A DNA stretch of 64,000 bases from the NCBI GenBank assembly GCA_964016885.1, contig OZ024751.1, forward strand, positions 40,796,001-40,860,000, in the 5' to 3' direction. The stretch's first letter is position 1. Each line of letters starts with the position of its first letter. A program made the translations under genes and the position numbers. Below are positions 1-64,000 of the stretch, one piece after another. The DNA comes from Eledone cirrhosa (Eukaryota). The notes under the pieces are model-generated. The model was not told the DNA's origin. It did not search any database and worked only from the letters and a program-made list of their open reading frames with translations.

Positions 1-96
1 TAACCACCCCCACTACTACTACTACTACGGCTACGCAAGGGATTTGGTAAGCCTTGAATCCCTTTCGTCAGGGACACTGACCGGAGGCTTTGGTTA

Positions 97-879
97 AGGT
101 GGTGAAGGAGTGGTGGTGGTGGTGGCTGAGGAGGTGGTGGACGGAGTGGTGGTGGTGGTGGTGGACGGAGTGGTGGTGGTGGTGGTTGACGGAGTGGTGG
201 ACGGAGTGGTGGTGGTGGTGGTGGACGGAGTGGTGGTGGTGGTGGTTGAGGAGGGGGTGGACGGAGTGGTGGTGGTGGTGGTGGAAGGAGTGGTGGTGGT
301 GGTGGTTGAGGAGGTGGTGGACGGAGTGGGAGTGGTGGTAGTGGACGGAGTGGTGGTGGTGGTTGAGGAGGTGGTGGACGGAGTGGTGGTGGTGGTAGTG
401 GACGGAGTGGTGGTGGTGGTGGTTGAGGAGGTGGTGGACGGAGTGGTGGTGGTGGTGGTGGACGGAGTGGTGGTGGTGGTGGTTGAGGAGGTGGTGGACG
501 GAGTGGTGGTGGTGGTGGTGGTTGAGGAGGTGGTGGACGGAGTGGTGGTGGTGGTGGTGGACGGAGTGGTGGTGGTGGTGGTTGAGGAGGTGGTGGACAG
601 AGTGGTGGTGGTGGTGGTGGAGGGGGTGGACAGAGTGGTGGTGGTGGTGGTGGACGGAGTGGTGGTGGTGGTGGTTGACGGAGTGGTGGACGGAGTGGTG
701 GTGGTGGTGGTGGACGGAGTGGTGGTGGTGGTGGTTGAGGAGGTGGTGGACGGAGTGGTGGTGGTGGTGGTGGACGGAGTGGTGGTGGTGGTGGTTGAGG
801 AGGTGGTGGACGGAGTGGTGGTGGTGGTGGTGGACGGAGTGGTGGTGGTGGTGGTTGAGGAGGTGGTGGACGGAGTGGT
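97..879. repeat. (GTG)n-based compound minisatellite with GACGGA and GTTGAGGAG interruptions
   Basis: Direct reading. It produces the poly-V, poly-W and poly-T ORFs. Confidence 0.95.
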
Positions 880-979
880 ATGAAAACTATACCAAGAGGG
901 ACCAGTCCATATTGTGTTCGTTGCTGGTGTTAAAAACAACATCCATTTATAGATTTATGGGGGACATTTGACAATGCTC

Positions 980-1172
980 GTACATATACAGACACATACA
1001 CATACACACATACATATACATATAAATACATACACACACAAACACATATATACATAAACACATATATACATACACACACACCCACACACATATATATATT
1101 ATATAAATATATATATATATATAAATACATATACACACAAACACATATACACATAAACACATATATACACAT

Positions 1173-1207
<35 letters not shown>

Positions 1208-2665
1208 CATATACACACAAGCACATATGCACATAAATACATATACACATACATACATATATATATATATACACACACATGTACACACATATGCACACGC
1301 ATAAACACATAAACACATAAATACATATACACATAGACATACATACATATACACATAAACACATAAACACATAAATACATAAATACATGGACATAAATAC
1401 ATATACACATAAATACATAGACATAAACACATAGAAACAAAAAAAAAAAAAATATATATATATATAAATACATAAATACATAGACATAAATACATATACA
1501 CATAAATACATATACTCATAAACATATATATACATATATATAAATACATATACACACAAACACATAAACACATAAATACACATACACATAAATACATAAA
1601 TACATAGACATAAATACATAATATACACATAAATACATATATATAAACACTTATAAAGATAAAAATATATAAACACAATCATTTAAATACGTAGACATAT
1701 ATATATATATATATAAACAAACACATTTAAACACATGTAGAGAGAAACACACACATAAATATATATAGAAGCATATAGATCAACTTATACATATAAACAC
1801 GTGTATAGAAATATAGACATAAACACATAAACACATATTTAAACACATGTGGACAGAAGTACACAGATAGTATCACATAAATATGTCATAAACACAAACA
1901 TACACATTTGTAGATATATACATAAACACATAGATACATAGACCTAAACACATAGATATATATAGACATAAACATATATATAGACAAAAACATATAGATA
2001 TATAGACATAAACATATAGACATAAACTTATAGATATATAGACATAAACATATATACCTAAACACATAGATATATATAGACATAAACATATAGACATATA
2101 GACCTAAACACATAAATATATATAGACATAAACATATAGATATGTAGACATAAACACATAGATATATATAGACATAAACATATAGATATATATAGACATA
2201 AACATATAGATATGTAGACATAAACACATAGATATATATAGACATAAACATATAGATATATATAGACATAAACATATAGATATATATAGACATAAACACA
2301 TAGATATATAGACATAAACATATAGATATATAGACATAAACATATAGATATATAGACATAAACATATAGACATATAGACATAAACACATAGATATATATA
2401 GACATAAACATATAGACATATAGACCTAAACACATAGATATATATAGACATAAACATATAGACATATAGACATAAACACATAGATATATATAGACATAAA
2501 CATATAGACATATAGACATAAACATATAGATATATAGACATAAACATATAGATATATATATAGACATAAACACATAGATATATATAAACATAAACATATA
2601 GATATATAGACATAAACATATAGATATATATAGACATAAACACATAGATATATATAAACATATAC
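980..2665. repeat. Degenerate AC/AT microsatellite grading into an ACATATAG/ACATAAAC satellite
   Basis: Recurrent GACATAAACATATAGATATATA units. Confidence 0.95.
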
Positions 2666-3194
2666 ATGTATAACATAAACAGATAAGACCACTTAAACAC
2701 AGTCTTAAACACATAATCACATCGTCATTATCAGATACTGATATAAACATATATAGACATATATGAAACTCCATGTAGACATTAATACACACACACACAC
2801 ACACACACATTATACACAGAGTAACTAATTAGTACAGTGACATATATTTACTGTATATTTATTACATATGGAAACAAAAACCTCGCTGAAACTTAACGAG
2901 AGTTTCTCTCCTGTCCTATTTATTTATTCCCTAGCTTTCTAATGATATATATATATATATATATATTCCGTTGCTATACCATGTTTGTTTGTTTACTTGT
3001 CTCGCTTGCTTTACGCTATTTTACTTGACCCCATAGCTTTATTTAGCTATTGCTCGCACCAATTAGAGGTATATGATGTTTAAAGCGATCAAATACCAAT
3101 GAAAGTTGGAAAATCACTGATGAAGGACTAATTTTATGAAGGACTAATTTTAATCTGTTATTTTAATAAATATATATATATATAATATAATATA

Positions 3195-3227
<33 letters not shown>

Positions 3228-3231
<4 letters not shown>

Positions 3232-3299
3232 ATTGTTCCTGTAGATTCACCATATATATATATATATATATATATGGTGAATCTACAGGAACAATCCCT
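3228..3299. repeat. 24-bp perfect inverted repeat with a (TA)n centre and (TA)n flanks
   Basis: GGGATTGTTCCTGTAGATTCACCA-(TA)n-TGGTGAATCTACAGGAACAATCCC. Confidence 0.95.
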
Positions 3300-3311
3300 A
3301 TATATATATAT

Positions 3312-3750
3312 ATGACGATGTGATTATGTGTTTAAGACTGTGTTTAAATGGTCTTATCTCTTTATGTTATATATGTTTATGTTTATATATATCTATGTGT
3401 TTATGTCTATATATATCTATATGTTTATGTCTATATATCTATATGTTTATGTCTATATATATCTATGTGTTTATGTCTATATATCTATATGTTTATGTCT
3501 ATATATATCTATGTGTTTAGGTCTATATGTCTATATGTTTATGTCTATATATCTATATGTTTATGTCTATATATCTATATGTTTATGTCTATATATATCT
3601 ATGTGTTTATGTCTATATATCTATATGTTTATGTCTATATATATCTATGTGTTTAGGTCTATATGTCTATGTCTATATATCTATATGTTTATGTCTATAT
3701 ATCTATATGTTTATATCTATATATATCTATGTGTTTATGTCTATATATCT
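3312..3750 (-). repeat. Inverted local duplication of ~2290-2728 (satellite plus unique end) embedded between TA tracts
   Basis: ATGACGATGTGATTATGTGTTTAAGACTGTGTTTAAATGGTCTTATCT is the reverse complement of 2681-2728 apart from about one mismatch. Confidence 0.9.
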
Positions 3751-5219
3751 ATATATATATATAGTGTTTGTTTATATCCCGTTTACCTTCTAACACTATA
3801 TATATATATATATACACATATATATATATATATATATATATAATACGTCACCAACTTTTCAAAATGTCCAGTTCTCCTCCTACATTCTAACTTTCATTAA
3901 ACGGCATATCTTCTTTTTATTGCTGCTGTCAAAAATGTTAATTGAATTTCTCACACATTTTAAAGTAAGGTCAGCCAGTTACCATCATCTAACCAATAAT
4001 GATCTGACATTCTTCAACTCAACTTATTATTCAGATGTTGTTGTTATTGTTTTTTTAAAAAAAAAAAAAAAAAAAAAGAAATTATTTAATTAACTACAGC
4101 CAGATCCACTTGTCAGGTACGCTTATTCATAATTATTAATTTTTCATTTTATTTTCTTCTATTCTTTATTTTTATTTTCATTTTTATTTTTATTATTTAT
4201 TTATTCGTTTAGTTTTCTTAAGAAAAATATAAAAAAAAAAGTAATGATACTAATAGTGGTTGAAACAGTTTTACAACTGACCTATATACTTTAAGCTGTG
4301 GAGCACCGGGTTGTAGTTTTGATGCAATACAGCTCAAACTATAAAATAAAAAAATTAAAAAATGCCCAACTAAAAACAAAATAAAACAAAACAAAAAATG
4401 TATTATTATTTGTAGGGAAAGGTAAGTCATTTATATTGACCCCAGTATATGATTGGTACTTCCTGTAGTTCACTGAAGTTAAATGATATTAGTAATAGTG
4501 TAAAAAATAAAGTCTGTGTATTAATCCGTGGAATTAATCTGTGGAAAATATCTTCACCGTTCAAGGCATGCACTTTTTTTTTCAAGATAGAGAAGAGAGA
4601 ATGTAAGAAAAAGGAAAAAGAAGAACCCATTTGTTGCTTCAAGGAGTCATGAGGTAGGATTGCAAATCAAAGTTGATCCTTGTAAGATACGATCTCAGAA
4701 GAGTGAAACACCAAACTAAGTTACTCCAAAGGATTTTATCTGGCGTTCTATTGATTTTTTCCTCGCCATTTTACCTACTAAATATTGATTTCTTATTAAG
4801 AAACAAAACAAAATACTCAAGAAGAAATGTGCAGTTGATTGAATCGATTCAGTACCTATATGACTGTTAGTTCAATGTTCGGAGACGGGGTGGAAATGAT
4901 TAAAAAAAGAAAGAAAGAAAAGGTAAAGAGAAAAAAAACTACAAAAAAACCACAACAACAAAACAACAGCAACATAAACTGAACTTCAAGTTCAAATAAA
5001 CAATACAAAATCAATTCTAAGCATTCTAAGTATCACAAAAGTCAAGGAATCAATTAGTTAAGTTCACGAAAGCATGTCTAGGTCTGAAACATTAAAAGTT
5101 GAGCTTGAACAAGATAATAGGTAAATAAGCCCCAAAATAACAATAGTTGTGTGAGTTATAACAATGTTTATCGATCCTCGTATTGGTATTTTCTGGATTA
5201 TTTAAATTCTGGATAACAA

Positions 5220-5696
5220 TACTTCAAGTGGTGTTATTACTGCAAAATTTACCTCAGGTATTACTGCAAACTTTACCTCAGATGTTATTACTGCGAACTT
5301 TACCTCAGGTGGTTTTATTGCTGCAACTTTACCTCAGTGTTATTGCAAACGATACCTCAGGTGTTACTGCAAACTTTACCTCAGGTATTACTGCAAAATT
5401 TACCTCAGGTGTTACTGCAAACTTTACCTCAGATGTTATTACTGCGAACTTTACCTCAGGTGGTTTTATTGCTGCAAACTTTACCTCAGGTGTTATTGCA
5501 AATGATACCTCAGGTGTTATTGCAAACTTTATCTCAGGTATTACTGTAAAATTTACCTCAGGTGTTATTGCGAATTTTACCTCAGGTGTTACTGCAAATT
5601 TTACCTCAGGTGTTACTGCAAACTTTACCTCAGGTGTTATTGCAAACGGTACCTCAGGTGTTACTGCAAACTTTACCTCAGGTGTTACTGCAAACT
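5220..5696. repeat. 24/27-bp minisatellite (TTTACCTCAGGTGTTACTGCAAAC)
   Basis: About 18 units read directly. Confidence 0.95.
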
Positions 5697-5914
5697 GCTT
5701 CTGTGACAGGCTAAACTTAGTGAGGGACTGAACGCTTGAAGATGAAAACTGTCAAACATTTCTAAGGCCCACTGAAATGCTATAAAGGTCACACTGTGAC
5801 ACTCCAACGACGGCAACTTTATTGAATTAATGGGTCCTATGTTTATCTTTATATAATTTATCAACGTCCTTACAGAAATTGCCGTATATAACACTTCTTG
5901 TCGATAGATTGAAT

Positions 5915-6168
5915 CGAATAGATCGATCAACAAGATCCCAGCCCTCATTCACTTAGCGAGTGGGGTGGAACTTGTCAAAAACAAACAAAAAAAGTTTTCC
6001 TTGGTCTTTCCATTGCTGAGACTATCTACCTGTCGTAACTCCTGACTGAAGGAGCAACATGAAATAAAGTGTCTTGATCAAGGATAGAACACATCGCCCA
6101 ATCCAGGAATCGAACTTGAAACCTCATGATTGCAAATCCGATTCTTTAACCACTGAATCACGCACTTT
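5915..6168 (-). mobile_element. tRNA-derived SINE family B, diverged
   Basis: GGAATCGAAC (reverse-complement B-box) and AAAGTGTCTTGATCAAGGA core. Homologous to 20915-21395. Confidence 0.7.
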
Positions 6169-6458
6169 GTACTCTTCTTCTGACAATTATAAATGAGACG
6201 AAAGACAATTAACTACCATAAAGTTAGTTTAGTGAAATTCTTTAACTTTTCAGCTCACGTTTAAAGAAGATTATAGTAATTTGGTATTGCTCTATCGGTA
6301 ATTGGTACACTAATGCTATGTTTGTCCTAGTCTTGGTCATTTAGTATCAACGACATTATCTCTATCTATAAATTATTTCAACTTTGCACCTTCGATTAAT
6401 TATCGAAGCAACTTTTAAATGTTTCAGATATTTTCTTTTTATGGATGAGACAGTTGTA

Positions 6459-6949
6459 TAGAAGGGTCGACAGAAAAGTTCATAATTAGACTAAGATACT
6501 CTCATGGACTGATCAAATGAGGTTTATTTTTCAACATAGTCCCTAGAAAGAAACAATATAGTTATTATTAATAAGAAGAGTTGAAATTAATGCATGCAAG
6601 ATTTCACAACTCTAGCATCATTCCTTCATAGGTTGACCAAAATATTCTCATGAAATGACCAAATGAGGTTTATTTTTCAACATAGTTCCCAGAAAGAAAC
6701 AATGCAGTTATTAATAAGAAGAGATGAAATTAATGCATGCAAGATTTCACAGCTCTAGCATCACTCCTCGATAAGCTGAACAAGATACTCTCATGAAATG
6801 ACCAAATGAGGTTTATTTTTCAACATAGTCCCCGGAAAGAAACAATGCAGTTATTAATAAGATGGGTTGAAATTAATGCATACAAGATTTCACAGCTCTA
6901 GCACCACTCCTTCACAGTCAGCCTATGAACTTTTTAACCAAACCTCGTA
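6459..6949 (+). mobile_element. Mariner-type MITE with 3 internal ~143-bp tandem units
   Basis: Degenerate TIRs of consensus TA-CGAGGGTCGGCTGAAAAGTTCATAGGCTGAC ... GTCAGCCTATGAACTTTTCAGCCGACCCTCG-TA. Confidence 0.85.
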
Positions 6950-7372
6950 CAGTGAATTTAGTTATAAGGTGTACATTTAATGTTTAAGGGATTTAACCTA
7001 GGAAGTATCTCACGTTAAGGATCAATGAAAACACAATAGATCGATGTATTAACATCGATATAATGGAACTAGAGCTAGTTTAACACTCCCACCCCACCCC
7101 ACCCCACCCCACCCCACACTCACCGTAAACAGATGGAAGTCAATTGTCAAATGATGTTGAGAAACTATACTGTCATCATCTACAATAACAGTGAATGCCA
7201 CACAAATGTTTTCTCACCATAAACTATCTACATGAAAGAAGCAACATTAAGAAAATCACCATTAAAACTTTGTTGTACGCTTGCATTTATTGCAAATATA
7301 ACACATAAAGTGTATATATATATATATATATATATATACGTATTGCAAATATATACGAATATATTCACAAGG

Positions 7373-7435
<63 letters not shown>

Positions 7436-7465
7436 CAAATATAGTCGTATACATTCACAAGTTGA

Positions 7466-7513
<48 letters not shown>

Positions 7514-7792
7514 CACAAAGTGAGTGTGTAATTTGTGTGTCAATGTTATATAAACTATGTTGTTCTGAATATTATGCCGATGATTTATTTTCTTATGTCA
7601 ACCATTCTCAAGTTCCAACACATCATGCTTATGATCGATAACTTATAAATCACCCATGCATTGCAACAAATGCTTCTCTATGCATTTCGATCTTTTGGTA
7701 ATTTTTCAACTTCATCCTGTTGCATATGCAAAAATAAATTATTCATTGTAGCCTTGATGCCTTCACAATATTTTCAGAGTATTCAAATCAAT

Positions 7793-9103
7793 CAGTGGAA
7801 CGACACAGGGAAACCATGCAGTTGAACTACACTTCTCAAAACATTACATAGATGAACCGTTCTTCTCAAAACATTGCTCAGTGGAACGACACAGGGAAAC
7901 AATACAGTTGAACTACACTTCTCAAAACATTACATAGATGAACCGTTCTTCCCAAAACATTGCTCAGTGGAACGACACAGGGAAACCATACAGTTGAACT
8001 ACACTTCTCAAAACATTACATAGATGAACCGTTCTTCCCAAAACATTGCTCAGTGGAACGACACAGGGAAACCATACAGTTGAACTACACTTCTCAAAAC
8101 ATTACATAGATGAACCGTTCTTCCCAAAACATTGCTCAGTGGAACGACACAGGGAAACCATACAGTTGAACTACACTTCTCAAAACATTACATAGATGAA
8201 CCGTTCTTCCCAAAACATTGCTCAGTGGAACGACACAGGGAAACCATACAGTTGAACTACACTTCTCAAAACATTACATAGATGAACCGTTCTTCCCAAA
8301 ACATTGCTCAGTGGAACGACACAAGAAAACCATACAGTTGAACTACACTTCTCAAAACATTACATAGATGAACCGTTCTTCTCAAAACATTGCTCAGTGG
8401 AACGACACAGGGAAACCATACAGTTGAACTACACTTCTCAAAACATTACATAGATGAACCGTTCTTCCCAAAACATTGCTCAGTGGAACGACACAGGGAA
8501 ACCATACAGTTGAACTACACTTCTCAAAACATTACATAGATGAACCGTTCTTCCCAAAACATTGCTCAGTGGAACGACACAGGGAAACCATACAGTTGAA
8601 CTACACTTCTCAAAACATTACATAGATGAACCGTTCTTCCCAAAACATTGCTCAGTGGAACGACACAGGGAAACCATACAGTTGAACTACACTTCTCAAA
8701 ACATTACATAGATGAACCGTTCTTCCCAAAACATTGCTCAGTGGAACGACACAAGAAAACCATACAGTTGAACTACACTTCTCAAAACATTACATAGATG
8801 AACCGTTCTTCTCAAAACATTGCTCAGTGGAACGACACAGGGAAACCATACAGTTGAACTACACTTCTCAAAACATTACATAGATGAACCGTTCTTCCCA
8901 AAACATTGCTCAGTGGAACGACACAGGGAAACCATACAGTTGAACTACACTTCTCAAAACATTACATAGATGAACCGTTCTTCTCAAAACATTGCTCAGT
9001 GGAACGACACAGGGAAACCATACAGTTGAACTACACTTCTCAAAACATTACATAGATGAACCGTTCTTCTCAAAACATTGCTCAGTGGAACGACACAGGG
9101 AAA
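7793..9103. repeat. 86-bp tandem repeat, 15.25 near-identical copies
   Basis: CAGTGGAACGACACAGGGAAA recurs every 86 bp from 7793 to 9083. There are no variable spacers. Confidence 0.97.
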
Positions 9104-10527
9104 GTTTTTTTGACGTCTGCCACTGAATTGATGATTTGCTGTTAGTCATCGGAACGGAGTAGCTTTGAATATTTTAAATGAATACTTTACTTCTACAACG
9201 TTTGGTTATTAAAAGATTATATATATCTCGGTTGATTTCGTATGTCAGAGCACTATTTTGATTATTATTAATATTTATATTATGAATCCTGTACTCGCTA
9301 TAAATATGATTGCCTTGTCATTATGGTTGATGCTTTTAAATATTATTTCATAACTGTCCTTTATGGATTGACGATCTTGAAAGCTTTGAATAGTTAAACA
9401 AATTATTATATATTGTACAGCATAGATATTTTTTATTTTTCATATGAAATGTTGTTTTATCAGATATCGACATTTTAATTCTTGTAATTCACTCCGTGTG
9501 CAGTCATGGGTGTATGGTCAAGAAGTTCACTTCACAAGCACATTGTAAATTATTCAGCAAATAAACACAAGAAAAGGTCAGTAGCAGAGTTGAACTCATT
9601 ACCCTGTAGTTTATTTCCTATCTTAACCAATCGATCACTAACTCTACACTGACTAATAGAGGATTATATGAAAGAGTATATAATATGTTTCTGTATAAGT
9701 CTCGTTGTGGGTGTTTTAAACTGTGATTATGTCACAGCTGCCTCAGTGAAATAAATATGTTTTATAGTAAAAATATGATTATGCTAAAAATAAAAGAAAA
9801 ATTAGATGAGCAACTGAATAGAGAAATATAAAAATAGATTGATGAAACTATTCAGTGATTAAGAACTTAATACATCAATCATGAATGTAAAGTTAGTCCT
9901 AAAGACAAAAATACATATGACCAATTAGATAGTAAAATATTTCGAATATAATGTTCAGTCATATTCATGTTTAATAATGAAAATATTTATGAGCCATTAA
10001 AAAAAATTTAATCTGATTTAACGACTCGCATTGTTGTAACATTATATTTTCCATAACTTCACTAGAATGTCCAGTTTAATAGAACAAAACCAGTCAAAAC
10101 CTCTATTTGAATATAAACACACACAAAAAGAAATCTCTACTATTTTATAGCGAATTTGATATTATCAAATAAATGAGTATCTCTTTTTTTTTTTTTAGCT
10201 ACAACTGTTACAAGTCTAAGCGTTAAATAATTTATAATGTAGCATTTAAGTAGTTGTTTTGAAGATAAACAATAGAATCAAAAACTTTAGATTAAACATT
10301 ACTAATGCTTATGATTGTATCAGATTAAAAATACCTGATTAATTTCAAAATGGAGAAGATATTAACAAAGCAAATAAAGTAATGTTTCATATAAAACATT
10401 TAATATGTTCAAAGCTTTTCTGAATTTTAAATTCTTTATTAGTGATTTCAAATATTTGTTTTATCAATTCATTTGTAAAGTTAGATGAAAAGTAGTTTAA
10501 TCAATTATAAACATTATAGTAGAAGTA

Positions 10528-10665
<138 letters not shown>

Positions 10666-12034
10666 CATCTGTGTAAAAAAAGGTTGAATGATGTATCACT
10701 TAAGTCAATATCAGTGACATTACTCAGTGTCGAAAATACTATTCTATTGAACTTATCTATATGTTATTCTAAAGTGATTGTTTAATAGATTGGCAAATAA
10801 TATCAGTAATGGAAAGACTGATGGAAAGACCAATGTAAAGATCAATGGAAAGACCAATGGAAAGTAGATAGATGATGTTCCTTATTTATAACTCTATCGT
10901 CACAAACAACAAACAAGACACAGAGTCTGCCCCATCGTTCTACCAGGTCCTAATCGAACTCTTTAAAATATTGCTTTATGAGTAAATTGATTTTGAAGTA
11001 CAAAAACAAAAGAGAAAGAGAGAATATCAAAATTTCATATGAAATTCTGAATGAAGTAGCATTCTTTAATAACAAAAATATACAACAATAGTTTTGTGGA
11101 AAAATTGAAATAGTTGCACCTCAAAAAAATTCACATCACAGAGCCTCCTGTGATTTTAAGATGACAAAAAAAAAAAAAAAAAAAATGAAATTAAGGTGAC
11201 AATGTATCTAAACGAGATTTTGGGTATTAATGTTCATAAACAAGAGATGAAACCAGAATGATTATCATCACACACGGTGGCACTTGTAGTTTAATTTACT
11301 GTAAAGATAATCCCTTTGAAAAGAAAAACAAATCAAGAACACTCAAGAAATAACATGCTTCGGTTCGGTCTTAACTTCAGTTGTTACAAGCATCATCAAA
11401 ATCGTATAAATTCTCAGGATATTTTAATAAATGGCCTTATTCTTATTTCTTGTTCGTTAGATCATTTGTTCAAGCAACTAATCTCTCTATCACATTAAAT
11501 CTTCGTTCAGGTTATTTCTTGTCCATGTTCATATTTTCTAGATTGTTCTTTTGTCTTCTGTCGACAGTCTTTCTGAGCTTGTAAATTTAGTTTCACCTGA
11601 AACTAAGTCTTTTATATCCCCCCCCCCCAGCCTCTTATTCAAAACAGTAATAAGTAATCTATTGTACTATGTATTGTGAACGTGTCTTCTATTTAAAGTA
11701 TGTATGTATGGGTGTAGGATGGAGATATGGAGGGAGGGGTGTATTCCCCACCTTCAACAGACAATATACAGCTTGAACATAATACAATAAAAAAATGTAA
11801 CTAGCCAAAGTGTTTCAAATATTGTTTGATTCTCATCCGAGATAGAATAACATTTGATCTGCCGATACAGAGAAATGTAGCTAATGACTATATATAGGCA
11901 CAAAATAAAGTGAGTTCGTTCAACCGATAGGCACGATATATATATATATATATATATATTCTATATTATATATACATGTGTGTGTGTGTGAACGTGTGTG
12001 TGTATATATATATATATATATAATGTGTATGTGA

Positions 12035-12088
<54 letters not shown>

Positions 12089-12306
12089 ATGTGTGTGTGT
12101 GTGTGTGTGGGTGTGTGTGTATGTGTGTGATTATATGTATGCATGTAAGTGTGTGTATAAATGGCAAAAAGACTAGAACAGAAAAATTGACAGACGTAAA
12201 GCTGGAAACTTTGTCTCTCAACGTTCCATCCTTTACAATTTTGACATTTTTCTAAGATAAATATTATATGTATTTTATTCCATACATATTTTCGTATATA
12301 TCTATC

Positions 12307-12337
<31 letters not shown>

Positions 12338-13242
12338 TTATATTTTTATATACATACTTTCCTATTTATACACCTATTTTTCAAATTTCTATAATATTTT
12401 TGTTTATATCTTTATGGCATATTTTTTGTTTATATTTGAAGAAGAATAACGAATGATTTAAATTTCTGTAAAGACAGAGTTTTTAGACAACATATATATT
12501 TATTACAATTATTTAGCCTTTTCACATTGATAAAAACCAAAACTATTATTGGCTGCCAATGTTTTTATATCTATAAGATAGACAGCTTGTTAGGTGATGT
12601 GTATATTTCTTTTAGAGAGAATTATATTGCTTCATTTACAGTACGTCAGTTTGAAGATTTGCAGTAAAAAATAAAATATATATATATGAATGTTAACCTT
12701 AAAATTAATGTATTTCATATATTTCTTTTACTTTTGAGTTCTACAATTTGTCATGTTTCACATTCTGTGAAAAAGAGAAATAACACATTCAACTATATCT
12801 TACAATTATATATGCAAACTTGGATTTTTACCCTTTGAACACCATATAACAACACTACAACTGTACGGACCAAATACCACCTTCTGTCTTACACAATGTC
12901 AGGACATATTAAATTTTGTTGTCCTAGATATTAAAAAAAACGAAAACGGTGGAATTATCACGGTGTAAATCTTTATCGTAGGCTTGCTTTATTAAGACCG
13001 ACATGGGGCTGAACAACGTATATGGAAAAAAACATGGAAATCGAATTAAGGAAACAATATTTCCATTGGTCTTTCCATTGCTGATATTATCTGCCGATCG
13101 GAAATTCCGACAGAAGTGTCGCCACCTTTCTGGTGACAAGAGACGCAATGAAATTGAACTCAGAACACACAGAGGCGGATCAGATACTGCAAGGCATCTG
13201 GTCAGATTCTTTATCAATGTCGCCATTTAAAATATACCTTAA

Positions 13243-13375
13243 ACTGGTACTTTATTTATCGACTCCGAAAGGATGAAAGACAAAGTGGACTTCGGTGGGG
13301 TTTGAACCTACACCATAGTAAGCCGGAACAAGTAACAAAGAATTTAATCCAAGTCTTAAACGACTCGGCCGAACT
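13243..13375 (-). mobile_element. SINE family A, diverged copy
   Basis: CTGGTACTTTATTTATCGACTCCGAAAGGATGAAAGAC, the reverse complement of the core. Confidence 0.75.
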
Positions 13376-13742
13376 TTTGTGGCAAAATAATTGTTTATGT
13401 ACTTCAAATATCAGATGTATATCCCGGAAAAAATTGTATATTTCCTCAATAAAATGATAAACAACTCGTCTTAGAGAAGGCCATAAAGTATCTAGTTTAT
13501 CAGACACTGTGTCTATCTTCACCTTGCCCTCTTTTACTCTAAGTTATGGCAGAAGTCAGGGGTTCAACGGACTTGTTTGAAACTTATTTCGGAATCTTGG
13601 AGGACAGTTTTTGATTTCGAGCCGTAAATAATGTGCCAAACACAATTCCATACTGTACTGAAAATGTCATAAATAATACATTCCATTAGTCATTCCAATA
13701 CGCGCCCAGATAAAATCGATAATATATACATGTGTGTGTGTG

Positions 13743-13854
<112 letters not shown>

Positions 13855-13971
13855 CACACACACACAATCCGTGTCTCAAGGTGGAATCGTGGGGCACCGT
13901 AGTGAGAAAGAGATATTGAGGAAGAATCGATTCCAGTCCTGGACTGGTACTATTTTTATCGATCTCGAAAG

Positions 13972-14070
13972 GTCCCTCCAAAAATGTATACGCACTTTTA
14001 TTACCTGTACAGGCAATATTTATTAGAATGCTGTTGAAGTGTGTATACATTTTTAGGGGGACACCCTATA
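13972..14070. mobile_element. Small Tc1/mariner-like MITE, left TIR clipped by a SINE fragment
   Basis: GTCCCTCCAAAAATGTATACGCACTT ... AAGTGTGTATACATTTTTAGGGGGACACCCTATA inverted ends. Confidence 0.7.
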
Positions 14071-14427
14071 TATATATAAAGTAGGTCCAGAGTTGAGTCG
14101 GGGGTAACCACAGTAAATAAGGTACTCAATACATGTTTAGAGTAAAAACAGGAGATTCTATAGAAACTCCATTTATATGGAAAGAGAGAGAGAGATGCTT
14201 CTTGTTGGTGAAAAAAAAATCAAACCAGCAATGATATATATATATTCGTGTATGTTTCTATCTGTTACCATAACAATTAAACACTAATATTATAATACAG
14301 CAGAAATGATAGTCTATACTTTTTATATCTTCCAAAATTTCACTAACCAAATGCTCTGCTATAATATGCTTCACATTTATTCAATAGTTTTTTATTTATA
14401 GACAAGAATTTCTTTAAGAGATAGATT

Positions 14428-14627
14428 TACACTGGCGATGAACAGATTTATACACTGGCTATGTACAGACATATACTGGCTATGTACAGACTTATACACC
14501 GGCTATGTACAGACTTATATACTGGCTATGTACAGTTTATATATACTGGCTATTTACAGATTTATACACTGGCTATTTACAGACTTATACACCGGCTATT
14601 TACAAACTTATACACTGGCTATTTACA
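14428..14627. repeat. ~24-bp minisatellite (TATACACTGGCTATGTACAGACT)
   Basis: About 8 units. Confidence 0.9.
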
Positions 14628-15369
14628 ATCAACATTTCCATTACAATATCTTTGTTATCAATTTTCTTTTATTTTGTATTTTCTTTATTTATTTATCTAT
14701 TTTTATTTTCATCTTTTATCTTTCCATTTACATTGTTAATTTCTTTTTTCTTTTCTTATTTCATTTAATTCTGTCAATTATCTGTCTTCTATTCTAGTCA
14801 TTCCACCATTCAACCATTCCACCATTCCACCATTCCACCAACCTGCCATTCCGACATTCCGTCACACTTTTCTCTCGCTTCTTTAAAAAAATACTATATA
14901 TCTTTGTCCAATGGGATTCTTAATAATGTTTCGTTTTTTTTAAAAATTTATTTTGAGTCATTTTAGATTCCATCTATTATATAAAATGGCGACCATATTT
15001 AAATCTGTCAGTTGTGAATCCCGGTTTAGATATTTCAAGCGACTCCACACCAAGGCACATACATCTAGAAAGACACAACACAATGTTGATTATAGTGAAG
15101 CAGATGTAATCATTCACGCCAGGAAGTCATTGCATAGGATGAGTGAAAGACACAAATCATTAGTTTGATGTCACAAAAGGCTGCTCTGATAAGAAGTCGT
15201 TTCCGATCTACTTGGGCTATTCATACTAGATAAGCTTCAATCTAAATTTAACCCTTAGATATAATTCTGTACAGATACGACGGTCAAACTGTTTTTTGAC
15301 AACATAAGCGGACAAAGGAAATACCAAAATAGTATTTTCTTTATAAAGAATTAGAATTTAACATCACTA

Positions 15370-15869
15370 TACGAGAGTCGGCTGAAAAGTTCATAGGCTG
15401 TCTATGAAGGAGTGATGCTTGAGCTGTGAAATCTTGCATACATTAATTTCAAATTTTCTTCTTAAAAACTGCATTCTTTCTTTCCAAGGACTATGTTGAA
15501 AAATAAACCTCATTTGATCATTCCACGAGAGTATCTTGGTCAGCCTATGACTACGAAGGAGTGATGTTAGAGCTGTGAAATCTTGCATGCATTAAGTTCA
15601 ACTTTTCTTCTTAATAACTGCATTGTTTCTTTCCAGGGACTATATTGAAAAATAAACCCCATTTGGTCATTCCATGAGAGTATCTTGGTCAGCCTATGAC
15701 TACGAAGGAGTGATGTTAGAGCTGTGAAATCTTGCATGCATTAATTTCAACTTATCTTCTTAATAACTGCATTGTTTCTTTCCAGGGACTATATTGAAAA
15801 ATAAACCCCATTTGGTCATTCCACGAGAGTATCTTGGTCAGCCTATAAGCTTTTCAGCCGACCCTCGTA
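15370..15869 (-). mobile_element. Mariner-type MITE with 3 internal 149-bp tandem units
   Basis: TACGAGAGTCGGCTGAAAAGTTCATAGGCTG ... CAGCCTATAAGCTTTTCAGCCGACCCTCGTA. Units fall at 15531, 15680 and 15829. Confidence 0.9.
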
Positions 15870-16297
15870 ATTACGTAGACAACGACGGTTAAGCTTTATA
15901 GATTTTGTGCCAGAAAATTGCGGCATTACAAATTCAAGAAACATAAATACAAACTACATGAGTTGTATGTTAATGTGTTTTTAGATTCAAGAAATTAATG
16001 AAGTCACTAGTAAGATGGTTTTATACATAACACATTTTTATCAATAACGATATGATCGATCTCACATTGTTAGATATTTCATAAAGATAAATTGATAACA
16101 GATAACAAATATCGCTGATAGTACCGATCTCTCAGTTTCTCATTTGTCTATGAAGTTGTTGAGTTGCTTCAACATAATAAAATATAAATTATCTACTATT
16201 TATGTATTGGAATATGATGGAGTGGTGTTGTCCCGGTATGTGACTAATGGGGTCGAGTGGTCACGTCATACTCATATTCTTTATATATTAAGAAATA

Positions 16298-16362
16298 TGT
16301 TCATTTGGTCATTCCATGAGAGTATCTGGGTCAGCCTGTGAACTTTTGAGCCGACCCTCCTA
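16298..16362 (-). mobile_element. MITE terminal fragment
   Basis: CATTTGGTCATTCCATGAGAGTATC...GCCGACCCTCCTA. Confidence 0.8.
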
Positions 16363-17378
16363 TATCTCACTGATGAAAAACCACCTCAGAAAAGAACGTA
16401 AAAGTTAAAATGAAAATTTATAGATTTCAAATATTTACAATGTATTTTGTAATCTTCCCAAACTGTGAATTTAAGTTTTGGGATTACCCAAACAGTATTT
16501 CTAAATCCGGACATAACCGAATTATGTCCGTATTGATTTCTGCATTAAATGAAATTAGATGAAAATATTTTGAACATTAAGTATTAGATGAGGGATAATT
16601 GTAATATAACAATTAAGGAAACATATTTAATTACATTCAAATTAATGTAATAAATTGCAATTTATTTGCTGTTGCCTCTAGTTTTCCTGTCTCCAAATGT
16701 TTGATGTTCTCAACTTCTAAAGAATAATTATATCACTAATATATTCCCCACATTTTAGTTATTGAATAAACGATGTTGTTTTCCCTTATCTATTCCAGTC
16801 TGAGGAGATCAAATTCGAATTCTAGTTAGAGTTATTAAATATAATTTTATGGAGGGAATTAATTTTAGAAGTTTTTTTAGTTTCTGCCAACAAATCTCAA
16901 AACGTCACTAGCAATTATTTAGGAAATACTTGCTGGTGACTGTTATGACTGTGATGAGCAGAGGAGAGCAGAGGTTTATTTCCTTCTAGACACATCTACC
17001 ACAAAACAGTAATTTAGAGAATAACACGGATGTTACACTCCCCCCCCCCCCATCACCATCACCACTCCCACCACCAGCACCGTCGTTTTCTCATCCTTTA
17101 AAACTTCCTGTTTATGAAACAAATATTCACAGTAAGCTATTGCTGTATTCTGTGTTCTGGGCGCAAATGATGTCATGTTTGGGTTATATTATCTTAGTTA
17201 TCATTCAGCAATAATACGTCTGTCCTAGACGGAAGAATTAACTCCGAACTGATAGAGAGCAGCAAAGAATTGGGGCCCTACTCATGTTTAAGTGATGGAC
17301 AGCAAAAAAAAAAAAAAAATGAGTTACTACTCATATATAGCTCTCCAATAAACCAATGGCAAATAGTATCATAAATTT

Positions 17379-17902
17379 AGAGACAGATCTTATTGGAAAC
17401 GAGAGATCTCCAATCTCAAGAGTTTGGTTGATAAGTGGCAGAGACAGATCTTATTGGAAATGAGAGATGTCCAGCCTCAAGAGTTTGGTTGATAAGTGGC
17501 AGAGACAGATCTTATTGGAAACGAGAGTTCTCCAGCCTCAAGAGTTTGGTTGATAAGTGGCAGAGACAGATCTTATTGGAAACGAGAGTTCTCCAGCCTC
17601 AAGAGTTTGGTTGATAAGTGGCAGAGACAGATCTTATTGGAAACGAGAGTTCTCCAGCCTCAAGAGTTTGGTTGATAAGTGACAGAGACAGATCTTATTG
17701 GAAATGAGAGTTCTCCAACCTCAAGAGTTTGGTTGATAAGTGGCAGAGACAGATCTTATTGGAAACGAGAGTTCTCCAACCTCAAGAGTTTGGTTGATAA
17801 GTGGCAGAGACAGATCTTATTGGAAACGAGAGTTCTCCAGCCTCAAGAGTTTGGTTGATAAGTGACAAAGACCGACTGCGTTGGAAACGAAAGATCTCCA
17901 AC
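17379..17902. repeat. 61-bp tandem repeat, ~8.5 copies
   Basis: AGAGACAGATCTTATTGGAAACGAGAGTTCTCCAGCCTCAAGAGTTTGGTTGATAAGTGGC. Confidence 0.95.
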
Positions 17903-17988
17903 TTTCTTCGGAAAAGAAGCAACGTTGAATCTTTCAGAAAGTCATGTCTGTAGTTCTTCCAAAGAATATGTCTTTAGAAATGATTCAA

Positions 17989-18070
<82 letters not shown>

Positions 18071-18186
18071 GGTCGTAGTATGTAACAGATACTCCGAGAA
18101 GATTGGATATATAAAAGTCAACATCTCACGACTCCCCAAGAATAGAGAAATACTGGAAAAACAAACATCACCTCATATATATATAC

Positions 18187-18403
18187 GGTTCAAGAGTAAA
18201 CCAATCTTAAAGAGAGAGATGGAGATAGGAGAGGAGAAGAGAGATTAGTGAATTTGTTAGAAGGCAAAAGCGTAAAGGCATGTGCTCAATGTGCAATATG
18301 CAGTGGAAGGCAGCTAGGTGGCTGGGTTCATGCAGAGATTAGGTGCACAGAGCTGGAAATATTCATTAGTTAAGCAAAACACAGTGGTCTTTTGCTTAAC
18401 TAA

Positions 18404-18410
<7 letters not shown>
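18187..18410 (-). mobile_element. TA-flanked insert with a terminal 21-bp fold-back
   Basis: ATATTCATTAGTTAAGCAAAA-(10 nt)-TTTTGCTTAACTAATGAATAT followed by (TA)n. A short TA run also lies at 18175-18186. Confidence 0.55.
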
Positions 18411-18459
<49 letters not shown>

Positions 18460-19211
18460 TACGTGTGTGTGTGTGTGTGCAAGTACCTATGCCTTGTTTA
18501 CGTCTGTTTTTGTACTCCATAACGTAGCGGTGCCCCAGTATGGTCGAAGTTAGTGAAACTGTGTGTGTGTATGTGTCAGGTGACGGTACAGATAGACCAT
18601 TATCAGTCAATAGCTATCAACAAGAAAAGTATTTTATTTGTACCTTGTTGGTGGAATATTGCAAAGTCTAGTGGATGTCTACTGCTATGGAACGAAATCG
18701 AACATCGATATTTACACAGCCAATATATGCATCAACAAAACCCAGCTGTTAATAAATCTACTTTTTTTTTCCTAGTTTTCTTTGAAATATTTAACATGGA
18801 TGTCTAAACATGTGTTAGATGAATTAAAATTCCCTTCACTACATCAATCAGATTACAAAGAATTACTGTGCTCAACATAGCAACAATAAAGTCTCTTGAA
18901 CATAATATTTTCCGCATTATGTTATTCTTAGTTATTTTTTTAATAATGAAGTTAGATGGATTTACGTTCTTTGATCGCTGAGAGAGGATTTTATTAGTAA
19001 TATTTTGAGGTAATTTCACAGCCTCGTCGTATTGATCTTTCAAATTTAAATACTGAACATTGAAGTAGAATCTTATCATGGTTAGTTGTAGCTCAACTGA
19101 TTCATACTGTTTAAAATACATAGTCAATAACATGGCAGTATGAAAGGAACTGGGTTTGGTTTGTTTTGTTTTTTGACTCGCCATATTAATTTTTATTCTT
19201 GACAACATAAT

Positions 19212-19520
19212 ACTGGATAGATTTTATGGGCCAAAACCAGCCGGCAGAAGACCCATGAGTAGACCTCGAGCAAAATGGTTGGATAACATCCATGAACTCA
19301 GCTGGTTTCGCTTGGGGATATAACCGGATCAATTGGAGACGTTTACTTTTGACAGGGACCGCTGGATAGGGTGTTTGAGGACTCTGCCTCCCCCACCATG
19401 ACTCTCTCAGAAATAATTAGGCGAAGAAGAAAAAAAAAGAAAAAAAAGAAAGAAAAAGAAGAAAAGAAAGAAAAAGAAGAAAAGAAAGAAAAAGAAGAAG
19501 ATAAAGAAGACGAAGAAGAA
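19212..19520 (+). mobile_element. 5'-truncated RTE-clade LINE 3' end with GAA-rich tail
   Basis: Relic of G-R-R-P-x-x-R-P-R-x-x-W-L-D-N-I, a (GAA)-type tail and a possible TSD AACATAAT (19204 and 19521). Confidence 0.8.
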
Positions 19521-19956
19521 AACATAATTTAGATCTGCTACTTTTCAGAAGTAAGAAGAAATAAGATCGTTGGTTTAAGGTTACATTTTAAATCCCTAAT
19601 CTCTCTCGTCTGCCAACAAGAGAAAATTTGGAGTAAAATACAAAGAGTAATTATTTATCTTCTATAGGTCTTTATATTTTCAGTAACATTGCTCTCTCTT
19701 TCTTCCCGAGTCTAAAGGTCAATGTTCGTTGAACGTTCTAAGTTTCTATCACTTTTTCAAGTTATTAAATCTCGTGATAATAACAAGTGAATCGCTCTAT
19801 GTATTCTATATCTCTACACTGCTTTAGTCATTATACATACATACATTATATATGTATATATATATATTTCTTTTATACCAGCATTGTTATGTATACACAC
19901 ACACACATATGATTCTCTAGGACCAGCAACGTTATATACATATACATACATACACA

Positions 19957-20061
<105 letters not shown>

Positions 20062-20062
20062 C

Positions 20063-20134
<72 letters not shown>

Positions 20135-20914
20135 TGTGTGTGTGTGTATATATATTTATATACATACGTTCATATACACTCATACATACACACATATATA
20201 CATGCATATACATGTGTATGTGCATATGTATATGCATATATATATATATATACATAGCATTTCTGGCAAAAGAGAATCACATTTACTAACTCTAGTCTTG
20301 TTAGGTAAATGATGTATGATAGGGATATAACAAGAGTTTGCTAGCAATTATCACTTATACTGTTTGCTACGAATGGAGTCGATTCCGGACTTTATTGGAA
20401 TAAATTCTTCACAATATATTCATATCATTCTAATATCTGTATTTCAATTGAATAGTTCGTTTTATGGCGAATAGTGAAAGGCTGCTTGAAATATATTGTA
20501 CGTCGTTGCTGGACAAAAGGCATAGTTTAGATCTATTGACAGCCTGGTAGTACTTCAAACACCACCTTTATCATTATTTCTATATGTATGCCTATAATTG
20601 CGCTATGGTTAACAAACTTGCAGAGCAGAGCAAAGCTAACTCTTGTCTTTCTCTTTCATTCGCTGACAAAGGGGCATAAGCACGTTGATATTTGATTCGG
20701 TATCAACGCTACTTTCTTTGAAATTCTAGATGGTTTGTAATAATTTGAAACTTATCAACCCTGTTATTTGGTCTCTGTGTGTATACACAATTCCCGAATG
20801 TTTGCCGAAGTGAATGTGTTTATTTACTGATAAATGAACAATTTCCGCTTTGATAGATACAAGATCTTGCCAAGTAAAGATCATTATACATTGTTCGATT
20901 TAAATATTTTATAG

Positions 20915-21395
20915 GAATCGATCGACTAGATCCCAGACCTCATTCGCTTACTGAGTAGAGAAGAACTTGTCAAATCGGACCAAGGAGACAATGTTTCCAT
21001 TGGTCTTTCCAAGCTGATACCATCTACCGTTCACAACTTCTGGCAGAAAGTGAACTAAAGTGTCTTTTTCAAGGACATAACGTATCGCCCCGGCCCGGGA
21101 ATCGAACTCACAACCACAATTCTCAAATTCATTCTTTAGCTTGTAGAAGACCAGCAGTAGCCAATACACACCAGTCCCTCTCCTCCACGCCACCGATGTT
21201 GTCCAAGGGAAAATGCAATGGCCGATTGAGCTTGGCATCAGTGACGCCACAACATTTTTACAGCTGAGTAAACTGGAGCAACTTGAAATAAAGTATCTTC
21301 TTCAAGGACACAACGCATCACCCGGTCCGGGAATCGAACTCACTGCCTCACGATTGCCAGCCCAACCGCTCTAACCACTAAGTCATGCACCTTCA
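20915..21395 (-). mobile_element. SINE family B, two adjacent or nested copies
   Basis: Two CCGGGAATCGAACTCAC heads, each preceded by an AAAGTRTCTT..TCAAGGACA core. Confidence 0.75.
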
Positions 21396-21747
21396 TGTAA
21401 GCACAACAGAAAATGTAATCTAGAAACTAATCTAAGTTTATATATTCAAATATCATCAGTTTCATCTTTGTGTTTCAAATAATTAATAGTAGTAAAATGA
21501 ACCTCCGTCAGTTTCAACGATGAATATTCTAGTTTGATTAATGGAACAGCCAGCACGTGAAATTAACGTACAAGATAGAGATAAAAATAATAATAAAAAG
21601 ATATTCCATTTAGATGTTATTTTAGATTAGTTTCAATAAAAGATATTCATTTATAAATCTGTGTTGTTTTTTGTGTTATATCAAAGGGGAGATAAATAGT
21701 GAGACATCATGTCTGGTGATAACTCTCTCACAGTAGTGAAAATATTG

Positions 21748-21966
21748 ATTTCTAGTATAGGCAAAAGGCCAGTAATTTGGGGGAAGGGAAAGTCGATTAA
21801 ATCGACCCCCAGTACGTTACTGGTACTTTATTTTATCGACCCCGTAGGGATGAAAGGCAAAGTAAACCTGGGTGGGATTTGAACTCAGGCCGCAAAGGGA
21901 CGTAACGCTGTACTACAAAGTATGGCGTCAGACTCTCTACCGATACTGCCAATCCACCACCCTGAG
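21748..21966 (-). mobile_element. SINE family A, full length, 17-bp TSD
   Basis: TSD CAGTAGTGAAAATATTG at 21731 and 21967. A and B boxes are on the minus strand. Confidence 0.92.
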
Positions 21967-21995
21967 CAGTAGTGAAAATATTGTTATAAGATTAG

Positions 21996-22310
21996 TGTGG
22001 TAGATTGTCAGTAGTTCAAATCCTGCTGAGGTTGGCTTTTCCTTTCATCCTTACGGGGTCGATAAAATAAAGTACCAGTAATACACTGGGGTCCATTTAA
22101 TCGACTTTACCCTCTCCAACAATTTTGGGGAGGGGAAAGTTGATTAAATTGGCCCCTAATGGCTTACTGGTACTTTATTTCATCGACCCTGTAATTGATG
22201 AAAGGCAAAGCTAACCTCAGCAGGATTTGAACTCAGAACGTAAAGGGCTGTAACTCTATGCCACAAAATATGCTGCCCGACGCTCTACCGGCACTGTCAA
22301 TCCACCACCA
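21996..22310. mobile_element. Tail-to-tail pair of SINE A copies (+ then -)
   Basis: Core is forward at ~22040-22080 and reversed at ~22165-22210. Confidence 0.85.
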
Positions 22311-22495
22311 TTGATTGAGTTATTAATAAAGGAAGGTAATTATTCGTCTTAATTCTATTGAACACGGAATTCTATTCAGTTCAATGGTAAAACAAGACAA
22401 TACATGAAATTCATACTTTCTTCATCTGCAAATATTTCTAGGAAAACCGAACGTGTTCACACTTGTGAAATGAATATACAGACAAATGTGTGTGG

Positions 22496-22621
<126 letters not shown>

Positions 22622-22639
22622 ATTATTGTGGCAAGTAAG

Positions 22640-22760
22640 AGCGGTGGATTGCCAGCATCGGTAGAGCGTCGGATAGCAGTTATGGCTTGTTACGTTCTGA
22701 GTTCAAATCTCGCCGAGGTTATCTTTGTCTTTCATTCTTACTAAGTTGATAAAATATATT
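22640..22760 (+). mobile_element. SINE A, partial
   Basis: GCGGTGGATTGCCAGCATCGGTAGAG...GAGTTCAAATCTCGCCGAGG. Confidence 0.8.
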
Positions 22761-23262
22761 ATGAGTAACACACAGACACCCATGTCTAATACATTAACAT
22801 AATTTATTCGAACAAAAAATATGGTTAGACAGGCTGAGTATCTCGATACAGGACATTTATAACGAATGAATAATGGAAAATAAATAGGTTGCGAACAGAA
22901 CAGAACGTAAAATGTCTGATTGCAGACGACATTGCTGACACCTATCTACATTGTGCTGCGTTCTATTTTTGGAAGCATTAGTTTGAGTACTATAAAGAAA
23001 TACAATTTTGGAAACCCATTGTATCGCTGAAAAAGCTCTGAAGATTTAAACTATATTTATTCAGAGTGATGCAAAACTAGAGTGCTGTCAGCTCATATTA
23101 TTTATTGTTTTATAAACTAAACATTCAAATAAAGCTAGAAATAAGATATATATATATATGCACAGTAAATATTGTAGCAGCGATCATATTGTTTCATTTC
23201 GCTCTTGCTTAAATTTGATTTTAAATAACCCATTAAATTCACACACAACAGACTATATATAT

Positions 23263-23392
23263 ATTGAAAAATTCAGGACCCCGACGGCTGAGCTCCGGCC
23301 GTTTCAACAGCTAGATCCGTATCGAGTAATCTGGCGAGTAATGGTCTAATTGGCTTTCACGGCCACCATTCTGATATTTTAGTCTTCACATT
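23263..23392. mobile_element. PLE-like 'GACCCCGACGGC' family insert, old copy
   Basis: Homologous to 55162-55219 and then to 58474-58506. Flanked by TA and TAC tracts. Confidence 0.65.
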
Positions 23393-23417
23393 TATTACTA
23401 CTACTACTACTACTACT

Positions 23418-23823
<406 letters not shown>

Positions 23824-23967
23824 CCTGCTTCATTTGTTTTGTTATTTCTGTTTGCCTTTCTCTGGGGTCGATGCTTAGGTGATGTAATCACCACGTAACC
23901 ATCGGCCGGAGTTCCCCAGAGAGGCATTCAATATAAAAGACAAGCAACTTCTAATGTTTAGCGATAT

Positions 23968-24215
<248 letters not shown>

Positions 24216-26151
24216 AGCTTCACACCGTGTACCTGAGATTCTGCAGTTCTGGGAATGTCATTTCACATTGTCAAAACTTATATCTTTGTGGTAGTAATGT
24301 TGGTGGTGGTCTTTGTATTTACTATACATACACACATACACATCTATACATTCACACATATACATACACATCTATACATACACACATATCTATATACATC
24401 TATACATACACATCTATACATACACATCTATACATACACATCTATACATATACATATATACATCCTTCAACGAAACTAAGATTACTGTCTATTTGCTAAT
24501 TCTCCTCTCATTGAGTCACATGCCCTGTTATGTAGAACTAGACATCTCATGAATATTCATTTTGGTGTAAGATGTTGAGTAGCTTTAACAAAACCAGATC
24601 TACTTATGTAGTAAGTCACAGCAGATAAACAGAATTTATTCGACGTATTTAATCTGGATAATTCTTGTGATTATTTCAAGAAAATGTTATACAAAATAAT
24701 GTGTTCTTCATAATTAAGAGTAATTTCTCCAAGAGTACATTTTCACACTTTTAATTGAACAATGTTAATGGAAATTTTATTTTATTTTATTTTATTTCTT
24801 TATGTAATACAATTGATTATCTTTATCGAACAATATTCATCTATCGATGCTTTTCAGAAATTCTGAGATAGAGAGACGAGGCTATTCCATTTAGATTTGA
24901 AATTTTAGATTACTATCAATAAAAGATATTCATTTTAAAATTTATCTTTTGTTGTTGATATTGTTGTAGTTGGTGCTACTTTAGAGAGGAGATAAATAAT
25001 GAGACATCAAGTCTGGTGATAACTCTCTCTCAGCAGTGAAAATATAGCTACAAGATGGACTATAACAACTATCTAGCTAATTTATATGTACGTCGCATAG
25101 AAATTGCAGTTGATATTTTGAGCTGAAGATCATGATTCAAAACACGAATCAAATGCTAAGCGACATATCATTCATGAAATAACTACACAGCTGTTAACAC
25201 GTAACACTTGCAATGTTTGGTAGAATTTGCATTTAGGACATTACTGCAACAGTTGATAAAAAGAAACATCAACTGGATATTAACTCACAAGCAAGGTATT
25301 GATATTCTCACTATTTTAATTAAAGAATATTATCTTTTACTCTTTTACTAATTCCACTCAGACTGCGACCAGGCTGGCGCACCGTTTTAAAGGGATTTAG
25401 TCGATCATATCAGCCCAATTAAGTATTCTTTACAAATCTGGTACTTATTTTATCAATCTATTTTTGTCGATCTGCAAAGTTACAAGACATTAACTCAGAC
25501 CTAAGTGAACTAGAAAACATGTCGTTGCACAGAGAACTCCTTATGGCCTATATGGGCCTATTCTAATATATTTTTCATTTGCTCAAGCATTTCATTTGTT
25601 CAAGTATTCCATCTTACAAAAGCGTTTACTATTAATTTCTTGATCAATCTGAACCCCAAATAACAAATAATGAATATCATATCCTATTTTCAGAAATATA
25701 TATAAATAGCTTCACCCTACTTTCGGCAATTCAAATTTCTATTGTCAGTTATCGGAATCATGTTTAAAGAACATTAAGATTCACCTGGTAACTCTTTAAA
25801 ACTTTTGACTGGTCCTTAGAGAATTAAGCCTCTTTGCCAGAACGTGAAGGCTGCAGAATACAAACCGTTGATGTTTCAGTTGGTTAGCATCTTATACAGA
25901 ATTACTACTCTCAAACTTCAACAATATTTGTTAGAATTAAAATTACACATCAGAAAATCATATTTCTATATTTCTTTTCTTCAAATATTCGAAGTAGTCA
26001 AAATAATAGGAATCAATTTATATTTTGTATTCTGCTTCGACTTTGACATGAATTATATATTTAAACATTATTTTGATGAATGATATTGAATAATTTATCT
26101 CAAAGTTGGTAGCTATGTCAGAAATATAAATAACAAGTTTAAAAAGATAGC

Positions 26152-26432
26152 TTGAGAGATCACAGCTCCGGTACTAGAGACATGTGGTTAGAATGTCTAA
26201 GGAAAGAATCACTGTATATATTTTATGGACAAAGACAACCGCCAGGAGACCTAGAGGCAGACCACAGGCACGATGGTTGGGTAATATGCATAAGCTCTAT
26301 TGGTCTGGCTTGGGGGATCCATCCGGATCATTTTGAGACAGTTACGTCTGATAGGACCCTCAAGAAGGTGCGCCTGAGAATTCTGCCCCAACGTCCCTTT
26401 CAGGAATAAGCGTGTGAAGAAGAAGAAGAGAA
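26152..26432 (+). mobile_element. RTE LINE 3' fragment
   Basis: GAGAGATCACAGCTC...CATGTGGTTAGAATGTCTAAGGAAAGAATCACT matches the 99-bp unit at 51.7-52.8 kb. It ends CAGGAATAAGCGTGT(GAA)n. Confidence 0.82.
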
Positions 26433-26577
26433 GAGTTTATGAGAAAAGAGTTTGGGAAATTTGAAAATAAATCTTGAAAGAGAATTGAAATATTCTGAGC
26501 GTAACTTGGGGTTTAGCTTTTTGTTGTAAGGTTATTGATAGGTCGATGAAAGGTGCAGTTCATTATTAGGGAAATGT

Positions 26578-26763
26578 GGTGGTGGATTGGCAGTATCGGT
26601 AGAGGGTCTGACGCCATGCTTTGCAGCAAAGAGTTACGGCCCTTTATGGTCTGAGTTCAAATCCCGCCGAGGTTAACTTTGCCGTTCATCCTTACGGGGT
26701 TGATAAAATAAAGTACCAGTAATGCACTGGTTAATTGCTGGCCTTGTGCCAAAAGTAGAAACA
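26578..26763 (+). mobile_element. SINE A, full length, 16-bp TSD
   Basis: TSD ATTATTAGGGAAATGT at 26562 and 26764. A box TGGCAGTATCGG, B box GAGTTCAAATCC. Confidence 0.95.
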
Positions 26764-27187
26764 ATTATTAGGGAAATGTTGCTTTCACAAGGTAAACTGA
26801 CACAATTCCTATAGTTTTACAATTAATAATGTAGCTAAATAGTTGAGTTGAAGTGACTTTGAGTTTCCAATTATTTCAGTAAAAGAAATATGATAACATT
26901 TGAATATTAAAAGATGACAATGTCGAACGTTCTGAGAAGAAAGTAATCCATATTTTGCATAGACTTTTAGAAATAATTTATCTGAAATTTTAAATGAATT
27001 TTTGAAGAACAAAATAATTGAAATTTGTAGGTTAAGTCGAGATTTCGATTCTTACTTGCGAAGAAAAATACCACAACTATATTTAATGTATGTATGGATC
27101 TGTAACTCTTGATGGGGTAATAGAGGGCATAAAGTCTGGCAGAGGCCCATCCCTCTTTAGGTTAGAACACAGAAGATTTCTTATAGT

Positions 27188-27252
<65 letters not shown>

Positions 27253-27524
27253 GAGTGGTAGAAAGAAAAGGTGAAAGAGATATAGAGGAAGAATCGATCC
27301 CAGTAATCTGACTGGTATTTTTTATCGTTCTCGAAAGGATGAGAGGCATTCGAGTGCATAGAACCGGAACGAATACCACAAAGCCTTCTTATGGACGTTC
27401 AAACTCTGCCAATTTTGCCGCCTATATGCATCTAAGTTAACATTTTGTTTTTATCTTGAAAATCATCTTTAAAATCATCTAATTAATACCATTTATATTT
27501 ATTTCACAGATTTTAAGGGCAAAA

Positions 27525-27936
27525 CTAACCGGCAGGAGATCCAGGGGTAGATCTCGAGCAAGATAGTTGGATAACATTCATGAACTTAGCTGGTCTTGCT
27601 TGGAGATCCAGCCGAATCAATTGAAGATGGTTTCTTCTGACAAGACCCGCTGGAAGATATGCATGAGGACTCTGCCCCCACAGTTGCTTCTGACAGGACT
27701 CGCTTGAAGATATGCTTGAGGACTCTGCCCCCACAGTTGCTTCTGACAGGACTCGCTTGAAGATATGCTTGAGGACTCTGCCCCCACAGTTGCTTCTGAT
27801 AGGACCCACTGGAAGATATGCTTGAGGACTCTGTCCCCACGACCCTCCCAGGAATGAGTGGGCGAAGAAGAAGAAGAAGAAGAAGAAGAAGAAGAAGAAG
27901 AAGAAGAAGAAGAAGAAGAAGAAGAAAAAAAGAAGA
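27525..27936 (+). mobile_element. RTE LINE 3' end with internal ~58-bp x4 tandem and (GAA)n tail
   Basis: Homologous to 19212-19430. GAGGACTCTGCCCCCAC is repeated four times. Confidence 0.85.
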
Positions 27937-28878
27937 TATTTATTTGATATTAATGCGAAATAAAAAGATGGGATTTCACTAAAATCGTCAGGCGACAAGT
28001 AGTAAAATGCTAACATCATCAATGAGAATCAGTGACTGTGTGTATGTAACAAGTGAGAGATCTAATTGAAGTTCTGTTAGCTAGGATACAACAATGTTGT
28101 TTCTTTTTCTATTCTTAACTTTGTTACCGAGATTCAATAGATATTCGAGATAATGATGAATCGATAAAGTAAGAAACCATTCTAACAGAACAATTAGTTT
28201 ATTGTTGACTACAGTATTCTTTCTAAAGGCAAATCTCAAATCTTGCACACTAACCCACCTCAAAATAGTAATATATCACGAAATGGGAAAGGAAATACAA
28301 TATATAAAAAAGTTATTTATTGTAAAAAAACAAAACAAAAATGAACCACCACCACCACCATCGCCACCGACATCAACAACAACACTAACATCAACATCAA
28401 CAAGAAACTATTGATTTTTAGTTTGTATTAAAGATTATCCAAATAAATTATAACTAGTGAAATAAATTGTACACCCCCACCCTCTCTTGTTTTCTTCTTC
28501 TTCTTTGTTTGTTGTTGTTGTTGTTGTTTCTATTGCATTTTGAAATATTTTCTCATTTTTTGTCTACATTTATTCACGTCTCTCGTTTTAGAATTTTCTG
28601 TTTTCTTATTATTTGTATCTTCCTGTTTTTTATTCTCACTTCAATTTCTCGTATTTCAATGGATGCAGCTTCACCAAATCATTAAGTTGTTTGCTTTGCA
28701 ACCATTAGTTCCTGGGTTCGATTTCACTGTCTAGCATCAAGAGAAAGTGTCAGTTTGTGAAATGTTGAGCCACTTACATTTTAATTTCATGAGCTGGCTG
28801 TTTGTTGATCGAACAACTGGAAGACTCATTGTCGAAACAGACGGAGGTCCATTCTATTGTCATATTTCTCTTCCTTAT

Positions 28879-29278
28879 TATCGGTAGAGCGTCAGACACC
28901 ATGCTTTGCAGCATAGAGTTATGGCCTTTGTGTTCTGAATTCAAATCCGCCGAGGTTAACTTTGCTTTCATCCTTACGAGGTCGATAAAATAAAGTACCA
29001 GTAATACACTGGGTAATCGCTGGCCTTGTGCCAAAAGTAGAAACTCTTATTATAAACACTACAATTACGTTCCTTTGCGGTCTGAATTCAAATAGCACCG
29101 AGGCTAGGTTTGGCTTTCCTCCTTACTAGATTGATAAAATAAAGTCCCACTAACACACTGGAGTCAATTTAATCGATTTTCTCCTCACCCCCAACATGTG
29201 TTGGCCCTGTGCCTAAATTAGAAACCGTTATAAACACCACAGTTACGGCTCTTTACGCACTGGGTTCACATCCCGTCG
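28879..29278 (+). mobile_element. Tandem cluster of SINE A copies
   Basis: Two cores plus a third head fragment. Confidence 0.85.
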
Positions 29279-29855
29279 ATTGTATCAGCAACGGAAAGAC
29301 CAACGGAAGCATTCTTTCCTCGGTCTGATTTTAAGAGTTGTGACCGGCAGATATTATCAGCAATGGAAAGTTTCCTTGCTCTGCTAACCGGATCCTTTCT
29401 AACTCTTTCCTCATAAACTCTTCAATATGAAATTTTATCAAATTATACAGAACTGTCATTGTGGCAGATTTTAATTACCAATCAATATTTTTTAATCGAA
29501 TGTCAAATCTAATAATATGATGTAGATGAATGGCACAGTATATTAAAACCACATTGTAAAGAGGTCCATTGTACATAGCTTCATAATATAACAATGGATA
29601 AATGTGTAAAATGAACTTAAAATAGCAACGTAGGAAAGTAAAACTAGTAGTTTGTGTTTACTAATTAGATAAATGGAAATCATTTTTCATTGTTATGCTA
29701 AAAAAAAAGGTGAAACGATATTTATTTCTAAGGTCGATGTTTCTCTTATAACTAAATAAATGTCTGTTTGAAGCTCATTCAAATCAGTTTCTCCACAAAC
29801 AAAACGTGTGTCATGGTCGAATGGTAGAGAAAGTAACTTTTCTGTGTCATCTACA

Positions 29856-30216
29856 TATGAGAGTCGGCTGAAAATTTCATAGGCTGACTAAGATACTCTC
29901 ATGAAATGACAAAATGAGGTTGATTTTTCAACATAGTCCTTGGAAAGAAACGATGCAGTTATTAATAAGAAGAGGTTTCATAGCTCTAGCATCACTTCTT
30001 CGTTGTCTATGTAATTACGAGAGTCGGCTGAAAAGCTTATAGGCTGACCAAGATACTCTCATGAAATGACCAAATGAGGTTTATTTTCCAACATAGTCCC
30101 TCGAAAGAAACAGTGGCGTTATTAATAAGAAGAGATGAAGTTAATGCATGCAAGATTTCACAGCTCTAGTCTCACTTCTTCATAGTCAGCCTAGAAAGTT
30201 TTGAGCCTACCTCATA
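29856..30216 (+). mobile_element. Two head-to-tail mariner-type MITE copies
   Basis: Left TIRs at 29856 and 30016, right TIR ending at ~30216. Confidence 0.85.
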
Positions 30217-30319
30217 TATAAAGCATACAAAGAGACTCACAATCTGGGGTATATGTACACCGAGGGGTATACTTTGCGTTTAATTTTATCATCACATCCG
30301 TCTCTTTAAGGACGGTGGA

Positions 30320-30490
30320 TAGGCAGTGATTTGATAGAGTCGTTAGAACGTCGGATAGAATACTTTGAGCTATTCGTTCCGGCTCCCTACACTTTCTGAG
30401 TTCAAATACCGCCGAGGTCAACTTTGCCTTTCATCATTTAGATATCGATGAAAAAGTACCAGTCCAGTACTGGGGTCGATTCTTCCTCAA
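30320..30490 (+). mobile_element. Older SINE A subfamily copy
   Basis: GAGTTCAAATACCGCCGAGGTCAACTTTGCCTTTCATC. Confidence 0.8.
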
Positions 30491-31176
30491 TATCTGTTTA
30501 TCACCTCTATCACTCACTCGACTGTGTTCAGACCTGGAATGGGGATGGGCTTCGCCAGGTTTAAACTGTCAAGGAGGTGCTGTATGTTACTAAAGCCCCA
30601 CTATGACTCCAATAGGGGTTACGATCCATATACATATTTCCTACTAGTAGTATTGTTTATACCCGCAACAAAATAAAACGTCTCTTTGCTCCACAGGGTT
30701 TCTGGAGATAGAGCAAATGTCCAACAACAAACGAATGGAACACCCACCTGGTCTGGTCAGACAATATAAGTCAGGACAATGTGCCATGATAAAAACACTT
30801 TGAACCCATTTGTCGCCTGTTTTGGAGGAAGGAGGTGGTTGGTGGGTAAATCTAAAATCACCAGAGATGCCTGTTGTAAAAATTGAAATAATATTTTTGT
30901 TTTTATTTGCGCCTACATTTTCCCAGAAGACATCAGTTATATAAATCTTAAAGCTGAGAGACCATCAGTTATATAAATCTCTCCAGTGAAGGGTCATTGA
31001 CACTGTGTTCCCCTCCCTTCCAAAATGTATCAACTATTCGACTACTTATTCGGAAATCTATTTTGATATTCCTGAATATAAGATTAGCCCAAGTAATTTG
31101 ATAATTTTCCCCATGGACTGACATATATTTACATTCATTACTTTCTCTCTAGTTCCTTTAACCATCCCCATCCTCC

Positions 31177-31238
<62 letters not shown>

Positions 31239-31239
31239 T

Positions 31240-31273
<34 letters not shown>

Positions 31274-31345
31274 TAAATTTGAAGCGATTCTTTGCTTAAA
31301 CTTTAATCTGTTATTTTAATAAATTAATATATTTATATATATATG

Positions 31346-31503
<158 letters not shown>

Positions 31504-32158
31504 GGAACTTTCTCTATTTAACACATATCGATTATGTAATAGCTCTATAAACAATTTTCCTTTATTTATTCATAATTTTTTTCGGTTCAGTGCTGACCCC
31601 TTTATTCTTGAGCTTCCTAAATTTCCATTGGTAAGCTAGAAAGCCTGTGGTTATATATACTCAAATTCTCTATACAACCCAAGAATACGTTGCAAGTTTT
31701 TTTTTAAAGAATTATTTTAGTCTTTAACAGATTAAAAAAAAGAGAGTTTTTTGCCGTTTAAGAGATTCGAGAATTGCAGAGAGGAGGGAGAACGTCTTTG
31801 AGTCTTTAACAACAAATTGTACTCGGTAAAGGCAGGTGAAGGCCAGGTGCAGATATTAAACTGTGTAACGGATTAAATCTACCACCCAACATGTTTGATG
31901 GTGCAACATTTTTGCCGACACACTCCCACACACTCCCACACACAGACACACACTCCCACACACAGACACAGACACACAAACACAAGCACTCGCACTCACA
32001 CAAACACACACAAATATACACAAACACAGGCACTCACACGTGAAGACACTCACTCACGCACACACAAAGATACAGACGCAGACACTGATATACATACACT
32101 GACACTCGCACACACAACCACTTACACATATACCCACAGAGAGACACACTCAAATACA

Positions 32159-32217
<59 letters not shown>

Positions 32218-32661
32218 CATGGTATTAAGGTATTAAAATGAAGTATTGAATACATAACACCGAGTGTATGTAACTTGATATGATACAAATCTCTACGAAT
32301 GCTAAGTTTTTAAATATGTTTGGGTTAGAATTTCATCTATAACTTATATTCTGAATATTCCTGATGTTTCTAACATGGACAGAAATATCGATCTTTTTTC
32401 TCTCGATATAGGCAGACTTTTATATAAATGGAATTCTATCAATTACAAATTAAGGGGTTTTTGGCGTTCAGAAAGATAAATAAACGAAATATCTATAATT
32501 CGATATCGAAATCGATTTGTGAAGTAACCTAACTGATTGAGTTCTGTTGACGAGTGATTGTATCTCCCATTCAAATAGGAAAACGACGGAGTTGGATAGA
32601 AAATTTATTCTAACTCTCCGGCTCTCATTTACGTCAAATCATTATAGGTCATACTGGCTTT

Positions 32662-32731
<70 letters not shown>

Positions 32732-32807
32732 AAGAAAGAGAAAGAGAGAGAAAGAGAGAGAGAGATGGAGAGATAGATACATATTTATTTATTTATTTCA
32801 TGTGTAC

Positions 32808-33155
32808 GCAGCATGTTCGAATGGTTAAGAAGTTCGCTATGTAATAATTAGGTTCCCCGGTTCGATCTCACTGCGCGGCATCTGAGGAAAGTGTCATTTA
32901 CTTTGTCCTCAAGTCGACCCATACATTGTCAGTGAAATTGGGTAGACGAAAACTGTTTGGAAGCTCGGACTGTACCAATAATTCAAAGGGACAGCCATGT
33001 CACACTCTCCATTTTACACTGAATCTCTTTAAGAATTACGTCATATGTACACGTGTCTGTTGAATGTTCAACCACTTACACGTTAATTTCTCAAGTAAGC
33101 CGTTCCTTTGATCGAATATCTGGAACACTCATCGTCGAAACGGATGGATGTCCGT
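32808..33155 (+). mobile_element. tRNA-derived SINE family C
   Basis: TGGTTAAGAAGTTCGC...GGTTCGATCTC head. Related copies at 40333-40463 and 54662-54820. Confidence 0.65.
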
Positions 33156-33761
33156 TGTCTATTTTCATATATTTTATCTTTATCTCTTCCCAAGTTTTCT
33201 TTAACTCGCAGACATTAACTGGTTTATTTTTACTTATTTTTTTTTAAGTCATATTTAGAGTTTGTTGTTTTATCAAAAGAGAAGTTTTTCAATTTTTATT
33301 TTTATCATAAATATTTCTTTAAGACGTCGTTTGGCTTCCAGAATCCGGCACGGTATTACTTCAAGTTCTGTAATCTTTCGGAAAATAATCATGAGGTTAA
33401 AAATATATTTATAGAACTAGTTGTAGCAATGTATTTCTAGATAATCTCTTGTCCTTGCTAATGAGGCTACAATATCTTCGTTTTGATCATAGAAAAAATA
33501 TTTAAGAATATAAAGTAGTATGTTATTCGAAGACTACGGCAAGACAGAATGGACGGTAGATTCTGGAATGAATTGAAGTTAACGAAGATGTTGTGTTACC
33601 TGTTACTTTATTTACATGCCCTAATATTTCGGGTCTAAAAACCCTTCGCCAGAAGACTATAATGAGGAACTGGCTGGAAATTCATGCTTTTGTTATTAGA
33701 GGCTTGCTTGCTAATATTTTTTTTACAATTTATATCATTTTTCTTGAATTGTGAAAGTGAT

Positions 33762-34050
33762 TGGCTCAGTAGTTAGTTTGTTGGGCTGATAATTGTGAGG
33801 TCATGAGTTCGATTTCTTGACAGGCGATGCGTTACGTCCCCGAGCAAAACACTTTACTTCACGTTGTTACAGTTGACTCTGTGACAACATTATTGTTACC
33901 CATTTGATTCGGCTTTTATCTTTTCTTTTGAACATACCGACAGCATGGAAAGGAGAGACTTGTCTGCATGGGTGACTACTAGTCTTCCACCAAAACACCT
34001 TGCCCAGGCTTGTGCTTTGAAAAGGAACTTTCAAGGTTCAAATCCATAGT
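33762..34050 (+). mobile_element. SINE family B-like copy
   Basis: TGGCTCAGTAGTTAG A box, GAGTTCGATT B box and GTCCCCGAGCAAAACACTTTA core. Confidence 0.65.
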
Positions 34051-34306
34051 TAGACACAATCAAGGAGGTTTTTATTTATTTCATAGTCTTAAATTATTTC
34101 AGTTCCTTTTTCTTCCAAAATTCTGTTTTGTAATTCCTTTTAGCAATTATTTCTCTTTCGTTAATTCCCAATCTTCTGAGTAGCTCCAACATTAACTGTC
34201 AATAAATGTATTCTTATTGGATTTAATCGTTATATATTATCTTTAATTGTGTGTGTGTTTGTGTGCCTTAATTGTTAATGTGTGTCATTAATTGTATATG
34301 TAGTGT

Positions 34307-34484
34307 GGATTGGCAGTATTGGTAGAGGGTCGGACGCCATGCTTTCCAGCATAGTTACGTCCCTTTACGATCTGAGTTCAAATCCCGCCGAGGTTGATTT
34401 TGCCTTTCATCCTTACGGGGTCGATAAAATAAAGTACCAGTAATGCACTGGGTAATTGCTGGCCTTGTGCCTAAAGTAGAAACA
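34307..34484 (+). mobile_element. SINE A, 20-bp TSD
   Basis: TSD ATTAATTGTATATGTAGTGT at 34287 and 34485. Confidence 0.95.
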
Positions 34485-34819
34485 ATTAATTGTATATGTA
34501 GTGTCTTAATTGTGTGAGTGTGTGCCTATTTGTATGTGTGTGTGCCTTAATTGTGTACGTGTGTCATTAATTGTTAATATGTGCCATTAATTGTACATGA
34601 GGTGTTTTAATTGTGTGAGTGTGTGTGTGTGTGAGTGTCTTAATTGTGTGTGTGTGTGACATTCGTTTGTGTGAATGCTATTGTGTTTTTGTGTACATGC
34701 CTGTCCTTATTTGTGTATGTGTATCTTTATTTGTGTGTGCATTTTTGTGTGTATATGTGTATGTGTTCATTTCTCTCTCTCTCTCTCTCTTACTGTCTGT
34801 CTGAGTGTGTATGTGTTAG

Positions 34820-34858
<39 letters not shown>

Positions 34859-35193
34859 ATTTATCTGCTGAGTCGTGTGCGTGTTCGCTCACGCGTGTGT
34901 GCCTCTATTTTTATTTCCATGATTCAAGAAAGCAGTTATTATTTGTAATTTTAAAGTGGAAAATAATTCACTGTTCTGTAGGCTGAAGCAATGTCGGACG
35001 ACGGTGAGTTATTTGTGATACAATGATAAATACAGTTTAAAATATAAATAATTGACTCTCACAATTATATCTGCTATTAATAGGATTCTGGAAGATGTTA
35101 TATTATTCTGCTGAATGGTATGAATAATAAGAAATAATTTGAAATGAATATATGTATTCATTTATACACACATTTATATATATACATATCTAT

Positions 35194-35304
<111 letters not shown>

Positions 35305-35839
35305 CACATACTCAATAAACGATAAAGTAAAATAAAATCTTGATAAACAAATATTACTGTTTAAATCTAAGTCTGAGCAAATTATCTATTATCATTACTA
35401 TTCGAAAAACGACCTAAAAATAAATAATATATGAGAATGATAAAAGTTAGCTGAATAACGATATAAATGGCGATATGTTATATGTTAAAAATGGACATCT
35501 ACAACATTAACGCTGTTAGCTATAACTTCGTTGAGAAATCGTTGTTTGTCGAAGACTTGGGTAATTGCCTTCATGACAGGCATTTATTCTATGATAAACA
35601 TAATCAATAACAAAATTGATTGTAGCGTATAAAACAACATATAAAAGAAATAATAAATATATATATATAAATATTGCAGACAAACGATCGGCACCAGAAG
35701 AATTATCGGGATTAATTAATGATATTCTAGTAATTTCTATAGCAACGTTCTTTTCTATCTGCCCGAACCATGTTACTTTTGAAACTGTATTTATTCGTTT
35801 CTGTAGTTATAGGTTTTTTTTTTGTCCTTTCTTGTCCAG

Positions 35840-35920
<81 letters not shown>

Positions 35921-36169
35921 CTCTCTCTCTCACATTCCCTTTCTTTCTCCATCACACGCTCTCTCTCTCTACCTTCTCTTTCTCCTTCTCTCTTTCCCTC
36001 GTTCTCTTTCTCTCTTTCTCACTTTCTCTCTTTCTCTCTTTCTCCTTCCCCTCTATCTCTCTTTCCCTTTCTTTCTCAATCACACGCTCTCTCTACTCCT
36101 GTCTCAATCCCCCGTCTCTCTCTTTACCTTCTCTCTTCCCCTTTCTCTCTTTCCTTCGCTTTCTAGCCC

Positions 36170-36206
<37 letters not shown>

Positions 36207-36330
36207 TCTCCTTCCCTTTCTTTTTCCATCACACGTTCTCTCTACTCCTCTCGCACCCCCTCTCTCTCTACCTTCTCTATTCCCCTCTCTCTTTCCCTTG
36301 CTCTCTAACATCTCCCCCCGCCCTCTCTGG
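35840..36330. repeat. (CT)n / polypyrimidine tract
   Basis: Direct reading. Confidence 0.95.
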
Positions 36331-36570
36331 TTTTGTGTTGGTCGTGTTACACTCAAAGATATTTCCCCTGAAAAAATGCCTTCGGCTCGGACAGACCATT
36401 GGTGCCAATAAACCCCAGCATTTAATTAATTATTGAGCAGATTCGTTGATTAGATATTTGGAATGTTTGAATTCAATCACAGAAATCGCTATAAGTAATA
36501 AAAGCTTTAGAAAATCGGGTGAAATACTGCTAGACTCTTTTTTCTGCCCTAAGTGTATTTTACTAGATTT

Positions 36571-36726
36571 TCTAGAGCTGTGAAATCTTGCAAGCATTAA
36601 TTTCAATTTTTCTTATTAAAAACTGCATTGTTTCTTTCCAGTTGACTATGTTGAAAAATATACCTCATTTGGTCATTCCATAAGAGTATCTTAGCCAACT
36701 TCTGATTTTTTCAGCAGACCCTTGTA
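36571..36726 (-). mobile_element. Mariner-type MITE, partial
   Basis: CTAGAGCTGTGAAATCTTGC...TTTTCAGCAGACCCTTGTA. Confidence 0.8.
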
Positions 36727-37459
36727 TGTTGTTTCAATAGGAACGCTCATCCTCGAAACAGACGAAGATCCGTTCCATTGTAGGAAGATCTATTCTGATA
36801 GTCAAGCTATAGCTAAGTCTTCCTTCTCATTAACAGTTGTTATCTTTTACTATTCAATATATTACGGAAATAGAAATGTATCTCTTTATCTCAAGTTTAC
36901 GATTTTAGTTCAAAGGATGCGTTTAATGGAACAACGCTAATATCAAGAATACTTTGATCCTTTCAGAGCTGACATTGTATTTAAAGATATTAACCTTATC
37001 TTCTCCATTGGTCTATAAATACGTTGCCTGATCAATCTAATTTTGATGTATATTAATTACTGTTCGGTGTTCCTCGTCGTAACTTTCAATTCAAATCGAT
37101 AAAGAAGAATGTCTTGAGAATAACTCTCTTTATTTCCCCACTAACCATCTGGTAGCAATTGCACCGTACTTTCGTCAATCATGAATTATGCTCTAATAAT
37201 ATTCCCACAGAGTTTTGAAATGAATTCTTAGTAAAATTTAATGTCTCTCTCTCTTTATAGACCTACGTATTTGACCTTAAGGAATGAATTATATCACACA
37301 TTATTTCTATTCGCTGACTTATTAAATAATGATGTAGAGGGACTTTTATTGATAATGAACAGAAAGTAAGATGTCTCCATCTATATGGATATCCAGGGAG
37401 AGTTAGCTGTATAAATGAAATAACTTCCAGTGGAAATCAATTATTATATTAATGAGGCT

Positions 37460-37752
37460 ATCTTTACGAAAGTGGCAACTTGGTGCAGTCTACGACTATC
37501 CCAGGCTCTGTTGCACTTCAGGACGAGGAGGCTAAACTCTTCAAATATCGGTCGTTCATCAACAGGTTTGCGGTCGAGCCCGTAGCAGTGGAGACTTTTG
37601 ATGTCCTTGACCTTAGGACCATCCCCCTACTCACCACCATCGGCACGGAGTTGGTTACCCGCTGGTGTGAGCCACACGAGCTGGAATGGCTCTTCCAACT
37701 CATCTCCCTCTCCACCCTCCGGTGAAACGCCTTCTCTATTCTGCTCACCTGA
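37460..37752 (+). pseudogene. C-terminal fragment of a CRE-clade non-LTR retrotransposon ORF (restriction-like endonuclease region)
   Basis: Translation EEAKLFKY...FAVEPVAVETFD...IG..L....EPHELEWLFQLISLSTLR*NAFSILLT* matches the CRE pattern E..K..KY...F.P.A.ET.G...IG..L...FL.QR.S.A.QRGNA.SIL.T. It has one in-frame stop and is followed by (GA)n. Confidence 0.8.
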
Positions 37753-37784
37753 GAGAGAGAGAGTGGGCTCCCATTTGCACATAT

Positions 37785-37978
37785 AATTGTTTCTACTTTT
37801 GGCACAAATGCCAGCAATTACCCCAGTGCATTACTGGTACTTTATTTTATCGACCCCGTAAGGATGAAAGGCAAAGTTAACCTCGGCGGAATTTGAACTC
37901 AGAATGGCAAGGGCCGTAACTCTATGTGTCAAAGCATGGCGTCCGACCCTCTACCGATGCTGCCAATTCACCACCCCT
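37785..37978 (-). mobile_element. SINE A, full length
   Basis: Complete reverse-complement consensus with an imperfect TSD CATTTGCAcATAtA / CATTTGCAaATAcA. Confidence 0.93.
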
Positions 37979-39449
37979 ACATTTGCAAATACAATAGTGA
38001 GAGATGGGGAGAGCGAGAGAGAGGGAGTCAGTGAGTGAAAGAGAGAGAACATCTACGCACTTAATAAGACAAAGAAAGTTGAGAAAAGTGAAAATTCTCT
38101 CCATTATTGTCATTAATTTACTTAATCACTTTATCTCTATTATCTACACACTTTACAGCAACCATATTCCCAATACTAATTTTATTGGTCTACTGTAACC
38201 CTCATAATTATTTACTCTTCCCCATCGACAACCACTTTTCCTTACTACTTCCTGCTACTTATTAAATTGACCTTCCCCCTACAAACACCACAACCATTCC
38301 CACTTTTCCTCCCACCACCGTACTATTATCGAGAGAAACAGAGAAGCAAGCGATTGGTACATAAAAACGAGGGTGCGGATAAGTACGAGGAGGAGTAGGA
38401 TGAGATGTTTAAAGCATTACTGGAGTAGATGTTACACACACCTAAACACACACAGGTTGGTAAATGGGCTTATGTATTTGTGTGTTTATATACATTCTCT
38501 AGTGTATACACACAAGAAGCATGTGAGACGTGAATCTGGGAATAGTTTATAATTCAACAAACACGCGCACACATCCAAGTACAGACACAATGTCATTGGA
38601 AGTGGATATATTTACGAGAATTTGGAATGTAACGAAAATTTCATTCTCTAAACTCTGTACACTCCTGCTTCATATTTCCAGGCCAACAATATTGGGAAAT
38701 AAACATTTCCCAAATGATATACAGAAGAAATATGAACAGTAGAATACAAAATGTCTGACAGGATCTCAGAACAATATTATATTCTGGTATTGGTAATTAT
38801 AATTTATTATAACGACGTGGTGTGGCTGGAACTAAAAAGAACTCATCTAAATAACTAAAGAGAAATATATGAATTTTCATCATTGACTTCATGTCGAATT
38901 TCATATTAGTGACAATGTTTTATAGTTCCACAACACATAAGACTACTTAATCGAGAATGTCTGTCGAAGACATTCATGTCTATTTTGTTGATGCCTATCA
39001 TTATGAAGATTAGATAAAAACTAATTTTAAATATATAATAGATGTAGATGGACAATGTAGAATTAAATTGTCATGTTAGTCGTATTACTATACACTATGT
39101 AATCTATATAATGTTTGTATTTCATATAATAGTATTGCAAACAAGATCTGTTGACTTAGTCTGTTTTGAGACGGTGTGATGGTAGAGGTGTTAGCGGTGT
39201 CAGATAAAATGTATTGGTGTTTGTTCCGGCCAAATGTGTTCTAATTTCTAATTTCACCGAGGATAATTTTGCTTTTTATCCTTTTGAAGTCCGATGAATA
39301 AGGTTCGAATCCATGGGCGCTGGATCTGGCGGGATGCCTTTCGGTATCTGATCCGGCTCTGTGTGTTCTGAGTTCAAATCCCATCCCATTCTGCCAGCAG
39401 TTGTGACCCAGGCTACATTGAATCTTCAAATCAGCCAATGATATATACA

Positions 39450-39655
39450 CAGCTGCCAAGATAACCTGAACCTGGCTGTAAAACAGTTCGATATATGGAG
39501 TTGCCAAGATAACCTGAACCTGGCTGTAAAACAGTTCGATATATAGAATTGTCATGATTGCCTGAAGCTGTAAAACAGTTCGATACATGGAGTTGTCATG
39601 ATTGCCTGAAACAGTTCGCTATATATAATCGTCAAGTTAGCCTGAAGCTGCAAGA
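39450..39655. repeat. ~46-bp short tandem array
   Basis: GCTGTAAAACAGTTCGATAT repeated about four times. Confidence 0.8.
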
Positions 39656-39657
39656 TA

Positions 39658-40008
39658 TACGAGGGTCGGTTGAAATAGTTCATAGACTGACCAAGATACT
39701 CTCATGGAATGACCAAATGAGGTTTATTTTTCAACATAGTCTCTGGAAAGAAATAATGCAGTTATTGATAAGAAGACTTGAAATTAATTGTTTCTACTTT
39801 TGGCACAAGGCCAACAATTATCTCAGTACATTACTGGTACTTTATTTTATCTACCCCGTAAGGATGAAAGGCAAAAAAGCATCACTCTTTCATAGTCAGC
39901 CTATGAACCTTTCAGCCCACTTTCTTATAATCAAATGCATACAAGGTTTCACAGCTCTATCAACACTCCTCCATAGTAATCCTATGAACTCTTCAGCCGA
40001 CCCTCGTA
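39658..40008 (+). mobile_element. Mariner-type MITE with nested truncated SINE A (-, ~39786-39875) and duplicated 3' end
   Basis: TACGAGGGTCGGTTGAAATAGTTC ... CAGCCGACCCTCGTA. Confidence 0.85.
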
Positions 40009-40462
40009 CGTAGCTGCCGTATTAACTAGAGCCGCAAAGCAACCAGTTTGATATAGGTAGCTGGTGAGTTACACTGGAGCTGCAAAGCAATGCGTGGCAG
40101 ACGATACGAGGCTTAGCAGGAGTTTTGTTGAGGAAGAAGTTGAGTGCTGACTCACACATTATCCAGCTTCTAGCTTCACCACATCGGCTTAGTCAGCGGT
40201 AGCAGCAGATACTTCAACACAAACTATACCGCTCACACGCACGCACACACACACACACACACACACAGATACGTATACATACGCGCATATGCACAAGCAC
40301 ACACACGCGCCTATACACAGAAATTATATGGTATGGCCGTGTGGTTAAGGAGTTCGCTCCGCAATCATAGGATCCCTAGTTCAGTCGTGATCGCGGTATC
40401 TAGGCCTGTGTTGACCAATCCCTTTTGAGTGGAATTGTATAGACGGAAATTGCAGAATATCG

Positions 40463-40584
<122 letters not shown>

Positions 40585-41309
40585 TTAGATATATTACTCT
40601 ATTACTCTATAACGTGTTCCAGCAGACAGGCTGAGGCCATGCTGGGACACCACCATTGTATATATATGTTTGTGTGTGTCCGTTTCTATGTTTACGTTTG
40701 AGCTTGTATCTGTGTTTATATTCCATAACTTAGCCGTTCGACAAAATAAATCGATAAAATAAGTAGCACACTTGAAAAAACAAATTAGTAGTGGGTTCGA
40801 CATGATTGACTAACTGAAGGTGGTGCTCCAGCATGACAGGTAGTCTACAGACTGAAACCAGTAAAATATGATTTATTATTCAGGAAGGAAGTTTGTACAA
40901 TGATACTAGTTAAATAGTCATACCAATTCTACTAATTACTGATGTTAAAGTCTAATTTATTATTCAAGCCAGTCTAATTAATTATTCAACTTAAACCAAT
41001 TGTCATGTTAGTTTAATTAATTAATTATGTTATTTCAATGGATTAATCGAGTTAGTTGAATTAATAAAGCATGTTAGTTTTATTAATTAGTCATTTCAAT
41101 AATTGTCTCGCTATTTGACCCGTCTTATAAAGTATTATCATAGACAAGGTCAACTTTGTCGTTCATCATCCAGGGATCGACGAAATACAGTACCAGTCAT
41201 GTACTGGGGTCAATATAATTGCCCCCCCCCCATAAGTACTGGCCTTGTGCTTGAATCAGAAATCATCATTAAGTATTGCTATAATTGTAATACAGTTTTC
41301 TATTTGATA

Positions 41310-41820
41310 ACTGTAATGTTGTTTACTATAACTGTAATAAAGATTACTATAACTGTTATACTGTTATACTATTATACGTTTTACTATAACTGTAACTGTA
41401 ATAGAGTTTACTATAACTGTAATGCTGTTTACTATAACTATAACTGTAATAAAGATTACTATAACTGTTATAGTGTTTACTATAACTATAACAGTTATAG
41501 TGTTTACTATAACAATAACTGCTATAGTTTACTATAACTATAACAGTTACAATGTTTACTATAACTATAACTGTAATATTCTTTACTATAACTGTTATAG
41601 TGTTTACTATAACTATAACTAATATTATTTACTATAACTATAACTGTTATAGTGTTTACTATAACTGTTATAGTGTTTACTATAACTATAACTGTTATAG
41701 TGTTTACTATAGCTATAACTGTAACTGCTATACTGTTTGATATAACTGTAACTGTAATAGTGTTTAGTATAACAGTAACTGTTATAGTGTCCACTAAAAC
41801 TGTAATACTGTTTACTATAG
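41310..41820. repeat. TTTACTATAACTGT-type minisatellite
   Basis: Direct reading. Confidence 0.9.
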
Positions 41821-41976
41821 TCCATCTGTTGTAGTTGAAGATTTGACGTTAGAGTGTAGCACACAATACATGGTATTACATTGATTGAATGAACAGGTAT
41901 GTATTTTATTTGATTATAGTGAGGTGGTAGCGTTCGAACTCCCAATATAGAGATACAAGAAACTAATCACTAAAAA

Positions 41977-42055
41977 TTACGGGGTTGATAAAATAAAGTA
42001 CCAGTAATGTACTGGATAAATTTGCTGGCCTTGTGCCAAAAGTAGAAACAATTAT
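41977..42055 (+). mobile_element. SINE A 3' half
   Basis: TTACGGGGTTGATAAAATAAAGTACCAG...GTAGAAACAATTAT. Confidence 0.85.
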
Positions 42056-42243
42056 TTCTTTAGCTTTCTCGTGATTCTTTTCTCTCCTTCCATTTATGGA
42101 CAAATCCCTTAAACAAATATATAAACACACACACACGCACACGCACACACACACACAGACACCCACACACAGGCACACACACACACAGACACACACACAG
42201 ACACACAGACACACAGACACAGACACACAGACACAGACAGACA

Positions 42244-42290
<47 letters not shown>

Positions 42291-42672
42291 CCCCCCACAC
42301 ACACCCTCTCTCTCTCTCTCTCTCTCTCACACAAAAACCAACAAACGAAAACATTTAAATATTCGCCATTTACTCAACTACCCGGACCATGGCTGTTTAA
42401 TGATGCTATGAAATAATATTATGTGAATCTTGAGAAAAGAAATGAAATATTTTAAAAAAATTTAACCTATTTATCTAAATCAATTTGTCACTAACATGTT
42501 ACTTTGGAAATAGAAATTACATTGAGAAAGCTATTATTTAAAAAAGCAACAACGAAAAAACCAAAAACATTCTGCTCTGAGTATCATTTTTTTTTATAAT
42601 GTCTATTTGAAAAGGAAGCAAATGATGTCGTGTACATTATGTAGTAATTGATGTGATGTATATATATATATA

Positions 42673-42763
<91 letters not shown>

Positions 42764-42862
42764 TATATATAATATATATATATATATCATATACGTATAC
42801 ATTATATACATATTTATATATACACTTATATAAATACATATGTATATATAAATATATATACA

Positions 42863-42906
<44 letters not shown>

Positions 42907-42959
42907 CACACATATATATATATATACATATATAAAAGCACACTCACACACCCATACGC

Positions 42960-43103
<144 letters not shown>

Positions 43104-43104
43104 C

Positions 43105-43386
<282 letters not shown>

Positions 43387-43902
43387 AAATCTATTAGCTG
43401 AAGCAGTATATGTGACGACTGCTGCACATAGCCAACATTAGCAAAGTTAAATGTTAAAATGTAAATGTAAATGAGAAGAAAAAGTTTACATCGATTCATT
43501 GAGTCAAGGATTTTTACATAAACTTCAGATTAAAAAAAAAAAAAAATTGAATTTGGTAAATATCAAAACATTTATTTGAATAAATTTGAGATATATACAC
43601 TCCTTGTTATTTTCAACGAGATTCTTGTTGCTGTTGACATTATTGTTGTTATTAACGATAAGCTAGTGTCAATGATTCGACCAACTCGGTTAATATTTTT
43701 TTAAATTTTATTTTATTATATGAAATTCTTAATAAATGAAATAAAAAAACAAAAAAACAACAGCATAATTTTTGAAAATAGAATTAAAAGATTTCACCGT
43801 ATATTGAGTACAGAAAATAGTCCAATATTAAGGAATATAGTCCCCCATCCCACCCAACATACCAATAAAAGTTAACACTACAATGTTAGTATTATATATT
43901 AT

Positions 43903-44020
43903 CGGTCTGAGTTCAAATCCCGCCGAGGTTAACTTTGCCTTTCATCCTTACAGGGTCGATAAAATAAAGTACTAGTAATACACTGGGATAATTGCTGGCC
44001 TTGTTCCAAAAGTAGAAACA
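43903..44020 (+). mobile_element. 5'-truncated SINE A, 12-bp TSD
   Basis: ATTATATATTAT flanks both ends. Confidence 0.9.
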
Positions 44021-44852
44021 ATTATATATTATTGATTTGGTGTAACCATTATCTTGAAATAAGAGCATTCAGCTTTTAAGTAATAATTTAGTGTTGACTC
44101 TTGTCCACGACCTGTCTTTAAAGTCATTTCAAATCATTGTCAGAGATGGGTAAGAACATCTGTCATGGTTATACCGTTGCCAATAACATCTGGCAGGAAC
44201 ATCTGGTATGTGATACCCTTGCCAAGAACATCTGCCATTGTGATGCCGTTGCCAAGAACATCTTCTGCCAAGAACATCTGGCATGGTAGTAAATAAAGAG
44301 AACTGTATTGAAAATATTCACCTTTACCACGGCCCATTTGATGCATCTGACCTTCCTTAACATATCTATTCTGTTTAAACCGCAAAAGCCATATTGAGTT
44401 TTTCACAATCTCTCTTCTCCCCCAATAATTCTTCCCCTCCACGAAGATTACCATCCTTCACAAGATGCCCCCCCCCCCCTAAGACCTTTAACATCAAGAT
44501 ATTAAGAATTATATCTAATTTTAAGCCACCAAAATAAAGAAAAATGAAAATATCTCCAAATGTTATTGAAGGAATTATTTTGCAAGTTGTTTACTTCTTG
44601 TTTGTTTTCGCTTTTTTCTGTTTTACAAAAACCAAAAAAATAATGTTAATAGCCCCGCTACACTCTACCCCACTCCTCATCGCACCACTCCACACCACTC
44701 AACTCCTACCACGCTCAACTTTCCTCCACCCTCAATTACAATGTCAACTTATCTTACAATTATAATAGTAATATAATAGTAATATTTATATTTATAAAAA
44801 ATATATATATACGTAAAAGAAATTCTAGTTGCTAGTGTCTCGTATAATATAT

Positions 44853-45056
44853 TAGATGGGTCGGGTGAACATTTCATAAGCTGACCAAGATACTCTCATG
44901 GAATGACCAAATGATGTTTTTTTTTTTCAACATAGTCCCTCGAAAGAAATAATGCAGTTATTAACAAGAGTTAAAATTAATGCATGCAAGATTCCACAGC
45001 TCTAGCATCACTCATTTATAGTCAGCCTATGTATGAACGTTTTAGACCACCTCGTA
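44853..45056 (+). mobile_element. Mariner-type MITE, monomeric
   Basis: Degenerate TIRs around a single internal unit. Confidence 0.8.
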
Positions 45057-45595
45057 TATATGTGTGTGTTTTATGTGGGACAATTAATTGATAAATTTCC
45101 TGTGTTTTAATTTTAAATATCGATCACTACCAAATAGGTGTGTTGAAGGGTTTTCTGAATCTATGATGACGTTGTATAGAATTAGTGTTTCTTATAAAAT
45201 TCAGTCCTAATACGTAGTTTAGGCAATAAATTTATATGATTACATTGTTTCTTCTACAGCAAATGGATTTTCTCCTGACAGAGAAATACATTTGGCATTT
45301 TGAGATTTAAAAATAATTTTGTCTAAATAATCAATAAACATCTATAAGAGCATTACATTGTATAAGGACGAGAATGGTTTGGGTAATATTTACATGTGCT
45401 TCCATAAAAATCCATTAATTCCATTTATTGTTATATCAGAGAATTTCGTATATGGAGTATTTCGTAGAATTTAATAGAGATATAAAGAAAGGTTGTAAGA
45501 GATGATGTTGTTGTTATTGTTGTTGCTGCATTTATTGTATAAACATAAATGGGTTAAAGAAATACAGATAAATCAAATATTTTAATGTTACGAAA

Positions 45596-46640
45596 TGTAG
45601 TGTAGAGTATATTGTGTTATAACACAGGCGGGTTGAAGTGTAGAGTATTATAACACAGGTGGGCTGTAGTGTAGTGTAGTATAACACAGATGGGCTGTAG
45701 TGTAGTGTAGTATAACACAGGTGGGCTGTAGTGTAGTGTGTTATAACACAGGCGGGTTGAAGTGTAGAGTATTATAACACAGGTGGGCTGTAGTGTAGTG
45801 TATTATAACACAGGCGGGTTGAAGTGTAGAGTATTATAACACAGGTGGGCTGTAGTGTAGTGTAGTATAACACAGATGGGCTGTAGTGTAGTGTAGTATA
45901 ACACAGGTGGGCTGTAGTGTAGTGTAGTATAACACAGGTGGGCTGTAGTGTAGTGTATTAGAACACAGGTGGGCTGTAGTGTAGTATAACACAGGTGGGC
46001 TGTAGGGTAGTGTAGTATAACACAGGTGGGCTGAAGTGTAGTATAACACAGATGGGCTGTAATGTAGTGTAGTATAACACAGGTGGGCTGTAGTGTAGTG
46101 TAGTATAACACAGGTGGGCTGTAGTGTAGTATAACACAGGTGGGCTGTAATGTAGTGTAGTATAACACAGGTGGGCTGTAGTGTAGTGTAGTATAACACA
46201 GGTGGGCTGTAGTGTAGTATAACACAGATGGGCTGTAGTGTAGTGTAGTATAACACAGGTGGGCTGTAGTGTAGTGTAGTATAACACAGATGGGCTACAG
46301 TATAACACAGGTGGGCTGTAGTGTAGTGTAGTATAACACAGATGGGCTGTAGTGTAGTGTAGTATAACACAGGTGGGCTGTAGTGTAGTGTAGTATAACA
46401 CAGATGGGCTGTAGTGTAGTGTAGTATAACACAGGTGGGCTGTAGTGTAGTGTAGTATAACACAGGTGGGCTGTAGTGTAGTGTAGTATAACACAGGTGG
46501 GCTGTAGTGTAGTGTAGTATAACACAGATGGGCTGTAGTGTAGTGTAGTATAACACAGGTGGGCTGTAGTGTAGTGTAGTATAACACAGGTGGGCTGTAG
46601 TGTAGTGTAGTATAACACAGGTGGGCTGCAGTGTAGTGTT
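45596..46640. repeat. 31-bp minisatellite (GTGTAGTGTAGTATAACACAGGTGGGCTGTA) with 26-bp variants
   Basis: More than 30 units. Confidence 0.95.
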
Positions 46641-46852
46641 ATGTACTATTTCAATAATATCCATGCTTCGAGTAGATGTTGGCTTCTATTATGAAGTTGG
46701 AATTATTCCAACTTTTCAATATCACAGGCTTAAAAGTTTCACCATCTGTAAAGGTTTCTATTGAAGTTGGATCTTACTTCAAATATTGCTACCTTTATTA
46801 CCATTACCTTTATTACTCTTATAAAAACTATTATTAATATCTATACCAAAAG

Positions 46853-46965
46853 GGAGGCGATGAATTGACTGAGTCGTTAGAACGTCGGATAGAATACCTT
46901 GTGGTATTTGTTTCTGTTCTCTGAGTTCAAATCCCGCTGAGGTCAACTTTGCCTTTCATCCATTC
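46853..46965 (+). mobile_element. Older SINE A subfamily, partial
   Basis: GAGTTCAAATCCCGCTGAGGTCAACTTTGCCTTTCATCC. Confidence 0.8.
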
Positions 46966-46979
46966 AAACAAGAATAACA

Positions 46980-47801
46980 ACACCACCACCAACCCCACCA
47001 CCACAACCACCACCACCACCACCACCCACCCACCACTATGACCAACACCAACCACTACGAACCACCACCAACACCACCAACCCCACCACCGCTAAAACCA
47101 ACCACCAACCACCACCACTAAAACCAACCACCAACCACCACCACCACCATCACCAACACCAACCACCACCACCACCACTACCACTACCACCACCACGAAA
47201 ACCAACCACGACCATCACCATCACCAACACCAACCACCACCACCACCACCACCACCACCACTACCACCACCACCACGAAAACCAACCACGACCACCACCA
47301 ACACCAACCACCACCACCACGACCACGACCACGACCACCACCACCACGACCACCACCACCACGACCACCACCACCACGACCACCACCACCACGACCACCA
47401 CCACGACCACCACCACCACCACCACGACCACCACCACCACGACCACCACCACCACGACCACCACCACCACCACCACGACCACCACCACCACGACCACCAC
47501 CACCACCACCACGACCACCACCACCACGACCACCACCACGACCACCACCACCACGACCACCACCACCACGACCACCACCACCACCACCACCACCACCACG
47601 ACCACCACCACCACGACCACCACCACCACCACCACGACCACCACCACCACGACCACCACCACCACCACCGCCACAACCACCACCACCACCACCAAGCCGA
47701 CAGTTTGACAGTCTAATTATGAAATACTTTCATAACAGTCCATTCTCTTATCTCACTTGTGTTCTGAAATGTTGTTATATGGCTGGCTGTTACTTACTAC
47801 C

Positions 47802-47880
<79 letters not shown>

Positions 47881-47881
47881 T

Positions 47882-47946
<65 letters not shown>

Positions 47947-47984
47947 TTACTACCACCACCACCACCACCACTAATACCACCACC

Positions 47985-48054
<70 letters not shown>

Positions 48055-48059
48055 TTACT

Positions 48060-48142
<83 letters not shown>

Positions 48143-48161
48143 CACCACCACCACCACCACC

Positions 48162-48225
<64 letters not shown>

Positions 48226-48226
48226 G

Positions 48227-48296
<70 letters not shown>

Positions 48297-48312
48297 GCTG
48301 ATGCTACTGCTG

Positions 48313-48344
<32 letters not shown>

Positions 48345-48416
48345 GCTGATGCTACTGCTGCTACCACCACCACCACCACCACCACCACCACCACCACCAC
48401 CACCACCACCACCACC

Positions 48417-48479
<63 letters not shown>

Positions 48480-48507
48480 GCTGCTGCTGCTACTACTACT
48501 ACTGCTG

Positions 48508-48601
<94 letters not shown>

Positions 48602-48835
48602 AGCTACTACTATCACCACCACCACCACCTTGAAATCTATTACGTCACGAAGCCAAGTAAAAACTGATATTTTGCTATCATGGTTGCTGCTTGTCATTGA
48701 ATAATATATAATTGTCGTTACCTTTCCTTTCACCACCACCACCACCACCACCACCACCACCATCACCATCACCACCACCATCACCATCACCCCCCACCAT
48801 CACCACCATCACCATCACCATCACCCCCCCCCCCA
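46980..48835. repeat. Compound trinucleotide arrays (ACC/ACG)n and (ACT/ACC/GCT)n
   Basis: Direct reading. Source of the homopolymeric ORFs. Confidence 0.95.
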
Positions 48836-48914
48836 TTATCACTATGCTTTTACTACCAAGAACATCATTTTGGCGACACACACACATACAAACACACACA
48901 TATATATATATATC

Positions 48915-48987
<73 letters not shown>

Positions 48988-48995
<8 letters not shown>

Positions 48996-49026
48996 CATAC
49001 TTACATGTTTACGTTTATAATTTGCT

Positions 49027-49065
<39 letters not shown>

Positions 49066-49091
49066 TTACATGTTTACGTTTATAATTTGCT

Positions 49092-49131
<40 letters not shown>

Positions 49132-49162
49132 AGCAAATTATAAACGTAAACATGTAAGTATG

Positions 49163-49170
<8 letters not shown>
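48988..49170. repeat. Direct plus inverted copies of a ~30-40-bp segment separated by TA tracts
   Basis: CTTACATGTTTACGTTTATAATTTGCTTG twice, then CAAGCAAATTATAAACGTAAACATGTAAG. Confidence 0.9.
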
Positions 49171-49215
<45 letters not shown>

Positions 49216-49341
49216 AAGTTTTATTTAAATTGTTGGGTTACAACGAGTAAATATTTATAACTGATATAAAAGCACTCAATAAGTATTTGGAGTATATTTA
49301 CGATATTAAATAAATGGAAACTATATTTATAAAACCATATT

Positions 49342-49407
49342 TATTTCATTATATATATTTCAGGGATATCATATTAAAAATATGGTATGCCTTCATCAGA
49401 CAAAATA
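49342..49407 (-). ncRNA. Type-I hammerhead ribozyme (mirror copy)
   Basis: Reverse complement of 49590-49655. Confidence 0.8.
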
Positions 49408-49589
49408 CAATATAAACAGTCTTATAAATAGATAGATTTGACATACCTTACAACTTCAACTTCCATTTAAAAAGTTGATTTGGTAGACTACCAAATCAAC
49501 TTTTGGTAGACTACCAAATCAACTTTTTAAATGGAAGTTGAAGTTGTAAGGTATGTCAAATCTATCTATTTATAAGACTGTTTATATTG

Positions 49590-49655
49590 TATTTTGTCTG
49601 ATGAAGGCATACCATATTTTTAATATGATATCCCTGAAATATATATAATGAAATA
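49590..49655 (+). ncRNA. Type-I hammerhead ribozyme, PLE-type with palindromic stem III
   Basis: Stem I UAUUUUGU / AUGAAAUA; CUGAUGA 49598-49604; stem II AGGcAUAcCAUAUU-uuu-AAUAUGaUAUcCCU; GAAA 49636-49639; stem III UAUAUA; predicted cut after AUA at 49647. Confidence 0.82.
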
Positions 49656-49695
49656 AATATGGTTTTATAAATATAGTTTCCATTTATTTAATATC

Positions 49696-49808
<113 letters not shown>

Positions 49809-49852
49809 CATACACACACATATATATATATATATATATAAATACATACATA

Positions 49853-49883
<31 letters not shown>

Positions 49884-49887
49884 ACAT

Positions 49888-49980
<93 letters not shown>

Positions 49981-50107
49981 CATACACATATATATATATA
50001 TATGAAAAATATGGGGGAGAAGAATACTGCATGGTTGCACATGGATAACATGTTATAAAATGAGTCCCTCATCAGTGATTTGCCAACGATCATTGGTATT
50101 TCATCGC

Positions 50108-50180
<73 letters not shown>

Positions 50181-50254
50181 ATGTAAAAGTTCTATTTAAA
50201 TTGTTGGGATACAACAAGCAAATATTTTTATAACTGATATAAAGCATTCAGAGA

Positions 50255-51205
50255 GACATACACAGACACAGACATACACAGACATACACAGACATACACA
50301 GACATACACAGACATACACAGACACAGACATACACAGACATACACAGACATACACAGACATACACAGACATACACAGAGACAGACATACACAGACATACA
50401 CAGACATACACAGACATACACAGACATACACACGCAGACACATACAGAGACACAGACACAGACATGCACACGCTGACACATACAGAGACACAAACACAGA
50501 CATACACATGCAGACACATACAGAGACACAAACACAGACATACACACGCTGACACATACAGAGACACAAACACAGACATACACACGCTGACACATACAGA
50601 GACACAAACACAGACATACACATGCAGACACATACAGAGACACAAACACAGACATACACATGCAGACACATACAGAGACACAAACACAGACATACACACG
50701 CTGACACATACAGAGACACAAACACAGACATACACACGCTGACACATACAGAGACACAAACACAGACATACACATGCAGACACATACAGAGACACAAACA
50801 CAGACATACACATGCAGACACATACAGAGACACAAACACAGACATACACACGCTGACACATACAGAGACACAAACACAGACATACACACGCTGACACATA
50901 CAGAGACACAAACACAGACATACACATGCAGACACATACAGAGACACAAACACAGACATACACATGCAGACACATACAGAGACACAAACACAGACATACA
51001 CACGCTGACACATACAGAGACACAAACACAGACATACACACGCTGACACATACAGAGACACAAACACAGACATACACATGCAGACACATACAGAGACACA
51101 AACACAGACATACACACGCTGACACATACAGAGACACAAACACAGACATACACACGCTGACACATACAGAGACACAAACAGATACACACAGCGACACACA
51201 GAGAC
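50255..51205. repeat. 10-bp then 38-bp ACAG/ACAC satellite with a 152-bp higher-order period
   Basis: CATGCAGA and CACGCTGA unit variants alternate in pairs. ORF starts recur at 50622, 50774 and 50926. Confidence 0.92.
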
Positions 51206-51271
51206 ACATTCATTATCTGTGATTTTACAAGCAGAAATATTAGATAAATTATATTGACACAGTGCCATATA

Positions 51272-51495
51272 TCGATTTCTAATATAGGAACAAGGCCAAC
51301 ACATTTTTTGGGTGGTTGGGGGTGATTAATTAAATCAACCCCAGTATTTGACTGGTACGATTTTTAGCGATCCCGAGAGAAAAATGAAAAGCAAATTTGA
51401 CCATGGTAGGATTTGAACTCAGAATGTAAAGAGCCAGAAGAAACACCGCAATGACAGTTTAGCCGTCGCTCTACCGATTCTGTTAATCCACCACA
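51272..51495 (-). mobile_element. SINE A, diverged long variant
   Basis: GGATTTGAACTCAG and the reverse-complement core. Confidence 0.8.
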
Positions 51496-51642
51496 CTTCC
51501 TAATGCCACATACCCTGTGTATGGAAATTTGAATTTTTTTGTATCGATCTCTATAGAAACATTGAAGAGGTTGAATGTAAGTTTATCGAACGTACGTATG
51601 TCAACTTCTTCAAGATTTCTCCACATGCACCTGTCTCAGTAT

Positions 51643-52776
51643 TTTTCTTCTTCTTCGCCCACTTATTCCCGAGAGGGTCGTGGGGGCAGACTCCTCCTCA
51701 AACATTCCTTCCAGCAGGTCCTGTCAAAAGTAACCATCAAAAGTGACTCTCCAGTGATTCTTTCCTCAGACATTCTAACCACATGCCCATAGTATCTGAG
51801 CTGTGATCTCTCAATTCGGAGAAGTAGCGGCTCTACCTGGAGTGACTCTCCAGTGATTCTTTCCTCAGACATTCTAACCACATGCCTATAGTATCTGAGC
51901 TGTGATCTCTCAATTCGGAGAAGTAGCGGCTCTACCTGGAGTGACTCTCCAGTGATTCTTTCCTCAGACATTCTAACCACATGCCTATAGTATCTGAGCT
52001 GTGATCTCTCAATTCGGAGAAGTAGTGGCTCTACCTGGAGTGACTCTCCAGTGATTCTTTCCTCAGACATTCTAACCACATGCCTATAGTATCTGAGCTG
52101 TGATCTCTCAATTCGGAGAAGTAGCGGCTCTACCTGGAGTGACTCTCCAGTGATTCTTTCCTCAGACATTCTAACCACATGCCTATAGTATCTGAGCTGT
52201 GATCTCTCAATTCGGAGAAGTAGTGGCTCTACCTGGAGTGACTCTCCAGTGATTCTTTCCTCAGACATTCTAACCACATGCTTATAGTATCTGAGCTGTG
52301 ATCTCTCAATTCGGAGAAGTAGCAGCTCTACCTGGAGTGACTCTCCAGTGATTCTTTCCTCAGACATTCTAACCACATGCTTATAGTATCTGAGCTGTGA
52401 TCTCTCAATTCGGAGAAGTAGTGGCTCTACCTGGAGTGACTCTCCAGTGATTCTTTCCTCAGACATTCTAACCACATGCCTATAGTATCTGAGCTGTGAT
52501 CTCTCAATTCGGAGAAGTAGCGGCTCTACCTGGAGTGACTCTCCAGTGATTCTTTCCTCAGACATTCTAACCACATGCCTATAGTATCTGAGCTGTGATC
52601 TCTCAATTCGGAGAAGTAGCGGCTCTACCTGGAGTGACTCTCCAGTGATTCTTTCCTCAGACATTCTAACCACATGCCTATAGTATCTGAGCTGTGATAT
52701 CTCAATTCGGAGAAGTAGTGGCTCTACCTGGAGTGACTTTCCAGTGATTCTTTCCTCAGACATTCTAACCACATGC
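51643..52776 (-). mobile_element. 5'-truncated RTE LINE containing ~10.4 in-frame copies of a 99-bp ORF segment
   Basis: Unit LQVEPLLLRIERSQLRYYxHVVRMSEERIT resembles the RTE post-RT motif RxQLRWxGHVxRM. It ends PPRPSRE* plus (GAA)n, with an imperfect TSD CCACATGCAC.CTGTCYCAGTA (51621 and 52769). Confidence 0.9.
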
Positions 52777-53629
52777 ACGCTGTCCCAGTACTTTATTTAA
52801 TTTAATAAAACAAATTCTAAAAATATAGGTAGAGGGATATTTAACGGTTCTCACAGATGTTTTTAAAAAAAATATTTCAAGTATGAGTTACTCATGTATT
52901 ATTAATTAAATTAAATTAAGAAACGAACATTCCGTGTGTAATGGTTAACATGAAAGAGTAGTATAATGTTTATATGATTATACATTTTCGGACAATTAAC
53001 CTCGACTTCAGAGATGCAGAACTTTCAATGTTAAGAAAATTGGCCTCAAACGTAATAGAAACCGGAAGCTAAAAGTTTTTGCTTGTCACGTGGGGTATGG
53101 TGAAATATTGAGATGTGACAGCTATGGCATAACGCACTCATCCGTGAAAATCTGTTTAATACGCATGTGTTTAGATTCAGTCTAATGAGTATGGTGCTTC
53201 TGCTGTCTTTTGTTCTTTATTTTGATATTTTCTGACACGGTAATACAACTTATTCCATTATTTTTTTTAAAGTTACCCATTTAAATGTCTTTTTTTCAAC
53301 TTGTTATATAATCTCCCACGTGACAATACTGGAAGATCTAAACATTGCTAAGTTATAAATGGTGTTAGTGATATTCTTTTATGTATGACAGCTATTCTTG
53401 TTGTTACACTGGTTATTAGGGGCACTACTGTCTATATTACTTATCCCTATTGTATCTATGGATACTTAACTCCTAGTCGAGTCGTAGGGGCGCCGTAGTG
53501 ACTCATGACGTGTTTTGGGCATTTTAAATCTGGCGTAATGCACCTAATTTCTAGGTCTGAACAGACTTGATTTCTTCCAGAGAAGGGAAGAGAGAGTGAT
53601 AGAGAGGAAGTGAGGAAGAGATATAGAGG

Positions 53630-53792
53630 AACAATCGACCCTAGTATATGGTAGCTACATTCTTTTTATCAACCTTGAAAGGATCAAAGGCAAAGTTGAC
53701 CTCGACGGGTTTTGAATTCAGAGATCAGAGATCCTGAACGAATATCACAATATACTATCTAATGTTGCAGCAATTCTACTGATTTGACACCT
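53630..53792 (-). mobile_element. Older SINE A copy
   Basis: GAAAGGATCAAAGGCAAAGTTGACCTCG. Confidence 0.7.
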
Positions 53793-54958
53793 CATCTATC
53801 ACAAGGTTTTCCGCCAACTCTGCCAGTAAACCCCAAATGGCATTTTCGATGCTTCCAATATTGAGCGCTATCTATTTGACGTAATATAAAATATTTATAT
53901 TTTCAAATATGAAAAATTGCTTTGTTGATAACATAATCTGAAGCTGCACCAATAAGATGTAGGCTTAAGTCCAATCTTGCGACATAAATTTCCTTTTATT
54001 TCTTCTTTATCTATTTAATGGCCACATTTACATTAACTATATAGAAATGTATTATTCAAACCATCGCCATTATTGCTTAGATACCACTGATCAAATTTTA
54101 ACTTTAAAAAAAAATGCAAAAAAAAAGACTACTCGACAAAACTGGGTTTCATTACACATTTAAATCATATTTGACATCCGAACAAAATAATTGAAAAGGC
54201 CACAAAGTATTTGAGTTAAGTAAAAATAGTATCAGTTTCGTAAAGAATTGAAGATGAGCGATAGGAAGATATATACCAATTTGTTAACATAATTGCTCGG
54301 CAGTATGCCACTTATCTACAGTCAAAATAAATTTAAAATGAAGGGATTCCTAACTGAATGTATACTTTTGATCTTTATGCTGTAATAGATAGTAAGCATC
54401 AGAATGCAAAGTAGACATAAAGAAAAAGGTCAGCCTGGTGGTAAGTGACAGACTATCAGTATAGTGATAGTTGCAGTTGAGTTAATAACGGTGTCAAACT
54501 ACCACCGGAGGATCAACGATTTATATCCTGTCACGGGTCTTTCCATACCACCCCCGTAAAGTACTCACACCCCACCCACACCAATAGTCCAACCCAGTTA
54601 GCTATAAATAGAAATAACGTGAGATTCACTGTGAATATTTTAATGAATTTTATTAGAACTGCAGGTATGGCTACACGGTTAAAGGGTTCATTTTGTAACT
54701 GCTCAGTTTCGGGTTCCTTCCTACTCCGTGGCACCTTAAGCAAGTGTCCCCTACTATAGTCCCGGGTTGATTAATGCTTTGTGAGTGAAATTCGATAGAT
54801 GGGAACTGCGGAGGCCCGTCGAAGCGTTAAGACGTTTTTCCTACAATAACAAGCGTTAAACTAATATATTTTTTCATTGTACTGTGTCGTTTGCTTTGTT
54901 GTTTCTGTTTATTTTCTGCATATATATTATATATATTAGAAAGTGAACAACACAAAAT

Positions 54959-55040
54959 ATAACTACTCCATTACCAAAGGTTTCTGGTTCCCAGACAATA
55001 TTAATATACGTCTGGATCGGTCATCAGACAGAGATGTTAT
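54959..55040 (-). ncRNA. Degenerate type-I hammerhead candidate
   Basis: Minus strand: CUCUGU-CUGAUGA-ccgauCCAGAC..GUCUGGgaacca-GAAA-CC uuu GG-UA-AUGGAG. Stems I and III pair but the base of stem II does not. Confidence 0.55.
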
Positions 55041-55042
55041 GG

Positions 55043-55080
<38 letters not shown>

Positions 55081-55086
<6 letters not shown>

Positions 55087-55287
55087 GAAGGAAATGTGGT
55101 AAGAAACCAGGTGGACCATAACACACCAAAGTACTCAATACTTGGGGTAGTAGAGTGGGTAATAGGAAACAGTAAGACCCCGACGGCTGAGCTCAAGCCG
55201 TTTCGACGGCTAATTCTGGAATTAGCCGTCCAGAATTAGCCGTCGAAACGGCTTGAGCTCAGCCGTCGGGGTCTTACTGGTTCCTAT
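55081..55287 (-). mobile_element. PLE-like 'GACCCCGACGGC' family insert with 58-bp inverted arms and ~80-nt tail
   Basis: Arms 55162-55219 / 55230-55287 with one mismatch. TA flanks both sides. Confidence 0.8.
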
Positions 55288-55844
55288 ATATATATATATG
55301 CTCGCACGCACACACATATGTGCGTGCGTACCTGTGTTTACGTTTGTGCTTACTGTTTTTTTAATTATGTAACATAGCGGTTCGAGACGGTATGGTTTAT
55401 ATGATCGACTAAATATATAGTTAATCTGGTGCCCCAGCATAGCCATAATCTATTGACAGAAACCTGTAAAAGAATGTTATTATAGCAAATGCAAGTCTTG
55501 TCTATATTTTCTCTGAGGGGAAAATTGTTTAGTTTATTCAATTTAACATATCTACTTAGTATTTGAAACACCTCGGAATATGAAGCAACATTTTTCGATT
55601 TGCTTTAAAATGTCTAATGTGAATTTCATTGCTTTGTGTAGTAATATCAGTGGTCATGACAGGAAACAGAGAAATGTTAGCCTCCAACATAAGATGATTA
55701 GTTATATGCTGTTAGGAACTTGTTGATTTATGCTTTTAATATACTGTCTGCCAATAAGTCTATTGCAATGAGTTAACAATCTCCATTCTTCCATACCTAC
55801 ACACATACGTAATATCCTTTTGTATTATAAAACAAAGGGCAAGG

Positions 55845-56010
55845 CGGCGAATTGTCAGAAACGTTAGAACATTGGATAGAATCTTTTGCAGTATTCGTTC
55901 TGGCTCTCTGAGCTCTGAGTTTAAAACCCACCAAGATCAACTTTGCGTTTCACTCTTTCGAGGTCGGTCGATATAAAAAGGACCAGTCCAGTACTGGTGT
56001 CGATTTTTAC
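55845..56010 (+). mobile_element. Older SINE A copy
   Basis: Degenerate head plus CTTTCGAGGTCG..GATATAAAAAGGACCAG. Confidence 0.65.
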
Positions 56011-57700
56011 TTTGTATCTCTTTGTCACTTCCTCTCTACCACACACATTCTTCTTCTTTTTTAGGCGAAACTGGCTCCCACATCACGACGAGGAGTGCTT
56101 TATCCTGCTTACACCATTTGTTATTAATTGGAGTATTGCAATTGGAGTATTGCAAACACAATCATAACTACCTATTAATCAAACATTTAACAACACTACG
56201 TAAATACTTGTATAGAATTGAAAATGTAAAGTGAAAACATTGGTATAGTAGGTGTGGGTAGGTAATGTAGGGGGAGGTAATTATAATGTAATACTATAGT
56301 AGTAACATCTTCTTGTTGACCATTCGTGACAGTTATATTAGTGTTATCATAGTTTAACAACGAGAAGATGTATTCATGACTAAAATTTCTGATACTGTAT
56401 AAATAACATTATAGGTATGAATTTATAGTTCTTAATTATAACACAATAGTGACGCTATATTAAAGATTTCTTTTGATATAGCTATGAAATCTGCAGTTTA
56501 ACCTTTAAACCTTTTATGTTTTCGAAACGTTAGGATAAAAAGGAAAAACAAAAAGAAAAGAAAGAAAGAAAATGTTTTCTCAGTGTTATAATTCTAACGT
56601 CCTTTGTAAACACGACTTGGTATGTTTACAAGAATCATTGAACACAATATTTCGCCTGAAATGGTGTGCTTACTTTTGAATAACCTCCAACTATTATCGA
56701 TGAGTAATAATGAAAGACAACTTACCTAAATCAATATTTGCTTGATATGAGAAAAATCTATTGATGGAAATCAAACTCATGCGGTCTGATGAAATAATGA
56801 TAGATATGGCAGCATTTTAAGATGAATTGGAAACTGTTATAGAAGCCAAATGAACCTCACCTCTATTGTTCACATCACTTGTGATGATTAGCTAGCTGTA
56901 TTTGAAAAGATGAAAGAATGAATGGCACGAACGGTCCACAATGAGATTTATTGCGAGATAGCTAAATATTTTACCACAACTGACAGTTAAACGTAATTAA
57001 CATGAAAAATAAAACTGAAAAGAATAATAAATAAAGAAAACAATAATGAAAATAAAATAGAATCAAATAAAATAAAATAAGCGGGCGAAAAATCTGTAAA
57101 CATTTTAATGAGCTGTCTAAATGTTAATTGAAGTTTTATCTGTTTAAAGTTTTGTATCGAATGGTATTTGAAAGCCATAAAATGGTGATTGATCCCAGTG
57201 AGGCGAAGCTGATTCCTGGTTACTTAGCCAACGAATTTTGGAAAGGGATAAATCTCCTATCATCACAATTCTTAATGTAGTTTGTTTGTTTCACACTAGA
57301 CCTTGATTAAAAGACCGGTGAGAATGTCTTTTATAGACAAGCTAACATTTTACTGATGTCTTATTGAAGATGAAAGTGTTCAGTGTTAAAAAAACAACAA
57401 CAACAAACAACTAGCAAGGAACTGACAGAATCATTAGAGCGTCGAATAGAACGTCTTGTGACGTTCGTTTCAACTCTCTGCTCCTCTGAGTTCAAATTTT
57501 ACCATGCCTAACTTTGCCTTGCCATTTACCCATTAGAGGGTGTGTGTGCTAATTTATCATATCTCGGAATAAGCTACATGAAAAGGGTCAAACATAACAC
57601 TACATGAAATGGGTCAAACATAGCACTTTTACATGGAAGCGGTACCATTGCTATCACCACAACTATATCTGGGCACGGCTAGACAATAAAGAAAGAAAGA

Positions 57701-57775
<75 letters not shown>

Positions 57776-57898
57776 GGAGGTGAGTTTTGTTGTAGTACAA
57801 TAAAGCAATGCAGATATCGGATAAGAAGCACTCTACAGTTTGTAGGACTGGAGTATACATAATATAGAAGATCAAAAGATGGTTAAAGGAGTTCCATG

Positions 57899-57966
57899 TA
57901 TTTTATTATGCGCATTTCAAAAACAAACATCATGCAATAATATTTGTGTTTTCATCAGATAAAACA
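57899..57966 (-). ncRNA. Type-I hammerhead ribozyme (mirror copy)
   Basis: Reverse complement of 58094-58161. Confidence 0.83.
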
Positions 57967-58093
57967 GGAGGACATGATATGAAGGCTAAAAAACACGTGT
58001 GGATAGTTCAGTTTTAAATCAACATATAATTGATATGTTGATTTAAAACTGAACTATCCACACGTGTTTTTTAGCCTTCATATCATGTCCTCC

Positions 58094-58161
58094 TGTTTTA
58101 TCTGATGAAAACACAAATATTATTGCATGATGTTTGTTTTTGAAATGCGCATAATAAAATA
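58094..58161 (+). ncRNA. Type-I hammerhead ribozyme, PLE-type with palindromic stem III
   Basis: Stem I UGUUUUAU / AUAAAAUA; CUGAUGA 58102-58108; 15-position stem II AAAcACAAAUAUUAU-ugc-AUGAUGUUUGUuUUU; GAAA 58142-58145; stem III UGCGCA; predicted cut after AUA at 58153. Confidence 0.87.
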
Positions 58162-58191
58162 CATGGAACTCCTTTAACCATCTTTTGATCT

Positions 58192-58237
<46 letters not shown>

Positions 58238-58239
<2 letters not shown>

Positions 58240-58327
58240 GGGGGAGTGTTGTACTCTCAGTCGCTTCACGCCATGAAATCGGGATAAGCACCGGCCAAAT
58301 GACCCTTCTGGCTTAAGACAGACTTTA
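58238..58327 (+). mobile_element. 3' end of a V-SINE-like element
   Basis: GTACTCTCAGTCGCTTCACGCCATGAAATCGGGATAAGCACCGG, homologous to the reverse complement of 59930-60010. Confidence 0.65.
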
Positions 58328-58340
58328 GATATATATATAT

Positions 58341-58534
58341 ATAGGAAAAAGCATGACCCCGACGGCAGAGCTCAAGCCGTTTCGACGGCTATTTCTAGTG
58401 CAGAAATAGCCGTCGAAACGGCTTGGGCTCTGCCGTCGGGGTCATACTTTTTCCTATTACCCACTCTACTACCCTAAGTATTGAGTACTCTGGTGCGTTA
58501 TGGTCCACCTGGTTCCTTACCACATTTCCTTCGT

Positions 58535-58535
<1 letters not shown>
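58341..58535 (+). mobile_element. PLE-like 'GACCCCGACGGC' family insert with 56-bp inverted arms and ~78-nt tail
   Basis: Arms 58341-58396 / 58402-58457 with two mismatches. TA flanks both sides. Confidence 0.8.
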
Positions 58536-58574
<39 letters not shown>

Positions 58575-58612
58575 GGTTTTATAAAGATAGGTTCCATTTA
58601 TTAATATTATTG

Positions 58613-58665
<53 letters not shown>

Positions 58666-59302
58666 GGGCTGCCTAAATGACAAAGGCTGGAGGCGGAGAA
58701 CGAGTCCCAGCAGCAGCACTTGGCGTCCCAGATTTGAACACCAAATAACAATTTACTGCATAACGTGTTTGAATTGTATTTTTTTTTACATCTCTGGTAG
58801 ATCCTTTGTATAGAAAAGAAAATACTAAGATATCATCCCTTGTTACAATAACTTTTACTTTCGACCGATAAACATCAATAGTTGCAATGCATTCTAAATA
58901 TGCGACGCAGAATAATAAAAAAACAATCGATATGTCTATATAATGTGTGAAAATCAGGAAAATAATCCGTCTATCTAAAAAGATAAACGAAGGATTTAAA
59001 ATCCGAAATCAAACACGAAAACTCAGTAATTCTACAGTTTCTTTTATTATTTTCTTTTATTAATCCTCAGATCTTGCTTCTCACAAAGGATTTACTGATT
59101 TAGAAAAATAGATAAAGATAGTCAGAGGTATTTGGATAAATATATGGCTGACTGATATATTTGGACAGATATTGGAATAGATAGATACTGAGGGATAGAT
59201 GTATCATATATATATATATGACTGACAGATATATGATAGATATTGACAGAAGGATATTGATAGATAGATATATCATATATATATATATGACTGATAGATA
59301 TT

Positions 59303-59489
59303 TGTTTCTACTTTAGGCACAAGGCCAGCAATTACCCAGTGCATTACTGGTACTTTATTTTATCGACCCCGTAAGGATGAAAGGCAAAGTCAACCTCGGC
59401 GGGATTTGAAATCAGATCGTAAAGGGACGTAACTATGCTGGAAAGCATGGCGTCCGACCCTCTACCGATACTGCTAATCCACCGCCCTA
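59303..59489 (-). mobile_element. SINE A in a GATA satellite, 18-bp TSD
   Basis: TSD ATATGACTGATAGATATT at 59285 and 59490. Confidence 0.93.
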
Positions 59490-59548
59490 ATATGACTGAT
59501 AGATATTGATAGATAGATATATCATATATATATATGACTGATAGATAT

Positions 59549-59729
59549 TTGTTTCTACTTTTGGCACAAGGCCAGCAATTATTTCAGTGTATTACTGGTA
59601 CTTTATTTTATCGACCCCGTAAGGATGAAAGGCAAAGTTAACCTCGGCGGGATTTGAACTCAGTCCGTAAAGGGACGTAACTGTGCTGCAAAGCATGGCG
59701 TCCGACCCTCTACCGATACTGCCAATCCC
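59549..59729 (-). mobile_element. Second SINE A in the same GATA satellite
   Basis: Flanked by CTGATAGATA. Confidence 0.92.
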
Positions 59730-59926
59730 CTGATAGATAGATATATCATATATATATATGACTGATAGATATTGATAGATAGATAGATATAGACAGATGG
59801 ATATTGATAGATAGATAGATATTGACAGATGGATATTGATAGATAGATATATCATATATATATATGACTGACTGACAGATATATGATAGATATAGACAGA
59901 TATAAGTAAATATAACAAAGTGTGTC

Positions 59927-60200
59927 TCTACCCACAGGGGCTCATCAGACCGGTGTTTATCCCGGTTTCCGTGTCGTGAAGTGACTGGGAGTATAATACC
60001 CCACCCCCGGATATGACGCTAGTCCATCGCAGGATTAAACTCCCAACTATTGCTGGTACTAATTTCCAGTTGAGTATACAGGAGCAACGTAAAATAAAGT
60101 GTTTTGATCAATTCAAGAACACAATATAGGAATACAACCCAGTCTAGGAATCGCACCCATGATATTATGATCGTAAGTCTAAGACACTTACCATGAGGCT
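59927..60200 (-). mobile_element. V-SINE-like element with a family-B type head
   Basis: Reverse complement contains GCGATGGACTAGCGTC...TACTCCCAGTCACTTCACG...GGAAACCGGGATAA. The family name is from memory. Confidence 0.65.
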
Positions 60201-60325
60201 AGGCCTTAACTGAGATAGATACATGACAGAAAGATATATTGCAGATAGACATATGAGAGAGATATTTATCACAAAGAGATAGACATACATAGAGAGATGT
60301 ATGATAAACATTAATACCAGTATAA

Positions 60326-60513
60326 GGGCGGTGGAGTGGCAGTATCGGTAGAGGGTCGGACGCCATGCTTTGACGCATAGAGTTACAGCCCTTTCCATTC
60401 TGAGTTCAAATCCCGCCGAAATTAACTTTGCCTTTCATCCTTACGGGGACGATAAAATAAAGTACCAGTAATGTACTGATTAATTGCTGGCCTTGTGCCA
60501 AAAGTAGAAACAC
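60326..60513 (+). mobile_element. SINE A, full length, 15-bp TSD
   Basis: TSD TTAATACCAGTATAA at 60311 and 60514. Confidence 0.95.
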
Positions 60514-60884
60514 TTAATACCAGTATAATATTCGGAATAATGCATTTAAATTTTATATAAAAAAAAAATTGTTCGAAATGTTAGACGAATTAATTACTTT
60601 GCGGTTTATATTCTAGCTGTTTGCGTTCAAATCTCGCTGAGGTAAACTTTACTTTTCATTTTTGCTGCCTCAATACAATAAACTACCTGTTACCTTCTGC
60701 GGTGGGGTATGTCATTGACAGCTAATTATTTAATCAAATTATAAATGATGAAATTCTAAATTATGAAAGGCAGGTGTAATATAAGTAGGATTCGAACTCA
60801 AAACCTAATTGACATAATTAAATACCGAATTATTCTTCTCTGTTTATTCTGTCATCCATCACACTTCCAATTACTGTATTAAAG

Positions 60885-61110
60885 GTTTTTAATTTTGGCA
60901 CAAGGTCAGCAATTTGGGGGAGGGGGAGTGAAAGGGAAAGTCAATCATATCAACCCCCAGTACTGTATTGGTATTTTGTTTTATCGACTCCAGAAGGATG
61001 AAAGGCAAAATTGACTCTGGTGGGATTTGAACTCAGAACATAAACAGCTAGAATAAATACCGCAAGGCATTTTTCCAACGTTTTTATAATTCTGCCAAGC
61101 TACCGCCTCA
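60885..61110 (-). mobile_element. SINE A long variant
   Basis: Reverse-complement core plus GGATTTGAACTCAG. Confidence 0.82.
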
Positions 61111-61199
61111 CCAATTCCAATAATATTAGATAACGATTTTATTGATTATTGGTTATTGATTAGAAACTGTTATAGAATACTGGAGTCGATATGATCGAT

Positions 61200-61613
61200 T
61201 ACGAAGGTCGACAGAATAATTCATAGGCTGAAAAGTTCATAGGATGACCAAGATACTCTCATGGAATGACCAAATGGTGTTTATTTGTTAACATAGTCCT
61301 TGAAACGACACAATGCAATTAATAATTGTTTCTATTTTTGGCACAAGGCTAGCAATTACCTCAGTGCATTACTGGTACTTTATTTTATCGACCCCTTAAG
61401 GATGAAAGGCAAAGTTAACCTCGGTGGGATTTGAACTCAGATCGTAAAGGGGCGTAACTCTATGCTGCAAAGCATGGCGTCCGGCCCTCTACCGATTCTG
61501 CCTTGCAGTTATTAATAATAAGAGCTGAAATTAAATTAATGTATGCAAGATTTCACAGCTCTGGCATCACTTCTTCATAGTTAGTCTATGAACTTTTCAG
61601 CCAGTCCTCTTAA
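61200..61613 (+). mobile_element. Mariner-type MITE with nested SINE A (-, ~61325-61503)
   Basis: TACGAAGGTCG...; the MITE body resumes with TGCAGTTATTAATAA after the SINE. Confidence 0.85.
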
Positions 61614-62788
61614 ATCAATTCAAAGTGGTGCTACAGCATGGCCATAGTCTATTGCTGAAGAAACAACTAAATGAACAATAGGAGTTGTGTTAGAATGAGA
61701 TTTTATTGCTGTCAGTTATCCAACCCTTTCTAATACTTTAATTTCGTGAGGCTTATGGAATATCCTTAGTGATATAAACATTACTTACTTTTCTGCTGCA
61801 GTGTTGCCATTAACGTTTGAAAGCAAGGAATAATTGGTTCTTGGGGAATCTCTACATTCATTCACCTTATCTTATCAGTCAAACCAAAAACTATCTCTAT
61901 TGAATTATTTATCGATCGTATTCTGTTTATTGTGGCATCTCCCTACCGTAACTTTCATTTGCGAGGAATTTGGGAGAGAAAGAGGTATAATTTCTAATTT
62001 ACTTGTCAAGAGTATTGTTTAGCATTATCCAAAAATTATATTTCCAGCCCCCAAATTTATTTTTTTTCCTTCCCTTTAACGGATAATTTTGACATTTGAT
62101 AAGAAGCATTCTGGTTTCTGTTGCTCACATAAATGGAAATATTTCACTATATTCGATTTAGTTTATTGTTATTTAACTTTGTTAATGTTAATTTATCGAT
62201 CCTTTGGTAACAAAATAAAATAACACGAAACAAAACAGCAACAAAATAAAAGATAAAAGAAAAAAAAGAAAGAAAAATACATGAATCGATTGATTAGCTT
62301 TATTTAATAATTTCAACATTTGAACATAATTTTGGGATTGGGTGTCAAAGGTTAGTTAAATTATGGCACATCAATGGAAAAACGAAATGTCGGCATAAGA
62401 GAGCATTTCATGAAGAACAACACTTTTATATCCTCCACGGAACTATGACTACAGTGAGAAACAGGATACGTTATTTGTTTTAACAGAGAATAGAGAAACG
62501 ATATTGAACATAAAATATTGAGTTATATGTACAATCTATTGGATGTGTCGATATCAATGGTTTTTAATAGGACGTTTCTCATATGTAAACAAAACCAACA
62601 ATAACAGAAACAAGAATATAGAAGAGAATAAAAAGGAACTCTTCAATCAGTGGAATAATCCATGTTTATTTAGAGCAGGTTCCAGTGGAGCGATACGACA
62701 TCATATTTTGGTTCACAACAGAGTAAGAAAATTACATCCCTGTTGCAACATAGTTAACCAAATGTATTTGTATGCACATTATAAATAT

Positions 62789-63380
<592 letters not shown>

Positions 63381-63489
63381 ATAAACATATATTATATATG
63401 TATGTATATATATGTATATGTGTAAATTTGTATAAATATATTTGCTTGTGTGTATATATATGTGTATATATATGTATATATATATATAT

Positions 63490-63552
63490 ATAGGAAAATG
63501 TATGACCCCGACGGCAGAGCTCAAGCCGTTTCGACGGCTATTTCTGGACTTC
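63490..63552 (-). mobile_element. Solo short arm of the 'GACCCCGACGGC' family
   Basis: (TA)n-GGAAAATGTATGACCCCGACGGCAGAGCTCAAGCCGTTTCGACGGCTATTTCTGG. Confidence 0.75.
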
Positions 63553-63559
63553 ATTATAT

Positions 63560-63660
63560 ATCGCCGAGGTTAACTTTGCGTTTCATCCTTACGGGGTCGA
63601 TAAAATAAAGTACCTGTAATGCACTGTGATAATTGCTGGCCTTGTGCCAAAAGTAGAAAC

Positions 63661-63665
<5 letters not shown>
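63560..63665 (+). mobile_element. 5'-truncated SINE A
   Basis: CGCCGAGGTTAACTTTGCGTTTCATCCTTACGGGGTCG...GTAGAAACAATTA. Confidence 0.9.
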
Positions 63666-63733
<68 letters not shown>

Positions 63734-64000
63734 TATATATATATAAGTATATATATATAAGTATATATATATAAGTATATATATATAAGTATATATATAT
63801 AAGTATATATATATAAGTATATATATATAAGTATATATATATAAGTATATATATATAAGTATATATATAAACGTGAGCGCGTGTGTGCGTGTAAATTAAT
63901 CTAGGTAACAAAACTATTTATGAAAAAAAATAACTCCGAACATAAGTCTTCTTGAAATGTTTTCAAATTTAATGGCGAGAGAATTTCTTTGAGTTGGAAT

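Follow-up and report, generated by a model that had tools for sequence, protein, structure and literature searches.

A head-to-head pair of hammerhead-bearing pseudo-LTR ends in Eledone cirrhosa, likely twin-primed from one RNA of a Hydra-clade Penelope-like retrotransposon

Penelope-like elements (PLEs) typically have truncated copies in inverted orientation and carry a tail at a single end (PMC8557442, PMC3846280, PMC2377424). In Penelope of Drosophila, transcription starts inside the pseudo-LTR (pLTR; PMC2377424). The table drawn up for the Hydra clade of PLEs lists hammerhead motifs, among them those of Penelope-13_HM, which has the motif on both strands, and of one octopus family, Hydra-1_Obim (Craig et al. 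2021, PMC8557442). The hammerheads of metazoan PLEs are described as type I motifs with a weak palindromic helix III, located in the pLTRs and mostly in truncated copies (Cervera and De la Pena 2014, PMC4209133). The same account gives hammerhead pairs on opposite strands, 100–700 bp apart, for Schistosoma. It also reports action as a dimer and a low activity in vitro, and circles made by hammerheads were proposed there for metazoan PLEs in 2014 (PMC4209133). In vitro, Poseidon of Anolis shows two internal start sites of reverse transcription, which bound the tail, and both strands of AT-rich DNA are cut and extended (Frangieh et al. 2024, PMC11167929). A dimer is predicted for this element, uncut RNA serves as template and no ends are found at the ribozyme cut (PMC11167929).

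We found no report of twin priming, of a strong stop or of a rule of one short and one long end in literature on PLEs that lies mostly outside the subscription journals and the older Penelope papers, and parts of this may be in print. Twin priming of L1 is said to have been described by Ostertag and Kazazian in 2001: priming on a single RNA from two target ends leaves a head-to-head inversion. The pairs described here differ from that case in having both putative priming sites at fixed internal positions and cDNAs that usually overlap, giving a true palindrome rather than a simple inversion.

The locus studied lies in a stretch of 64,000 nt of Eledone cirrhosa DNA (the window). We think it quite probable that its palindrome consists of two 5′-truncated pLTR ends of a Hydra-clade PLE, placed head to head in a (TA)n run and likely twin-primed from one RNA that was copied back to a likely capped start. 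With the Hydra clade, as described in PMC8557442, it shares the single RT/GIY-YIG frame of its parent element, the (TA)n targets, the hammerhead in the pLTR, the inverted truncated 5′ copy and the one-ended tail. With the hammerheads of PMC4209133 it shares the type I fold, the weak palindromic helix III, a long helix II, the location in a pLTR and the pairing on opposite strands. Unlike the hammerheads in that account, helix II is longer still, has a conserved 1 × 1 loop after 3 bp and begins mostly with an A-U rather than a G-C pair, and helix I has 6–8 bp of U-A pairs. As in Poseidon, two 3′-end sites bound the tail and no ends are piled at the ribozyme cut. Poseidon belongs to another clade, and in the parts of its description drawn on here the two start sites are not linked to two target ends, no fixed 5′ stop is given and the inverted structure is left unexplained (PMC11167929). 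As a single locus the palindrome is one of thousands of insertion stubs and matters little. Its family leaves a countable record of how the inverted structures of PLEs form and of what PLE hammerheads do, questions called open in the literature.

The palindrome and its hammerhead motifs

The features of the locus are collected in Table 1. The first base of an arm is called q1 (58033 on the plus strand, 58027 on the minus strand), and positions in the sample of copies follow the full-length copy L032, which is 3 nt longer within the ribozyme. Positions 57868–58027 and 58033–58192 are exact reverse complements, which bears out the 325-bp palindrome described in an earlier note on this DNA (160 bp per arm and a spacer of 5 nt). 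With two mismatches allowed, the match between the arms extends to 57854/58206. The palindrome is asymmetric, the left arm being about 88 nt longer than the right arm, and is flanked on both sides by (TA)n runs. An assembly artefact was rejected, as contigs of independent runs show the same class of junction (none spans the studied locus itself). A microRNA precursor was rejected as well, all Rfam matches being below the gathering score.

Table 1. Features of the palindrome (positions in the window) and the full-length element pair of the family
Feature	Position	Strand	Basis
(TA)n run, left half of target site	57702..57771	none	sequence; nearly all family ends adjoin (TA)n
Long arm: pLTR and tail of Hydra-clade element, from fixed start 58027 to distal 3′ end 57772	57772..58027	−	94% identity over 258 nt to pLTR and tail 5′ of the L032 ORF; end class L
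Tail, between the two 3′-end sites; left (minus-strand) arm only	57772..57858	−	in full copies the tail leads directly into the ORF
Type I hammerhead motif, core 57952–57958, predicted cut between 57907 and 57906	57899..57966	−	mirror of the plus-strand motif
Junction (5 nt) of the two arm starts; non-element sequence, last base G before the right arm	58028..58032	none	junction classes
Short arm: pLTR, from fixed start 58033 to proximal 3′ end merging into (TA)n	58033..58199	+	end class S
Type I hammerhead motif, predicted cut after 58153	58094..58161	+	sequence, folding, covariation
(TA)n run, right half of target site	58200..58238	none	sequence
L032, inverted pair of full elements	L032:901–9836, contig C1 111.376–111.385 Mb		one intact 821-aa frame

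On the plus strand, stem I is formed by 58094–58101 with 58154–58161 (8 bp including one G-U), and the core by CUGAUGA (58102–58108), GAAA (58142–58145) and the triplet AUA (58151–58153). Stem II (58109–58141) has 3 bp, a 1 × 1 loop and 11 bp with wobbles, that is, the 15 positions with G-U pairs counted in the earlier note, and stem III (58145–58152) is self-complementary. An extension of stem I by CAUGU and ACAUG had also been put forward; the stem and both strings are present (58084–58088 and 58161–58165), but base 58161 belongs both to ACAUG and to the final pair of stem I. The core nucleotides claimed for both strands were all located. With our own descriptor, the window contains four hammerhead motifs, the studied pair and a second pair at 49399/49598, as compared to 0.02 on average over 100 shuffles. 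Rfam gave no hammerhead match at the gathering score, and a scan by E-value gave generic hairpin matches only. The term textbook minimal, applied earlier to these motifs, goes too far, as stem II with its 15 positions is far longer than the 3–7 bp in the rows of the Hydra table and opens with A-U in place of the usual G-C (PMC8557442). Together with the palindromic stem III of 8 nt, this stem II makes a hammerhead that resembles none in those rows, that of Hydra-1_Obim included (PMC8557442).

Closure of stem III within a monomer is predicted to cost about 3 kcal/mol, as compared to −10.5 kcal/mol for an intermolecular duplex of the octamer. These values support the assignment of the hammerhead as a dimer-type motif, which the earlier note had made from its self-complementary stem III. 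Folding of the hammerhead would need a partner or a protein (as was observed for the anole element, PMC11167929). For a palindromic read-through RNA, the predicted structure is a long hairpin (−288 kcal/mol) in which all the hammerhead pairs have a probability of 0.00. In the predicted fold of a single arm alone, stem I reaches 0.01 and the distal part of stem II 0.6–0.87. The RNA had been expected either to cleave itself or to collapse; the models agree with the collapse into a hairpin and make a switch between the two unlikely.

Covariation was assessed in 14 motifs of the studied and sister families, where 95.6% of the cells are paired, a figure that leans high as the rows were chosen by a pairing descriptor. 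Double changes are seen in 7 of the 18 pairs (5/6 in stem II), so the stem covariation among homologues whose absence would have spoken against a hammerhead is present. None of 500 shuffles reaches the score, and slid controls give 35–63%. Two of the three distal pairs, which the descriptor does not demand, also covary. One sister motif precedes a frame that is 56% identical to that of L032, and the structure has therefore been retained across well-diverged families. The core is retained in 143 of the 150 family arms that span the hammerhead. Judged from the sequences, the two hammerheads are most likely the pLTR ribozyme of the element itself, copied uncut into both arms and carried as passengers without a host role at the locus. 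The special RNA device implied by the earlier note is not supported; the end of a retrotransposon is present twice, in opposite orientations, and belongs to a family with over 10,000 ends.

The parent family and its full-length element

A genome search gave 40 scored candidates, each of which matches the arm at 93–100%. Exact probes of the tail and the pLTR (26-mer and 22-mer) matched 10,394 and 10,113 times, respectively, genome-wide, and reversed controls gave none. A whole element, L032, was found among 10 loci that were extended to 10 kb. It consists of a pLTR with tail, an 821-aa frame (stop to stop), a 3′ UTR of about 1 kb and a second pLTR, with a unit of 3,688 nt. As a whole, L032 forms an inverted pair of full elements, 9 kb in length, in which one end is short and the other long; the frame of the second element is broken by a frameshift.

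The L032 protein contains the motifs RWT, DKT (residue 122), FDI, YRDD, CxCX5C (658), CxxC (758) and CxH (786), with no GxKF/Y, and a GIY-YIG-like LIY..YFG is located near the C end. It also carries an N-rich stretch, which most relatives (about 700 aa) are without. A total of 61 relatives show 31–39% identity to it, one of them from Argonauta. The D and YRDD are invariant among 44 aligned proteins, three of which match GIY-YIG of Pfam, and the RWK position varies (RWT in L032, RWR in the sister family, RWK in the relative P0001). Neighbours of the protein in the Atlas carry GIY-YIG and RVT_1. The protein itself gave no Pfam match, and no PDB match was obtained with either the protein or its profile as the query.

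The single ORF with an RT core and with GIY-YIG at the C terminus, the pLTRs in partial tandems and inverted copies, and the tail at one end are those of an EN+ PLE. The Hydra clade is marked by DKT for DKG, the lack of GxKF/Y, CxCX5C, CxxC with CxH, insertion into (TA)n and a hammerhead in the pLTR, and all of these are found here. The unit of 3,688 nt exceeds the general size of <3 kb owing to the 1-kb 3′ UTR and the N-rich insert; this size is given for the clade as a tendency, not as a criterion (PMC8557442). By its sequence motifs, and with the Hydra clade defined as in PMC8557442, the element to which the arms belong is almost certainly a Hydra-clade PLE. It differs from the members described there, mostly <3 kb, by its unit of 3.7 kb, by RWT for RWK, by the number of its ends (over 10,000) and by a tail of about 88 nt as compared to 30–40 nt (PMC8557442). 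The family and its ribozyme variant appear to be new, and the kind of structure is already known.

Other stubs lie in the same window. The second hammerhead palindrome (49214–49699; cores 49399 on the minus and 49598 on the plus strand) has perfect 188-nt arms and belongs to a sister Hydra family. That family has the same build as the studied one, with ends 79 nt apart, a fixed start and (TA)n, and is very young (all 40 scored matches 100% identical, 827 candidates); pieces of its frame are 52–61% identical to L032. Head-to-head stubs at 55162–55287, at 58341–58457 and near 63538 represent a third family, which also lies in (TA)n and shows two ends together with a fixed start. Its copies have GAAA and a palindromic hairpin, with no CUGANGA within 90 nt upstream in the copies inspected. 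At 23536–23705, a perfect inverted repeat of 170 nt between (TA)n runs has a one-sided extension of about 60 nt and is probably a stub of a fourth family; the descriptor found no hammerhead in it. A tiny remnant of the studied family, folded back within a long (TA)n run, is located at 43289–43338.

Two 3′ ends and the pairing of the arms

The sample was taken around the first probe matches listed on contig C1 (0–59 Mb); it comprises 105 insertions with 196 arms and favours young and tail-bearing copies. The 3′ ends of the arms fall mainly at two sites about 88 nt apart, which bound the tail: 86 are at q167–180 and 101 at q257–261, with 8 arms running into the ORF and one ending elsewhere. The arms form 79 head-to-head pairs, 5 of which include a run-through arm. 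The other 74 have two terminal ends, and 70 of these combine a short with a long arm (3 long-long, 1 short-short; p = 6 × 10−17 against random pairing). The head-to-head stub is the commonest short form of insertion in the family. Arms are 99.3% identical within a pair as compared to 95.5% across insertions (41 pairs). Of 51 close pairs, 23 have arms with matching starts, 21 have a short arm that extends further 5′ than the long arm and 7 show the opposite; both arms begin at the start site in 20, as at the studied locus, and at least one does so in 39. In 9 of the 51, the long arm is without nearly all of the sequence of the short arm, which is the classic shape of twin priming. Breaks of long arms are only mildly enriched at the short priming site (9/35, p = 0.04).

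These pairs likely arose by twin priming, in which both target ends prime on a single RNA. The GIY-YIG nuclease of the element would cut both strands of the (TA)n target. The two target ends would prime at different distances downstream of the RNA start, one at about 170 nt and one at about 258 nt, and both cDNAs would run back to that start, which is likely capped. The second cDNA would stop at the first or displace it, and short homology (the start lies within a 6-nt palindrome) or a small number of added bases would join the two cDNA ends. The pairs of one short and one long arm tie in with the RT start sites found in vitro on either side of the tail, and with the cutting and extension of both strands there (PMC11167929). 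The high identity within pairs could alternatively reflect gene conversion or two RNAs of one source copy.

Likeness of the two arms would also be expected from fold-back or self-priming, in which one cDNA or antisense RNA loops at the 6-nt start palindrome and is copied onto itself. Such an origin was read from the Penelope palindromes of rotifers, with self-priming on an antisense template (Arkhipova et al., PMC3846280), and here 21 of the 54 arms that start at q1 sit in perfect fold-back junctions. We regard it as unlikely for this family. In the 21 close pairs with extra 5′ sequence on the short arm, the tail is on the long arm only; neither arm is derivable from the other, which argues against fold-back and for two priming events. 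Moreover, q1 stops arms even where the partner arm ends at another position and no palindrome forms, and a fixed start is also seen in the second and third families, which lack the 6-nt palindrome. The thousands of arms with a common start, and the close pairs that share the shape of the studied locus, might instead be taken for a separate non-autonomous element, similar to a MITE or a retrozyme, whose transcripts are processed by its hammerheads and which multiplies as a unit. The retrozymes of animals originate from pLTRs, and the stubs resemble the non-LTR retrozymes in being short, non-coding and PLE-derived with a type I hammerhead (bioRxiv 10.64898/2026.07.22.740005). They differ from the head-to-tail tandems of that report in being head to head, with no sign of spread as a unit. 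Such an element is largely refuted and very improbable: the junction sequences vary from copy to copy, no short head-to-tail tandem arrays were found among the 105 insertions, and within each subfamily the stubs have the same haplotypes as the long and the ORF-linked copies, with no separate lineage. The ribozymes also face apart on opposite strands, so no unit would be excised, and the predicted hairpin would bury both.

Two named element types were rejected on related grounds, a non-LTR retrozyme by the head-to-head pair and the lack of short tandem arrays among the 105 insertions, and a MITE or foldback DNA transposon by the unequal ends, the varying junctions and the RT-element parent. An RNA switch adopted by the host, acting by self-cleavage or by feeding a 160-bp dsRNA into editing or small-RNA pathways, would fit the two intact cores and the perfect hairpin, and read-through of any of the thousands of palindromes would yield dsRNA. 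Intact cores are normal for the family, however, and the copy is young, with up to 97.6% identity to sampled family copies. We recognised no host gene with a long open frame in the window (small exons would escape), and the ribozyme fold is unpopulated in the predicted hairpin. A host switch is accordingly the least credible of the readings weighed here, and highly improbable.

The fixed start, the long copies and the ribozyme

Both arms of the studied locus begin at the dominant 5′ stop of the family. Across the genome, 5,267 arms have their first base at most 3 nt from q1 and another 4,557 continue past it, and contigs of independent runs share the junction hot spot at q1. No excess of 5′ ends was found at the ribozyme cut with exact probes genome-wide (31 as compared to 46 at a control site, a comparison that excludes a large excess only, the two probes differing in strictness) or in the sample (3/132). 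The pile-up at q1 without a pile-up at the cut indicates uncut templates with an end at q1 for the short copies. The start site lies in the 6-nt palindrome, and q1 is the A of TTCA, which we take to be initiator-like. Copying of a cap during reverse transcription would leave an extra G, as for LINEs. A G precedes q1 in 1,443 of the 5,267 arms; in the sample, it does so in 16 of 33 non-fold-back junctions as compared to 4 of 43 other breaks (p = 1.5 × 10−4). Microhomology with the partner arm can supply some of these bases, and the signal of this added base is less marked in the second family (23/100 among the matches listed, counted by eye). On balance the sequences incline us to see q1 as the start of a capped RNA.

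The long copies behave differently. The pLTR–ORF junction has 216 exact matches, and 60 junctions were fetched, 25 of which break inside the pLTR, while 35 align past q1. None of the 35 near-full-length copies that reach q1 stops there, as against 54% expected (p = 2 × 10−12). The automatic labels of the 60 junctions (27 pass, 1 start, 32 other) were reclassified by alignment start. Three of the 35 align just 4 nt past q1; if these are scored as stops the figure becomes 3/35, still far under 54%. The templates of the long copies would therefore have been without a free end at q1, and a plain linear RNA starting at q1 leaves these copies unexplained. A same-strand neighbour within 10 kb was found for none of 100 pLTR–ORF junctions among the matches listed, so multimer sources look rare. 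In the second family, the probe for long copies matched at two places only.

One tentative reading of what the hammerhead is for, which we hold to be possible rather than probable, divides the two kinds of copy between two templates. Uncut capped RNA would give the short strong-stop stubs, and a cut in both pLTRs followed by ligation would give a 3.7-kb circle as the sole template of full-length and longer-than-unit copies. Circular templates would account both for the lack of stops at q1 in the 35 long copies and for the lack of ends piled at the cut, and the apparent rarity of same-strand tandem sources would fit them as well. Efficient strand transfer between pLTRs, or a long read-through RNA, would explain the long copies too. 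Circle-derived chimeric pLTRs were tested for by linkage, which is not reduced across the cut site (mean r2 0.256 across, 0.256 and 0.273 within; 102 arms), and this result neither favours nor excludes circles.

Sharp predictions follow from the pairing of a short with a long end, from the fixed 5′ stop and from the lack of that stop in long copies, namely a capped start at a given base, two priming sites tied to the two DNA ends, and a circular RNA with a given junction. The intact open frame of L032 suits the in vitro system published in 2024 (PMC11167929). The thousands of perfect hairpins of 150–250 bp may supply dsRNA in a group of animals in which RNA editing is known to be extensive.

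Hammerhead motifs seem to be very abundant in this genome, and the flanks of loci L005–L246 contain at least 12 further, unrelated motif families with a palindromic or long stem III. Elsewhere in the window, a SINE-like repeat occurs in several copies in both orientations (59303–59728, 60321–60512 and 60622–60699). On the minus strand at 51666–52796, a 377-aa open frame is built of a 33-residue unit and by eye resembles the C end of a LINE RT frame.
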